The translations under genes were made by a program, and so were the position numbers. From Deltaproteobacteria bacterium (GTDB lineage: Bacteria > Myxococcota_A > Polyangia > Polyangiales > Houyiibacteriaceae), in assembly GCA_034670305.1 (NCBI GenBank), contig JAXMNT010000051.1:1-53793 (forward strand): 53,793 nucleotides of DNA, given 5' to 3'. Shown here piece by piece: positions 1 to 53,793 of the stretch. Each line of letters begins with the position of its first letter. Position 1 is the stretch's first letter. The notes beneath the pieces are model-generated. The model ran no database searches and had not been told where the DNA came from. It saw only the letters and a list, made by a program, of their open reading frames with translations.

Positions 1-83
1 GGATGCTCGCTGTACTCGTCGCAGCCCTTCGAGATCGCCGTCTCTACGACAAAACCCAGCGTCGCCTCCCAAAGCCGATCTGA
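1..83 (+). CDS. 3' end of a gene cut by the window edge; possibly the C-terminus of an IS110-family transposase
   Basis: Frame 3 reads MLAVLVAALRDRRLYDKTQRRLPKPI* (TGA 81-83). This resembles the 'L.xL..xLRD.xxYD' tail of IS110 transposases. Only 26 codons are visible. Confidence 0.4.
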   Translation, partial: MLAVLVAALRDRRLYDKTQRRLPKPI

Positions 84-118
84 CCCTCAAGAGGGCTTGA
101 CGGACGGTAGGAGGTCCT
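84..118 (+). mobile_element. Putative IS110 right end carrying an outward -35 box
   Basis: Small hairpin CCCTC-AA-GAGGG (84-95), TTGACG (97-102), then GGTAGGAGGTCCT running into a GCCCTT repeat. Confidence 0.35.
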
Positions 119-145
119 TGCCCTTGCCCTCAGGCTGGAGCGGAG

Positions 146-294
146 TCGGCATCGGCATCGGCATCGGCTTCGGCATCGGCATCGGCATCGGCTTCGGCAT
201 CGGCATCGGCGTCGGCATCGGCTTCGGCTTCGGCGTCGCCTTCGGTGTCGGCGTCGGCTACTGCTTCTGCTGCTACTGCTTCTGCTTCGGCGTC
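146..294. repeat. Hexamer-period array (TCGGC[A/T/G])n drifting into (TCTGCT)n
   Basis: Directly visible tandem units in the gap between convergent genes. Confidence 0.95.
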
Positions 295-306
295 TCCCCG
301 GGCCCG

Positions 307-1152
307 TCAGCCGAGCCTGCGGTGCTTCAAGCTCGGCAGCTCGCGCCGCACCTTCGCCACGAACTCCGGGTCGATGGTCGCGACCGCGCACCCCTCCCCT
401 TCGCCGCACTCCGCGAGCACCGTGCCCCAAGGGTCGGCGATCAACGCGTGGCCATAGGACACCCGACGACTGGAGCCGTCCTTGTTCACATGGCGGCCGG
501 TTTGCGCCGCGGCGAGCACGTACGACTGCTGCTCGATCGCGCGGGCCCGCAGCAAGATGTGCCAGTGGTCTTTGCCGGTGTGGAGCGTGAAGGCTGCCGG
601 CACCGTGAGCGCGATCGCGCCCTCGTCGACGAGCTTCCGGTAGAGCTCAGGAAAACGAACGTCGTAACAAACACTGAGGCCGAGTTTGCCGAACGCGGTG
701 TCGGTCACGACGGTCTGGGTGCCAGGCTCCACGGTCTCCGACTCGACGAGGCGCGTGCCGTCCGCGAGGTCCACGTCGAAGAGGTGGATCTTTCGGTAGA
801 TGGCCGCGACCTGCCCGTCCGCGCGAAGATGCACGCAGGCGTTGCGCACCTTGTCCGCGGTCGCACCCTTCTCCCAGAACCCACCGAGTACCAGCTCGAC
901 CTCGAGCTCCTTCGCGAGCGCGGCGCACTGCGCCAGGATCGGACCGGGGGCCTCTTCGGGCGCGAGGCTCTCGGCCACTTCGAACTTGCCGTCTTCGCGC
1001 CCGAGCTGTGCAAAACACTCCGGCACGACGATCAGACGCGCGCCGTCTTTCGCGGCGCGGCGCGTCCACCGGGCGAGCGCGGCGAGGTTGCGTTCGACTT
1101 CGTCGTTCGAGTTGAGCTGGAGTACGCCGACTCGGGTCGTCTTGTCCGTCAT
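307..1152 (-). CDS. Carbon-nitrogen hydrolase / nitrilase family (Nit1-like deaminated glutathione amidase)
   Basis: Catalytic E-K-C triad motifs VPEC, YRKIHLFD and VCYDVRFPE; also TGKDHW..LLRARAIE and YGHALIADPWG. Confidence 0.92.
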   Translation of the reverse strand: MTDKTTRVGVLQLNSNDEVERNLAALARWTRRAAKDGARLIVVPECFAQLGREDGKFEVAESLAPEEAPGPILAQCAALAKELEVELVLGGFWEKGATADKVRNACVHLRADGQVAAIYRKIHLFDVDLADGTRLVESETVEPGTQTVVTDTAFGKLGLSVCYDVRFPELYRKLVDEGAIALTVPAAFTLHTGKDHWHILLRARAIEQQSYVLAAAQTGRHVNKDGSSRRVSYGHALIADPWGTVLAECGEGEGCAVATIDPEFVAKVRRELPSLKHRRLG

Positions 1153-1213
1153 GGATACGGGCTACCCCGGCTCCCCGGGGCATGCACGCCGACGCGGGCT
1201 TGCGCCCGCGAGT

Positions 1214-3418
1214 TCAGCCGCCGCCCTGAATCAGGCGCAGGCTCGGCGCCGGGGCGAAGGCCGCGAGGTGGCCACTCTCTTCGGCGACGTACACCCAGCC
1301 CCGCTCATCGACCCGGACCCGGTCGGGCACGAGATCGCAGGGAAGTTCTCCTAGAGGTTCGCCATCGCGGGGCCGGAGGATGTGCACCGTGTCGGCCGGA
1401 ACGAAGAGGGCACCGCCGCGCAGCACCGGTTCCAGTTGCCGCGGCACCTCGTCGCCGAAGGGGTCGCCGAGCACCCGACTCCAGACACACTCCCCGCGCT
1501 CTACGTCGATGCCCGTGACCACACCGCCCGCGGCGTTGACCACCAGCAGGTCGTCGATGGCCAGGCAAGCACCGGCGCCGAGACCCGGATCCTGAAGCCG
1601 CCAGGTCTCTTCGCCCGAGTTCACGTCGATGCCGAGGATCTCGTCTTCGCGCGTCACGACGACCGCCACTCGGCGCACGCCGACGGGCGAGGTGCCCGCC
1701 GCCGCCTTGACGGTGCGGGACCATCGGGCGCTGCCGGTGATGAGGTCCACGCCGTAGCAGTTGCCGTCTTTGCCGATCGCGACGACGACGTCTCCCACCA
1801 CGACCGGCGCACTCGCGAAACGCGTGCGCGCGGAGTAGCGCCAGATGTCTTCGCCCGTGGTGATGTCGAGCGCATGAATCGCGCCTTCGCTCGCGACGAT
1901 GAGCAGCCGGCCGCTCCGGGCCAGGTGGATCGCGCCACCACGCCGGGTGGAGAACCGCCATCGCGGCTGCCCCGTCCACAGATCGATCGCCACGAGTTGG
2001 GAGACCCCTTCGGCCAGAATCGCGGTGGGCGGCATGCCCTCGCCGGCGCTCAGGACGCCTTGCATCGGCCCGCCGACGCGCGGCGCGACCTGCGCCATCG
2101 CGTGGGGCTCTCCATCGAGGACATCGCAGATCTCGACGTCGCCTTCGTCGCCGAGCCGAAGCAGAAACGGCCCCGCCATGAGGTTGGTGCTGGCGCCTTC
2201 CCGCGCCCAGAGCACGTCGCCGGAGCCCCGCTCGACCGCCACGGTGTGGCGCGAGGACGAGAGCACGAGGCGGTCGCCGCAAAAGTAGGTCGCGGCCGCG
2301 TCGAGGTCGCCCATGGCGATGCGCCACCGCTCCTCGAAGCGCAGCCCTCCGCGCGGTTCGGGCGCCGCGACCGGCTCCGGCTTGGGCTCCCCTTCCATCG
2401 CGGCGCGGGTGCGTTCGGGGTCCGGGTTGACGAACCCATCTTCGCTCTGATGATCCCGGAGGATGCGCCGGAGGGTGCGGATCTCTTCCCGCAACGCGCT
2501 GACGCGCAGGTTGCGCGCCTGGGCTCGGTCCACGCTCACCAGGGTGCGGATGGCATCGGAGGCGACGCGCAGCATGGGCACAACGACCGAGGGCACGTCG
2601 AGCGACGCCGCCGCCACCTCGACTTCGCCGCGCGCGAGGCCGAGTGAGACCTCTTCTTTTGCGTTGAGCCGGACGTCGACGCGAAACGCGCCGGAGCGGA
2701 GACGAACGTGGGTGGTGCGACCCGCCTGCCAGGCATCGAGCAGCGCGCGCGACGCCACCACCATGCGCTGAATCGGGAGCATGATCGGGCCGTTGGCGAG
2801 CGCGATGCGGCGTCCGCGCACGAAGGCCCAGAGCTTGCCGGTGAAGAGCAGCGCGTGCACATCGGCGCGGGCGGCGCGACTGGACACCGCCGGGCTCGGA
2901 AAGACCGAGGCTTCGAACCCGAACGACACCGGCACATCGGCCTGCGCCGAGGTGGCGCCGCGGCACTCGGTGCTGGGTTCGAGTGCGTCGGCGCGGTCGT
3001 CGACGATGGTCGTCTTCAGGGCGCGTTCGGCGAGGCGGATCGCGATCTGTCGATTGGTGGGTTCGGTCTCGTACTGAGACTGCTGCAGCGTCGCCCGAGC
3101 CGAAACCCGCAGAAGGTCCGCAAGAGACACGTCGCGATCCAGCTGATGCACCTCCGGCGCCGAACTCGTGTCGTACGCACTCACCAGCACGCGGGCGCCG
3201 CGGCGTACGAGCGCGAACTCGATGGGCACGCCGGCCAGCGGCAGCAGCGCCTTGTGGCGGGCACCCCGCGCCAGCGCGGTCGCGGCCGCGGCGATGTCTC
3301 CAGCAGATGGGAGCTCGGCCAGTCCCGTGCGGGGATCGAGGAGCAGGAGGCGCAGCGGGCCGAGCGCGTCAAGAGACGGGGTCGGGGCTGCGGGCGGGCG
3401 ATCTTGGATGACGTCCAT
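1214..3418 (-). CDS. PQQ-like/BamB-type beta-propeller repeat protein with an uncharacterised N-terminal half
   Basis: Repeated A.D..TG...W blades in the C-terminal half (AIDLWTGQPRW, ALDITTGEDIW, GVDLITGSARW). Start moved to ATG 3418 (MDVIQD). No signal peptide. Confidence 0.8.
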   Translation of the reverse strand: MDVIQDRPPAAPTPSLDALGPLRLLLLDPRTGLAELPSAGDIAAAATALARGARHKALLPLAGVPIEFALVRRGARVLVSAYDTSSAPEVHQLDRDVSLADLLRVSARATLQQSQYETEPTNRQIAIRLAERALKTTIVDDRADALEPSTECRGATSAQADVPVSFGFEASVFPSPAVSSRAARADVHALLFTGKLWAFVRGRRIALANGPIMLPIQRMVVASRALLDAWQAGRTTHVRLRSGAFRVDVRLNAKEEVSLGLARGEVEVAAASLDVPSVVVPMLRVASDAIRTLVSVDRAQARNLRVSALREEIRTLRRILRDHQSEDGFVNPDPERTRAAMEGEPKPEPVAAPEPRGGLRFEERWRIAMGDLDAAATYFCGDRLVLSSSRHTVAVERGSGDVLWAREGASTNLMAGPFLLRLGDEGDVEICDVLDGEPHAMAQVAPRVGGPMQGVLSAGEGMPPTAILAEGVSQLVAIDLWTGQPRWRFSTRRGGAIHLARSGRLLIVASEGAIHALDITTGEDIWRYSARTRFASAPVVVGDVVVAIGKDGNCYGVDLITGSARWSRTVKAAAGTSPVGVRRVAVVVTREDEILGIDVNSGEETWRLQDPGLGAGACLAIDDLLVVNAAGGVVTGIDVERGECVWSRVLGDPFGDEVPRQLEPVLRGGALFVPADTVHILRPRDGEPLGELPCDLVPDRVRVDERGWVYVAEESGHLAAFAPAPSLRLIQGGG

Positions 3419-3545
3419 GAGGAAATGAGGTCGCGAAGGGCACGACCAACGACATCGTAGAAAGACTGTTTTTGATGGATCAACAAACGGTGATCCCGCG
3501 AACGAATGTTGACAGGAGGGTGCGGCTTCGGGATCCCCTGGGCCG

Positions 3546-4019
3546 GTGGAGATTCCCACCAAAGAGTTGCCATCCGCGTTCACAGGAGAAGCGGTCGTGG
3601 GGGTGCTGCTGAGCCGCTGCCCTGCGGCCACGTACCTGCTCTTGCTCCGCCGCGCACCGCACCGCACCGCCGCCCCCGGCCTCTGGGAGACGGTCTCCGG
3701 CCGGGTCTTCGTCGGGGAGACGGCGCTGGACGCCGTGACTCGGGAGGTCAACGAAGAGTGCGGTCTGCAGCCGGACGTGCGGGCAGATGCGGTGGACCAC
3801 TACGACATCGTACGCGCCGGGGTACCCATGCCGGTCACGGTGTTCGCGTGCGAGGTCCTGCCAGAGAGAGGTCGCCCGCCGGACATTCAACGGTCGGACG
3901 AACACGACGCCGACCGCTGGCACCCGTGGTCGTCCACCGCGCGCTCCGAGCTGCTCGAACTCGGCGTCCCGGAGCGGCTCGTCGACGCCATCGAACGGGC
4001 CCACGCCGCCCTGACCTGA
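3546..4019 (+). CDS. NUDIX hydrolase
   Basis: Nudix box GRVFVGETALDAVTREVNEECGL, plus SDEHDADRW. Confidence 0.88.
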   Translation: MEIPTKELPSAFTGEAVVGVLLSRCPAATYLLLLRRAPHRTAAPGLWETVSGRVFVGETALDAVTREVNEECGLQPDVRADAVDHYDIVRAGVPMPVTVFACEVLPERGRPPDIQRSDEHDADRWHPWSSTARSELLELGVPERLVDAIERAHAALT

Positions 4020-4033
4020 GGTAGCCTCGCCCG

Positions 4034-5899
4034 GTGAGCGACGTCGAACCCGCCGAGTTGCTCGAGATCCGGGATCTCGAGACCGTCTTCTACACGGACG
4101 AAGGGGTGGTCCGGGCCGTCGACGGCATCGATCTCACCGTGTCGGCCGGACGCACCCTGGGGCTCGTCGGAGAGTCGGGATCCGGCAAGTCGGTGACCAG
4201 CCTGACCGTGATGGGGCTGCTGCCCGAACTCGTCGCCTCGGTGGAAGCCGGCACGGTTTCGTTCCTCGGCCGCGATCTCGTGCGTCTGCCGCCCAAGGAG
4301 TTCCGTCCGCTGCGCGGTTTCGACATCGCGATGATCTTCCAGGAGCCTGGCACCTCGCTCAACCCGGTCTACCGAGTCGGCGCCCAGGTGATGGAGACCA
4401 TCCAGCTGCACCTCGACGTCGACAAACAGGAAGCGCGCGAGCGCACGATCAAGCTCTTCGACGAGGTCGGCATTCCCGATCCGGAGCGACGCATCGACAG
4501 CTACCCGCACGAGATGAGCGGCGGCCAGAAGCAGCGGGTCATGATCGCTATGGCGCTCTCGTGCGATCCGAAGTTGCTCATCGCGGACGAACCGACCACC
4601 GCGCTCGACGTGACCATCCAAGCGCAGATCCTGGATTTGCTCCGCAAGCTTCGGGACGAGCGCGACATGGGGGTGCTCTTCATCACCCACGACCTTGGGG
4701 TCATCGCGGAGATCGCAGACGACGTCGCGGTCATGTTCCGCGGGCACCTGATGGAGACCGGATCCGTCCTCGACATCTTCCGCCGCCCTTCCCATCCGTA
4801 CACCAAGGGCCTGCTCGCCTGCCGACCGCGGCTCGACACGACCTGGCGTCGGTTGCCGACGGTCGCGGACTACATGGACGTCGAAGACACCGACGACGGT
4901 CCGAAGATCACGCCGAAGGATCCGCCGGACGAAGCAGAGTTTCTGCGCGGACGCGGGCGGCTGCTGCACCCCGCGGCGGAGCTCGAACTGCTCGGGCACG
5001 CGTTGCCCACCGGCGATGCGACTTGCTCGACCGCCGAAGCGCCCCTGCTCCGAGTCCGCGACCTGAAGGTTCACTTCCCGATCCGAAAAGGACTGCTGCA
5101 GCGCGTCGTGGATCATGTGCGCGCGGTCGACGGCATCTCGTTCGACGTCTACCCCGGGCAGACACTCGGTCTGGTCGGCGAGAGCGGGTGCGGAAAGACC
5201 ACCACCGGCCGCGCGATCCTGCGTCTCCAGAAGAAGACCGACGGCACCGTGACCTACGGCGGCGTCGACGTACACACGCTCAAAGGCGAAGCGCTCCGGC
5301 TCTGGCGCCGCAAGATCCAGATCGTCTTCCAGGATCCCTACGCGTCCTTGAACCCGCGGATGCGGGTGGTCGCGATGTTGACCGAAGCCATGGAGATCCA
5401 CGCCATCGGCTCGAGTGCCGAGGATCGGGAGTCGCGCGCGGCGCAGTTGCTCGAGGAGGTCGGCCTGAAGGCGGACCACATGCGCCGGTACCCGCACGAG
5501 TTCTCCGGCGGCCAGCGCCAGCGCATCGGCATCGCCCGCGCCCTCGCGGTGGAGCCCGAGATGATCGTGTGCGACGAGTCGGTCAGTGCGCTCGATGTCA
5601 GCGTGCAGGCGCAGGTGCTCAACCTGCTCAAGGATCTGCAAGAGCAGCGCGGCCTCACCTACATCTTCATCAGCCACGACCTGAGCGTCGTGAAGTTCAT
5701 GAGCGACATGATGGCCGTGATGAGCGACGGCAAGATCGTCGAGTTCGGCCCCTCCGACGCGATCTACGAAGCCCCCCGCGAGGCGTACACCCGGAGCCTC
5801 ATCGCCGCGATCCCCGACGACTCGATCGCCAACATCGAACGCCGCCAAGAAGGCCGCACCCGCCCCACGACCCCCATCGGCGCCGACGAAGAGAGCTGA
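4034..5899 (+). CDS. Peptide/nickel ABC transporter ATP-binding protein with two fused ATPase domains
   Basis: Two Walker A motifs ([16 protein letters not shown]), signatures MSGGQKQR and [16 protein letters not shown] and DESVSALD, and HPYT. Confidence 0.95.
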
Positions 5900-5951
5900 C
5901 CCCTCGTGCACTGGTGGGCGCGAGTCAGCCCAACCGGAACAAGAAGGGGAG

Positions 5952-6203
5952 CGGCGTCGGCTTCGGCGTCGGTGTCGACGTCGGCTTCGGCGTCGGCGTC
6001 GGCTTCGGCGTCGGCGTCGGTGTCGGCTTCGGGATCGGCGTCGGCGTCGGCTTCGGCGTCGGCTTCGGCGTCGGCTTCGGCTTCGGCGTCGGCGTCGGCT
6101 TCGGCATCGGCTTCGGCGTCGGCGTCGGTGTCGGCTTCGGCGTCGGCGTCGGCTTCGGCTTCGCCTTCGGCTTCGGCTGTGCGCGGCGTCGGCGTCCGGC
6201 TTC
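5952..6203. repeat. Hexamer-period array (TCGGC[G/T/A])n
   Basis: About 40 visible tandem units in a convergent gap. Confidence 0.95.
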
Positions 6204-6460
6204 GAGTCGTCACCACCCGCTAGAACGCGTCGCACCTGCGGACCCACTGACGTGGACGACCGCCGTCGGTGTGGGCACCCGCCCACAACCATCCACTGGT
6301 TTCATGAATGGTTTTGGCCGACCCCTCGTTGGCGCGTCGATTGCAATGCCATAACACAGGAAGCAATTCCCAGCGCGTGCCGGCCCGCCGTCCCCACTCG
6401 GGTCGGCGCGCGTTCATTTAAGGGGTCTGAGTTTCTTGCCACGACAGGCAGCGACGGGCG

Positions 6461-6504
6461 CGAATTAGGGCCGCCCGTCGAGCGAAGCGAGCCAGGCCCG
6501 TAGC
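6461..6504. repeat. 44-bp dispersed repeat, copy 1
   Basis: CGAATTAGGGCCGCCCGTCGAGCGAAGCGAGCCAGGCCCGTAGC; 43/44 identical to 17463-17506. Confidence 0.9.
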
Positions 6505-6518
6505 AGAGAAATGCAGCC

Positions 6519-6776
6519 TCAGTCGGTTTTTGGACGACGGGGCGTCTTCAGGAAGCGGATGGTGTGGGAACCGATCAGGTCGATGAGGCCATCGCGAATC
6601 ACGTGCTCGCGCACGTAGTCGGAGCCCGCGCCGAACGCAGCCTCTCCACTCACCCGCACGACGACTTCGGAGTCGCTGACGTCGGCGAGCTCGAGGTCCC
6701 CGCCATCGCTCTGAATCAAGGGCCGGAGCACATCGGCGATCCGCGCCTCGATGGCTCCCCGGTCTGGCTCGCTCAC
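6519..6776 (-). CDS. NifU C-terminal-domain-like protein lacking the CxxC motif
   Basis: LRPLIQSDGGDLEL...VVVRVSG matches the NifU domain; GEAAFGAGS replaces GACxGC. Confidence 0.75.
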   Translation of the reverse strand: MSEPDRGAIEARIADVLRPLIQSDGGDLELADVSDSEVVVRVSGEAAFGAGSDYVREHVIRDGLIDLIGSHTIRFLKTPRRPKTD

Positions 6777-6912
6777 CGGGCCACTCTACACCAGAGTCCC
6801 GTCCCCAACGGCCGAGAACGACGGCCAACAGGGCGGTTTGCACGCAACAGATGAAAGCGGACGCGTGAGGGGGCGCATCCCGGAGCGGCGCACCGGCGCT
6901 TAGCCTGCCCCC

Positions 6913-8787
6913 ATGACCCCTTTCCGCCCCGAACCATGGACCCGTGCGCTCAGCGTTCTGTCCACGATCCTCTTGGTGAGTCTCGCAGCGTGCGGGGGCG
7001 ACGACCGTCCACCTGGACGGGACGGCGGCGGCGGCGTCGACAGTGGCGGCGCGTGCACGGAAGGCGCACTCGTCTGCCGCGGTCAAGAACTCCATCTCTG
7101 CACGATGGGCGGCACGGTTCTCCAAGAGACCTGCCCACCAGAGCAGTTCTGCGTACACGGGCTCGGATGCCGCATGTGTCCGCCCGGCATGGTCTTCTGC
7201 GAGGGGCAAGAGGTCCGGGTCTGCAACGAAGACGGCAGCGGCAGCACACTCTCTATGGAGTGCCCCGCGTCGTCGGCGTGCCGCGGAGGCGCGTGCGTCG
7301 ATGCCTGCGCGGTCGCACGGGACGAACGCAGCAACGTGGGCTGCGACTACTTCGCCGTCGACCTCGACAACGAATACACGGGGTTCATCGGCGACCCGCC
7401 CGCGCAGGAGCAGTTCGCGGTCGTGCTCGCCAACCCGAGCACCGTCACGGTGCAGGCCACGGTCATGCGAAGCGACGGCCGCCCGAACGCCGCGGCGCCC
7501 ACCGTGGTCGGCACGTACTTCGTCGAACCGAACGATCTGGTCCGCATCGATCTGCCCGCCCGCGAGGTCGACGGCAGCACCCCGAGCGTCGAAGGGCCCG
7601 GCACCTTCCTGAGCAACCAGGCTTACCGCATCACGACCAACTTCCCGGTCGTCGCGTACCAGTTCAACCCGATCATCGAGAGCGCATCGAACGACGCGTC
7701 GCTGCTCTTGCCGGTGCCCGCGCTCGACCAGCACTACCGCATCATCGGCTGGCCCACGGCGAACCCGATCGAGCCCATCGAGATCGGGCCCGGCATTCCC
7801 GACCACTCCTACGTGACCATCGTCGGGACCGAGCCGAACACCACCGTCACCGTCACCTTCGGTGGACCGATCGTGGCGGGCGGCATCCAGGGCGGCGGCG
7901 ACATCGCGGCCGCGAGTGCCGGCTCCACGGTCGAGTACACCATCGGCCCGTACGACGTGCTCAACCTCGAGTCAGACGACATTCCCGGCGACATGACCGG
8001 CACGTTGGTCACGAGCAGCGCGCCTGTCTCCGTCTTCAGCGGCGGCGAGCGCGGCATCGCACCGCTGACCCGCGACGCCCCCGCACATCCCGACGGCGCG
8101 CCTGAGGACTGGTGCTGCACCGAACACCTCGAAGAGCAGGTCTTCCCGACCACCAGCTGGGGCAAGGGCTTCGTGGTCACGCGCAGCCCGGTGCGCAGCG
8201 ACCACGCGACGTGGCGGGAACCGGACATCTACCGAATCATGGCGGACAAACCCGGCACGGTCGTCACCACGAACCTTCCAGCGCCGAACGACACCTTCAC
8301 GCTGGGCTCTGGTCAAGTGCACGAGTTCTACGCCGATCGTTCGTTCGTCGTGAACGCGACCGAAGCGATCAGCATCATGCAGTTGCTCGTCAGCCAGGAC
8401 TGGGTCCGCAGCTGGAAGCCTGGCCACGGCGGCGACCCGTCGATGATTCTCTTCCCGCCCTCGGAGCAGTACCGGGACGACTACATCTTCCTCGTACCGG
8501 ACACCTTCTCGTCGAACTACGTCGTGATCAGCGCGCCCGACGGCACGGACATCTTCCTCGACGGGGGCGACATCAACGCGGACGAGTTCATGCGCATCTG
8601 CGCGTACGAAAGCGCCGGCACCGTGGACGGCACCCACTACACGGCGGTGACCTGTCCGGTCAGCGGCGGAACCCACCGAGTCACCTCCACGCTGCCAACC
8701 GGCATCATGGTCTACGGCTACCACAACGTGGGCAGCTACGGATACGCGGGCGGCTCGAACCTGACGCGCATCAACCCGCTGATCTGA
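6913..8787 (+). CDS. Lipoprotein with Cys-rich repeats and an IgGFc-binding-protein N-terminal-like domain
   Basis: Lipobox LAAC, SNVGCDYFAVDLDN, YQFNP...SNDASLLLP, HLEEQVFP..SWG, GDPSM, and a C-terminal SYGYAGG. Confidence 0.82.
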   Translation: MTPFRPEPWTRALSVLSTILLVSLAACGGDDRPPGRDGGGGVDSGGACTEGALVCRGQELHLCTMGGTVLQETCPPEQFCVHGLGCRMCPPGMVFCEGQEVRVCNEDGSGSTLSMECPASSACRGGACVDACAVARDERSNVGCDYFAVDLDNEYTGFIGDPPAQEQFAVVLANPSTVTVQATVMRSDGRPNAAAPTVVGTYFVEPNDLVRIDLPAREVDGSTPSVEGPGTFLSNQAYRITTNFPVVAYQFNPIIESASNDASLLLPVPALDQHYRIIGWPTANPIEPIEIGPGIPDHSYVTIVGTEPNTTVTVTFGGPIVAGGIQGGGDIAAASAGSTVEYTIGPYDVLNLESDDIPGDMTGTLVTSSAPVSVFSGGERGIAPLTRDAPAHPDGAPEDWCCTEHLEEQVFPTTSWGKGFVVTRSPVRSDHATWREPDIYRIMADKPGTVVTTNLPAPNDTFTLGSGQVHEFYADRSFVVNATEAISIMQLLVSQDWVRSWKPGHGGDPSMILFPPSEQYRDDYIFLVPDTFSSNYVVISAPDGTDIFLDGGDINADEFMRICAYESAGTVDGTHYTAVTCPVSGGTHRVTSTLPTGIMVYGYHNVGSYGYAGGSNLTRINPLI

Positions 8788-8805
8788 TCCAGCGCCTCGG
8801 CAGGG

Positions 8806-8883
8806 GATCGGGGTTCGGCTTCGGCTCCGGGATCGATCTCGAACCAAGGGCAAGGGCAAGGGCAAGGGCAGGGGCAAGGGCAG
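8806..8883. repeat. Short TCGGCT units followed by a (GGGCAA)n array
   Basis: Visible tandem units in a convergent gap. Confidence 0.85.
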
Positions 8884-8900
8884 TGGCGCCACAGGCGCCG

Positions 8901-9872
8901 CTATTCCGATGGCGGAGTGAGGGGCTCGGGCTCGTGGTAGTCCGGGTCCTTCTTGCCGTCGTACTTGCTGTCCGGCTCGACGAAGATGGGGCCGACGATC
9001 GGCAGCTCGGCGCGGACCGCGTCTTCCACCCGGTCGATGATGTCCTCGAGCTTTCCGATGTCGAGGTCGTTCCGAAACTGCACCTTCAGCGCGACGAGGA
9101 CGTCGTCGGCGGAGCGGTGCACGGTGATGACTTGGGTGACCCTCTCGACCGCGGGGTCCTTCTCGACCGTGTCGAGAATCTTCTGCCGGTTCTCGATCGA
9201 CACGGACTCGCCGAGCAAGAGACTGTGGGTCTCGAACGCAAGCAGCAGAGCCACCACGCAGAGGATGACGCCGATGAGAATCGACCCGAGTGCGTCCCAG
9301 CCAAACCAACCGGTGAACTCGGTGAGCAGGACCGCTGCGAGGGCCACCAGCAGGCCAGCGAGCGCGGCGGCGTCTTCCATCAAGACGACCGGCACGGTCG
9401 GATCCTTCGCCCGCAAGAACTGCTTGAGGAACGGAACGGTGCCGCGCTTGGAGTTGAACTCCTTGATCGCGACCATGAACACGACCGCCTCGAATACGAT
9501 CGCCATGCCGAGCACGACGTAGTTCACCAGCTGGCTGTGGCCGCTGACCTCGTGTTCGGTCACGAGGAAGCCGTGGATGCCTTCGTAGAGTGCGAACACC
9601 CCACCGAGCGCGAAGATCACGAGGCTGACCACGAAGGGCCAGAAGTAGCTCTCTGGCCCGTAGCCGAGCGGATGCAGCGCGGTCGGCGGACGCGCCGCCC
9701 GCTTCATGCCGTAGACCAGAAGCGTCTGGTTCACGGTGTCCGCGGTGCTGTGGACCGCCTCGGACAACATCGCGGTGCTGCCCGTTAGGAAGGACGCGAC
9801 GAACTTGGAGATGGCGATGAGACCATTTCCGATCATCGCCGCGTACACGACTTTCTTGTTTCCTGCGTCCAT
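8901..9872 (-). CDS. Cation diffusion facilitator (CDF) transporter
   Basis: TGSTAMLSEAVHSTADT, HPLGYG and EDAAAL motifs, six TM segments and a dimerisation domain. Start ATG 9872 with a GGAG RBS. Confidence 0.92.
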   Translation of the reverse strand: MDAGNKKVVYAAMIGNGLIAISKFVASFLTGSTAMLSEAVHSTADTVNQTLLVYGMKRAARPPTALHPLGYGPESYFWPFVVSLVIFALGGVFALYEGIHGFLVTEHEVSGHSQLVNYVVLGMAIVFEAVVFMVAIKEFNSKRGTVPFLKQFLRAKDPTVPVVLMEDAAALAGLLVALAAVLLTEFTGWFGWDALGSILIGVILCVVALLLAFETHSLLLGESVSIENRQKILDTVEKDPAVERVTQVITVHRSADDVLVALKVQFRNDLDIGKLEDIIDRVEDAVRAELPIVGPIFVEPDSKYDGKKDPDYHEPEPLTPPSE

Positions 9873-9997
9873 GGGTGCCTCTCCATACCCGCCGCCCCCA
9901 CCTCTTGCCAACCCCCGGCCCGTGAAGTCCCCTGAAGTTCAGCCCGTCAGAAACGTGCAGCGGGGACTTTGGCCCAAGGGTTCCTTATCCTTCGGGC

Positions 9998-11431
9998 ATG
10001 CGAACCGCATCCCTCGTCCTCCTTCTCTCGCTTGTCGCGTGCGCAACCCCCCAGGAGAAAGCGCAAGAGCGCATCGACCAGGCGCTCGCGATCGAAGGCG
10101 CACCATCCGAAGCGATCGCACTCCTGAACGAAGCGCTCGCGCTGGACCCGACGCGAACCGATGCGCTGCCGAAGCTCGCCGCACTCCAGTTCGACGTGGG
10201 CGCATACGAGGCCGCTCGGACGCATGCCCAAGCAGCACTGGAGGCGGGCGAAGCCCCGGCGCTCGACCTGATGCTGCTCGACGGTCGGGCGAGCGCAGCG
10301 CTCGGCGATCACACCCGCGCCGCCGCACAGCTTCAGGCCGCCGCCACACTGGACCCGGACCAGCCCGAGCTGTGGCTCGAGGTCGCGGCCGCCCATGAGG
10401 CGGGCGGCGACACCGACGACGCGATCGAAGCGTACGAACAAGTCTCGACCCAGGATACGACTTCGGAGCGGGCCCACCGCGCGCTCCTCACGCTTCGGCT
10501 GCCCGTGTTCGAAGCCAAGGTCGCGGCGGCGCTCGAGATCCCAGAGGCGGTGCCGGAGGGCGACGCCACAGGTGACGCGGCAGACGACCCGGAGCTGCCC
10601 GAAGTCCCGGCCGATCTCTTGCTGGAACTCGCACGGGATCGCGGCGCGGTGAACCTGAGCCTCGTGGTGCTCGAGGCGTCGGAGGCGTCGTCTGTTGCGG
10701 CCGAGCGCGAACGCTTCGACGCCGCCACCACCCGGCTCGACGAACGCGTGCGTCTGGTGATGCGACGGCGGATGGAGCTGGCAGGGGTCGAACGAAACTC
10801 GTTGATGATGCAGATGCTGGTGGGAGGCGGCAGTCTCCAGGACTTGCTCGGCGACCTGGGCAGCGCCGCCTCGGACGTCGAGCTGAGCCAAGCGCTGGGT
10901 GGAAACGCCCTCAACGCCCCATCCGGACTGCTTGGTGGCGGCGGGACGGCGGACGGACTCGGTGGACTCGTCGCGGCAAGGGGTGGCTCGATCCGAACTC
11001 CGGGCGTGGGTGCACTCGGCGTTCGGGAAGCACTTGGGAACGGCGGGTATGGCGGCATGGGCCTCGATCCGATGGGGCGGGGCGGCCCAGGCAGCGCGCC
11101 GCGCATGAGGCTGAGTCCGCCGGTGGTGACCGGTGCGCTCGTCGAAGCGGCCGTCCGCCGCGTGGTCCGGCGGTTGTCGCCGCGGCTCCGGCTCTGTTAC
11201 GAGCGGCTCCTGAACCGGGACCCCTCGTTGGAGGGAGATGTGAGTGTGGTGATTCGGATCGATGGGACCGGACACGTCACGGGCGCCACCGGCCGCGCGT
11301 CTGCGAGCAGCTTGAGCGAAGCGGCCACCTGCGCGGCCGCCGCGACCCGCACCTTGCGGTTCCCTGCGCCAAGCGATGGGGCAAGCGCGACGGTGATCCA
11401 GTCGATCGCGTACGCCCCGCCCGCCGGCTGA
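9998..11431 (+). CDS. TPR lipoprotein with a Gly-rich linker and a C-terminal AgmX/PglI (TonB-C-like) domain
   Basis: Lipobox LVAC, TPR-like helices, and C-terminal RLCYERLLNRDPSLEGDVSVVIRIDGTGHV...C...RFPAP. Confidence 0.8.
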   Translation: MRTASLVLLLSLVACATPQEKAQERIDQALAIEGAPSEAIALLNEALALDPTRTDALPKLAALQFDVGAYEAARTHAQAALEAGEAPALDLMLLDGRASAALGDHTRAAAQLQAAATLDPDQPELWLEVAAAHEAGGDTDDAIEAYEQVSTQDTTSERAHRALLTLRLPVFEAKVAAALEIPEAVPEGDATGDAADDPELPEVPADLLLELARDRGAVNLSLVVLEASEASSVAAERERFDAATTRLDERVRLVMRRRMELAGVERNSLMMQMLVGGGSLQDLLGDLGSAASDVELSQALGGNALNAPSGLLGGGGTADGLGGLVAARGGSIRTPGVGALGVREALGNGGYGGMGLDPMGRGGPGSAPRMRLSPPVVTGALVEAAVRRVVRRLSPRLRLCYERLLNRDPSLEGDVSVVIRIDGTGHVTGATGRASASSLSEAATCAAAATRTLRFPAPSDGASATVIQSIAYAPPAG

Positions 11432-11472
11432 GCCCAGTGCCCGTGGCCGACGTGCGGAGCCGTGTCCGGCGA

Positions 11473-11597
11473 GCCGAAGCCGGTCCCGAAGCCGATCCCG
11501 AAGCCGATCCCGAAGCCGAGGCCGATCCCGAAGCCGATCCCGAAGCCGACGCCGACGCCGAAGCCGAACCCGACGCGGAAGCCGACGCCGATCTCGA
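11473..11597. repeat. Hexamer-period array (GCCGAA/GCCGAT/CCCGAA)n
   Basis: Visible tandem units between convergent TPR genes; reverse complement of the TCGGC family. Confidence 0.92.
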
Positions 11598-11602
11598 AAG
11601 AA

Positions 11603-12514
11603 CTACTGCGGGTCGGGGGGCGTGGCGGAGCGCTCGACCAGGCCGGACAGGCGCGCGTTGCGTTCCGCGTCGTTCAGTGCGTCGACGTGGAGGCGGGCGT
11701 CCTCGGTCAGGCGTTCGATGCGGCGGAGGTCGTGGGGTTCGAAGGCGATGTAGGTCCAGTCCGCCGGTTCCTCGTCAACGTCGCCCGGCCAGGGCACGAG
11801 GCCGCGTTCGCGGGTCGAGGCATCCAGGCTCTGCTCGAGCCGGTCCAGCATCAAGTCGACGAGCATGGTGCGCGCTTCGGTGTCGTTTGGGCGACGTTCC
11901 ACGGCGACCACGTACGCCTCGATCGCGTCGCTGGTCGAACCGCGTTCCAGGTGCGCTCGGGCCACCTCCGCGATGAGTTCGGTGCGCGAGGGATCGAGTT
12001 CCAGCAAGCGCGAGAGCGTGCTGGCCGCCTCTTCCCAGTCCTCGATCGCGACCGACGCACGCGCCACGATCTCAACGAGCTCGGCGTCCACTTCTTCCGG
12101 GTCGACGTCGACCAGTGCCCGGCGCGCCGCGTGCCTGGCCGGCCGCCACCGCTCCGCGTCGAAGTGAATCCTCGCCAGATGGGCGTAGGCGCCGCGGTGT
12201 TCGGGCACGAGCTCGATCGCGGCTTGGAACTTCGCGGTCGCGGCGTCGACGTCGGTGGCGAGCAGCGCCGCGCCCTCGCGCACGGCCTCGTCCGCGTTCT
12301 GCCGCGGCGTCGTGCACGCCAGCAGTCCGAGCAGGAGCGCGGCGCTCAGACGCTGTCTCTCGCGCGGGAGGATCCGGGCCCGCGCAGGAGCGAAGCGATG
12401 AGGTCCAGAGCCGTTTCCAAGGGTTCGGAAAGCCGAAGGCGTCCGTGCCCGCAGGAACCCCGCGAGAGACCAGCAACACCGCAGCCGAGATCCTCGGACC
12501 GCGGGACGCGTCAC
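11603..12514 (-). CDS. TPR lipoprotein, paralogous to the N-terminal part of 9998-11431
   Basis: The GTG start overlaps the radical SAM stop (GTGA) and has GGAG upstream. Lipobox LLAC. TPR segment LELDPSRTELIAEVARAHLERGSTSDAIEAY. Confidence 0.7.
   Translation of the reverse strand: MTRPAVRGSRLRCCWSLAGFLRARTPSAFRTLGNGSGPHRFAPARARILPRERQRLSAALLLGLLACTTPRQNADEAVREGAALLATDVDAATAKFQAAIELVPEHRGAYAHLARIHFDAERWRPARHAARRALVDVDPEEVDAELVEIVARASVAIEDWEEAASTLSRLLELDPSRTELIAEVARAHLERGSTSDAIEAYVVAVERRPNDTEARTMLVDLMLDRLEQSLDASTRERGLVPWPGDVDEEPADWTYIAFEPHDLRRIERLTEDARLHVDALNDAERNARLSGLVERSATPPDPQ
12352..12474. repeat. 123-bp palindromic (REP/RPE-like) element inserted in frame in a CDS
   Basis: Terminal inverted repeats GCTGTCTCTCGCGCGGG and CCCGCGAGAGACCAGC; internal GCGAAGC and GCCGAAGGC mini-hairpins. 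Confidence 0.65.
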
Positions 12515-14073
12515 GCGCCACTCCGTGCGTCGCTGGTCGAGCGCGGTCGCAATGCGTCGAGCACCGAGTGCAGTCCGCGTCGAAGCGCCGGCGTCGGCTC
12601 TCCGACCACTTCGTAGCCGCCCGTCGCGCGGCCCGCTTCTTCCCCCAGCCACAGCCGCGCGCAGCCTCCATCTTCACTGCGGAGTGTGCAGATACAGCGC
12701 GCGCCTTCCATCGTGGCCTCGGTCCACTCGAGGGAGACGAACGGTGCCGCCGCGCGAAGCCGCCGCAACCGCGCGCGAATGCTCCGCGCCAGCGTCGGGT
12801 CCGCATCCGGCCCGAGCGGCGCGTGTGCGTGGTGTCCATCCGCCGCCAATGCCGACGCGAGATGAAGCGCGGCCGCGCGGGTCTCTTCGGCGGTGGTCGC
12901 CAACTCGACGTCGAAGTGGCGGTAGCGGGCCACGGGCTCGGCGAGCCGTCCCGCCCGATGCAGCACGAAGGTCGTGGCGTTCGACGCGTCGGCCCGCAGC
13001 TCGATCGAGAGCCGATCCGGCCCAAGCTCCGCGAGTTCGACCGAGAACGGTCCGCCCGACTTTCGAAGCAGCGCGCCGAGCGGCCGCAGGTGTCTCGCCA
13101 AGAGGCGGCGGTCCGGGTCGGCGGCAGCGAGCGCTTCCCGGCCGACCGGGACCAGTTCGTCGGTGCCGTAGAACTGCGCGTAGGTCTCGAAGACGCCACT
13201 GCAGGCATCGTCGAAGAGACAGCTCCGGCAGGACTCCTTCTTGAGCTTGTCGCGGCGCTTGATGAGGTACTTGTTCCACGGCTTCGACAGCTGATCGTCG
13301 CCGTCGATCGCGATGGTGTCCGTCCGCTCACCGTCGTGGTGGATCCACGGTGCCAGATCGGGCGCCACGCAGTACGGCAGGTTGCCGATGTTGACGTCGA
13401 ACCCGGGACGCGCCGCTTCGAACCCCTGGATCATGGTGCGCATCGGCTGGGCAAGATCGGAGAGCTTCGGCAACATCGCCCGCATGTCCGCTTCGGTGCG
13501 TTCGCCGGAATCGAGCGGTCGCATCATGTCGAGGTGCAGCTGGTCCGCGTCGAAGGGCAGCAGGAGCTCGGGGAACGCACCGACGCTCTCGTAGTTCGAC
13601 TGCACCACGCACATGTTCACGGTGATGCGCTCGCCGCGGGCCCGGAGATGTTCGAGGGTTCGGAGGATCCGCACGAACGACCTCGGCCGCTTGGTCGTGC
13701 CTACGTGCGCCTCTTCGGTCGCGCCCTGGATCGAGATCCGCCACGTGAAGTTGCCACCGGTCGCGAGGACCTCGTCGATGACCTCGGCCCGCGCGGTCCG
13801 CACCCCGTTCGTGAAGATCACGATCTCTTCGAAGCCGAGGTCCACACACCGCCGCACGACGTCCATGAAGTGCGGCTGAAGCGTCGGCTCGCCGCCGAGC
13901 AGGGTGATCTTCCGATGACCGGACGCGAACGCGTCTTCGATCGCCCGCAGTGCCGGCGACGCGTCGAGCGGGCCGGCTTCCCCCATCTCGGTCCGCTGGC
14001 CACTGACGCAGAACACGCAGCGGTTGTTGCACATGTGGCCGAGTTGGATCTCGACCTGCCGGGTGGGCTCCAC
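12511..14073 (-). CDS. Radical SAM protein (HxsC-like) with a Cys-rich auxiliary motif and an extra C-terminal domain
   Basis: CNNRCVFC (CxxxCxxC), GGEPT, FTNG, NLPYC and CRSCLFDDACSG. Start moved to GTG 14073. Confidence 0.88.
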   Translation of the reverse strand: MEPTRQVEIQLGHMCNNRCVFCVSGQRTEMGEAGPLDASPALRAIEDAFASGHRKITLLGGEPTLQPHFMDVVRRCVDLGFEEIVIFTNGVRTARAEVIDEVLATGGNFTWRISIQGATEEAHVGTTKRPRSFVRILRTLEHLRARGERITVNMCVVQSNYESVGAFPELLLPFDADQLHLDMMRPLDSGERTEADMRAMLPKLSDLAQPMRTMIQGFEAARPGFDVNIGNLPYCVAPDLAPWIHHDGERTDTIAIDGDDQLSKPWNKYLIKRRDKLKKESCRSCLFDDACSGVFETYAQFYGTDELVPVGREALAAADPDRRLLARHLRPLGALLRKSGGPFSVELAELGPDRLSIELRADASNATTFVLHRAGRLAEPVARYRHFDVELATTAEETRAAALHLASALAADGHHAHAPLGPDADPTLARSIRARLRRLRAAAPFVSLEWTEATMEGARCICTLRSEDGGCARLWLGEEAGRATGGYEVVGEPTPALRRGLHSVLDALRPRSTSDARSGA

Positions 14074-14128
14074 GCGCAGAGCATAGCCCGCCGGGGCGCC
14101 GTGCCCCAGCGCCCTGCCCAGCGAGGTG

Positions 14129-15112
14129 CTACTCGAAGCCCCACCGCCCGACATCCAACAGAATGTCGGTTTCGCAGATCTTCGAGATGCTGCCCTGGCT
14201 GGTCGAGTCCGGGTTGATCTGCACCGAGAAGGTCGTCCCGAGCGGATCGAGACAAGAGGGGTCGTAGGCCCCGTCGAGCCCACCGTGCGGCACGCTCGCC
14301 AGGCTGAGCCAGGCGTCCACGAACCCAAAGTTGTTGCGGCGGAGGTACGTGTGGAACGCCTCGTCGAAGGCGCCGTCCTCGCTCATCCACTCGACCACGA
14401 CCTCGGCGTCGATCGCTGGCTGGGTCGGCATCGGAAGTCGACACACGATGTAGCCCTCGTCGTACACGACGCGAATGCGCAGCCGCGTGTCCGGCCGCGT
14501 CTCCGGGTAGAGGTCGCGTTCGCGTTCGTACGGGAAGTCGGTCGTGAGGTCGGCGATGGGCAGGCCCTGGAGCACCGCGCGTCCGGTGAACTCGGAATCG
14601 TCGCCGCACGGTTCGTCCATGGACTCGAGCAGGATGGCGCCCTCTTCGGGCAGCCCCTCGTCGCGGCGCGTGCACGCGAGGCCACTGGCCGCACAGACAC
14701 ATTCGTTGACCCCGTCGGTGGCCGGGAAGCGCTCGGCGTACGCGTAGTCCGTGCCCGCGTACGTGCAGCCACTGGTGGTCGAGCCGCAACGGCGCGCGGT
14801 GCACTCCGAGGTCCCGTCCGCGAGGCAGTCGCAGAAGTTGCAGTCGTCTCCGAGCGCGTAGCGTTCCCCGGCGGTGTGGCCCGCCTCGATGCAGCTTTCG
14901 CCACTGTCAGGTGCGGCGTCCGCGCCCGCGTCGCTTGCTGCGGCATCGAGCCCCGCGTCGGTCCCTGCATCGGTCTGAGCGTCCACGCCCGCGTCCACAC
15001 TGGGTGCATCCGCAACGAACGCGTCGCGGCCCGCATCCACCATCGCGTCGTCGTCTCCACCACACGCGAGCGTGAGGGCCAACACCACCGACATCAGAAT
15101 TCTCGTCGTCAT
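14129..15112 (-). CDS. Lipoprotein with pacifastin/VWC-like Cys-rich repeats
   Basis: Lipobox LTLAC, Asp/Ala-rich linker, CNFCDCLADGTSECTARRC and VNECVCAASGLACTRR. Start ATG 15112. Confidence 0.75.
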   Translation of the reverse strand: MTTRILMSVVLALTLACGGDDDAMVDAGRDAFVADAPSVDAGVDAQTDAGTDAGLDAAASDAGADAAPDSGESCIEAGHTAGERYALGDDCNFCDCLADGTSECTARRCGSTTSGCTYAGTDYAYAERFPATDGVNECVCAASGLACTRRDEGLPEEGAILLESMDEPCGDDSEFTGRAVLQGLPIADLTTDFPYERERDLYPETRPDTRLRIRVVYDEGYIVCRLPMPTQPAIDAEVVVEWMSEDGAFDEAFHTYLRRNNFGFVDAWLSLASVPHGGLDGAYDPSCLDPLGTTFSVQINPDSTSQGSISKICETDILLDVGRWGFE

Positions 15113-15159
15113 GGCGCCACCATACGATGGCCGGTGAGCGGGCGCCCGCGGACCTTCGA

Positions 15160-15717
15160 TCAACCGGGTCGAGGACCAGACTCGAGGAGTTCCGCCCCCA
15201 AGTTCAGCACCGCCGTCAGTGCTTCCTTGGGGATGCGGTCGTAGTTCCCGGGCAGCAAGAACGAGACGCGGTCCGCGGCGCAGAAGAGTTCGTCCACGAC
15301 CACCCCAGCGGCTTCGATCTGGGCGAGTTGGTCGGCGCACTCCGCCCACGCATCCGCCCGGCCGTACACCACGTAGTTCCCCACCCGCGCCCGGGGACCC
15401 GATGCCTTGACGGTGGCGCGTTCGTCCCACTTCAGGGCGCGGACCACAGTGACAGGTCCATCCGCGTCGTGTTGGACCTCGGGACGCACGAGCTGCACCC
15501 GGGTCCACCACCACTCGGTCTTGTGCATCCGATGGTCGAGGTAGGCGTCGAAACCCTGCCAGGTTCCGCGCGCGGAGAAGGGCTTCGCCGCGTGAACGAC
15601 GAACTCAAGGGCGAGGATCTGGTGGAGCGCGCGCCGCTTCCGACGCAGGTCTCGACGCACGAAGAACGCAGCGACCGCGATCACGCCGCCGAGCGCGATG
15701 TACGCCCAGCCCGGCAC
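15160..15717 (-). CDS. Hypothetical protein with an N-terminal membrane anchor
   Basis: Hydrophobic N-terminus followed by a basic stretch; packs tightly behind the peroxidase gene. Confidence 0.65.
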   Translation of the reverse strand: MPGWAYIALGGVIAVAAFFVRRDLRRKRRALHQILALEFVVHAAKPFSARGTWQGFDAYLDHRMHKTEWWWTRVQLVRPEVQHDADGPVTVVRALKWDERATVKASGPRARVGNYVVYGRADAWAECADQLAQIEAAGVVVDELFCAADRVSFLLPGNYDRIPKEALTAVLNLGAELLESGPRPG

Positions 15718-15724
15718 GCCGCGC

Positions 15725-16213
15725 TCAGCCCTGCAGGAGCGGGACGATGTCTTTGGCGATGGCGGCCGGTTTGGTGGTCGGCGCGTAGCGCTTCACGACG
15801 CGGCCATCGGGACCGACGAGGAACTTCGTGAAGTTCCATTTGATCTTCTCGGACCCGAGCAGACCCGGCGCCGCCTTCTTGAGCTGAACGAAGAGCGGGT
15901 GCGCCTTCGGACCGTTCACGTCGACCTTCTCGTGGATGGGAAACGTGACGCCGTAGTTCTTCTCGCAGAACGCGCCGATCTCTTCCGACGACCCCGGCTC
16001 CTGTTCCCCGAACTGGTTGCAGGGAAAGCCGAGGACCACGAGCCCCTTGGGTCCGAGCTCCGCGTGGAGCTTCTCGAGGCCCTTGTACTGGGGCGTGAAG
16101 CCGCACTGGCTCGCGGTGTTCACAATCAACACCACCTTGCCTTCGAGGTCGCGCAGGTCCTTCTTCTCTCCCTCGAGGGTGGTCACTTCGGTGTCGTAAA
16201 GCGTGTGGGCCAT
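15725..16213 (-). CDS. btuE: Glutathione peroxidase (Cys-type)
   Basis: NTASQCGFTPQY, LGFPCNQFGEQEPG and KWNFTKFLV. Start ATG 16213. Confidence 0.93.
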   Translation of the reverse strand: MAHTLYDTEVTTLEGEKKDLRDLEGKVVLIVNTASQCGFTPQYKGLEKLHAELGPKGLVVLGFPCNQFGEQEPGSSEEIGAFCEKNYGVTFPIHEKVDVNGPKAHPLFVQLKKAAPGLLGSEKIKWNFTKFLVGPDGRVVKRYAPTTKPAAIAKDIVPLLQG

Positions 16214-16414
16214 GGGGATCTCCTGCGCCCGATGTCCAGGTCGCGCAACCGGTCGACGCCGGTGCACACCCGCGAGGACGCGTACGAAGGGTGCCCTCCA
16301 CAGGGTGTCTCCAGGGTGGCGGCCGCCAGCGGCCGCCCGCCAATCCGCCAGCGAAACGGCCCGAATCGGGAGGTGGCTCCGCAAGATCACTCCACAATTT
16401 CCTCCGACCCCACC

Positions 16415-16430
16415 CGGCACGGCCGTTGCG
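16415..16430 (+). promoter_or_regulatory. Putative sigma-54 (-24/-12) promoter of the PP2C gene
   Basis: CGGCAC-GGCCG-TTGCG gives exact GG-N10-GC spacing; GGAGG at 16442 and ATG at 16453. Confidence 0.6.
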
Positions 16431-16452
16431 TTGCTGGGCGCGGAGGTACGAC

Positions 16453-17208
16453 ATGCATGTATGGAGTGGCAGCGCGACCGATGTCGGTCGGCGGCAGAAC
16501 AACGAAGACGCGAGCTTCACCAGCGACAGCCTGGGGCTCTACGCGGTCGCGGACGGACTCGGCGGATACGACGGCGGCGGCCTCGCGAGCCGGCTGGCGG
16601 TCGACGTGTTGCCGGCCGTCGTCCGAGCGCAGAAGCAGGAGTCGATGCCAATCGAAGACCGGCTCGAGGCGGCGTTCGACATCGTGAACGCGAGCATCCA
16701 GCGCCGGCAGCGCGGCCGGTTCTCGAAGATGGGCACCACGCTGGCGGTGTTGGCGACGATGGATGGTGTGCCCGATGCGGTGCGCGTCCACGACCCGCAC
16801 TGGAGCGACGTGAACGGCGTCGGCACCGCGATGGTCGCGCACATCGGAGACAGCCGCGTGTACCGGCTGCGTGGCGGGCAACTCGAGCAACTCACCCGAG
16901 ACCACAGCTACGTCGAACACCTGAAAGCGTCCGGCATGGACGCCCCCGCGCGCTACGCACACATGTTGGTGCGCGCCGTTGGTCGACGCGACGGCGGACG
17001 CCCCGAACTGCGTCCCTGCAGCACCCGGCGCGGCGACGTCTTCTTGCTCTGCACCGACGGGGTCAGCGGCGTACTGCCCGAACCATGGATGCGCAAGATG
17101 TTGCAGCAACCCCGACCCCCGAACGAGATCGCCCAAGCCCTGGTCGACCGAGCCGTGAACGCAGGCGGCGCCGACAACGCCACCGCCGTCGTCGTCCGAA
17201 CGGAGTGA
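16453..17208 (+). CDS. PP2C-family Ser/Thr protein phosphatase
   Basis: NNEDA, VADGLGG, MGTT, HIGDSR, LTRDHS, CTDG and DN motifs. Confidence 0.92.
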   Translation: MHVWSGSATDVGRRQNNEDASFTSDSLGLYAVADGLGGYDGGGLASRLAVDVLPAVVRAQKQESMPIEDRLEAAFDIVNASIQRRQRGRFSKMGTTLAVLATMDGVPDAVRVHDPHWSDVNGVGTAMVAHIGDSRVYRLRGGQLEQLTRDHSYVEHLKASGMDAPARYAHMLVRAVGRRDGGRPELRPCSTRRGDVFLLCTDGVSGVLPEPWMRKMLQQPRPPNEIAQALVDRAVNAGGADNATAVVVRTE

Positions 17209-17462
17209 AGCCAGGCAGCCAGCGAGCGTTGATGTCGCCACGGCGCGTCGAGCGAAGCGAACAGGCCTCGAACAGCGCCGCCGAGTCAGGCATCTCCACC
17301 CGTGCACCTGCGCAGCCCGCAGGGCGAGCAACTGGTGCACTCCCCAAGTGAGTCATAGAGGCGGCAGGAGTGCATCGACCGCGCGCAGCCGCCACGTGCC
17401 CCAGATGCTTCTTCAGTGCGTCAAGCGAACAGGCGGTGAGCACGTCGATGTGCTCTGGACGC

Positions 17463-17506
17463 CGAATTAGGGCCGCCAGTCGAGCGAAGCGAGCCAGGCC
17501 CGTAGC
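17463..17506. repeat. 44-bp dispersed repeat, copy 2
   Basis: 43/44 identical to 6461-6504; partial copies at 17247-17267 and, inverted, at 35594-35607. Confidence 0.9.
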
Positions 17507-17513
17507 GCAGTAA

Positions 17514-19880
17514 CTAAAGCACGTTAGGGAACTGGGCGGTGCAGTCCATGTAGCCGAGGGCGACGAGCTGTTCACAGAGTTCTTCGGTCATCGCCGCGTC
17601 CTCCGCCTGAACCGCGCTCGAGCCCTGGCCGCCGGTCAGCCAGTTCGAACGGTCGCTCGCCCCGAGCATCTGGCCGCTGAGCGAGCGCAGGTAGCGCATC
17701 GCGACGGGATGTCTCGAGACGTCGACCTCGGTGAGCTCGCCCGGATCGTTCGCGAGGTCGAAGAGCACGTAGGTGAGGCTCGAACGAAGCACGAGCTTCC
17801 AGTCCATGCCGCGAATGACCCGGCGGTTCTCCTGGAAGTCGCTGAACGCCACCCAGGGCCCCGGCTCTGGGGCGCCTCGGAGAAACCCGGTGAGGCTGCG
17901 GCCTTCGAACACGGCCGGCACTTCGTGGCCGGTGGCCTCGAGCACCGTCGGCGCGATGCCCATCGTGCTGACGACATGCGGCACGCGCGTGCCGGGCGCG
18001 GCCACCCCCGGCCACCGCACCACGAGCGGCACATGCAGCAGCTCCTGGAAGATCGAATGGCCATGGCCCCAGGATCCGTGTTCGTTGAACTCCTCGCCGT
18101 GGTCCGAGGTCACGACGAAGATGGTGTTCTCCATCAAGCCGAGTTCCCGCATCTTGTCGAGGAACCCGCCGAAGTGGCGGTCGTGGTAGCTGATCTCTCC
18201 GTCGTGGAGCGCTTCGAGCCGCTGCACGTCGCTCTCGTCGAAGGTGACGCGGGGCGGACGCCGCTTGGCTTCTTCGAGCAACAGATGCGTGCGGCGGTTC
18301 TGAACCTGTCCCTCGTATCCCGTGCGCGCGTCGTACATGCGCAGGAACTCGTCCGGCGGGTCGTAGGGCACGTGCGGATCGATGGTCTGGATGTAGACGA
18401 AGAACCCCTCGTCTTCGTGGTCGTCCACGTGTTCTTCGATCCAAGTCGCCGCTTCTCCGAACACGTTCGACGCGTTGGTGTTGCGGCGTTCTCGGATGTA
18501 GTTCGTGTAGTGCGTCCAGCCTTGGTCGAAGCCGAACGCGCGGGAGACGTAGCCGTTCGCGAGGAAGCTCGCGGTGCGGTAGCCGTGCGACTGGTAGACC
18601 TCGCCGAGGGTGAGCGCCGAGTGCGGCAACCTCGAGGCATCGTTCTTTGCGCCGTGGGTCGCGGGAAAGAGACTCGTCAGGATCGAAGCCACCGCCGGCT
18701 TCGTCCAGTTCTCCGGCGTCTGGGCCCGCTCGAACACCACGCCCTCGGAGGCGAACCGGTCGAACGCTGGGGTGCGCACCCGGGAGCGCCGGTTGTAGGG
18801 GCGCAACTTGTTCGCGCGCAGGGTGTCGATCGTGAGGACCACGACGTTGCGCGCGTGCGGCGCGCCAGCCGTCCCGAGCGCCGCCAATTCCGGCCGGGGC
18901 AACACGACCCGCAAGGCGCCAAGACCGACGTCGCCACCGGACGCCGACACCTTCAACACGATGATCTTCCCGGCCAGCGCCGCCAGGTCGTGGGCCGCGT
19001 TCTGGAAGGAAGCCGGTGCGGCGCCGTCGGAGAGCTCGACCGGCGCGCCGCCTTCGACCTCCGCCACGATCTTCAAACGCGCGCCCGCCCCGAGCGCGGC
19101 CGGCTCTACTTCGAGGCGCGCCCCGGCGGGCACCTCGAGCGCCCACGAGAGCTGCGCGCCGCTCGGCACCCGCAGTCCCGCGCGGCGCACACCCCCCGCC
19201 TCGACTCGGCTGCGCAGACCTCGCGGCGGGGTCCACCCTTCCGCACGGGGCACCGCGGCGCGTGTGACATGAAGCGACGCCAACTCGAAGGACACTTCTT
19301 CTTCGCCGACGTTGGTGTGTTCCGTCCCGCGAAAGAGCACGTAGTTCTCACCGCGCCGCACGAGCTCTGCCGGCACCGGGATCTCCAGGTCGACGAATCC
19401 GTCGCTCGACGGGCTCGTCTCCCGCAGGGTCTCACCGTTCATGAACGCGAGCAGTGGCCCACCGCCCACGTTCTTGACTCGGACATGAAGCGACAGCGCT
19501 TCGGCCCGCGGCACGTCCACGTAGATCCGGCCCATGCGACCGAAGCGCGTGAAGGTCTCGTCGCCCGACTGGCCGTCGGTCCCCCAGCCGCTGTTCCAGT
19601 TGCCGCTCGTGTACTTCAGCCGGTCCTGAGTACCGAAGTCGATGAAGGTGCCGCCGAGGTCGACCTGCGCCAGATGCGAGAGGGCGAGCAGATCCTGGTA
19701 AACGCGGCCATCCGCCGGCGCCCGCGCTGGTCCGGGTTCAGACGGAGGGGCTTCGGGGACCGCCTCGGTTTCGTTCTGAACCTCGGGCTCCGGTACGATC
19801 GCTTCGGGCTCGTCGTCGCATCCGGGGATGAACGCGATGCAGAGCCCGAGGCCCACCCCCAGCAGAAAAAGTACCTTCAT
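17514..19880 (-). CDS. Sulfatase-like (alkaline phosphatase superfamily) lipoprotein
   Basis: NVVVLTIDTLRA, DPHVPY, SDHGEEF..HG and a C-terminal LVALGY. The active-site segment is WTKPAVASILT. Start ATG 19880. Confidence 0.88.
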   Translation of the reverse strand: MKVLFLLGVGLGLCIAFIPGCDDEPEAIVPEPEVQNETEAVPEAPPSEPGPARAPADGRVYQDLLALSHLAQVDLGGTFIDFGTQDRLKYTSGNWNSGWGTDGQSGDETFTRFGRMGRIYVDVPRAEALSLHVRVKNVGGGPLLAFMNGETLRETSPSSDGFVDLEIPVPAELVRRGENYVLFRGTEHTNVGEEEVSFELASLHVTRAAVPRAEGWTPPRGLRSRVEAGGVRRAGLRVPSGAQLSWALEVPAGARLEVEPAALGAGARLKIVAEVEGGAPVELSDGAAPASFQNAAHDLAALAGKIIVLKVSASGGDVGLGALRVVLPRPELAALGTAGAPHARNVVVLTIDTLRANKLRPYNRRSRVRTPAFDRFASEGVVFERAQTPENWTKPAVASILTSLFPATHGAKNDASRLPHSALTLGEVYQSHGYRTASFLANGYVSRAFGFDQGWTHYTNYIRERRNTNASNVFGEAATWIEEHVDDHEDEGFFVYIQTIDPHVPYDPPDEFLRMYDARTGYEGQVQNRRTHLLLEEAKRRPPRVTFDESDVQRLEALHDGEISYHDRHFGGFLDKMRELGLMENTIFVVTSDHGEEFNEHGSWGHGHSIFQELLHVPLVVRWPGVAAPGTRVPHVVSTMGIAPTVLEATGHEVPAVFEGRSLTGFLRGAPEPGPWVAFSDFQENRRVIRGMDWKLVLRSSLTYVLFDLANDPGELTEVDVSRHPVAMRYLRSLSGQMLGASDRSNWLTGGQGSSAVQAEDAAMTEELCEQLVALGYMDCTAQFPNVL

Positions 19881-20064
19881 GGACGAAGGGGGAACGCGCA
19901 CACCTTGGCTCGGCATTTCACGCGGCTACCGCGTTCCCTCCGAACGAGCAAGCAAAGCCCCCGCTTGGCGGTCGAAACGGCTCGTCTCCCTTCCCGAAGC
20001 ATGCGGCGGCCCAGGCAGAAGCCGTGCATCGACCCCAGTCTGCGGTTTGGTGTATGCCTTCGGC

Positions 20065-20820
20065 ATGAGCGACCACGAAAGCAAGCCAATCTCCTTCCTC
20101 GAAGTGTCCGTCTTGAGCAGCGCCGCGTTCGAGAAACTCGGGATCGCGACCATTGGTGAGCTCTGCGAATTGAGCACGTTCCAGTTCACCGAAGCCGCGT
20201 ACGCGTGCGCCCGCGACGACCAGCGTGTCGCCCCGGCGCTGAACGAGGTGTCGCAGATCCTGGCCGACATGGGACTGGCGCTCCAGCGCGAGGCACCCGC
20301 GCTGCCGACCGAGGTGGCCAAAGACGGACCCTCCGCAAACGGGTGGAACTACCTTGGCTCCATCGTCTGCGGTGGGGCGGTGGTGTTCGGCGAACGTCGT
20401 TTCATCGGCACGGCGCCGGCCTCCGACCAGGCCGCAAAGACGATGGATGTGCAAGATGGAGGCGCCAGCGGCCCGGCCCCCATCCGACTCGGCCGCGTGG
20501 ACATCGCACCAGGGACCTACGACGTCTACACCGAAGGCGGCTACCGGGCTCGGCGGGTCGCGCTGCAATACCGAACCCTGCCGGCTCAGCACCTCAAGCA
20601 CATCGGAGCCTTTCACGCCGCCGATCCGCTGGTCGCCATCGTCGACGCCGAACGCAACGCCACGGCCACGAAGATGGTCCGATCACACGCCAAGGCGACC
20701 TTCGACTGGGGCTGCACCGCCGTCCTGATGCCGAACGAGGTGTACGAATGGACCACGTTCACGTTCGAGCCGGGTGGGCCCATCGTGCGGCTCGAGCTGC
20801 AAGCCGGCGCTGGCGAGTAG
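20065..20820 (+). CDS. Hypothetical protein with an N-terminal RNA polymerase alpha-CTD-like domain
   Basis: KPISFLEVSV...GIATIGEL...LNEVSQILADMGLAL parallels alpha-CTD RPVDDLELTV...IHYIGDL...LTEIKDVLASRGLSL. Confidence 0.7.
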   Translation: MSDHESKPISFLEVSVLSSAAFEKLGIATIGELCELSTFQFTEAAYACARDDQRVAPALNEVSQILADMGLALQREAPALPTEVAKDGPSANGWNYLGSIVCGGAVVFGERRFIGTAPASDQAAKTMDVQDGGASGPAPIRLGRVDIAPGTYDVYTEGGYRARRVALQYRTLPAQHLKHIGAFHAADPLVAIVDAERNATATKMVRSHAKATFDWGCTAVLMPNEVYEWTTFTFEPGGPIVRLELQAGAGE

Positions 20821-20891
20821 CGCCGGACCAGCGCTTCTCCCAGCAACGCGCTGCGTTCCGTTTTGGTTTCCGTCGTGCTACGGACCGGCGC

Positions 20892-22886
20892 ATGGATGGC
20901 AGCGGCGACGACCCGAAGACCCCCCTGGACGACCTCGATGAAGCGGACCCTCAGTGGTCGGTTCAACGAAGCGCGAACCTTTATCAGATCCGTGGGTGGG
21001 GCGAGCCGTACTTCCAGATGAACGCAGCCGGCCACGTCGAGGTTCGGCCCGACCCGCGGCAGAAGCGCGGCATCGATCTGTACGAGCTGGTGCAGCAGCT
21101 CGACATGCGCGGCCTCGAACTGCCCCTGCTCATCCGGTTCCCCGACATCCTCAAACACCGCATCAACCTGCTCAACGAGTGTTTCCAGAAAGCGATCTCT
21201 GAGTACGGCTACCAGGGCCGGTACCGGGGCGTCTTCCCCATCAAGGTCAACCAGCAGCGCCACCTCGTCGAGGAGATCGTGCACGCCGGGCAGAAGTGGG
21301 GCTACGGGCTCGAAGCGGGCAGCAAACCCGAGCTCCTGATCGCCCTCGCCACCATGGCGGGCGCGAGCGCCGATCGACCGAAGGCCGCCAGCGAAGAGGA
21401 CCGCACCGGGTTCATCATCTGCAACGGTTACAAGGACCGCTACTACATGGAGACGGCGCTCATCGCGCAGCGCTTCGACAACACGGTGATGATCGTGCTC
21501 GAGCGCCCGGACGAACTCGACCTCGTGCTCGCCGCCAGCGAGAAGCTCGGCATCCGCCCCACCCTCGGCGTGCGCAGCAAACTCTCCAGCAAGGGCATGG
21601 GCCGGTGGTCCTCGTCGTGCGGAGACGGAGCCAAGTTCGGCCTCACGAGTTCTCAGATCGTGCATGTCGTCGAGCAGCTCGAGTCCCGCGACATGCTGGA
21701 CTGTCTGCAGCTCTTGCACTTCCACATCGGGAGCCAGGTCTCGAGCATCATCCCGTGGAAGAACGCGATGCGGGAAGCGGCGCATCTGTACGTCGAGCTC
21801 GTCAAGATGGGCTGCGCCATGGGCTACCTCGACGTCGGTGGCGGTCTCGCGGTCGACTACGACGGGAGCAAGTCGGACTTTCGGGCATCAATGAACTACG
21901 GCGTACAGGAGTACGCCTACGACGTGGTCGCGGGGATTCAGGGCGCGTGCGAGAAGGCCGAGATCGCGTCGCCCACCATCGTCAGCGAGAGTGGCCGGGC
22001 CATCGCCGCGTACCAGTCCGTACTCGTCTTCGATGCGGTGGGCGAGAGCGACGAGCACGTGACCGAGCCGAGCAAACCCCCGGAGGGTTCGCACCGAGTG
22101 CTGCTCGAACTCTGGGAGACCTTGCAGGGCATCGTGCCGAAGAACGTACAGGAAGCGTGGCACGACGCGACGCAGTCGCTCGAAGAAGCACGCAGCCTGT
22201 TCAAGTTCGGCTACCTCGGCATGCGCGACCTCGCCCGCGCGGAGCGGCTGTTCTGGTCGTGTTGCCTGAAGATCAAACAGCGCCTCGTGCACCGCAAACG
22301 GGTGCCCGAAGAGCTCGAGAAACTCGATGAGCTGCTCGGCAGCATCTACTACTGCAACTTCTCTCTCTTCCAGAGCGCGCCCGACATCTGGGCCATGGAT
22401 CAGCTCTTCCCGATCATCCCGATCCACCGACTCGACGAGAAGCCCACGGTCAAAGCCCGGCTCGCGGATCTGACCTGCGACAGCGACGGCATCATCGATC
22501 GTTTCATCGACATGGAGGACGTCCAGAGCGCGCTCGACGTGCATCCGGTTCGGGTGGGGGAGCGCTACCTGCTCGCCATGTTCCTCGGCGGGGCCTACCA
22601 GGAGATCCTCGGCGACTTGCACAACCTGTTCGGCGACACGAACGCGGTGCACGTCCGGCTCGAGGAGTACGGCTACAGCGTCTCCAACGTCATCAAGGGC
22701 GACTCGATCGACGAGGTGCTTCGGTACCTCCAGTACGACCCGCCCAGCATGATCGAGGCGGTGCGCCAGCAGGCCGAACGGGCGCTGAGCGCCGGCCGCA
22801 TGGACCTGGCGCAGCTCCGGATGTTCATGCGCCACTACGAACACGCGTTGCGTGGCTACACCTACCTCAAGGTCACCAGTGACTGA
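20892..22886 (+). CDS. speA: Biosynthetic arginine decarboxylase
   Basis: FPIKVNQQ (PLP Lys), GLEAGSKPEL, HFHIGSQ, DVGGGLAVDYDG, ESGRA, DLTCDSDG and GAYQEILGDLHNLFG. Confidence 0.96.
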   Translation: MDGSGDDPKTPLDDLDEADPQWSVQRSANLYQIRGWGEPYFQMNAAGHVEVRPDPRQKRGIDLYELVQQLDMRGLELPLLIRFPDILKHRINLLNECFQKAISEYGYQGRYRGVFPIKVNQQRHLVEEIVHAGQKWGYGLEAGSKPELLIALATMAGASADRPKAASEEDRTGFIICNGYKDRYYMETALIAQRFDNTVMIVLERPDELDLVLAASEKLGIRPTLGVRSKLSSKGMGRWSSSCGDGAKFGLTSSQIVHVVEQLESRDMLDCLQLLHFHIGSQVSSIIPWKNAMREAAHLYVELVKMGCAMGYLDVGGGLAVDYDGSKSDFRASMNYGVQEYAYDVVAGIQGACEKAEIASPTIVSESGRAIAAYQSVLVFDAVGESDEHVTEPSKPPEGSHRVLLELWETLQGIVPKNVQEAWHDATQSLEEARSLFKFGYLGMRDLARAERLFWSCCLKIKQRLVHRKRVPEELEKLDELLGSIYYCNFSLFQSAPDIWAMDQLFPIIPIHRLDEKPTVKARLADLTCDSDGIIDRFIDMEDVQSALDVHPVRVGERYLLAMFLGGAYQEILGDLHNLFGDTNAVHVRLEEYGYSVSNVIKGDSIDEVLRYLQYDPPSMIEAVRQQAERALSAGRMDLAQLRMFMRHYEHALRGYTYLKVTSD

Positions 22887-22988
22887 CCCCGCTTCGGGTC
22901 GAGAGAAGCCCGCGCTCGCGCCAGAACCCCGACACCCCACCCGGTTGGTTGCGGAACCTCTTCTCTCGCGGCATGAAGTGCCGGCCCG

Positions 22989-23711
22989 ATGACCGAACGT
23001 GTCCTGATCGTCACCCCGACCTACAACGAGCGCGACAACCTCGCTGCGTTTCTCGACGGCGTGTTCGAGGTGCTTCCCGAGGCGCACTGCCTCGTCGTCG
23101 ACGACGCGTCGCCGGACGGAACGGGCGCGCTCGCCGACCAGATCGCGAAGGTCGACGACCGGGTGAAGGTGCTGCACCGCCCCGGCAAGCTGGGTCTCGG
23201 CAGCGCCTACCTGGACGCGTTCCGGCGCGGCATCGCCGACGGCTACGACCTCATCTTCGAGATGGACACCGACCTCTCGCATGACCCGCGCTACCTGCCG
23301 GACTTCCTCGAAGCGTTCGAACGCGGCGCCGACGTGGTCATCGGTTCGCGCAACGTGCCGGGCGGTGGCGTCGAAGGCTGGGGCCTCGGCCGCCACGTGC
23401 TGAGCAAGGGCGGGAGCCTCTACAGCCGGACGTTGCTCGGACTCGACGTGAACGACCTCACCAGCGGTTACAAAGGCTTCCGGCGCCGCGTGCTCGAAAG
23501 GCTCGACCTCGATTCGGTGCGCTCGGAAGGCTACAGCTTCCAGATCGAGCTCACCTACCGCGCGGTTCGAAAAGGTTTTCGCGTGCACGAGGTGCCCATC
23601 GTCTTCGTCGATCGCCGCGCCGGTCAGTCCAAGATGAGCCGCCGCATCTTCGCCGAGGCGGTGATGATGGTCCCGAAACTCCGCTTCGACGCACTGCGCG
23701 GCAAGTTCTGA
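22989..23711 (+). CDS. Polyprenol monophosphomannose synthase-like GT2 glycosyltransferase
   Basis: PTYNERDN, VDDASPDGTG, KLGLGSAY, MDTDLSHDP, DLTSGYK, GYSFQIE and FVDRRAGQSKM. Confidence 0.9.
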   Translation: MTERVLIVTPTYNERDNLAAFLDGVFEVLPEAHCLVVDDASPDGTGALADQIAKVDDRVKVLHRPGKLGLGSAYLDAFRRGIADGYDLIFEMDTDLSHDPRYLPDFLEAFERGADVVIGSRNVPGGGVEGWGLGRHVLSKGGSLYSRTLLGLDVNDLTSGYKGFRRRVLERLDLDSVRSEGYSFQIELTYRAVRKGFRVHEVPIVFVDRRAGQSKMSRRIFAEAVMMVPKLRFDALRGKF

Positions 23712-24112
23712 TGCCCGACGGAGAAAGCTCGGCGGAGACGCCGCTCGACGAAGACACGGACGCGGGCATCGAACTTCCGCCGCACGAACCGGACCCACTC
23801 CAGCGCATGTTCGAAGACATCCGCGCGTTCGTGGCGGAGCGTTCGTGGGAGCCCTTCCACGACCCGAAGAACCTTGCGATGGCCGTCGTCAGCGAGGCAG
23901 GCGAGCTGGCCGCGGAGCTGCGCTGGATCGCCGGCGAAGACGCCGACGCGCACTGCCAGGATCTCGAGGCGCGGCAACGGGTCGCCGACGAGATCGCAGA
24001 CGTGCTCATCACGACGTTGATGCTGGCCGACCGCATCGGACTCGACGTACCGACCGCTGTCTTCGAGAAACTCGCGAAGAACCGCCTCAAGTACCCGCCC
24101 GGCTCGCCCTAG
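23711..24112 (+). CDS. MazG-like nucleotide pyrophosphohydrolase (DCTPP1-like)
   Basis: ERSWEPFHDPKNLAMA..EAGEL, DEIADV and KLAKNRLKYP; TGATG coupling to the GT2 gene. Confidence 0.88.
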   Translation: MPDGESSAETPLDEDTDAGIELPPHEPDPLQRMFEDIRAFVAERSWEPFHDPKNLAMAVVSEAGELAAELRWIAGEDADAHCQDLEARQRVADEIADVLITTLMLADRIGLDVPTAVFEKLAKNRLKYPPGSP

Positions 24113-24262
24113 CCAGTCGCCTATTCTCGGGGCACGGCCCTGTCCGAGTGGCGCGCGCTCGCCGATGCGGCTGGCTCTCGCAACGGGCGATTGCCGTGGC
24201 ACGATCTTGCAGCTGCGTGCGCCCGCTCGCCGGGGACCCGCACGGCGCGCTATTCTTGGCGC

Positions 24263-26356
24263 ATGCGTCGACTTGCCCTGTCTTGTGTTCTCTCGTTCTC
24301 CTGGGTGCTGACCGGCTGCGGCGGCGACGACACCGGCACCTGCGCGACCGCAGCCGACTGTCCCGCGGGTCAGGTCTGTCTGGACGGTCTCTGCATCTCC
24401 CGACCCGGCGTCGATGGCGGTGGACGGGATGCGCCGGGCGCCGATGCCCCCGGCGTGGACTCCGGCCCGCCGACCATGATCGAGTCGATCCGAATCGACC
24501 CCGAAGACGCGGTGTTGACGGCCACCTTGGGCGAGCGTCCGAGCCAGGACTTCGAGGTCCTCGGGACCTTCAGCGACGGAGTCGAACGCACGGTGAGCGG
24601 CGCCCGGTTCTCACTCGACGCGGTCACCATCGGAGACATCGACGAGGCGAGCGGCATGTTCACCGCGAACGGCGTCGCCGGCGGTGCGACCGGCGTCAAC
24701 GTCGCGGTGGATGGACCGGCGGGTGAGCTCACAGCGGCCGGCACCGTGTCCGTGAACTACCGGAGCGAGATCCTCGGCGAAGGGGTGCCCGCCGATGCAC
24801 CAGCACTCTTCGCCACGCCGATCGACGACGCCGCCCGCGCTGCGGGTCTGGTGTACCCGCTCGATGGTGCGGTGATGCCCCAGAACGTCTACCCAGCCGA
24901 CACGCAGTGGGTCACCGGTGTCGAAGGGGATCTCTTTCGAGTGCGCATGATCAAGCCGCACTTCGAACTGACTGCGTACGTGCTGCACTCGGGCGCCGGG
25001 TTCGGGAACCACTGGCTGACCGACGCCGACGCATGGCGCGCGCTCGCACAGACGGATCCGGACGCCGCCGCCCAGGTGAGCGTCGATCGGTGGGAAGCCA
25101 TCAGCCGCGAAGCCATCTCTGGCACCGCCGTGAACCTGACGTTCGCGCGCGCGGCGTTGACGGGGAGCGTCTACTACTGGGACATCGCGGCCGGCCGGAT
25201 CGTGCGCATCGACGACGGGACCGCGACGCCGGACGAGTTCATGCCCAACCCGCCGCCCGCGCCGCGCGATGCGAACCGCTGCGTGGGTTGCCACGCGGTC
25301 TCGAACAGCGGTCGCTACATGGCGGGCCGACTCGGCGGCGGCAACAACGGCGGCGCGGTGTTCGACCTGACCACGGACCTCACCGGGGACCCGCCTCCGG
25401 TCGAGTTCCCCGTGAGCACCGCCAGCACCTACTGGTGGTTCTCGTCCTGGAGCCCGGACGACACCCGCCTCGTCATCACGCAGAACGAAGGACCGAGCAG
25501 CGGCATGGCGTTCATGGACCCGTTCACCGGTGCGGTGATGCCCACCACCGGAAGCCCCACCCCGACCGGCGTGAGCCACCCCGCGTGGGCGCCCGATGGG
25601 ACCCAGATCGCCTACGCCTGCAACGTCAACGCCTGGGGCGGCGCGTTCACCGCCGCCAACCTCTGCACGCTCGACATGACGGGTGTGGACGCAGTCGGAC
25701 CGAACCGCACGGTGCACCTCGGGGCGGACTTGGCCGGCTCGACCCCCGCCGGCGCGGCGGACTCGTATCCGACCTGGACGCCGGACTCCGCGCGCATCGC
25801 GTTCTCGCACGGCAGTGGCACCCGGAGCGAAGACCAACAGGCCGCGCTCTACATGATGAACCGAGACGGCACGAACGTGGTTCGCCTCGACGCTGCCAAT
25901 GGCGGCGTGACGACCAACTTCCAACCCCGGTTCTCGCCCTTCAGTCAGGGCGGCTATTTCTGGGTCTCGTTCCTCTCCCGCCGCGACTACGGCAACGCCG
26001 AAGTCGGCACCCGAGGAGACGCCTTCCAGCAGATCTGGGTCGCTGCGATCCGCACCGACGCCGCCGCCGGCACCGACCCAAGCGCCGTGCCGTACTGGCT
26101 CCCAGGCCAACGCACGACCTCGCGGAACATCAGCGCCTACTGGGCGCCACGTCCCTGTCGCGAAGACGGTGAGGGATGCGCGGTGGGCAGCGAGTGTTGC
26201 GGCGGCGATTGCCGCCCCGACGCCGAAGGCGCGCTCGTCTGCTCCCCCCCTCCGCCCGACCGCTGCCGCAACGACGGGGAGACCTGCTCCACGTCCGCCG
26301 ACTGCTGCGACGACCTCGAGTGCTTCGGCCGCGTATGCATCCGCCCGCCCGGCTGA
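24263..26356 (+). CDS. TolB-like (PD40) beta-propeller lipoprotein with an Ig-like domain, a CxxCH motif and Cys-rich ends
   Basis: Lipobox LTGC; blades [31 protein letters not shown] and PRFSP; CVGCH; C-terminal C-C-CC-C-C modules. Confidence 0.8.
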
Positions 26357-26460
26357 CCTCGCAGCAGACTCTGCGAGACCAACTCGCCGCGCTGGGCGTA
26401 CGAGAAGGCGACACCCTGATGCTCCACGTCTCCATGCGCCGGCTCGGGCCGATTGTCGCT
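26353..26460 (+). pseudogene. 5' stub of an AAC(3)/YokD-family acetyltransferase
   Basis: [34 protein letters not shown] matches the family N-terminus (L..LGV..GD.L.VH.S...LG). It breaks off at the repeat array. Confidence 0.65.
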
Positions 26461-26468
26461 TCGTCATG

Positions 26469-26670
26469 GGCATCGGCGTCGGCTTCGGGATCGGTTTCGG
26501 CTTCGGCGTCGGCTTCGGCTTCGGCGTCGGCGTCGGCGTCGGCTTCGGCTTCGGCTTCGGCGTCGGCTTCGGCTTCGGCTTCGGCTTCGGCTTCGGCGTC
26601 GGCTTCGGCTTCGGCTTCGGCTTCGGCATCGGCATCGGCTTCGGCTTCGGCTTCGGCGTCGGCGTCGGCG
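26469..26670. repeat. Hexamer-period array (TCGGCT/TCGGCG)n
   Basis: About 33 visible tandem units. Confidence 0.95.
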
Positions 26671-26723
26671 CCGCCACACCCTCCACCCCCAAGGTTGCGT
26701 GTGGATTTCTCCGAGGTCGGGGT

Positions 26724-27932
26724 ATGCTGCCCCCCGTGAACCGGACTTCCTCTTTCACACTCCTGCTTCTGCTCGCGTTCGGAACACCGGTCGCCGCGCA
26801 GCCGACCCCGCCCACGGAAGGCACCGAGCCGACCGAAACCACGCCAGAGGGTGCGGACACGGAGGGCGCGGAGACGGCGGGCGCGGAAACCACCGGCGCA
26901 GAGGGTGCTGCCCCTGAAGCTACCGAGGGCGCCACGGACACCGAGGGGGCCGAGGGCGCCGAAGGGGCCGAGGCCACCGAGCCGGCGTCCGAAGCCGGCC
27001 CGCTCATCATCGTCGTCGACGCCGCGCCCTACGGGGTCGCGCCCGTGGTCGGCCAGCACGTCACCGCACGCATGCGGCTGACGGCCCAAGAGATGGGGTA
27101 CAGCGTGCTCGGTGCGGCCCAGACCGTCGCCACCGCACAACGGCTCCAGATGCCGTACCCGCCCGCCCCGTCCGATCTCTGGCGCGTGACGTACGCCGCC
27201 CAGGCGCGCCGCGGAGCATTTGCCCGAGTGTGGGCCCACGACGGCCAGTACGTGGTCGAGATCAGCGTGGCGAGCCGCGACGGTCGCGGCCCCTTCTTCT
27301 CGCGCGGCACCGCGAGCGCGGAACAGCTCCACGAAGTGGTGGCGCGGCTGACCCGCGAAGCGATCCCGCCGCCCAGCGCATGGGACGAAGAGGCCGCCGC
27401 GCAGCAGCAGACCGCTCAGGAACAAGCCGCGGCCCAAGCCCAAGCGCAACAGGCTGCGCGCACGCCGCAGCCCGTGGTGCGTCGACCGCGGGTCGACCGG
27501 CGGCCCACCCGCCGTTTCGATCTGGCGCTCCACCTGGAAGGCGCCATCGGCACCTCGAGCGACAGCTTCTTCAACCTCTTGCTCGGCGTCCGGCTCGGGT
27601 TGCGGGTCACCAACACCTTCCACCTCGGCTTGGTGTTCAACTACGGCAACCTTCGGGGACGGGACGGGCGCGCCAACAACATCCTGCCGATGCTCCAGGC
27701 CGAGAACCGCATCCGCATCAGCTCACGCAGCGACATCACCGTCCCGATCCGGTTCTCGATCGGCTACCTGCCGTTCAATGGACCGGTCGTCCGACTCGCG
27801 GCCGGCCTGAACATCCCGCTCAGCAAGAAGCTTGAGCTCGCCTTCGACATCCTGACCCCGACCTTCTGGGTGCTGCCCGACCGCACCGCCGTCAGCCTGA
27901 ACCTGGGCGCCGACCTCATCGTCCGGCTCTAA
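26724..27932 (+). CDS. Exported protein with a C-terminal outer-membrane beta-barrel-like domain
   Basis: Signal peptide ending VAA-Q, T/E/G/A-rich and Q/A-rich linkers, and alternating amphipathic strands ending [11 protein letters not shown]. Start ATG 26724 or GTG 26736. Confidence 0.7.
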
Positions 27933-27935
27933 GCC

Positions 27936-28106
27936 GCGAAGCGGAAGCGGTCGCGGAAGCGGTCGCGGAAGCGGACACGGTCGCGGAAGCGGTCGCGGAA
28001 GCGGTCGCGGAAGCGGTCGCGGAAGCGGTCGCGGAAGCGGTCGCGGAAGCGGTCGCGGAAGCGCGGAAACGCGGAAACGCGGAAACGGAAGCGGTCGCGG
28101 AAGCGG
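27936..28106. repeat. Tandem array (GCGGAAGCGGTC)n
   Basis: 12-mer built from GCGGAA/GCGGTC hexamers, in a convergent gap. Confidence 0.95.
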
Positions 28107-28163
28107 CCCTCTCACACTCGCACGGCCAACCCTCTCCGAAGACCCGGACGGAGCCTGCCCGCG

Positions 28164-29267
28164 TTACCGGAAGAAGAAATACAGGACGACCGCGACGCAG
28201 ATCACCAGCATCGCCCATTGCTTCTGGGTCGGTCCTCGAGGCGCGGGCGCGGTCGCGCCGGCGGGCGCGGTGCCGGTGAGTTTTCGGTAGGCCTCCGAGA
28301 CCCGCTGAAAACGTCGGGTCGCTTCGAGGTCGCCGGCGTTGCGGTCCGGGTGCAGCCGCACCGCCATCGCGCGGTACGCGGCGTCGATCTGGGGACGCGT
28401 CGCACCTGGAAGCAGCCCGAGCGCCGCGTACGGGAGCCACTCGTCGTCTTCGCCCTCCACGACGATGCGGACGACCAAGTCTCCGCGATGGGCGGCGAGG
28501 TCGGGCGCGCGGTAGGGGTCGCCCCCCAGCTGGACCTGGGTGGGTCGCGCGAGGTGGGGCGCACCGAAACGCGGAAGCCCGAGTCCGGCGAGACGGATCT
28601 CGTGGCCGGTCTGGGTCCGCGGTGGCAGTTCCACCCGCCACGTGCCTTCCGGAAGCGGCACCCAGACGCTTCCCCCGTCGCGCGCTTGTTCGGCCGTGAT
28701 CTGGACCAGGGCCCGCAGGTCGTCCCCCTTCCGGACGAGATCTTCGTGAGGCAAGAGTTCGACCAAGAGGTGCAGGTCGCCGGGTCCCTCGCCGTCGGCG
28801 AGATCGTCGCCCTTGCCACGCAAACGAAGCGTCTGGCCTTCGGCGACGCCGGACGGGATCTTCACCGTCAGCGATTCCCGCCGCCGCTCGCCGCCCGTGC
28901 CACCGCACGCCGCACAGCCGGTCTCGAACTGCTCCCCTCGACCGCCACAGGTTTGGCAGGTGGTGGTCGTGGTGAAGAACCCTTGGGTCTTGCTGTGTTG
29001 ACCGCTGCCACCGCAGGCGTTGCACGCCAGTGCGCTCTCGGACGCAGGCGCGCCCCGCCCCAGGCAGTCGGCACATGCAAGGAACCGCTCGATCTCGAGC
29101 GCTCGATCGACACCTTCGAGATCCCGCAGCGAAACCCTCAGCGCCATCGTGCGGTCGCGCGTCCTCGTCGCGAACTTGGCGGCGCCGCCAAAGAGGTCAC
29201 CCAGAAGATCCGACTGGAACATCTCCTGGAAGTCTCGAAAGACGTCCGATGGTTCTTGGTCCGCCAC
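28164..29267 (-). CDS. Rearranged DnaJ-like co-chaperone (Zn finger, CTD, J-domain, TM tail)
   Basis: Four CxxCxGxG motifs; VKIPSGV..GQTLRLRGKG..PGDL; a J-domain with HPD near the C-terminus; hydrophobic tail. Start GTG 29267. Confidence 0.85.
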   Translation of the reverse strand: MADQEPSDVFRDFQEMFQSDLLGDLFGGAAKFATRTRDRTMALRVSLRDLEGVDRALEIERFLACADCLGRGAPASESALACNACGGSGQHSKTQGFFTTTTTCQTCGGRGEQFETGCAACGGTGGERRRESLTVKIPSGVAEGQTLRLRGKGDDLADGEGPGDLHLLVELLPHEDLVRKGDDLRALVQITAEQARDGGSVWVPLPEGTWRVELPPRTQTGHEIRLAGLGLPRFGAPHLARPTQVQLGGDPYRAPDLAAHRGDLVVRIVVEGEDDEWLPYAALGLLPGATRPQIDAAYRAMAVRLHPDRNAGDLEATRRFQRVSEAYRKLTGTAPAGATAPAPRGPTQKQWAMLVICVAVVLYFFFR

Positions 29268-29323
29268 AGGTGCGAGTGTAGCCGCGAATGAAGAACCGTC
29301 GGCTCCTCCACGACCGGTTCGGA

Positions 29324-30445
29324 CTACTCGGTCGGGTCCGGCTTCTTCTTCTTGCGCTTCGGTTTGCGAACGCCGGCGATGCCGACTTTCAACCGCTGCA
29401 TGACCGCTTCGTTCTGGCGCTCTTTGTACGCTGCGTGGCTCGCGTCGCCGACCTCGTTCGAACGGTCGGTCCCGGTGTCGAGCACCTGGAACTCGGTCTG
29501 CACGAAGATCACTCGGCCGAGCGCCCAAGCGGCTGGTGGCGCTTCGGTCAACATGGACTCAGGCATCCGAATGGGCATGTCCGCCACGAAATGAACGACT
29601 CGGTACGCTTCGGAGCTGAAGACGTTGTCGACGAGGCCGCCCTCTTCTTCGCCGAAATCCAGGGGAAGCTGCAGTCCCGGCACCAGCGTCTGAAGATGCG
29701 GGTCCGTCTCGCAGAGCTGCCGGAACCGCACGAGCGTGTTCGTCGACTCCTTCGGGATGACGTAGTTGAACGGGAACACTTCGCGCATCAGGAAGTTCAA
29801 CATCGGCAACACGTCGTCGGTCGCGCGGGTCACGATGCGGAACCGCAACTTGTCGTAGATCTGCGCGGCGGTGACTTCCTGCTTCGAGAGCAGCTTCGTG
29901 TAGAGCGAGTCCTTGTTCTTGCGACCGCCAATGAACTCGACGATCGGGAACCCGGCCGCAAGTGCGTCTCCGACGACCCGGTAGACCTTCTGCTCGACCA
30001 GGTGGAACACCTCTTCGTCGGACGTCGGGAGCATGAAAAGCAGCTCGCGCGCTTCGAGGTGATGAATGATGTGCATCACCTTCAAGATCGTGCAGGCGCA
30101 CAGTTGCCGGTGTCCCTTGTCGGACGCGAGCTCGAGCAACCCGCCCACATTCAACTCAGCCACGGGCCGGGGGATCGGGAAGTCGAACTTCCGCCGCAAG
30201 AAACTCATCGCAGAGTTCTTGATCGCTTCGGTGCGCGCGCGATCGACCGGATCGTTGAGATCGATCTCCTGCGCCTTGAGGAAGCGGTCGACCTCGGCGC
30301 GGCCGGTGAAGTTGAGCCGGTGCCAGTCGATGACCGAACCGCCCTGGAGCAGGAGCCGGATCGCCTCGAGCTCGGCGACGCTCAGCCGTTCGAGCGCACG
30401 AAACGCTTCGGGGCGCTCCCGTGTGGATGATTCCGCGGTCGACAC
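29324..30445 (-). CDS. TIGR04552-like myxobacterial protein (RelA/SpoT-like nucleotidyltransferase fold)
   Basis: LEAIRLLLQGGSVIDWHRLNF, GRKNKDSLYTKLL, IYDKLRFRIVT, FPFNYVIP and TEFQV. Confidence 0.75.
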   Translation of the reverse strand: MSTAESSTRERPEAFRALERLSVAELEAIRLLLQGGSVIDWHRLNFTGRAEVDRFLKAQEIDLNDPVDRARTEAIKNSAMSFLRRKFDFPIPRPVAELNVGGLLELASDKGHRQLCACTILKVMHIIHHLEARELLFMLPTSDEEVFHLVEQKVYRVVGDALAAGFPIVEFIGGRKNKDSLYTKLLSKQEVTAAQIYDKLRFRIVTRATDDVLPMLNFLMREVFPFNYVIPKESTNTLVRFRQLCETDPHLQTLVPGLQLPLDFGEEEGGLVDNVFSSEAYRVVHFVADMPIRMPESMLTEAPPAAWALGRVIFVQTEFQVLDTGTDRSNEVGDASHAAYKERQNEAVMQRLKVGIAGVRKPKRKKKKPDPTE

Positions 30446-30458
30446 GTTCGCGGGCGGC

Positions 30459-30653
30459 TCAGCCGCCGCGGCTCGCGGTCGAAGTCGATGCGTCCGCTGC
30501 CGATCGCGCCGCCTCGGCAGTGCGCCCCAGGCTCAGCGTCGCGAAGAAGATGCCGACCGTGATGCCCAGAACGACGATGTTCCCAAGGAAGGCGCCGTTG
30601 CAGCCAGCAACGAACGGAATCACGAGAGCAAGGGCGGTCAGCGACTTCGTCAT
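30459..30653 (-). CDS. Small membrane protein / lipoprotein (64 aa)
   Basis: Lipobox-like VAGC followed by a second hydrophobic segment; ends 13 bp before the next gene. Confidence 0.6.
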   Translation of the reverse strand: MTKSLTALALVIPFVAGCNGAFLGNIVVLGITVGIFFATLSLGRTAEAARSAADASTSTASRGG

Positions 30654-30950
30654 TCGGTGGGGAGTCCTCGGGGCAAGCGGTCAGTGTCGGTGATTGGGTG
30701 CGCCAAGCACCTTCATCATCCTACGTGTAGGACATGTTCCTACAACCCCCTGTGGTCCGTCAAGCTTCTACCAGTCGGCGGTGCTCAGCGCTAGGCGGAA
30801 TTCACAAACACACGGGATCCTTGGGGGTTCCGGGGGAGGGATCAGAGGTGATCCGGCAGCGCTTCGGCTGGGCAGGGACTCCGGCGGGAGGTATGGTTCG
30901 CCCCGCTTCTCCCCTTTCACTCCCGATCCACGTCCACTGCCCGGCATCCC

Positions 30951-33302
30951 ATGACCGATTCGCTGTTTCCTACCGATCCCACGCCCACGCTTCCCATCCT
31001 CCCGTTGCGGAACTCGGTGTTGTTCCCGGCCGCTGTGGTGCCGGTCAACGTGGGTCGACCTCGTTCGGTCCGCCTCATCGAAGACGTGGTGGGCCAAGGC
31101 GCCGAGCGTCCGCTCATCGGTGTCGTCGGCCAGCGCAAACCGGAGACCGAAGACCCCTCGTTCGAGGAGATCCACTGGGTGGGGACCGTCGCGCGGATCC
31201 TCAAGGTCATCCGGCTCAACTCGGGCAACTACAGCGTCGTTCTGCAGGGTGTCTCGCGCATGCAGATCTTAGAAGCCGCCGGCCGCCACCCATGCATGCA
31301 AGCGAAGGTCGAACGCATCCGCGAGCTGCCGCAGACCGATGTCGAGATCGAAGCGCTGGCGGCCCATCTGCGCGAAGCGGCGCGCCGGCTCTCCACGATG
31401 CTTCCGAATCAGCCGCGCGACGCGAGCACCATCCTCGACAACGTGCAGGAAGCGGGCGCGCTCGCCGACCTGGTTGCGTCGAACCTCCCGATCGGAAACG
31501 ACGCCAAGCAGAGCGTGTTGGAGACGCTCGATGTGCGCGAGCGGATCCGCCGCGTGCTCGATCTCGTGACTCGCCAGTCCGAGGTCTACCGCGTCAAGAA
31601 GGAGATCTCGACGATGGTCGAGGAGGAGATGTCGCGTTCTCAGCGCGAGTACCTTCTTCGGCAACAGCTCAAGGCGATCAAACGCGAGCTCGGCGAGCCG
31701 GAAGACGACGAAGACGACATCGAAGCGCTGCGCGAGAAGGTTGCGAGCACCGACATGTCGTCCGACGCCGAACGCGCGGCACGCAAGCAGATCAGCCGGA
31801 TGCGCACGATGAACTCGGCGAGCAGCGAGTACCACGTGTGCCGCCAGTACGTGGAATGGCTCACCGACATTCCCTGGGCGAAGGGCACCGCGGACCGACT
31901 CGACGTGACCGAAGCGCGGCGGGTGCTCGACGAAGATCACCACGGACTCGACAAACCGAAGCGTCGGATCTGCGAGTACATCGCCGTGCGTCGTCTGCGC
32001 CACGACGTGCGCGGTCCCATCTTGTGTTTCGTCGGTCCGCCCGGCGTCGGCAAGACCTCGCTCGCGCGGAGCATTGCCCGGGCGACGGCGCGGCAGTTCG
32101 TGCGGGTCTCGCTGGGCGGCGTGTCGGACGAAGCCGAGATCCGTGGACACCGGCGGACCTACGTCGGCGCGTTCCCGGGACGCATCGTCACCGCGCTCAA
32201 ACAAGCGCAGAGCAAGAACCCGGTGATGCTGCTCGACGAGGTCGACAAGCTCGGTTCGGACGGTCGCGGCGATCCTTCGAGCGCGCTGCTCGAAGTGCTC
32301 GACCCCGAGCAGAACAACACGTTCACCGATCACTACATCGAAGTACCCGTCGACCTGAGCTCGGTGATGTTCATCGCCACGGCCAACCGCATGGACACGA
32401 TCCCGACGCCGCTCCTCGACCGGATGGAAGTCATTCAGTTGCCCGGCTACACGCGGGTGGAGAAGTGCTCGATCGCCAAGCAGTTCCTGGTGCCGCGCCA
32501 GCTGGCCGACCACGGCATCACGCCCGACCGGCTCGAGTTCACCGACGCCGGCATCGAGTGCATCGTCGACGAGTACACCCGAGAGGCCGGCGTTCGACAC
32601 CTCGAGCAGCGGGTGGCGGCCATCTGCCGCTCGCTCGCAGTGCGGCTGGCGAACGGCGAAGACGCCTTCGAGATGGCGACGCCAGGGTTCGTGGAAGACG
32701 CACTCGGACCGGCAACCCACAAACGCGAAGCCCTCGAACGCGCCTCGCAGTCCGGGCTGAGCGCAGGGCTCGCGTGGACCCCTTCGGGTGGCGTCGTGCT
32801 CTACGTCGAGGCGCGCCGCATGACCGGCAGCGGCAAGATCCACCTGACCGGCCAGATGGGCGACGTGATGAAAGAATCGGTCGCGGCCGCGTTCACGTAC
32901 ATTCGTGCGCGCGCTGGCGAGCTCGGTCTGCCCGAAGACTTCCTGAGCAAGATCGACGTCCACGTGCACTTGCCCGCCGGGAGTGTGCCGAAGGACGGCC
33001 CCTCCGCGGGCATCACGATCTTCACAGCGCTTGCTTCGGTACTGACGCGGCTGAAAGTCCGGCACGACGTGGCGATGACCGGTGAGATGACGTTGCGGGG
33101 CAACGTGCTTCCGGTTGGCGGCATCAAGGAGAAGATCCTCGCCGCCCACCGCGCTGGCATCAAACACGTGATCCTCCCGAAACGAAACGCCCCGGATCTC
33201 GAGGACGTGCCGAAGGAGATCCGCGAAGGGCTCGAGTTCCACCTCGTCGGTCGGGTCTCGGACGTGCTTCCGCTGGCGCTCGAGACCGGCTCGATCTCGT
33301 AG
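30951..33302 (+). CDS. lon: Endopeptidase La (Lon protease)
   Basis: LPILPLRN N-domain, [33 protein letters not shown] (Ser) and GGIKEK (Lys). Confidence 0.97.
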
Positions 33303-33307
33303 GCTCC

Positions 33308-35575
33308 GTGGCTTCTCGACCTCGCCGCCGGTGGTCGCGACCGACCGCCACCCAGTTCGGAGTGGTGGTTGGGTTCTGCCTCGGCGTCGGCTTGAGCTTC
33401 TCCCGGCTGCTCGGCGTGCAGGGCGTCGAGAGCGCGCTCGTGCTCGGCCTCGTGCTGCCTCCGCTGTGTGCCGCGATCGGGGCTCGAACGGTGATCGCCG
33501 CCCGGCTCGCCGGTGAGTTCCCGACCGCCGGCGCGGTCCTGCGGCGCGCGACGATGTCCGCGATCCTCGTGTGGCTGATCCCAGTGACCGTGCTGGCCGT
33601 GAACCAGATCCGCGTGCGCAACTGCACGCCGTTCGAAGGGCTCGCGTTCGTCGCGCTCGGTCCGGGCGTCGGTGTGTTGGTCGCCGCGCTGGTGGGCGTG
33701 TTCTTCGGCGCCTGGGTACGCAGGCCGCGCCGCGCGACACTGCTCGCGGTGCTCGTGCCGCTCCTCTCGTACGGCTTCGGGCTGTGGGCGTTCTGGAGCA
33801 CGCCGGCCATCTTCGTGTACGACCACTTCGTCGGCTGGTTCCCCGGGTCGCTCTACGACGAAGACATCTCGTTGCCGATGACGTTCGTGACCTTCCGGCT
33901 CGTCACCCTGGGACTCGCCCTCACCGTTGCGTTCGCCATCGTCGCGATGTGGCGGCCTGGACTCGACCGCCTCGGCGCGCCGCGTGGGCTCGCGTTCCCC
34001 CTCGCGCTGGTCATGGGCGCAGCGACCTTGCTCGCGAGCAGCCAGGGCGACGCGCTCGGTCACCGTGGGCGCACCGAGGCGATCCAAGAGGCGCTCGGAT
34101 GGCGCGGTGAAGGCGAACGGTGTGTGGTCTTCGGTCCGCGCGAACTCTCGCCGGAGTCCAAACGACGGCTGGTGCTCGATTGCGACTTTCGGGTGGCCAA
34201 CGCCGCACGGGTGCTCGGGGTCGACCAAGACGAAAAGGTGCACGCGTACTTCTACCGTTCGGTGGACGAGAAGCGACGCTGGATGGGTGCGGGTCGGACG
34301 TTCATCGCCAAGCCGTGGCGCCGGGAGGTTCATCTGCAGCTGCGCGCTTGGCCGCATCCGGTGCTGGCGCATGAGATCGTGCACGTGGTCGCAGGCCGCG
34401 CCGCGGAAGGCCCGTTCCAAGTCAGCGGATCGATGGGTGGCTGGCGACCGAACCCCGGCCTCATCGAAGGGGTGGCGGTGGCGATCGAGTGGCCTGAGCG
34501 AGACGGGATGGACCCCGACCAGTTCTGTCGTGCGATGCGCCAGCTCGACATGTTGCCCCGGCTCTCCGATGTGATGAGCCTGCGCTTTCTGACCCTCCCG
34601 ACCCGTCGGGCGTACGCGGCGGCGGGTTCGTTCGTGCATTGGATGTTCGAGGCGTACGGCGCCGAAGAAGTGCGCCGCGTGCATCGGGCCGGCGTGCTCG
34701 ACGCTCTCGGTTCCACCGCTGAGCTCGAAGCCGCCTGGCATGCGCACCTCGACGACGTGGAGTTGCCCGAGGGCGCGCTCGCACTGACCGAACTTCGTTT
34801 CTACCGCGCGAGCATCTTCCAAACCGCGTGCCCCCATCGGCTTGCCCGGCTGCATCAAGAGATGGCGTTTGACCGCGCGGCAGGCGACGAACGGCGCCTC
34901 GCGTTGGGATGCACCGAAGCCCTCGAGATCGATCCAGGCGACATCGGCGCACGCGCGGCGCTGGTCGGCGCGGCCGCCCGCTTCGGCGCCTTCGAGGCCG
35001 CCGACCGGGAACTCGACGCACTGGAGGGTGCGCCACCGCCACTGATCGCGCGGGCGCGCGAAGAACTCGCGGACGCCCGATGGCTCCGCGGCGACCGCGA
35101 CGTGGCGCGCGCGGTCTACGCAGAGCTGCTCGAGCTGCCGCAGAGCGACGACGAAGCCCGCGCCCGCGAAGTGAAGCTCGACGTCCTGCGCGCTGGCGGC
35201 GCCCAGGGGCGCTTCGTCCGCGACCTGCTCGTGGGCCACCGGGGCCGCAGCCCGAACGCAACGGTCGCGATGCACTTGGCCCGCGAGATCGACCGGGTTC
35301 GGGAAGACGGGCTCGGCGCCTACCTCGAAGGCCGCCAGCTGCTGCAGTCCGAGCGCTTCGACCTGGCGCTTCCGGCGCTCCAGCGGGCGGAGACCCGCGG
35401 GCTGCCGACCGACCGGCTGCAGGACGAGCGGCTGCGTCTCGAAGCGATGGCGCACTTCGCGGTCGGCGATCTCGACGCGGCCGAGCAGACCTGGGAGCGG
35501 GCCGAGTCGCGCGCCCGGCTGCGCCACGAAGCGAGCGACTGGCTCTTGCGCATCGCCCACACCCGCGGGCTCTGA
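33308..35575 (+). CDS. Multi-pass membrane protein with an HExxH...E zinc-peptidase domain and TPR-like C-terminus
   Basis: About 7 TM segments, then VLAHEIVHVV...GLIEGVAVA and AYAAAGSFV; starts 5 bp after lon. Confidence 0.75.
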   Translation: MASRPRRRWSRPTATQFGVVVGFCLGVGLSFSRLLGVQGVESALVLGLVLPPLCAAIGARTVIAARLAGEFPTAGAVLRRATMSAILVWLIPVTVLAVNQIRVRNCTPFEGLAFVALGPGVGVLVAALVGVFFGAWVRRPRRATLLAVLVPLLSYGFGLWAFWSTPAIFVYDHFVGWFPGSLYDEDISLPMTFVTFRLVTLGLALTVAFAIVAMWRPGLDRLGAPRGLAFPLALVMGAATLLASSQGDALGHRGRTEAIQEALGWRGEGERCVVFGPRELSPESKRRLVLDCDFRVANAARVLGVDQDEKVHAYFYRSVDEKRRWMGAGRTFIAKPWRREVHLQLRAWPHPVLAHEIVHVVAGRAAEGPFQVSGSMGGWRPNPGLIEGVAVAIEWPERDGMDPDQFCRAMRQLDMLPRLSDVMSLRFLTLPTRRAYAAAGSFVHWMFEAYGAEEVRRVHRAGVLDALGSTAELEAAWHAHLDDVELPEGALALTELRFYRASIFQTACPHRLARLHQEMAFDRAAGDERRLALGCTEALEIDPGDIGARAALVGAAARFGAFEAADRELDALEGAPPPLIARAREELADARWLRGDRDVARAVYAELLELPQSDDEARAREVKLDVLRAGGAQGRFVRDLLVGHRGRSPNATVAMHLAREIDRVREDGLGAYLEGRQLLQSERFDLALPALQRAETRGLPTDRLQDERLRLEAMAHFAVGDLDAAEQTWERAESRARLRHEASDWLLRIAHTRGL

Positions 35576-35628
35576 CTTCCTGCCGCTGCAGATCTGGCTC
35601 GCTTCGCCTGACTGCCGTTGCGGGCTGA

Positions 35629-37041
35629 CTACCGTTCGATGCGGCGGAACCAGAAGCTGTCGTCGGTTTCGACCTGGAGCGCGACAAAGGTCTGAAAGCC
35701 CGGGCCGAACGTGCCCGCGTAGTTTCGGTCGATGGCCGTGAGCAGCGCGGCGTTCTCACCACAGACGGCACGGCTGTGTACGGAGTTCATCCAGCCACCC
35801 CCGGCGGCGCCCCGCACCGTCATGTTCCCGCTGTCCAACGACAGCCCGGGATAGGTCGTGCCTTGGTACGTGTACGCGCCCTCCCAGCGACCCTCGAGCG
35901 CGCAGCGTTCGTCGGTTGGCACACTCAACTGGAACGACTCCGCCACCGCGTCGCCCTGCACCACATCGGAGAGTTCGAGCGTGCCTGCGTCGAGGTCCAC
36001 GACGACGGCGGGATCGCCATCTTCGGCCGTCGTGCTCCCGTCTTCGGCTTGGAGGATGCGGCCGTCCGCCGACGTGCACGCGCACATGCCGGAGAGCGCC
36101 TCGCCGTACACCAGCTCGTCGCCGCACCGGAGCACCACCCGGCAGTTCAGATCGTGCCCCGCGATCCACGGATCGATCGAGAGTTCGCAATCCGCATCCC
36201 GCTCCGAACTCCGCGCCACCCGGCGCACAGGATCCAGAGGGGCGAACCGCTCCTCGCCGGAGGAGAGGGCTTCACCGCGGCGCACGGAGCTCCATTCGTC
36301 GACGAAGATCTCGAGGTCGAAGGGATCTTCGCTTTCCCGCCAGACGCGCAGCGCGTGGCGGGCCGAGTCGAGCCGGACCTGTGGTCGTGGTCCGGTCCGC
36401 TCGCCGGTGTCTTGATACGAGAGCCGGTAGCGCCACGCGCCTGGGTCCGACGTCGCCTCGACCACCGACGAGTCCCGAAGCGTCATGCCGGTGCCGCTGG
36501 ACTGCCCCGGCTCGTAGAGCAGCCCGTCGCAGTACACCGATACCGAGCGGATCGCAGGCCCCTCCGTCAACGTCGCCTCGACGATGCAGCCGCGCCCTGC
36601 GAGTTGGGACGCGCCGTCGCTCCGAACGACGATCCCCGGCAGCCGCACCACGCTTGGCTGCACAGGAGCTGGCGAAGCCTCTGGGCCGCCTGCGATGTGC
36701 TGCTCAGCGGGGGGAACCCCGCCCACCGGCACCCGGTCGACGGCGGCCTTGTCGCCCCGTGCGAAGAGCGCGGTCCCCGCACCGATCGCCACCACCAGCC
36801 CAACCCCCAGCGCGATGTACATGGGACGGTTCGGGTGTGCCTTGGGTTGGCGGGGCGGACCGCCGAGTCGTTCGACCTGCGCGCGCAGACGCTCCAACTC
36901 CCGCTCGTCGCGGACGTCCTTGGCCGTCTGGGCGGCCAACGCCGCTTTGGCTTCGGCCAGCTCGGACTGAAGCTCTTCGGCCTCGCGCCTGGCCGCCTCG
37001 GCTTTCGCGCGGAGCGCGTCGCGATCGTCTCGAAACGCCAA
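35629..37041 (-). CDS. Hypothetical single-pass membrane protein with an N-terminal coiled coil
   Basis: MAFRDDRDAL coiled coil, TM YIALGVGLVVAIGAG, and a Cys-containing extracytoplasmic region. TTG start. Confidence 0.7.
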   Translation of the reverse strand: MAFRDDRDALRAKAEAARREAEELQSELAEAKAALAAQTAKDVRDERELERLRAQVERLGGPPRQPKAHPNRPMYIALGVGLVVAIGAGTALFARGDKAAVDRVPVGGVPPAEQHIAGGPEASPAPVQPSVVRLPGIVVRSDGASQLAGRGCIVEATLTEGPAIRSVSVYCDGLLYEPGQSSGTGMTLRDSSVVEATSDPGAWRYRLSYQDTGERTGPRPQVRLDSARHALRVWRESEDPFDLEIFVDEWSSVRRGEALSSGEERFAPLDPVRRVARSSERDADCELSIDPWIAGHDLNCRVVLRCGDELVYGEALSGMCACTSADGRILQAEDGSTTAEDGDPAVVVDLDAGTLELSDVVQGDAVAESFQLSVPTDERCALEGRWEGAYTYQGTTYPGLSLDSGNMTVRGAAGGGWMNSVHSRAVCGENAALLTAIDRNYAGTFGPGFQTFVALQVETDDSFWFRRIER

Positions 37042-37126
37042 CGCTCAGCCCATCGACGCCGCGAAACGGAGCGTGAAGCGCCCGTCGCCGGGATGGGGTT
37101 TGGGGGCGGTGCCCCCGGGGAACATG

Positions 37127-37711
37127 CTACTCGCGCCCTTGGCCACCGAGGCGCTGGGTCTTGTTCGTGATGAACCGCAGGTTCGCGAACTCGGTCTGGC
37201 CCAGGGTGTAGATCACTTCGGCCAAGGTCCGGAAAGGCGTGTGCTGGTCGCAGATGATCTGCACGTCTCCGCGGAATGCGCGGCGCGGGTTCTGCTGCTC
37301 GATGAGCTTCTTCAGATCCCGGATCCGGCCCATCTCGCGGTAGAGCGGCGTGATGAGGAATCCGGTGCCGCCGCCCTGCTTGTGGCTCGGGTCGACGAGG
37401 CCGCCTCGGAGCTCAAGGATCTCGACGCCGTCCACGATGATCGCGCTGCGAGAGATCTGAATCGGTGTGGCGTCGCCGAGCTCAGCCGTCGAGGTGGAGT
37501 ACGGGATCCGCAGCTCGTTGCTCTGGGTCACCGCAGAGGCGGTCGAAGAGCTGAACTGCATGACCATGAAGACGAGCAAGATCGTCATCATGTCCATCAT
37601 CGGGTAGATGTTCAGGCCGTGCGCTGCGTGCACCGGCCACTTGGCCTTGCGTCGACGGATCTGACGCTTGACCTGGCTCATCGAAGCTTTGGGTTCTTCT
37701 TCGTCCGCCAT
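37127..37711 (-). CDS. ExbD/TolR-family protein (AglS-like paralog)
   Basis: LNIYPMMDMMTILLVF with the conserved TM Asp; ICDQHTPF; TGATG coupling. Confidence 0.9.
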   Translation of the reverse strand: MADEEEPKASMSQVKRQIRRRKAKWPVHAAHGLNIYPMMDMMTILLVFMVMQFSSSTASAVTQSNELRIPYSTSTAELGDATPIQISRSAIIVDGVEILELRGGLVDPSHKQGGGTGFLITPLYREMGRIRDLKKLIEQQNPRRAFRGDVQIICDQHTPFRTLAEVIYTLGQTEFANLRFITNKTQRLGGQGRE

Positions 37712-38268
37712 CACCGAACTCCGGCTGAGAGTTGAACGTCGGGAAAGAGCTCGTCTTCGTCGTTGCTCTCACGCAGCGCGTCGATCGCGGTGATGAGGTG
37801 CATGTACTCGACGTTGGGGTCGGCACTGATCGTGACCATGTGCTCGTCCGGGAACTCTTGTTTCACGGTGACCGCACAGGCGCGAAGCGCCTCCCAATCG
37901 TACGCGCCGTTCACCTTCGGAACAGTGAGCACCCGACCGGTCTGGGTCTCCATGCAGCCGGGGGCCAGCTTGCCGCCCGTGCCCGCGACGATGATGCCGT
38001 TGTCGGTCACCGTCACGTTGAGGTTCAGGCTCTCCTGCTCCGTCGACCGCTGTCCCACGCCGCCGCGCGAGTAGGACGGTAGGGACGCAGCGACTTCCGA
38101 GTAGAACCCGATGGTCGTGAGCAGCACGAGCAAGAACATGATCAGGTTCACCGTGATGTCGAGGAACGGGATGATGTTCAGCTCGTCATCGAGTTCATCC
38201 GGACCCGGCTCGTTGTATTTCGAGCGTTTCCGGATGTACGCGCGCTGCTGCGGGGAGAACTTGGCCAT
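37711..38268 (-). CDS. ExbD/TolR-family protein (AglQ-like paralog)
   Basis: ELNIIPFLDITVNLIMFLL and ISADPNVEY..LI.AID. Confidence 0.9.
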   Translation of the reverse strand: MAKFSPQQRAYIRKRSKYNEPGPDELDDELNIIPFLDITVNLIMFLLVLLTTIGFYSEVAASLPSYSRGGVGQRSTEQESLNLNVTVTDNGIIVAGTGGKLAPGCMETQTGRVLTVPKVNGAYDWEALRACAVTVKQEFPDEHMVTISADPNVEYMHLITAIDALRESNDEDELFPDVQLSAGVR

Positions 38269-38291
38269 GCTGCTTACACCTTAGCGGTGTC

Positions 38292-38921
38292 TCAGCCCTG
38301 ACGTCGAAGCGTGAGGAGGTTCTCGAGCTTCTGCACGGCCTTCTCCAGCTCGTGCTTCTGCTTGTGCGCCATGCTGTGAAGCAAAAGGTGCGCGGACATA
38401 CAGACAACCGCGACCAGAAGGCCGAGGAAGGTGTTCCACATGGCTTCCGAGATGCCGCCGGTGAGAAGCGCCTGCTTCTGCGCGGGATCGTCGATCTCGC
38501 CGACCGCCTTGAAGGCCTTGATGAGACCACGGACGGTGCCGAGCAGACCGATGAGCGTCGCGAGGTTCGCGAGCGTCCACAACCAGGGGGTTCGTTTCTC
38601 GAGGTGGGGGACGGCTTCGCTCATCCGCTCTTCCATCGCCGCGATGATCGCTTCTTCACCGCGGTTGACCTGCGTGAGGCCCGACTTGACGATCTGCAGC
38701 AAGGGCAGCGGTGCTGCCTCGCAGAGCTTGATCGCTCGGTCGATGTTGCCCGCCTGAACGAGCTTGCGGATCTGCGCCATGAACTCCGTGGTGTTCACAC
38801 GGTAGCGCGTCAGAATAAACACCAGTCGTTCAGCAATGATCGCGAGCGAAAACGCCAACACTCCGATGTTGATGAACGAGAAGGGCGCGCCTTCGAGCAG
38901 TGCATGCCAAATTTCTTCCAT
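38292..38921 (-). CDS. MotA/TolQ/ExbB proton channel protein (AglR-like paralog)
   Basis: IIAER, LANLATLIGLLGTVRGLI and GISEAMWNTFLGL. Confidence 0.92.
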   Translation of the reverse strand: MEEIWHALLEGAPFSFINIGVLAFSLAIIAERLVFILTRYRVNTTEFMAQIRKLVQAGNIDRAIKLCEAAPLPLLQIVKSGLTQVNRGEEAIIAAMEERMSEAVPHLEKRTPWLWTLANLATLIGLLGTVRGLIKAFKAVGEIDDPAQKQALLTGGISEAMWNTFLGLLVAVVCMSAHLLLHSMAHKQKHELEKAVQKLENLLTLRRQG

Positions 38922-39339
38922 CAGCTGGGCTCCTCAGAAAGCCTTTCGAGGTTCGATGAGAACCGAGTTGGTTCTGACCGAACGTGCGGCTCACCCAATC
39001 GCATCCTGCGTTTGGGACCGCTTCCACGGGGTATCGGTTTCGCGAAATCCTCAACGTTGTTCGGTGATTAGCCGAACAGGCCGGGAAGCTAACCCAGCGC
39101 CGTCAACGTTGTCAACGAGATCGAACGGGATCGTGACACGGGAACATTGCACGCAAGGAGCCCGCGCCTTTAAAGAGGTATGGCTGGGAACCCATCCCGG
39201 CGTACGCCCGGCCGGCATTCGGCTTCGTACAACCGAAGCGTCAAACGTCGGCTCCCATTTCCCCGCCCAGCCACGGGCCGGCCCGGCAACGACTCGAACT
39301 CGGATCTTCGACACTTCGCTACTCGACGCCGCTGCAAGG

Positions 39340-39632
39340 TTCGGCATCCGCTTCGACGTTCGGCATCGGCTTCGGCCTTCGGCCTTCGGCTCCGGCTCCG
39401 GCCTTCGGCTCCGGCTCCGGCTCCGGCGTTCGGCATCGGCCTTCGGCTTCCGCATCGGCATCGGCTTCGGCATCGGCTCCGGCGTCGGCTTCGGCTTCGG
39501 CTTCGGCTTCGGCATCGGCTTCGGCGTCGGCTTCGGCCTCGGCTTCACCAACGGGATCGGCATCGGCATCGGCTTCGGCATCGGCGTCGGCTCCGGCATC
39601 GGCTCCGGCATTCGGCTTCACCAACGGGATCG
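39340..39632. repeat. Hexamer-period array (TCGGCN/CCGGCT)n with an internal 21-bp duplication
   Basis: Visible units; TCGGCTTCACCAACGGGATCG occurs twice (about 39539 and 39612). Confidence 0.92.
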
Positions 39633-39832
39633 TCCCCGCCCGACCCCCGCACCCACCCCCCGCGCTCACCTCGCACGACGTGTAGGTGTGCGATCACCCA
39701 CCCCCGGCCCACGGACGCCCGATCTTGGTCAAGGTGCCCGAATTCGGGAACCTTTCTGATACGGCGCTGTCTGACGATTCACCCCTGAGAGGACACGGAT
39801 TCACATGAGTCCCAAACATGCGCGGATCAGCG

Positions 39833-39860
39833 TTGACTTCCCAGGGCCCATAAGTATCAT
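39833..39860 (+). promoter_or_regulatory. Putative sigma-70-type promoter of the aglRQS operon
   Basis: TTGACT-N16-TATCAT, about 130 bp upstream of the ATG, in an AT-enriched patch. Confidence 0.5.
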
Positions 39861-39988
39861 CGGCCGGCGTTTTCGACAGCCCCGGATAAGTCAACAATAT
39901 CCGAGGATTTCGGCGCAAACCGTTCTTGCGGTCCCCTCATTTCGGGGTGGGTCGCACAACCAAGACTGGCACCCAGGAGGCAGCACCC

Positions 39989-40639
39989 ATGTCAGGTATT
40001 GCTCACGCGTTCGAAGAAGGTGGATGGGCGATGTACCTCATCCTGTTCTGGCTCGTTATGGCCATCGGCTTCATCATCGAGCGCTCGGTTTATCTCTACC
40101 GAAGCAGCATCAACAAGGATGTGTTTCTCGCAACGATGCAGAAGTGCATCCTCGCGGGCGACATCGGTCGCGCCATCAAGCTCTGCAGCGCTGCAAACGC
40201 GCCGCTGGCTCGGATCGTCAAGGCTGGCCTCATGAAGGTCAACCGCCCCGACTCCGAGGTGCAGTCCGCGATGGACGAAGCCGCGCTTCGCGAACTTCCG
40301 AAGATCGAAGCGCGTACGGCGTTCCTCGGTCTTTTCGCCAACCTTGCCATGCTCTCGGGCCTCTTCGGCACGGTGTACGGTCTGATTCACGCCTTCGCTG
40401 CCGTCGCCGGCGCGTCGGGTGCGGAGAAGGCCACCATGCTCGCGAAGGGCATCTCGGAAGCCATGAACTGCACCGCGTTCGGTCTGCTCTCCGCGATCAT
40501 CGCGCTGATGGGCATGGCTGTGTTGAACGGCAAGACCCAGGGTCTGCTCGACGACATCAACGCCGCGACGGTCCAGGTCATGAACCTGGTCGTCAACAAC
40601 CGCTCGAAGGTCAACCTTCAGGGCCTCCAGCAGGCCTAG
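39989..40639 (+). CDS. aglR: MotA/TolQ/ExbB family gliding-motor subunit AglR
   Basis: GGAGG RBS; SSINKDVFL, EVQSAMDEAALRELPKIEART, SGLFGTV and GISEAMNCTAFGL resemble Myxococcus AglR as recalled. Confidence 0.8.
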   Translation: MSGIAHAFEEGGWAMYLILFWLVMAIGFIIERSVYLYRSSINKDVFLATMQKCILAGDIGRAIKLCSAANAPLARIVKAGLMKVNRPDSEVQSAMDEAALRELPKIEARTAFLGLFANLAMLSGLFGTVYGLIHAFAAVAGASGAEKATMLAKGISEAMNCTAFGLLSAIIALMGMAVLNGKTQGLLDDINAATVQVMNLVVNNRSKVNLQGLQQA

Positions 40640-40692
40640 TCTGGGGTCGGCTCCGGCCGACCTCGACTTGACCCAACCAAGGAGTACGGCGA

Positions 40693-41175
40693 ATGGCGAG
40701 TATCAGTAGTGGTGGTGGCGGACACGGCGGGAAAAAGAGCGTCGACCAGGAACTGCCCCTCATTCCGTTCATCGACCTGCTCTTTTGCTGCGTGATGTTT
40801 CTCTTGGCCACGGCGGTGTGGAACCAGCTGGCGCGCATCAACGCGAACCAGCGGGTTCCGGGCCAAGCCCAGACCCAAGACCAGCCCGAAGAAGACGAGC
40901 GCGTGAAGCTGATTCTGCAAATCCAGAACAGCGGCTACGTGTTGGCGTCGAGCGCGGGCGACAGCATCAACATGCCCAAGGAAGGCGACGCCTACGCCAA
41001 CGAGGAGCTGCGGACGAAGCTGCAAGAGCGCAAGCGCTTGGAGCCGAACCGTCGCGACATCATCGTCGCGCCTGAGGATGGCGTTCGCTACGAGAACGTG
41101 GTCCAGGCCATGGATCTTGTGGTGGGCGAAGGTTTCCCCGAAATGTCGCTCAGCGACGGAGCAAGCCTCCTTTAG
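40693..41175 (+). CDS. aglQ: ExbD/TolR family gliding-motor subunit AglQ
   Basis: Gly-rich GGKK N-terminus; TM Asp at residue 28 (PFID28LL), matching AglQ D28; TAVW.Q. Confidence 0.75.
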   Translation: MASISSGGGGHGGKKSVDQELPLIPFIDLLFCCVMFLLATAVWNQLARINANQRVPGQAQTQDQPEEDERVKLILQIQNSGYVLASSAGDSINMPKEGDAYANEELRTKLQERKRLEPNRRDIIVAPEDGVRYENVVQAMDLVVGEGFPEMSLSDGASLL

Positions 41176-41190
41176 GAGGGGAGAACAACG

Positions 41191-41727
41191 ATGTCCATTC
41201 ATGTACCGGGCAAGGTTCTTCTTCACCACGTCCCGTTGAAGTTCGTTCAGGGCAAAGTCACGGGGGGCGGTCGCAAGAACGTCGACCAGTCGCTGCCTCT
41301 GGTTCCGTTCATCGACTTCCTCATCGTGCTCATCGTGTTCTTGATTCTTCAGTTCGAATCGAGCGGCGCGTTGCAGGTGACCTCCGAAACCATCCGCATG
41401 CCGGATGCGGCCAACACGACACCGATCGAAATCGCACCGATCATCTCGATCGACGCCAACGTGGTGACCCTTCAGGGCACCCGCGTGGCGGACGCGACCT
41501 CCTTGGCCGCGAACGCGCAGATGGAACGCATCGACGGGCTCATCCAGAACCTCGAGACCCTCAAGCGCAACTGGAGCATTCTGCATCCGGCCGAGCCCTT
41601 TCACGGCAACGTGATCGTGCATGCCGACGTGGACGTGGACTTCCGAGTCGTGAAGAAGGTGATGTTCTCGGCCGCGCAAGCGGGCTACCAGAACGTCAGC
41701 TTCGCGGTGAACGCCACCGGCGAGTAG
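41191..41727 (+). CDS. aglS: ExbD/TolR family gliding-motor subunit AglS
   Basis: MSIHVPGK N-terminus; TM Asp at residue 42; ADVDVDFRVVKKVMFSAAQAGY.NVSFAV. Confidence 0.75.
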   Translation: MSIHVPGKVLLHHVPLKFVQGKVTGGGRKNVDQSLPLVPFIDFLIVLIVFLILQFESSGALQVTSETIRMPDAANTTPIEIAPIISIDANVVTLQGTRVADATSLAANAQMERIDGLIQNLETLKRNWSILHPAEPFHGNVIVHADVDVDFRVVKKVMFSAAQAGYQNVSFAVNATGE

Positions 41728-41743
41728 CCCGAAGTTCGAATCG

Positions 41744-41784
41744 CGAAGAAGGCGTGTCCTCCGGGACGCGCCTTTCTTCGTTTT
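41744..41784 (+). terminator. Intrinsic terminator after aglS
   Basis: Stem GGCGTGTCC-TCCG-GGACGCGCC followed by TTTCTTCGTTTT. Confidence 0.8.
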
Positions 41785-41929
41785 ACATGGGGATTGTCGC
41801 TCCGCGGTTGGGCTCGACCTCCTCGTCGGATGCCTGCCTCCTGCGGGCACTGAAACTTCGTGGCGTCGTTGGACTCTGAACCGTATGGATCCGAGACCCC
41901 GTGCCCTTTCTCCGATACAACGAGTCGCG

Positions 41930-42994
41930 ATGACCGACGAACTGCAACCGGCGCGTTTCGAGCCCACCGACGAAGGCCAGCGCGCCTTCAAGCCGCGGTT
42001 CCCGTGGAAGTGGGTGGTGCCGATCGGGCTCGCGATCGTCTGCGGCATCGGGTTCTACCAGTGGCGCGAGCGGAGCAAAGCCGCCGAGCTCAAACAACGC
42101 ATCGCCTCGACGTGGCAGCAAAACGTCGTGCCGGTTCGCGCTCGGGCCCACGCCCTTCGGGACAAACTCGCTGGATGGATCGCCGAGGCGGTCGCCGAAC
42201 CACCCGAGACCTGGGCGGATCCCCGGCTGCAACTCGATGCCATGCACCGCGCGCCGGGCATCTACCTGCGACTCAACGTGGACAACACGGGAAGCGCGGA
42301 GGAGATCGCAGGCGGCGCCCTCGCCATGCAGGGGGACGCGATCCCGGAGTGCCTGGGTTTGTCACCCACGTCGCTGCGCGGGTTCTACGCGAGGCTCGAA
42401 CAACTGGACGACAGCTGGCTGGATGGGGTGCGCGACGCGAACGACGACGTGCTGCGGCTTCGGGTGCTGGACGAACAACTGCAGGAGCGCGTCCGCAACG
42501 ACTTCCCGCTCATGCTGGAGGACGAACGCGCCGCGTACTTCTTGCTCGTCATCCAGCACGGCAGCGATCGCCGCGAACATCCAGTCGACGTCTTCCTCTA
42601 CGACCTGCAGCGGGCGCGGCCGCTCTTGCGGACCCGCACCATGGCGCGCGGTCGACTGATTCCCGTGCGCATCGCGCTGGGTGCGGGCATGGCTGGACGG
42701 GCCCAGGCGCTGCCGGACATGGGGGGCGCGGCCGACTGTTCGATCGCGGCGCAGGTGCGCGCGGCCACAGGGCGGCCACTGGCGGAGGTGAACTCGGAGT
42801 TTGCGATCGGCAACGGGTCGGAGAACACCGACGCCGATCCCGACGCCGAGGGCGAAGCCGAAGCCGAAGCCGAAACCGAAGCCGAAACCGAAACCGAAGC
42901 CGAAGCCGAAGCCGAAGCCGAAGCCGAAACCGAAGCCGAAGCCGAAACCGAAGCCGAAGCCGAAGCTGGAGACCGCGAAGTCGTCTCCGACTGA
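41930..42994 (+). CDS. Hypothetical single-pass membrane protein with a repeat-derived acidic tail
   Basis: TM WVVPIGLAIVCGIGFY; C-terminal (EA/ET)n encoded by a GCCGAA array. Confidence 0.75.
   Translation: MTDELQPARFEPTDEGQRAFKPRFPWKWVVPIGLAIVCGIGFYQWRERSKAAELKQRIASTWQQNVVPVRARAHALRDKLAGWIAEAVAEPPETWADPRLQLDAMHRAPGIYLRLNVDNTGSAEEIAGGALAMQGDAIPECLGLSPTSLRGFYARLEQLDDSWLDGVRDANDDVLRLRVLDEQLQERVRNDFPLMLEDERAAYFLLVIQHGSDRREHPVDVFLYDLQRARPLLRTRTMARGRLIPVRIALGAGMAGRAQALPDMGGAADCSIAAQVRAATGRPLAEVNSEFAIGNGSENTDADPDAEGEAEAEAETEAETETEAEAEAEAEAETEAEAETEAEAEAGDREVVSD
42827..42966. repeat. Hexamer array (GCCGAA/ACCGAA)n inside the 3' end of a CDS
   Basis: Visible tandem units, read in frame as Glu-Ala/Glu-Thr. 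Confidence 0.93.
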
Positions 42995-43066
42995 GCGGGA
43001 ACTTTCTGCCTTCTTGGCGGTCGATCTTCGTGCGCGCATTTCGCGCGCGTGAAGGAGCGACGGGCG

Positions 43067-43525
43067 ATGGCGACGATTGGCAATGGGGGTTCTGGCAGGG
43101 GCAAACGGGTGGATCAGGAGCTGCCGCTCGTTCCATTCATCGACCTGCTCTTCTGCTGTGTGATGTTCCTGCTCGCGACCGCGGTCTGGTCGAACACGGC
43201 CGAGATGCCGGCGCTCACCCAGGGCTCCGCGCCCGACCAGTTGGCGGAGCCTCCGGAGACCATGCCGCTCGTGCTGCGCATCTCGCAGAACGCGTACACG
43301 CTCGAGTCGGAGGTGGGCACACAGGTCACGTTGCCGCTCCAGGGAGACACGTACGACCAGGACGGGCTCGCCGAACAGCTCGCCATCCACGCCCGCGTTG
43401 CCGGCCGGCCGACGCCGGTGCACCTGCATCCGGACGACGATGTGGACACCGGCACGCTCATCGGTGCGATGGACGTGCTGCGCGGCGCCGGCTTCGAAGA
43501 GTTGAGCTTCCCCGGCACCACGTGA
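43067..43525 (+). CDS. Second AglQ-like ExbD/TolR protein
   Basis: VDQELPLVPFIDLLFCCVMFLLATAVW is 26/27 identical to 40693-41175; AAGGAG RBS. Confidence 0.85.
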   Translation: MATIGNGGSGRGKRVDQELPLVPFIDLLFCCVMFLLATAVWSNTAEMPALTQGSAPDQLAEPPETMPLVLRISQNAYTLESEVGTQVTLPLQGDTYDQDGLAEQLAIHARVAGRPTPVHLHPDDDVDTGTLIGAMDVLRGAGFEELSFPGTT

Positions 43526-43578
43526 GTTGACGGCGGCGAGGTGACGGAGCGGCGTGCAAGCGCTAGATCGTCCTGGTC

Positions 43579-44418
43579 ATGCCGCTGCCCGTCGAGTCCG
43601 CCCGCGCTCCGTCTCCCGTCGTCGACGAAGCGTATCGAACCCACCGCCGCTTCGATCGGGCCGCGCGTCTGTTCACGGAGCCTGGGCTCGGACGACTGGC
43701 CGACGCGCGCGTGCTCGTGATCGGGGTCGGCGGCGTCGGTTCGTTCGCGGCCGAGGCGCTGTCCCGCAGCGCCGTCGGGACCCTCGCGCTGATCGACTTC
43801 GACAAGGTCTGTGTGACCAACACCAACCGGCAGCTGCACGCGATGAAGGGCAACATCGGCAAGCGCAAAGTCGATGTGATGGCGGAACGCCTGCGGCTGG
43901 TGCACCCGACCGGTCGCGTGGAAGCCGAGTCGAGTTTCTACGAGGCGACGACGAGCGATCGGCTGCTCTCGGGCAAGGTCGACTTCGTCGTCGACGCGAT
44001 CGACAACCTCACCGCCAAGGCGCACCTCGTCGCGACCTGCATCGAACGCGGCATTCCCATCGTGTCCTGCATGGGCGCCGCCGCGCGCCTCGACCCGACC
44101 GCGATCCAGGTGGCCGATCTCAGCGAGACCGAGATCGATCCCTTCGCCCGCGCCTTCCGGAAGATCCTGCGCCAGCGACACGGACTCGACACCACGAAAC
44201 CACTCGGCGTGGCTGCGGTGTTCAGCACCGAGACGCCCATCGAACCCACCCCACCCTCGTACGACGACGGGGTCGGATTTCGGTGCGTCTGTCCAGGCGG
44301 CAAGAACGGGAAGAACGACTGCGATCGCAAGTTGCGGATCGACGGCTCGGCCGCGTTCGTGACCGGCGCGTTCGGATTGACCGCCGCCAGCGTCGTCGTG
44401 CGTTCGTTTCTGTCCTAG
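43579..44418 (+). CDS. tcdA: tRNA threonylcarbamoyladenosine dehydratase (ThiF family)
   Basis: GVGGVGS, DFDKVCVTNTNRQLHA, DAID, MGAAARLDPT, VFSTE and GSAAFVTGAFG. Confidence 0.9.
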   Translation: MPLPVESARAPSPVVDEAYRTHRRFDRAARLFTEPGLGRLADARVLVIGVGGVGSFAAEALSRSAVGTLALIDFDKVCVTNTNRQLHAMKGNIGKRKVDVMAERLRLVHPTGRVEAESSFYEATTSDRLLSGKVDFVVDAIDNLTAKAHLVATCIERGIPIVSCMGAAARLDPTAIQVADLSETEIDPFARAFRKILRQRHGLDTTKPLGVAAVFSTETPIEPTPPSYDDGVGFRCVCPGGKNGKNDCDRKLRIDGSAAFVTGAFGLTAASVVVRSFLS

Positions 44419-44421
44419 CGC

Positions 44422-45144
44422 TCAGCGAAGGCCAAACAAGGCGCGTGCGTTGTGCGCGGTCGCCTCGGCGATCGTGGATGCGTCTTCTTCGCGCAGCGAC
44501 GCCAACGCATCGATCACCTGCACCAGATCCGCGGGTTCGCCGCGCTCGCCCTTCGCGTGGGGCGCATCGGTCTCGACGAGGAGCCGATCGAGCGGGACCA
44601 CCTTCGCAGCCGCCCTCGCCTTCTTCGAGCGCTCGTCGCAGACCCGCGGTCCGAAACTCACATGTAGACCGTGCCGCACATAGTCCAGCGCCACCTCCGG
44701 CGCCGCGGTGAATCCATGCACCATGCCGCGCTCGGTCTCACGCAGCAGTTCCAGCATCGCGCCGTGGCGGCGCACCACGTGGAGCACGATCGGGAGGTCG
44801 AGCTCGTAGGCCACCTCGAGGTGGACCTCGCACTGCTCGATCTGAGCAAGGGCACCATCGGGACCACCCACCCGAACGTCCAACCCGAACTCACCGATGC
44901 CCACCGCCCCGTGCTTCTGCGCAGCGGTTCGGAGCGCGTCGGTGCTCGTTCGTTCGGTGGCGATCCACTCCGGGTGGATGCCCACACACATGGGCTGACC
45001 GAGACTCGCCGCAAAATCCCATCTCGCCGAGCTCACCCCCGGCAAGACCACCGCGCGCACCCCCACCGCATGGGCGCGGTCGAGGACGACGTTGCGGTCC
45101 AGATCGAACACCTCGAAGTCGAGGTGGCAGTGGGCATCAATCAG
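44422..45144 (-). CDS. tatD: TatD-family hydrolase
   Basis: IDAHCHLD, GIHP, IGEFGLD, LPIVLH, HGF and ETDAP. The start is non-canonical (CTG 45144 overlapping the add stop). Confidence 0.85.
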   Translation of the reverse strand: MIDAHCHLDFEVFDLDRNVVLDRAHAVGVRAVVLPGVSSARWDFAASLGQPMCVGIHPEWIATERTSTDALRTAAQKHGAVGIGEFGLDVRVGGPDGALAQIEQCEVHLEVAYELDLPIVLHVVRRHGAMLELLRETERGMVHGFTAAPEVALDYVRHGLHVSFGPRVCDERSKKARAAAKVVPLDRLLVETDAPHAKGERGEPADLVQVIDALASLREEDASTIAEATAHNARALFGLR

Positions 45145-46226
45145 GGGGTGGCTTCCGCGGAAGGGACCTCGTCTGCGGGCGGGAAGATCGAGTCTTCGTT
45201 CACGTCCGTGAGCTCTTTGTTGATCTGTCGGAGCAACGCCTGCTTCTCGTGGAACGGGAGGAACGCCGCCTTGAAGCCGCTGATCAGAATCTTCTTGATG
45301 CTGTCGAGGCTCAGTCCGATCTGCGTGTGGGCGAGCCAGAGCTCGCGCGACACGGTCGTGTCGGTGATCAGGCGGTTGTCGGTGTTGATCGTCACCCGCA
45401 GTCCGAGCGAGTGGTAGAGGCGGATCGGGTGGCTCGCGAGGTCGCGCACCGCGCCCGTCTGGACGTTGGACGAGGGACAGCACTCGAGGGCGATGCGGTG
45501 GTCGTTGACGTAGTGCAGCAGGTCGCCGTCTTCGCGCAGGCGGCAGCCGTGCCCGATGCGGTGCGCACCACAGACGTGGATCGCCTGGTGGATGGATTCC
45601 GGACCGTAGGCTTCGCCGGCGTGGATGGTCACCGAGATGTTGTTGTCCCGGACGAGCTGGAACGCTTCGAGGTGGTGTTTGGCCGGGTGGTCGTACTCGG
45701 CGCCCGCGAGGTCGTAGCCGATGACGCCCCGGTTCTTGTACGCGACTGCGAGCTGCGCCATCTCGAGCGACGACTCGGGCGAGATGTTGCGGATGCCGCA
45801 GATGATGACGTTCGACTGGATGCCGTAGTCCTTCTGTGCCGCGCGCAGACCTGCGATCACCGCTTCGACGACCTGGGTGAGGTGCAGGCCCTGGCGGGTG
45901 TGCAGCATCGGCGAGTAGCGAACTTCCATGTAGCGGACGTTCTCGCGCGCCGCGTCCTCGGCGAGCTCGTACGCGACGCGGTGCAGCGACTCTTCGGTCT
46001 GCATGACCTTGAGCGTCGTATCGAACGCTTTGAGGTACTCGACGAGAGAGCCGGTGTTCTCGCCGAGGTGCATCGCCCGATGCAATCCGTCGGCGTCTGT
46101 GGCCGGCAGCTCGATGCCGTCCTGCTCGGCGAGTTCGAGGATGGTTTGGAGTCGGAGCGAGCCGTCGAGGTGGACGTGGAGGTCCGTCTTCGGAAGTCGC
46201 TCGAAGAAGCTGAGAGGTAGCGCCAT
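45141..46226 (-). CDS. add: Adenosine deaminase
   Basis: LPKTDLHVHLDGS, DLAGAE, TIHAGE, RIGHG, CPSSN and NTDN. Start ATG 46226. Confidence 0.94.
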   Translation of the reverse strand: MALPLSFFERLPKTDLHVHLDGSLRLQTILELAEQDGIELPATDADGLHRAMHLGENTGSLVEYLKAFDTTLKVMQTEESLHRVAYELAEDAARENVRYMEVRYSPMLHTRQGLHLTQVVEAVIAGLRAAQKDYGIQSNVIICGIRNISPESSLEMAQLAVAYKNRGVIGYDLAGAEYDHPAKHHLEAFQLVRDNNISVTIHAGEAYGPESIHQAIHVCGAHRIGHGCRLREDGDLLHYVNDHRIALECCPSSNVQTGAVRDLASHPIRLYHSLGLRVTINTDNRLITDTTVSRELWLAHTQIGLSLDSIKKILISGFKAAFLPFHEKQALLRQINKELTDVNEDSIFPPADEVPSAEATP

Positions 46227-46351
46227 ATCCAAAAGTAGTGTCGCGGCCCCGTGCCCGCAAGCGGGCGGGTCGATGGCTGGCTGGACCCTTGGCCGGGCGA
46301 TGGTTTGGGACGCATGGACGACCGAGTCGGCAGCGGGTACAAAGGGAGACC

Positions 46352-47410
46352 ATGCGGTCACTTCTCTTGTCCAGTCTCGTTGTCTGCGCGCTCGCGTGCG
46401 AACTCGTTCCCGCCGCCATGGACGACGCCGGCATGGACGGGGGGGTGGGAGAAGACGGCGAGGTGCTCGGCATCCCGATGACGCTCACGCAGTCAGTGCC
46501 CCAAATCGATCTTCCAGCGGGGTCGGAGGACGCGGGCCACTGCTTCAGTTGGACCCTGAACAACGAGGCCTCGATCTGGGTGAACAAGGTCCGGTTCGAA
46601 GCGACGCTCGGGCTGCATCACAGCAACTGGTTCTTCGTGCGTGAAACGACCTTCCCTGGAGACGACGGACTCTGGCGCTGCCGCGATCGAAGCTTCGACA
46701 GTGTGGCGGCCGCGGTCTCGGGTGGGGTGCTCTTCGCGCAGTCCACGCAGGCGGCAGGAGAGGAACAGGCGTTCCCGGAGGGCGTGGCGATCCGGATCCC
46801 GGCCCGTTCGGTCGTCGTGGGCGAGCTGCATGTGTTGAACACCTACGGCGAGGACCTGGACGTCGAAGCCACGATGCATCTCGACACGATTCCGGATCAT
46901 GTGGTGACCACCCGCCTGAACGGGCTCGCATTCGACTACCTCGACCTGCAACTGCCGCCGCGCATGCAGTCGGAGTTCACGATGGAGTGCGATTTCTCGA
47001 TCCCGAACTCCGGACCGATCGACTTCGGGGTCCACTACATCCTGCCGCACTACCACGAGCTCGGAGTGGGGATGCGGGTGGAAATCATCGGCGGCGCGCG
47101 CGACGGAGACATTCTTTGGGAGGGCTACAACAGCATCGGCGAGCCGCTCGGGGACGTGTTCGATCCGCCACTCGACCTGGCCGGCGCGACGGGCATGCGG
47201 GTCACCTGCCTGTACGACAACCCGCGCGACGAAGTCGTGCGCTACGGAATCGGCGATCAGGAGATGTGTCTGGCGCTGCTCTTCACGGACAGTCCCTGGG
47301 TCTGGGGCGGCGGCAACATCATGTTTGGCCAGGGCATGGAGGTCGCGAACACCGGCGGCACCAGCTTCAACGAAGCGCCCTGTTCGATGGTCCCGTTCCG
47401 GCCGCGCTGA
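46352..47410 (+). CDS. Copper type II ascorbate-dependent monooxygenase-like lipoprotein (PHM/DBH fold)
   Basis: Lipobox ALAC; LHHSNW, ELHVLN, PHYHELG, CLYDN and QEMC. Confidence 0.75.
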   Translation: MRSLLLSSLVVCALACELVPAAMDDAGMDGGVGEDGEVLGIPMTLTQSVPQIDLPAGSEDAGHCFSWTLNNEASIWVNKVRFEATLGLHHSNWFFVRETTFPGDDGLWRCRDRSFDSVAAAVSGGVLFAQSTQAAGEEQAFPEGVAIRIPARSVVVGELHVLNTYGEDLDVEATMHLDTIPDHVVTTRLNGLAFDYLDLQLPPRMQSEFTMECDFSIPNSGPIDFGVHYILPHYHELGVGMRVEIIGGARDGDILWEGYNSIGEPLGDVFDPPLDLAGATGMRVTCLYDNPRDEVVRYGIGDQEMCLALLFTDSPWVWGGGNIMFGQGMEVANTGGTSFNEAPCSMVPFRPR

Positions 47411-47510
47411 GGCAGACATCACCCAAATGGGTGCGCGCCTTGTACGGGGTTCGAACCTGTTCCTCATTCTCCATTGACGTCCGTCCCCCAGGCCGGAGAA
47501 GCTTGCGGTG

Positions 47511-48680
47511 ATGGGAGCGGAAAGCGACACTGAACATGGGCCCGCCCGGGTGCTGGTCGCGGACGACGAACCCCTGATCCGGCGGTCGATCGCGCGCATC
47601 TTTCGGAAGGAGCCCATCGAATTGGTGTTCGCTTGCGACGGGCGAGAGGCCATCGAGATCTTCGCCGGTTCGAAGTTCGACGCGGTCATCACCGACATCC
47701 GAATGCCGCTCCTGAGTGGCATCGAGTTGCTCAAAGCCATCCGCGACGTGGACCAAAACGTGCCCGTGATTCTCACGACGGGTGCCCCTTCCGTGTCCAG
47801 TGCGCTCGAGGCCCTCCAACACGGCGCGCTGCGGTACATCGAGAAACCCATCCGCCCGGCCGACCTCACACGCACCCTCCACGAAGCGCTGTCGCTCGGC
47901 CACCTGGCAGACTGTCGCCGACGCGCTTCGGACCTCTGCCCTCCCCCGCCGCCGCCCGAGGCAGCGACCGACGACTGCATGAGCGGCGCCGTCGACGGAC
48001 TCCACGCGTACTACCAGCCCATCGTGGCCTGGCCGGAACGTGACGTCGTCGCATACGAAGCACTCGCGCGCACCCACGAGCCCGGAGTCGACAGCCCGGA
48101 TGTCCTGCTGGAGCTGGCGAAACGGCTGCATCGGCTCGACGACATCGGGCGCCGCATGCGCGTCGTCGCGGCGGAATCGTTCGAGTCGACACTGGGGCCC
48201 GACCTCTACATCAACCTCCACGCGGCGGACCTGCTGGACCCGACGCTCTACGATCCTGGCTCGGTGCTCTCGCGCATGGCCCCACGGGTGGTGTTCGAAC
48301 TGACCGAGCGGTGCAGCTACGCCAGTGTGGTCGATCTGCGCGACCGCCTTGCCCGGTTGCGCGCGCTGGGTTTCCGCATCGCGGTAGACGACGTGGGCGC
48401 GGGCTACTCGGGGCTCGCCACCTTCTCCACCATCGACCCGAGCTACGTGAAACTGGACCTGTCGCTCGTCCGGGATCTGCATACGTCGCAGGTACGACAA
48501 GAGCTCGTCGGCTCGGTGGTTCGGACCTGTCGGTCGCTGGGAATCGGAGTCATCGCCGAAGGCGTCGAAGCGGTCGAAGAACTCAAGGTCCTTTGCGAGC
48601 TCGGATGCGGGCTCTTCCAGGGATTTCTTTTCGCGCGACCGGCGCCCAAGCCGCCCGCCGTGGTCTGGCCCGCGCCGTGA
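47511..48680 (+). CDS. Response regulator with REC and EAL (c-di-GMP phosphodiesterase) domains
   Basis: VADDE, TDIRMP and EKP; YQPIV, YEALAR, ELTE, DDVGAGYSGL, KLD, EGVE and QGF. Confidence 0.92.
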   Translation: MGAESDTEHGPARVLVADDEPLIRRSIARIFRKEPIELVFACDGREAIEIFAGSKFDAVITDIRMPLLSGIELLKAIRDVDQNVPVILTTGAPSVSSALEALQHGALRYIEKPIRPADLTRTLHEALSLGHLADCRRRASDLCPPPPPPEAATDDCMSGAVDGLHAYYQPIVAWPERDVVAYEALARTHEPGVDSPDVLLELAKRLHRLDDIGRRMRVVAAESFESTLGPDLYINLHAADLLDPTLYDPGSVLSRMAPRVVFELTERCSYASVVDLRDRLARLRALGFRIAVDDVGAGYSGLATFSTIDPSYVKLDLSLVRDLHTSQVRQELVGSVVRTCRSLGIGVIAEGVEAVEELKVLCELGCGLFQGFLFARPAPKPPAVVWPAP

Positions 48681-48811
48681 ACCCCCCGTCCCAACGCGAT
48701 TCCACGACGTCCGAGCGCCGCGACCGGCCAGCGTCCTGGTTGATCTCGATGGAGGGGCCTCAGAATTCGTTGGGCGCGCGGCCCCCCACCTCACCCAACT
48801 GGGACTAGCCC

Positions 48812-50872
48812 ATGCCGTACCACAACAGTGGTCCGGGTCCGGTTCCCGGAGAGGACGACCACCCGCTCGACCCCGTTGTCGTGCGCCGCATGGAATCGGT
48901 GGCCCGCGTCTTGGCGTACGCCGTTGCGGGCCTCGGTGCGCTCGTGCTGGTCTCGTGGTGGTTCGGGATCGAAGGGATTCAGAGTTTCGGAAGCGGGCTC
49001 GCCACGATGAAGGCCAACGCCGCCGCCGCGTTCCTGTGCGTCGGCCTAGGCCTCGGGGTTTCGAATCGACCCCACGTCTCTCGGACTCTCGGAGCCGTGG
49101 CGGCGCTCATCGGTGGTGTGTCGGTGCTCCAGCACGTCACCGGGTTTGGCTTCGGGATCGACCAGCTGCTCGCCACGGACACGAGCGAACGACATGGGCT
49201 GATGTCTCCCGCCACGGCCGCGGGTGCTCTGTCCGGCGGGCTCGGGGTCGTGTTGAGAGACGTGCCCTTCTTCGGCTCGCGCTTCTACTGGTCGGAGTGG
49301 TTCGGGCGCGGATGTGGCGTGCTCGGATTGCTGGGCGGGCTCGGCTACGCGTACGACGTGCCGACCTTGTACTCGATGGGGCTCTTCTCCTCCATGTCGC
49401 TGCCGACGACGCTCTCGCTGTTGGCGATCGCCATGTCGATGCTTGCGGGCAGACCGCACCAGGGCGTCTCTTCGTTGTTCGCGGCCGACGACAGCGGCGG
49501 ACGGCTTGCCCGGCGCATGCTGCCCGCGGTGTTGTTTGTCCCCGCGCTGTTCGGCTGGCTGCGGGTCTGGTCAGAGCGCGCGTACCACGTGCCTGCGCCC
49601 TTCGGCGTGGCGATGGTCATCACGAGCACCATCCTCGTCATCGGCGCGATGCTGTGGTGGACGGCGTCGAGCCTGAGAAACGCCGACGCAGAGAAACGCG
49701 CGGCGGAGGCGTCGGTGAAACGGACCGAAGCGCAGCTGCTGCAGGCGCAGAAGATGGACGCCGTCGCGCGGTTGGCCGGAGGCATCGCCCACGACTTCAA
49801 CAACCTGCTCTCCGTGATCCTGAGCTACTCCCAGATGATCATCGCGGACCTGCCGGACGACGACGAGGTGCGCGCGGACGTGGAGGAGATCGAACGCGCC
49901 GCCACGCGGGCCGAGGCGCTGACGCGGCAGCTGCTGATGTTCAGCCGGCAAGAAGTATTCGAGCCGAAGGACGTGGACCTCAACCTGATCGTCTCGGACA
50001 TGAAGAAGATGCTCTCGCGCCTGATCGGCGAGAACATCCAGCTCGAGACGGTATGCGCGGAGGACCTGGGCTTGGTCCGCGCGGACGCCGGCGGACTCGA
50101 GCAGGCGCTGATGAACTTGATCGTCAACGCCCGCGACGCCATGCCCGATGGAGGGCGCATCCTGGTGGAGACCGCCAACGTCGAACTCGACTCCACCTAT
50201 GCGGAAGAACACCACGCGGTGGTGCCGGGACCCTACGTGATGGTCGCGATCACCGACGAAGGCGGTGGCATGGACGCCGCCACGCAGCAGCACATCTTCG
50301 ATCCGTTCTTCACCACCAAACCCAAGGGCAAGGGCACGGGTCTCGGGCTGTCCACCACGTTCGGAGTGATCAAACAGAATGGCGGGACGATCTGGCTCTA
50401 CAGCGAGGTGGGTGCGGGCACGACGTTCAAGATCTACTTGCCTCGGGTGGAGTCGTCCGGTCCCGCCCGGCAGACCGTCGTCGAACCCACCCGGAGCCTC
50501 CTCGGCACCGAGACGATTCTGCTGGTGGAGGACGAAGCACAGGTGCGCGCGGTCGCCAGCCGGATCCTCACCGAATGCGGCTACGAGGTGCTGGTGGCCG
50601 CGGACGGGGTCGAAGCGCAGCGGATCGCCGACGACTACGTGGGGTTGATCGACCTGCTCATCACCGACGTGGTGATGCCGGGCGCCAACGGCCCGCAGGT
50701 CGCCAAGCGCGTGCAGGCGAAGCGGCCGGACACAAAGGTCATGTTCATCTCGGGCTACACGGACGAAGCCGCGATTCGAAATGGGCTCGTCGAGACCGGC
50801 GCGGTGTTCTTGCAGAAACCGCTGACGCCCACGGGGCTCGCCCGACGGGTGCGCGAAGTCCTCGACCAGTAG
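48812..50872 (+). CDS. Membrane-bound hybrid histidine kinase/receiver (CckA-like)
   Basis: About 7 TM segments; AHDFNNLL, NARDAM, DEGGGM, PFFTTK and GTGLGL; C-terminal REC domain. Confidence 0.93.
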   Translation: MPYHNSGPGPVPGEDDHPLDPVVVRRMESVARVLAYAVAGLGALVLVSWWFGIEGIQSFGSGLATMKANAAAAFLCVGLGLGVSNRPHVSRTLGAVAALIGGVSVLQHVTGFGFGIDQLLATDTSERHGLMSPATAAGALSGGLGVVLRDVPFFGSRFYWSEWFGRGCGVLGLLGGLGYAYDVPTLYSMGLFSSMSLPTTLSLLAIAMSMLAGRPHQGVSSLFAADDSGGRLARRMLPAVLFVPALFGWLRVWSERAYHVPAPFGVAMVITSTILVIGAMLWWTASSLRNADAEKRAAEASVKRTEAQLLQAQKMDAVARLAGGIAHDFNNLLSVILSYSQMIIADLPDDDEVRADVEEIERAATRAEALTRQLLMFSRQEVFEPKDVDLNLIVSDMKKMLSRLIGENIQLETVCAEDLGLVRADAGGLEQALMNLIVNARDAMPDGGRILVETANVELDSTYAEEHHAVVPGPYVMVAITDEGGGMDAATQQHIFDPFFTTKPKGKGTGLGLSTTFGVIKQNGGTIWLYSEVGAGTTFKIYLPRVESSGPARQTVVEPTRSLLGTETILLVEDEAQVRAVASRILTECGYEVLVAADGVEAQRIADDYVGLIDLLITDVVMPGANGPQVAKRVQAKRPDTKVMFISGYTDEAAIRNGLVETGAVFLQKPLTPTGLARRVREVLDQ

Positions 50873-51079
50873 GCGGACGGTCCGCGCGAGCGGCTACTCG
50901 AGCAGCTCGACGTCCTTCGGACTCGCTTTGGCGCGTTTGCTGGAGCGCAGACGCTTCCGGGCCCTTCCGGTCGATCGGAGCACGGTCAGAACGGACGCGC
51001 GTGTGTGGGCCGGGCGTCCCACATGGATGGGCGCAGGGGAAGGGGTACCGTTGGCGGTGGTCTCGGTGGTCATGGCGTC

Positions 51080-52060
51080 TCAGGCTGCGGTCTGGCGAAC
51101 CGTGGATTGGTGTTCGGAGGAAGAGGTCTTCGCGCGCACCCGGACGTCGCCGGCCAGGATGCGTTCGATGTTGGTCTGTTGTCCGTTGAGGAACGGTGCG
51201 AGCTCCCGCATGACACCGCGCGCAGTCGCGATGCGTTCGTCGCGGCGCCGCGAGAGCATGCGCCCGACCACGTGGTCGAGGGCTGGGTCAACGCGGGCGG
51301 AGAGCAGCCCCACCCGGGGCGCGTCTTCGCGGATGATCCGACGAAGGAGGCTGGTCACGTTGGACCCGCGAAACGGCATCCGGCCGGTCAGGCACTCGAA
51401 CACCACGATGCCCAGACCGAAGACGTCGGCGCGCGCATCCACGTCGGGATCGCCCGAGGCTTGCTCCGGTGAGCAGTAACTCGGGGTTCCGAACACGCGC
51501 CCGCGCTCTCGTTCTCGCTCTTCGAGCGGGGCGGTGTCGGCCGCGCAGACACCGAAGTCGAGGAGCCACACCCGGAGACTCTCGGCGCCATTCGGCGACC
51601 GGTGCGGCGCAAGAATGATGTGTTCCGGTTTCACGTCGCGGTGGACGTAGCCGAGGGCGTGGGCTCGGTGGAGAATGTCGCAGACCCGCCGCGCGATGGT
51701 GAGGGTCTCGGCGACGCCAAGGGTACCGACGCGCCTGAGGATCTGATGAAGCGCTTCGCCGCGGATGCGTTCCATCACGATGTAGGGAGAGCCGTCGGGC
51801 AGCGTGCCCTCGTCAAGCACCGGCACGATGCCGGGGTGCGCCACCGCGCGGCTCACTTCCGCTTCGCGGCGGATGCGGCGGACCAGGTCCGGGTTGTAGG
51901 CGAAGTGCGGTCGCAGAACTTTGAGCACGACCTCGTGGCCGTCTCGAAGACGTGTCGCCGCGAAGACGACTCCGGTGCCCCCCACCCCGACGATGTGACC
52001 GACGCGGTAGCGACCCTCGAGGGTCAGACCGCGCAGCTCCTGTCGTTCATCGGACGTCAT
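51080..52060 (-). CDS. Hanks-type Ser/Thr kinase with an atypical catalytic loop
   Basis: GVGGTGVV, VVLK, HRDVKPEH, DFG, GTPSYCSPEQ and DVFGLG. Start ATG 52060. Confidence 0.88.
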   Translation of the reverse strand: MTSDERQELRGLTLEGRYRVGHIVGVGGTGVVFAATRLRDGHEVVLKVLRPHFAYNPDLVRRIRREAEVSRAVAHPGIVPVLDEGTLPDGSPYIVMERIRGEALHQILRRVGTLGVAETLTIARRVCDILHRAHALGYVHRDVKPEHIILAPHRSPNGAESLRVWLLDFGVCAADTAPLEERERERGRVFGTPSYCSPEQASGDPDVDARADVFGLGIVVFECLTGRMPFRGSNVTSLLRRIIREDAPRVGLLSARVDPALDHVVGRMLSRRRDERIATARGVMRELAPFLNGQQTNIERILAGDVRVRAKTSSSEHQSTVRQTAA

Positions 52061-52178
52061 GCGCTGACATTCCGCAAGAGCCCTCGGTGGGTCAAAAAAG
52101 CGGCACGGGAAAATCCCTGACAGCCACGCTTCGCTGAGGAATTCGCTGGTTTCGCCGCAAACCGCGTATGGTCTGTGG

Positions 52179-53558
52179 GTGCCGAAAGCGGGACTTCGAT
52201 TGCAACTGCTGCTCGCGCTCAGCGTGGCGTTCATCGTGGCGTTCACACTCCTCGGCTACACCGCGGTCCGCCTCGGGGATCGCAGCCGCAATGCTGCGCG
52301 GGTGACCGATGCCGAAGCTGCGGGACACACGATCTCGGTCGGCGTGAGCAGCGCGCCGCAAGGCTCGAGGCACCGCGTGTTCACCCAGCTCGCCGACGCC
52401 GCGCTTGGGCACGGAGGCATCCGCGGTGTGGAGTGGGCGCGAGGCGCCGACGCACCCGCGCCCACGTGGGTGCGCGGCATCACCGGACTCGGGACCCCCG
52501 TCGAGGTGGACGTGGAGAGCGGCGGGGTCCTGCGGCTGTGGGTGCGCGCTCCCGAACAGAGCCCGGGTCCGTTCAACCAGCTCATGTTGATGTACGTCGC
52601 GATCACCGGCGGCATGATCCTGCTGCTGACGTACCTGGTCTTGACGGTGCTCATCGTACGGCCGGTCGAAGCGTTGACCATGGCATCGAGCCGCATCGCG
52701 GGGGGCAACCTCGAAGTGGAGGCGCCCGTCCGGGGCGCAAAGGAGATCGCGCGCCTATCGCACTCGTTCAACCTGATGGCGAAGCAGGTGCGGAGCGACC
52801 GGGGCGCGCTGGAGACTCAACTCCACGAGCTCGAAGCGGCCACGGCGGAGCTGAGCGCCGCACAGGATCAGGTGCTGCGCAGCACGCGTCTGGCGTCGGT
52901 GGGGCGGCTGGCGGCTGGGGTGGCGCACGAGATCGGCAACCCGCTCGCGGCGATTCTTGGTCTCATCGAACTGGCGCGAGACGAAGATCTGGACCCGGAA
53001 ACACGAGACGAGTTCCTCGCCCGCATCCAGAAGGAGACCGAGCGGATCAACGGCATCATCCGCGACCTGCTCGACTTCGCGCGGGACGGGGCCGAATCCG
53101 ACGGCAACGACGAGACCGCCGACCTTGCGGCCGTGGTGGCCGACGCGGTGCAGCTGGTCGCCCCCCAGAAGGACGCCTCCAAGCTGCGCATCGAACGACG
53201 CGTGTCTCCGGTCGCGCCGGTGCGCGGAAACGCGGACCGGCTGACCCAGGTGCTCCTGAACCTCTTGCTCAATGCGGCGGACGCGATGGACGGCGAAGGA
53301 GACATCGTCATCGAGGTCGACACCCACGACGAGGAGACAGCGCTCTTGACCGTGACCGACTCTGGACCCGGGATCCCCGAGTCGATCCGCGACCAACTCT
53401 TCGAGCCCTTCGTCACCTCAAAAGCGGTGGGCCAAGGGACCGGCCTCGGACTCGCGGTGACCTTCACGATCGTCGATCGGCTCGGGGGCTCGATCGAAGC
53501 GAGCAACCCGGAAGGCGGTGGCGCCCGGTTCGTGGTGCGACTCCCGCTGGCGTCGTAG
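52179..53558 (+). CDS. HAMP-domain sensor histidine kinase
   Basis: Two TM segments, HAMP, AHEIGNPL, NAADA, DSGPGI and GTGLGL. Confidence 0.92.
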   Translation: MPKAGLRLQLLLALSVAFIVAFTLLGYTAVRLGDRSRNAARVTDAEAAGHTISVGVSSAPQGSRHRVFTQLADAALGHGGIRGVEWARGADAPAPTWVRGITGLGTPVEVDVESGGVLRLWVRAPEQSPGPFNQLMLMYVAITGGMILLLTYLVLTVLIVRPVEALTMASSRIAGGNLEVEAPVRGAKEIARLSHSFNLMAKQVRSDRGALETQLHELEAATAELSAAQDQVLRSTRLASVGRLAAGVAHEIGNPLAAILGLIELARDEDLDPETRDEFLARIQKETERINGIIRDLLDFARDGAESDGNDETADLAAVVADAVQLVAPQKDASKLRIERRVSPVAPVRGNADRLTQVLLNLLLNAADAMDGEGDIVIEVDTHDEETALLTVTDSGPGIPESIRDQLFEPFVTSKAVGQGTGLGLAVTFTIVDRLGGSIEASNPEGGGARFVVRLPLAS

Positions 53559-53671
53559 CGCACCAACGGCCCCTGCCTACGGCCGAGCCAGGACAGCGAT
53601 CGATCCCCGCAGCGGCTGTGGGGACCACAGTCCGGCAGCGAACCGACGATCAGCGACGAGCAGCCAGCCTA

Positions 53672-53714
53672 GCAGGTTGCTGAAGAACGCCCGCAGGGCG
53701 TTCTCGCAGCCTGC
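53672..53714. repeat. Imperfect inverted repeat resembling fused IS termini (MITE-like scar)
   Basis: GCAGGTTGCTGAAGAACGCCC-GCA-GGGCGTTCTCGCAGCCTGC. Confidence 0.55.
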
Positions 53715-53747
53715 CCCTTGCCCCTGCCCTTGCCTTTGCCCTTGCCC
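53712..53747. repeat. (GCCCTT)n hexamer array
   Basis: Visible units; same family as 8846-8883 (reverse complement) and 116-130. Confidence 0.85.
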
Positions 53748-53752
53748 GCGGA

Positions 53753-53793
53753 TCAGCGGTCAGATCGCTTGATCAGCGCGACGAGCATCGCGA
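53753..53793 (-). CDS. 3' end of a gene cut by the window edge
   Basis: Minus strand reads ...AMLVALIKRSDR* and converges on the repeat; too short to identify. Confidence 0.3.
   Translation of the reverse strand, partial: AMLVALIKRSDR

Follow-up and report, generated by a model that had tools for sequence, protein, structure and literature searches.

Textbooks, to our knowledge, always present J-proteins of classes A and B, which are built on DnaJ's client-binding body, as having the J-domain first, and current models of how client transfer and autoinhibition work assume the order J, G/F, CTD. DjlA has an N-terminal transmembrane anchor and a C-terminal J-domain and lacks both a zinc finger and CTDs, and the class C proteins DjlB and DjlC have an N-terminal J-domain and neither a zinc finger nor DnaJ_C. 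Among eukaryotic class A proteins, the farnesylated Ydj1 and DNAJA1/2 have their client-binding body attached to the membrane via its C-terminus, by a lipid on the CaaX box, and the plant proteins BSD2 and ORANGE lack the CTDI and CTDII beta-sandwiches. Myxobacteria are unusually rich in Hsp70 and J-protein paralogs.

The N-terminal position of the J-domain in class A and B proteins is stated in the consulted parts of two reviews (PMC10410713, PMC9141911). According to the consulted sections of PMC8215388, the E. coli J-proteins DjlB and DjlC carry a tail anchor, partner with HscC and bring Hsp70 to the membrane, and DjlA is a membrane-anchored J-protein working with DnaK. One table row of PMC9141911 lists a type IV HSP40 of Leishmania infantum, J66, a type I paralog with a zinc finger (52-139) followed by a J-like domain (185-275); the likeness to the protein described below is a lead taken from that row. 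J66 is eukaryotic, has no HPD, and has no tail anchor listed. In the literature searched, including the consulted parts of PMC10410713, PMC9141911, PMC8215388, and PMC12799103 and stopping short of the survey of prokaryotic J-protein architectures by Barriot et al. 2020 (cited in PMC8215388), no description was found of a tail-anchored architecture in which the J-domain follows DnaJ_C. Likewise, no published name was found there for the tail-anchored DnaJ-like clade considered here.

The gene lies within a window of 53,793 nucleotides (the whole stretch of DNA analysed), on the reverse strand at 28164..29267, where it starts with GTG, stops at 28164-28166, and encodes 367 aa. Its product shares with bacterial DnaJ and other class A proteins four CxxCxGxG repeats within CTDI, two beta-sandwich domains, a DIF-like motif immediately ahead of CTDI, and an HPD-bearing J-domain, but it carries the J-domain after CTDII. 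From the N- to the C-terminus, what is left of the G/F region (a DIF-like stretch) is followed by CTDI with the four repeats, CTDII, the J-domain, and a hydrophobic tail, and the three DnaJ Pfam families all score above their cut-offs in this permuted arrangement. An inverted domain order had been proposed in a first-pass annotation made from the letters of the DNA; it is borne out by Pfam, which places the J-domain behind DnaJ_C and DnaJ_CXXCXGXG, and by its recurrence in independent relatives. DnaJ_C (PF01556; 28566..29141, reverse strand, residues 43-234, comprising CTDI and most of CTDII) reaches 91.0 bits against a cut-off of 26.6 (E = 1e-25, profile positions 5-135 of 152), and the zinc-finger-like region (PF00684; 28893..29075, reverse strand, residues 65-125) matches the whole profile (positions 1-65 of 65; 36.5 bits, cut-off 32.7, E = 6e-9), its repeats reading CADCLGRG, CNACGGSG, CQTCGGRG, and CAACGGTG. 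The four repeats and both substrate-binding subdomains, also named at first pass, can be seen in the translation, in Pfam, in AlphaFold2 strands, and in Foldseek matches. The two beta-sandwich domains are both formed in the AlphaFold2 model (mean pLDDT 89, pTM 0.75), along with three helices of the J-domain and one at the terminus, and the Foldseek matches are class A and B Hsp40s (DnaJ 6jzb, 3.3e-20; DNAJA2 7zhs, 6.1e-20; Ydj1 1nlt, 2.8e-16). It should be noted that Ydj1 and DNAJA1/2, despite this likeness in fold (1nlt, 7zhs), keep an N-terminal J-domain and a dimerisation domain.

In comparison with bacterial DnaJ, the window protein is also without the Gly-rich G/F part and the C-terminal dimerisation helix, and it adds a loop of about 20 residues in CTDII as well as the hydrophobic tail. 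The G/F linker that would follow a J-domain is absent; only its last ~20 residues, with the DIF-like motif, are kept, at the N-terminus (29184..29246, reverse strand, residues 8-28, DVFRDFQEMFQSDLLGDLFGG, read from the translation). This stretch aligns with the N-terminal F..F..IFGDLFG motif of the protein's relatives and is similar to the segment immediately preceding CTDI in canonical DnaJ, and residues 6-17 are modelled by AlphaFold2 as a helix, with low confidence. The linker behind the J-domain is instead Ala/Pro/Thr-rich and contains no Phe. The class A dimerisation domain was not found: the DnaJ_C match stops at position 135 of 152, and the J-domain comes within about 10 residues of CTDII. 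The DnaJ_C alignment ends at the CTDII insert (28488..28571, reverse strand, residues 233-260, ...GAPHLARPTQVQLGGDPYRAPDLAAH, ahead of RGDLVV), a loop specific to the family described below. We consider it reasonably probable (about 0.6) that the protein is a membrane-tethered Hsp70 co-chaperone, i.e., a real, selectively maintained class A DnaJ paralog with its J-domain relocated beside a tail anchor.

An unusual domain order in a metagenome-derived assembly might simply reflect an assembly or gene-calling artefact, in which a J-less DnaJ fragment is fused to a separate J-domain gene, and a tandem repeat just downstream of the gene (27941-28106) does break contigs. Such an explanation has a practically negligible chance of being correct. 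In each of four Logan runs, one contig of 4028 bases covers 28034-29700 and thus the whole gene with both junctions, with 0 differences, indels, or joints, so that the mis-assembly flagged for checking at first pass did not materialise; the four runs belong to one study, possibly the source of the assembly. The permuted order is also present in independent assemblies, including a single-contig chromosome of 9.07 Mb. Within the window, the GTG at 29267 is the earliest start codon past the stop of the upstream gene (29324-29326), which leaves a gap of 56 nt and, as had been claimed, no space for an N-terminal J-domain. This start agrees with the N-termini of the aligned relatives and differs from the recorded gene call, P0002, which begins at an ATG at residue 16 and gives 352 aa. 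The Pfam scan took in the ORF at its greatest possible length (454 aa, starting at a TTG at 29528), and even there the sole J match is the one at residues 279-331 of 367, with none at the N-terminus. Codon-position GC at the gene (0.74/0.53/0.80) follows the coding-frame pattern of the window.

The C-terminal hydrophobic tail, likewise noticed at first pass, is clear from hydropathy and recurs in relatives. The Kyte-Doolittle mean over 17 residues is 2.33 at residues 350-366 of 367 and at most 0.77 elsewhere in the protein, and AlphaFold2 models residues 348-366 as a helix with a pLDDT of about 95; the predicted transmembrane tail anchor (28170..28226, reverse strand, residues 348-366) is followed by R367 alone. 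Within the first 40 residues the same mean stays at or below 0.52. Hydropathy and the predicted helix thus point to a single-tail, signal-peptide-free, tail-anchored inner-membrane protein. Such a tail (mean at least 1.77, 0-7 residues from the C-terminus) is found in 25 of 26 family members, compared with values of at most 1.14 in four canonical DnaJ controls, and no other hydrophobic segment was detected in the 24 members tested, in which N-terminal values do not exceed 0.95. A hydrophobic helix followed by basic residue(s) at the C-terminus is also the general layout of MYXO-CTERM and PEP-CTERM signals, which the helix and its one basic C-terminal residue resemble, and the tail could accordingly be read as a signal by which an exported protein is sorted or processed rather than as a cytoplasm-facing anchor. 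This is very improbable, because an N-terminal hydrophobic segment is absent and the first 30 residues have a net charge of -6, no C-terminal sorting-domain model was matched in the NCBIfam scan at E <= 0.01, and J-domains and DnaJ zinc fingers work on cytoplasmic Hsp70. If the tail is an anchor, the protein would have in common with DjlB and DjlC the layout of a cytoplasmic J-protein on the inner membrane via a C-terminal tail, thought in their case to bring Hsp70 to membrane clients (consulted sections of PMC8215388 and PMC6794478). At the level of described domain architecture, it is set apart from them through its zinc finger, DnaJ_C, and C-terminal J-domain. Unlike DjlA, it has no N-terminal hydrophobic segment, and no DjlA model is among its NCBIfam matches at E <= 0.01.

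The segment ahead of the tail passes the J-domain HMM (PF00226; 28275..28433, reverse strand, residues 279-331), as the first reading of the DNA had supposed, with 49.1 bits against a cut-off of 27.8 over profile positions 2-54 of 63, and it scores 53.1 bits in a profile search of the genome collection. HPD occupies residues 306-308 (28344-28352) within an intact HPDRN. With this J-domain and its HPD, the protein would by default count as a class C J-protein. It is a divergent J-domain, with a less basic helix II and no helix IV: AlphaFold2 models J helices at 277-282, 291-305, and 314-331, with helix IV missing, and helix II holds two K/R residues (mean 2.3 in 11 C-terminal J-domains versus 4.3 in 15 canonical ones). 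Among the 12 sequences with a C-terminal J-domain, there is no variation at L283, A297, and R299, and conservation is 90% or higher at G284, Y298, H306, D308, and F320, despite an overall identity to the window protein of only 33-43%. HPD is kept in 10 of the 12, having been lost in P0004 (which reads HLD) and in P0130 (by a deletion); the copy in genome G156 has lost it likewise. In a tree of the helix I-III columns, 11 C-terminal J-domains and the N-terminal J-domain of the family member P0169 fall on one side and 15 canonical J-domains on the other (84/95, not starred), and a topology in which the P0169 J-domain joins the canonical ones is not rejected (p-AU 0.32). A version of this tree that included linker columns gave 98/99 and was set aside as unreliable because of long branches and non-homologous columns.

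The relatives of the window protein make up, together with it, a small family from myxobacteria of soil and sea, whose J-domain stands at the front, at the back, or is missing. Of 26 family sequences, 12 have a C-terminal J-domain (the permuted order thus recurs in 11 sequences besides the window protein, and it is also present in genome G163), 13 have none, and one, P0169, has it at the N-terminus. The clade is defined by the ~20-residue CTDII insert (...P.P....PYR.....RGDLVV), which all 26 rows carry and the canonical DnaJ rows shown lack, together with the C-terminal hydrophobic tail (25/26); four of the eight zinc-finger cysteines are invariant over the 26 sequences and the other four are at least 90% conserved. 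On the tree, the family forms one starred clade whose sister group is the set of 10 canonical class A DnaJ rows (support 100/96), and the earlier description of the protein as class-A-like is therefore apt. Probably, a canonical DnaJ gained the CTDII insert and the tail, and the position of the J-domain changed later within the family.

The J-less members bear on whether the J-domain is essential. All 13 keep the zinc finger, both CTDs, and the insert, and 12 of them keep the tail; they are interleaved on the tree with J-bearing forms, the monophyly of the 12 C-terminal-J rows being rejected (AU p = 3e-6). Since the J-domain is missing in half of the family in this interleaved manner and HPD is lost in some of the remainder, the core function of the family may not need Hsp70. 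These proteins could then be Hsp70-independent tail-anchored holdases or zinc-finger chaperones, in which client binding at the membrane by CTDI, the zinc finger, and CTDII is what is conserved, while the J-domain at the C-terminus would be dispensable or on its way out and would contribute little. The loss of HPD in 2 of the 12 J-bearing forms and the less basic helix II would suit such a role. However, a neutral appendage would not be expected to conserve the YR pair, HPD, and the helix III Phe at 90% or more at 33-43% identity, and HPDRN is intact in the window copy; we judge the holdase explanation unlikely. The plant DnaJE class (BSD2, ORANGE) is similar to the 13 J-less sisters in having a DnaJ-type zinc finger, no J-domain, and in some cases a membrane location, whereas the family described here retains the whole DnaJ_C body. 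Weak BSD2_CRD Pfam matches occur in three family members, and ORANGE is named DnaJE1 in the consulted part of PMC12063368. As a separate observation on the J-less tails, resemblances to a J-domain picked out by eye were unsupported by an HMM of the C-terminal J-domains, which returned E >= 0.2 for all 13 tails (positive control P0130, 5e-13), and no J-domain remnant was detected in them.

The distribution of the family is narrow. Among the genomes sampled, it was found only in the order to which the window belongs, in 10 of 401 genomes, mostly Sandaracinaceae, and in the window's own taxonomic family the gene is present in 2 of 88 genomes, that of the window included. A search of the protein collection with the 26-member profile was swamped by canonical DnaJ, with P0002 and P0169 as the only family members among 8000 scored candidates, and a search with residues 225-345 alone returned solely the window's own protein; both searches need shared exact words, and neither gauges the size of the family. 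A profile scan of genome contigs gave nine loci, namely one permuted (L012), one J-less (L013), two canonical (L014 and L019), and five with canonical-level E-values. The permuted order was found in none of the 80 loci of a metagenome scan (query alignment A1), and the ESM Atlas returned generic DnaJ clusters only (0.88, under the 0.9 level). This patchiness, a neighbourhood that is not conserved, and a score of 209.3 bits, in two stretches, against the DnaJ equivalog TIGR02349, far under its cut-off of 377.2, might be taken to indicate a decaying or neutral dnaJ duplicate without maintained function. Such a fate is nonetheless quite improbable, as the frame is open in all copies examined, the eight zinc-binding cysteines and HPD of the window copy are intact, the AlphaFold2 model is confident, the GC pattern is of the coding type, and the family persists down to about 27-40% identity. 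Among the family pairs with DNA compared, protein identity was 53% or lower.

If the protein is a membrane-tethered co-chaperone, the J-domain would have been relocated from the N-terminus to the site of the canonical dimerisation helix, between CTDII and the transmembrane tail. The tail would hold the protein in the inner membrane with the remainder in the cytoplasm, and CTDI, CTDII, and the zinc finger would bind non-native clients in the manner of DnaJ. From its place near the membrane, the J-domain may then recruit an Hsp70 (DnaK or a paralog encoded in the genome) and trigger its ATPase via HPD, which would concentrate Hsp70 action on the membrane's cytoplasmic face, where the clients might be, for instance, membrane proteins or pre-secretory proteins. 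A further, tentative possibility is that the permuted form inverts the hand-over of clients: Hsp70 would be docked at the membrane while the client-binding domains reach into the cytoplasm, and the protein would be a dedicated ferry taking cytosolic clients to an Hsp70 close to the membrane, which may be a single specialised paralog out of at least eight, for insertion, secretion, or degradation. The family would in that case constitute a natural J-domain series (N-terminal, missing, or C-terminal by the anchor). A natural, conserved DnaJ body in which the J-domain follows CTDII and a membrane anchor replaces the dimerisation helix is of interest because permuted, J-less, and J-first sisters together allow a direct test of whether J-domain position and tethering matter for Hsp70 recruitment and client hand-over. 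For myxobacteria, the protein is in addition a candidate Hsp70 targeting factor localised at the membrane.

With regard to genomic context, the gene upstream (29324..30445, reverse strand) encodes a TIGR04552 family protein (NCBIfam, 341.6 bits, cut-off 125) with a weak RelA_SpoT Pfam match. The two genes lie on the same strand, 56 nt apart, and are possibly co-transcribed; no terminator-like site was found between them, and the scan returned 0 promoter-like sites and 3 terminator-like sites (2.5 expected). Divergent from the TIGR04552 gene is a Lon protease gene (30951..33302, forward strand; Pfam Lon_C, LON_substr_bdg, and AAA). The location near lon put forward at first pass thus holds in the window, but not as a conserved feature, since a lon or TIGR04552 neighbour occurs at none of the eight other loci compared. 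When the window's neighbours were searched by tblastn against L012 and L013, only the permuted DnaJ gene itself matched, and no common partner emerged from the Pfam annotation of 29 neighbouring proteins or from an all-against-all BLAST over nine loci, in which the local synteny of genomes G167 and G192 was the sole sharing. No Hsp70 gene was found on the window's contig. In the genome, canonical DnaJ is encoded on contigs C12 and C27 and a class B protein on C5, and eight or more genes belong to the Hsp70 family; with the genome's own canonical DnaJ and Hsp70 genes in place, the permuted DnaJ gene is an extra, specialised copy.

The permuted DnaJ-like gene is an open frame of 367 aa (P0001) on the minus strand, running from a GTG start at 29267 to a stop at 28164-28166. 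For Pfam the frame was extended to its furthest possible start, a TTG within the upstream gene (454 aa); the scan placed the J-domain (DnaJ, 49.1 bits, cut-off 27.8) after DnaJ_C (91.0 bits, cut-off 26.6) and DnaJ_CXXCXGXG (36.5 bits, cut-off 32.7), and gave no N-terminal J-domain even in this extended frame. Four CxxCxGxG repeats, the HPD motif of the J-domain (28344-28352) and the DIF-like N-terminus DVFRDFQEMFQSDLLGDLFGG can be read in the translation of P0001. Only 56 nt separate the GTG from the upstream gene (29324-30445, minus strand; stop TAG at 29324-29326). The first-pass annotation, which had claimed a G/F/DIF-like remnant, four zinc-finger repeats, a J-domain lying behind the DnaJ body, and no space for an N-terminal one, is borne out in all particulars as an observation. 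GTG 29267 is the first in-frame start codon past the upstream TAG, while the gene call on record (P0002, 352 aa) begins at an ATG 15 codons further in, at residue 16 (interval 29223-29267). Because the M-x-D-P-like N-termini of relatives and their F..F..IFGDLFG motif both align to the GTG-started protein, GTG 29267 is the better start; starting at the ATG truncates the F..F..F motif that is conserved at the N-terminus. Codon-position GC (0.74/0.53/0.80) follows the coding pattern of the window.

A mis-assembly fusing two genes is contradicted by contiguity and recurrence. In each of four runs, a 4028-base Logan contig spans 28034-29700, covering both the junction of CTDII with the J-domain and the gap to the upstream gene, with no differing letters, indels or joints; these runs, all of one study and all labelled plastic metagenome, may have supplied the assembly. 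The same domain order is found in independent assemblies (P0003, P0004, P0122-P0127, P0130, P0144 and the fragment P0142), in sequences 33-43% identical to the window protein, and P0003 is encoded on a single-contig 9.07-Mb Polyangiales chromosome.

When 1.84 billion representative proteins were searched with a three-sequence profile, a small set matching in one stretch ranked above the mass of canonical DnaJ, which matched in two or three stretches with the J-domain first. This set, the window protein, P0003 and the ORF of one further locus (L013) make up a 26-row family alignment. All 26 have a DIF-like N-terminus, a zinc finger, the client-binding CTDs and an approximately 20-residue CTDII loop insert (...P.P....PYR.....RGDLVV) that is absent from the canonical sequences shown, and 25 (the exception is P0189) have a C-terminal hydrophobic stretch, with a 17-residue Kyte-Doolittle mean (KD17) of at least 1.77, stopping 0-7 residues from the end; four canonical DnaJ controls score at most 1.14. 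By Pfam, the J-domain is C-terminal in 12 of the 26, absent from 13 and N-terminal in one, P0169, which also has the insert and the tail. No J remnant with statistical support was found in the J-less tails. The C-terminal J is degenerating in place in P0004, P0130 and the copy of genome G156 (locus L116): P0004 reads HLD in place of HPD, and in the other two a four-residue deletion takes out the motif and keeps the flanking helices, P0130 scoring only 23.8 bits by Pfam. A 605-aa protein of the representative library, P0131, has three tandem DnaJ_C modules with reduced zinc fingers, without J-domain or tail, and its first module carries a loop resembling the CTDII insert.

In a shared-body tree with 10 canonical DnaJ rows, two of them from the window's own genome, the family separates as a single clade (support 100/96), and J-bearing and J-less forms are interleaved within it. 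Forcing the 12 rows with a C-terminal J into one group costs 82 log-likelihood units (AU p = 3e-6); given this rejection and the interleaving, the C-terminal J was lost, or gained, several times. In the J-domain tree (helix I-III columns), 11 C-terminal J-domains and the N-terminal one of P0169 stand opposite 15 canonical ones (84/95, not starred), and an alternative placement survives the test (p = 0.32). This tree fits, without proving, one J lineage specific to the family that changed position and later disappeared several times.

The terminal hydrophobic helix proposed at first pass is also recovered: the P0001 tail has a KD17 of 2.33 and ends one residue before the stop, every other 17-residue window being at most 0.77, and net charge over the first 30 residues is -6. 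An AlphaFold2 model built on the family alignment (mean pLDDT 89, pTM 0.75; first 30 residues poorly defined) contains the strands of both beta-sandwich domains, helices 277-282, 291-305 and 314-331 corresponding to J helices I-III, no helix IV, and a terminal helix at 348-366. Foldseek against the PDB returned S. pneumoniae DnaJ (6jzb, 3.3e-20), DNAJA2 (7zhs, 6.1e-20) and Ydj1 (1nlt, 2.8e-16), together with other Hsp40 client-binding domains.

P0001 is derived from a class A DnaJ. Four of the six class A features considered were not found in it (N-terminal J-domain, G/F linker after the J-domain, dimerisation domain and NCBIfam equivalog score), and formal classification puts it in class C. 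Some eukaryotic class A proteins are attached to the membrane by their C-terminus, and the window protein is similar to them, although not a member; with DjlA it has only the C-terminal J-domain in common. Reviews (PMC10410713, PMC9141911) ascribe an N-terminal J-domain to class A and B proteins. In its predicted mode of action P0001 is most like the tail-anchored E. coli J-proteins DjlB and DjlC (PMC8215388), without belonging to their group. No description of a tail-anchored architecture with DnaJ_C followed by J was found in the literature covered, outside which lies the prokaryotic J-protein survey of Barriot et al. 2020. P0001 is a real, rare and new architectural variant within a very well-known chaperone family, its function being a predicted one, and its sister forms (C-terminal J, J-less, N-terminal J) constitute an informative set.

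Direct observation covers the domain architecture together with its conservation and contiguity; that P0001 acts as a membrane co-chaperone is probable (roughly 0.6), by analogy with the established behaviour of DnaJ and tail-anchored J-proteins. The predicted tail would tether the protein to the inner membrane on its cytoplasmic side, non-native clients would be bound by the DnaJ body, and the J-domain, separated from CTDII by approx. 10 residues and from the tail by approx. 20, would recruit Hsp70 via HPD. Strong conservation of HPD, the YR pair and the phenylalanine of helix III, among C-terminal-J sequences only 33-43% identical to the window protein, argues for use of the J-domain where it is present. 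However, helix II is less basic (two K/R in the window protein and on average 2.3 over 11 C-terminal J-domains, vs. 4.3 over 15 canonical ones), helix IV and the dimerisation domain are missing, and half of the family is J-less, all of which weigh against fully DnaJ-like activity. A holdase that works independently of Hsp70, its J-domain being an accessory, is unlikely. The remaining probability is shared by a decaying paralog, an exported protein whose C-terminus is a sorting signal, and an artefact.

The window's genome has 11 J-domain matches, including two canonical class A genes and one class B gene, and at least eight Hsp70-family genes, none on the window's contig. On three other contigs a J-domain match and an Hsp70 gene lie within approx. 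2 kb (C64, 2754 and 4393; C30, 8497 and 8743; C67, 26146 and 24419), and these may be dedicated Hsp70/J pairs. The upstream gene encodes a TIGR04552 family protein (341.6 bits), with a weak, sub-threshold RelA_SpoT nucleotidyltransferase match (21.7 bits vs. 27). As no terminator-like site was found between it and the DnaJ-like gene, the two could be co-transcribed. The remark that the gene is located near lon holds for the window, where lon is divergent beyond the TIGR04552 gene, but does not extend to the family: neither neighbour occurs at any of the eight further loci used for comparison, and, apart from local synteny between G167 and G192, no additional shared neighbour came to light.

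Among 401 genomes of the window's order, with a threshold of E <= 1e-56, 10 carry a family member: two of 88 in the window's own family (the window's genome included), seven of 32 in that of G057, whose protein is labelled Sandaracinaceae by NCBI, and one of 191 in a third. G152, which is flagged as unpublished, enters by count only; of the nine loci read, those of G000 (the window's genome), G012, G057 and G163 have a C-terminal J with HPD, that of G156 has a degenerate J with HPD missing, and those of G192, G167, G186 and G224 are J-less. In a whole-phylum sample of 401 genomes, G012 and G057 hold the only family members, three further matches at threshold being canonical DnaJ, and a 60-relative search gave the same picture. 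Each carrier has one copy, under generic source names ('DnaJ C-terminal domain-containing protein', 'DnaJ-class molecular chaperone').

Long short-period tandem arrays flank the DnaJ-like gene. A 12-mer array (GCGGAAGCGGTC, 13.8 copies, 27941-28106) begins 58 nt past the stop and is the only place where the Logan contigs break, and a GCTTCG array (35 copies, 26458-26669) lies beyond it. In G057, a TTCCGT array (38 copies, 2721-2956 of locus L023) lies approx. 130 nt downstream of the orthologous gene; none was found in G012 within the scanned part of its locus (L012, 4000-9500). Summed word depth in Logan reaches 474 inside the 12-mer array vs. 12-36 in its flanks, so the unit is repeated elsewhere. 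A coding-like 587-aa ORF (26169-27932, plus strand, GC3 0.82), without a Pfam or NCBIfam match, reads the GCTTCG array as a long G-F/G-V repeat; an overlapping antisense ORF of 799 aa, with atypical GC3 (0.68), reads it as PKPKPK.
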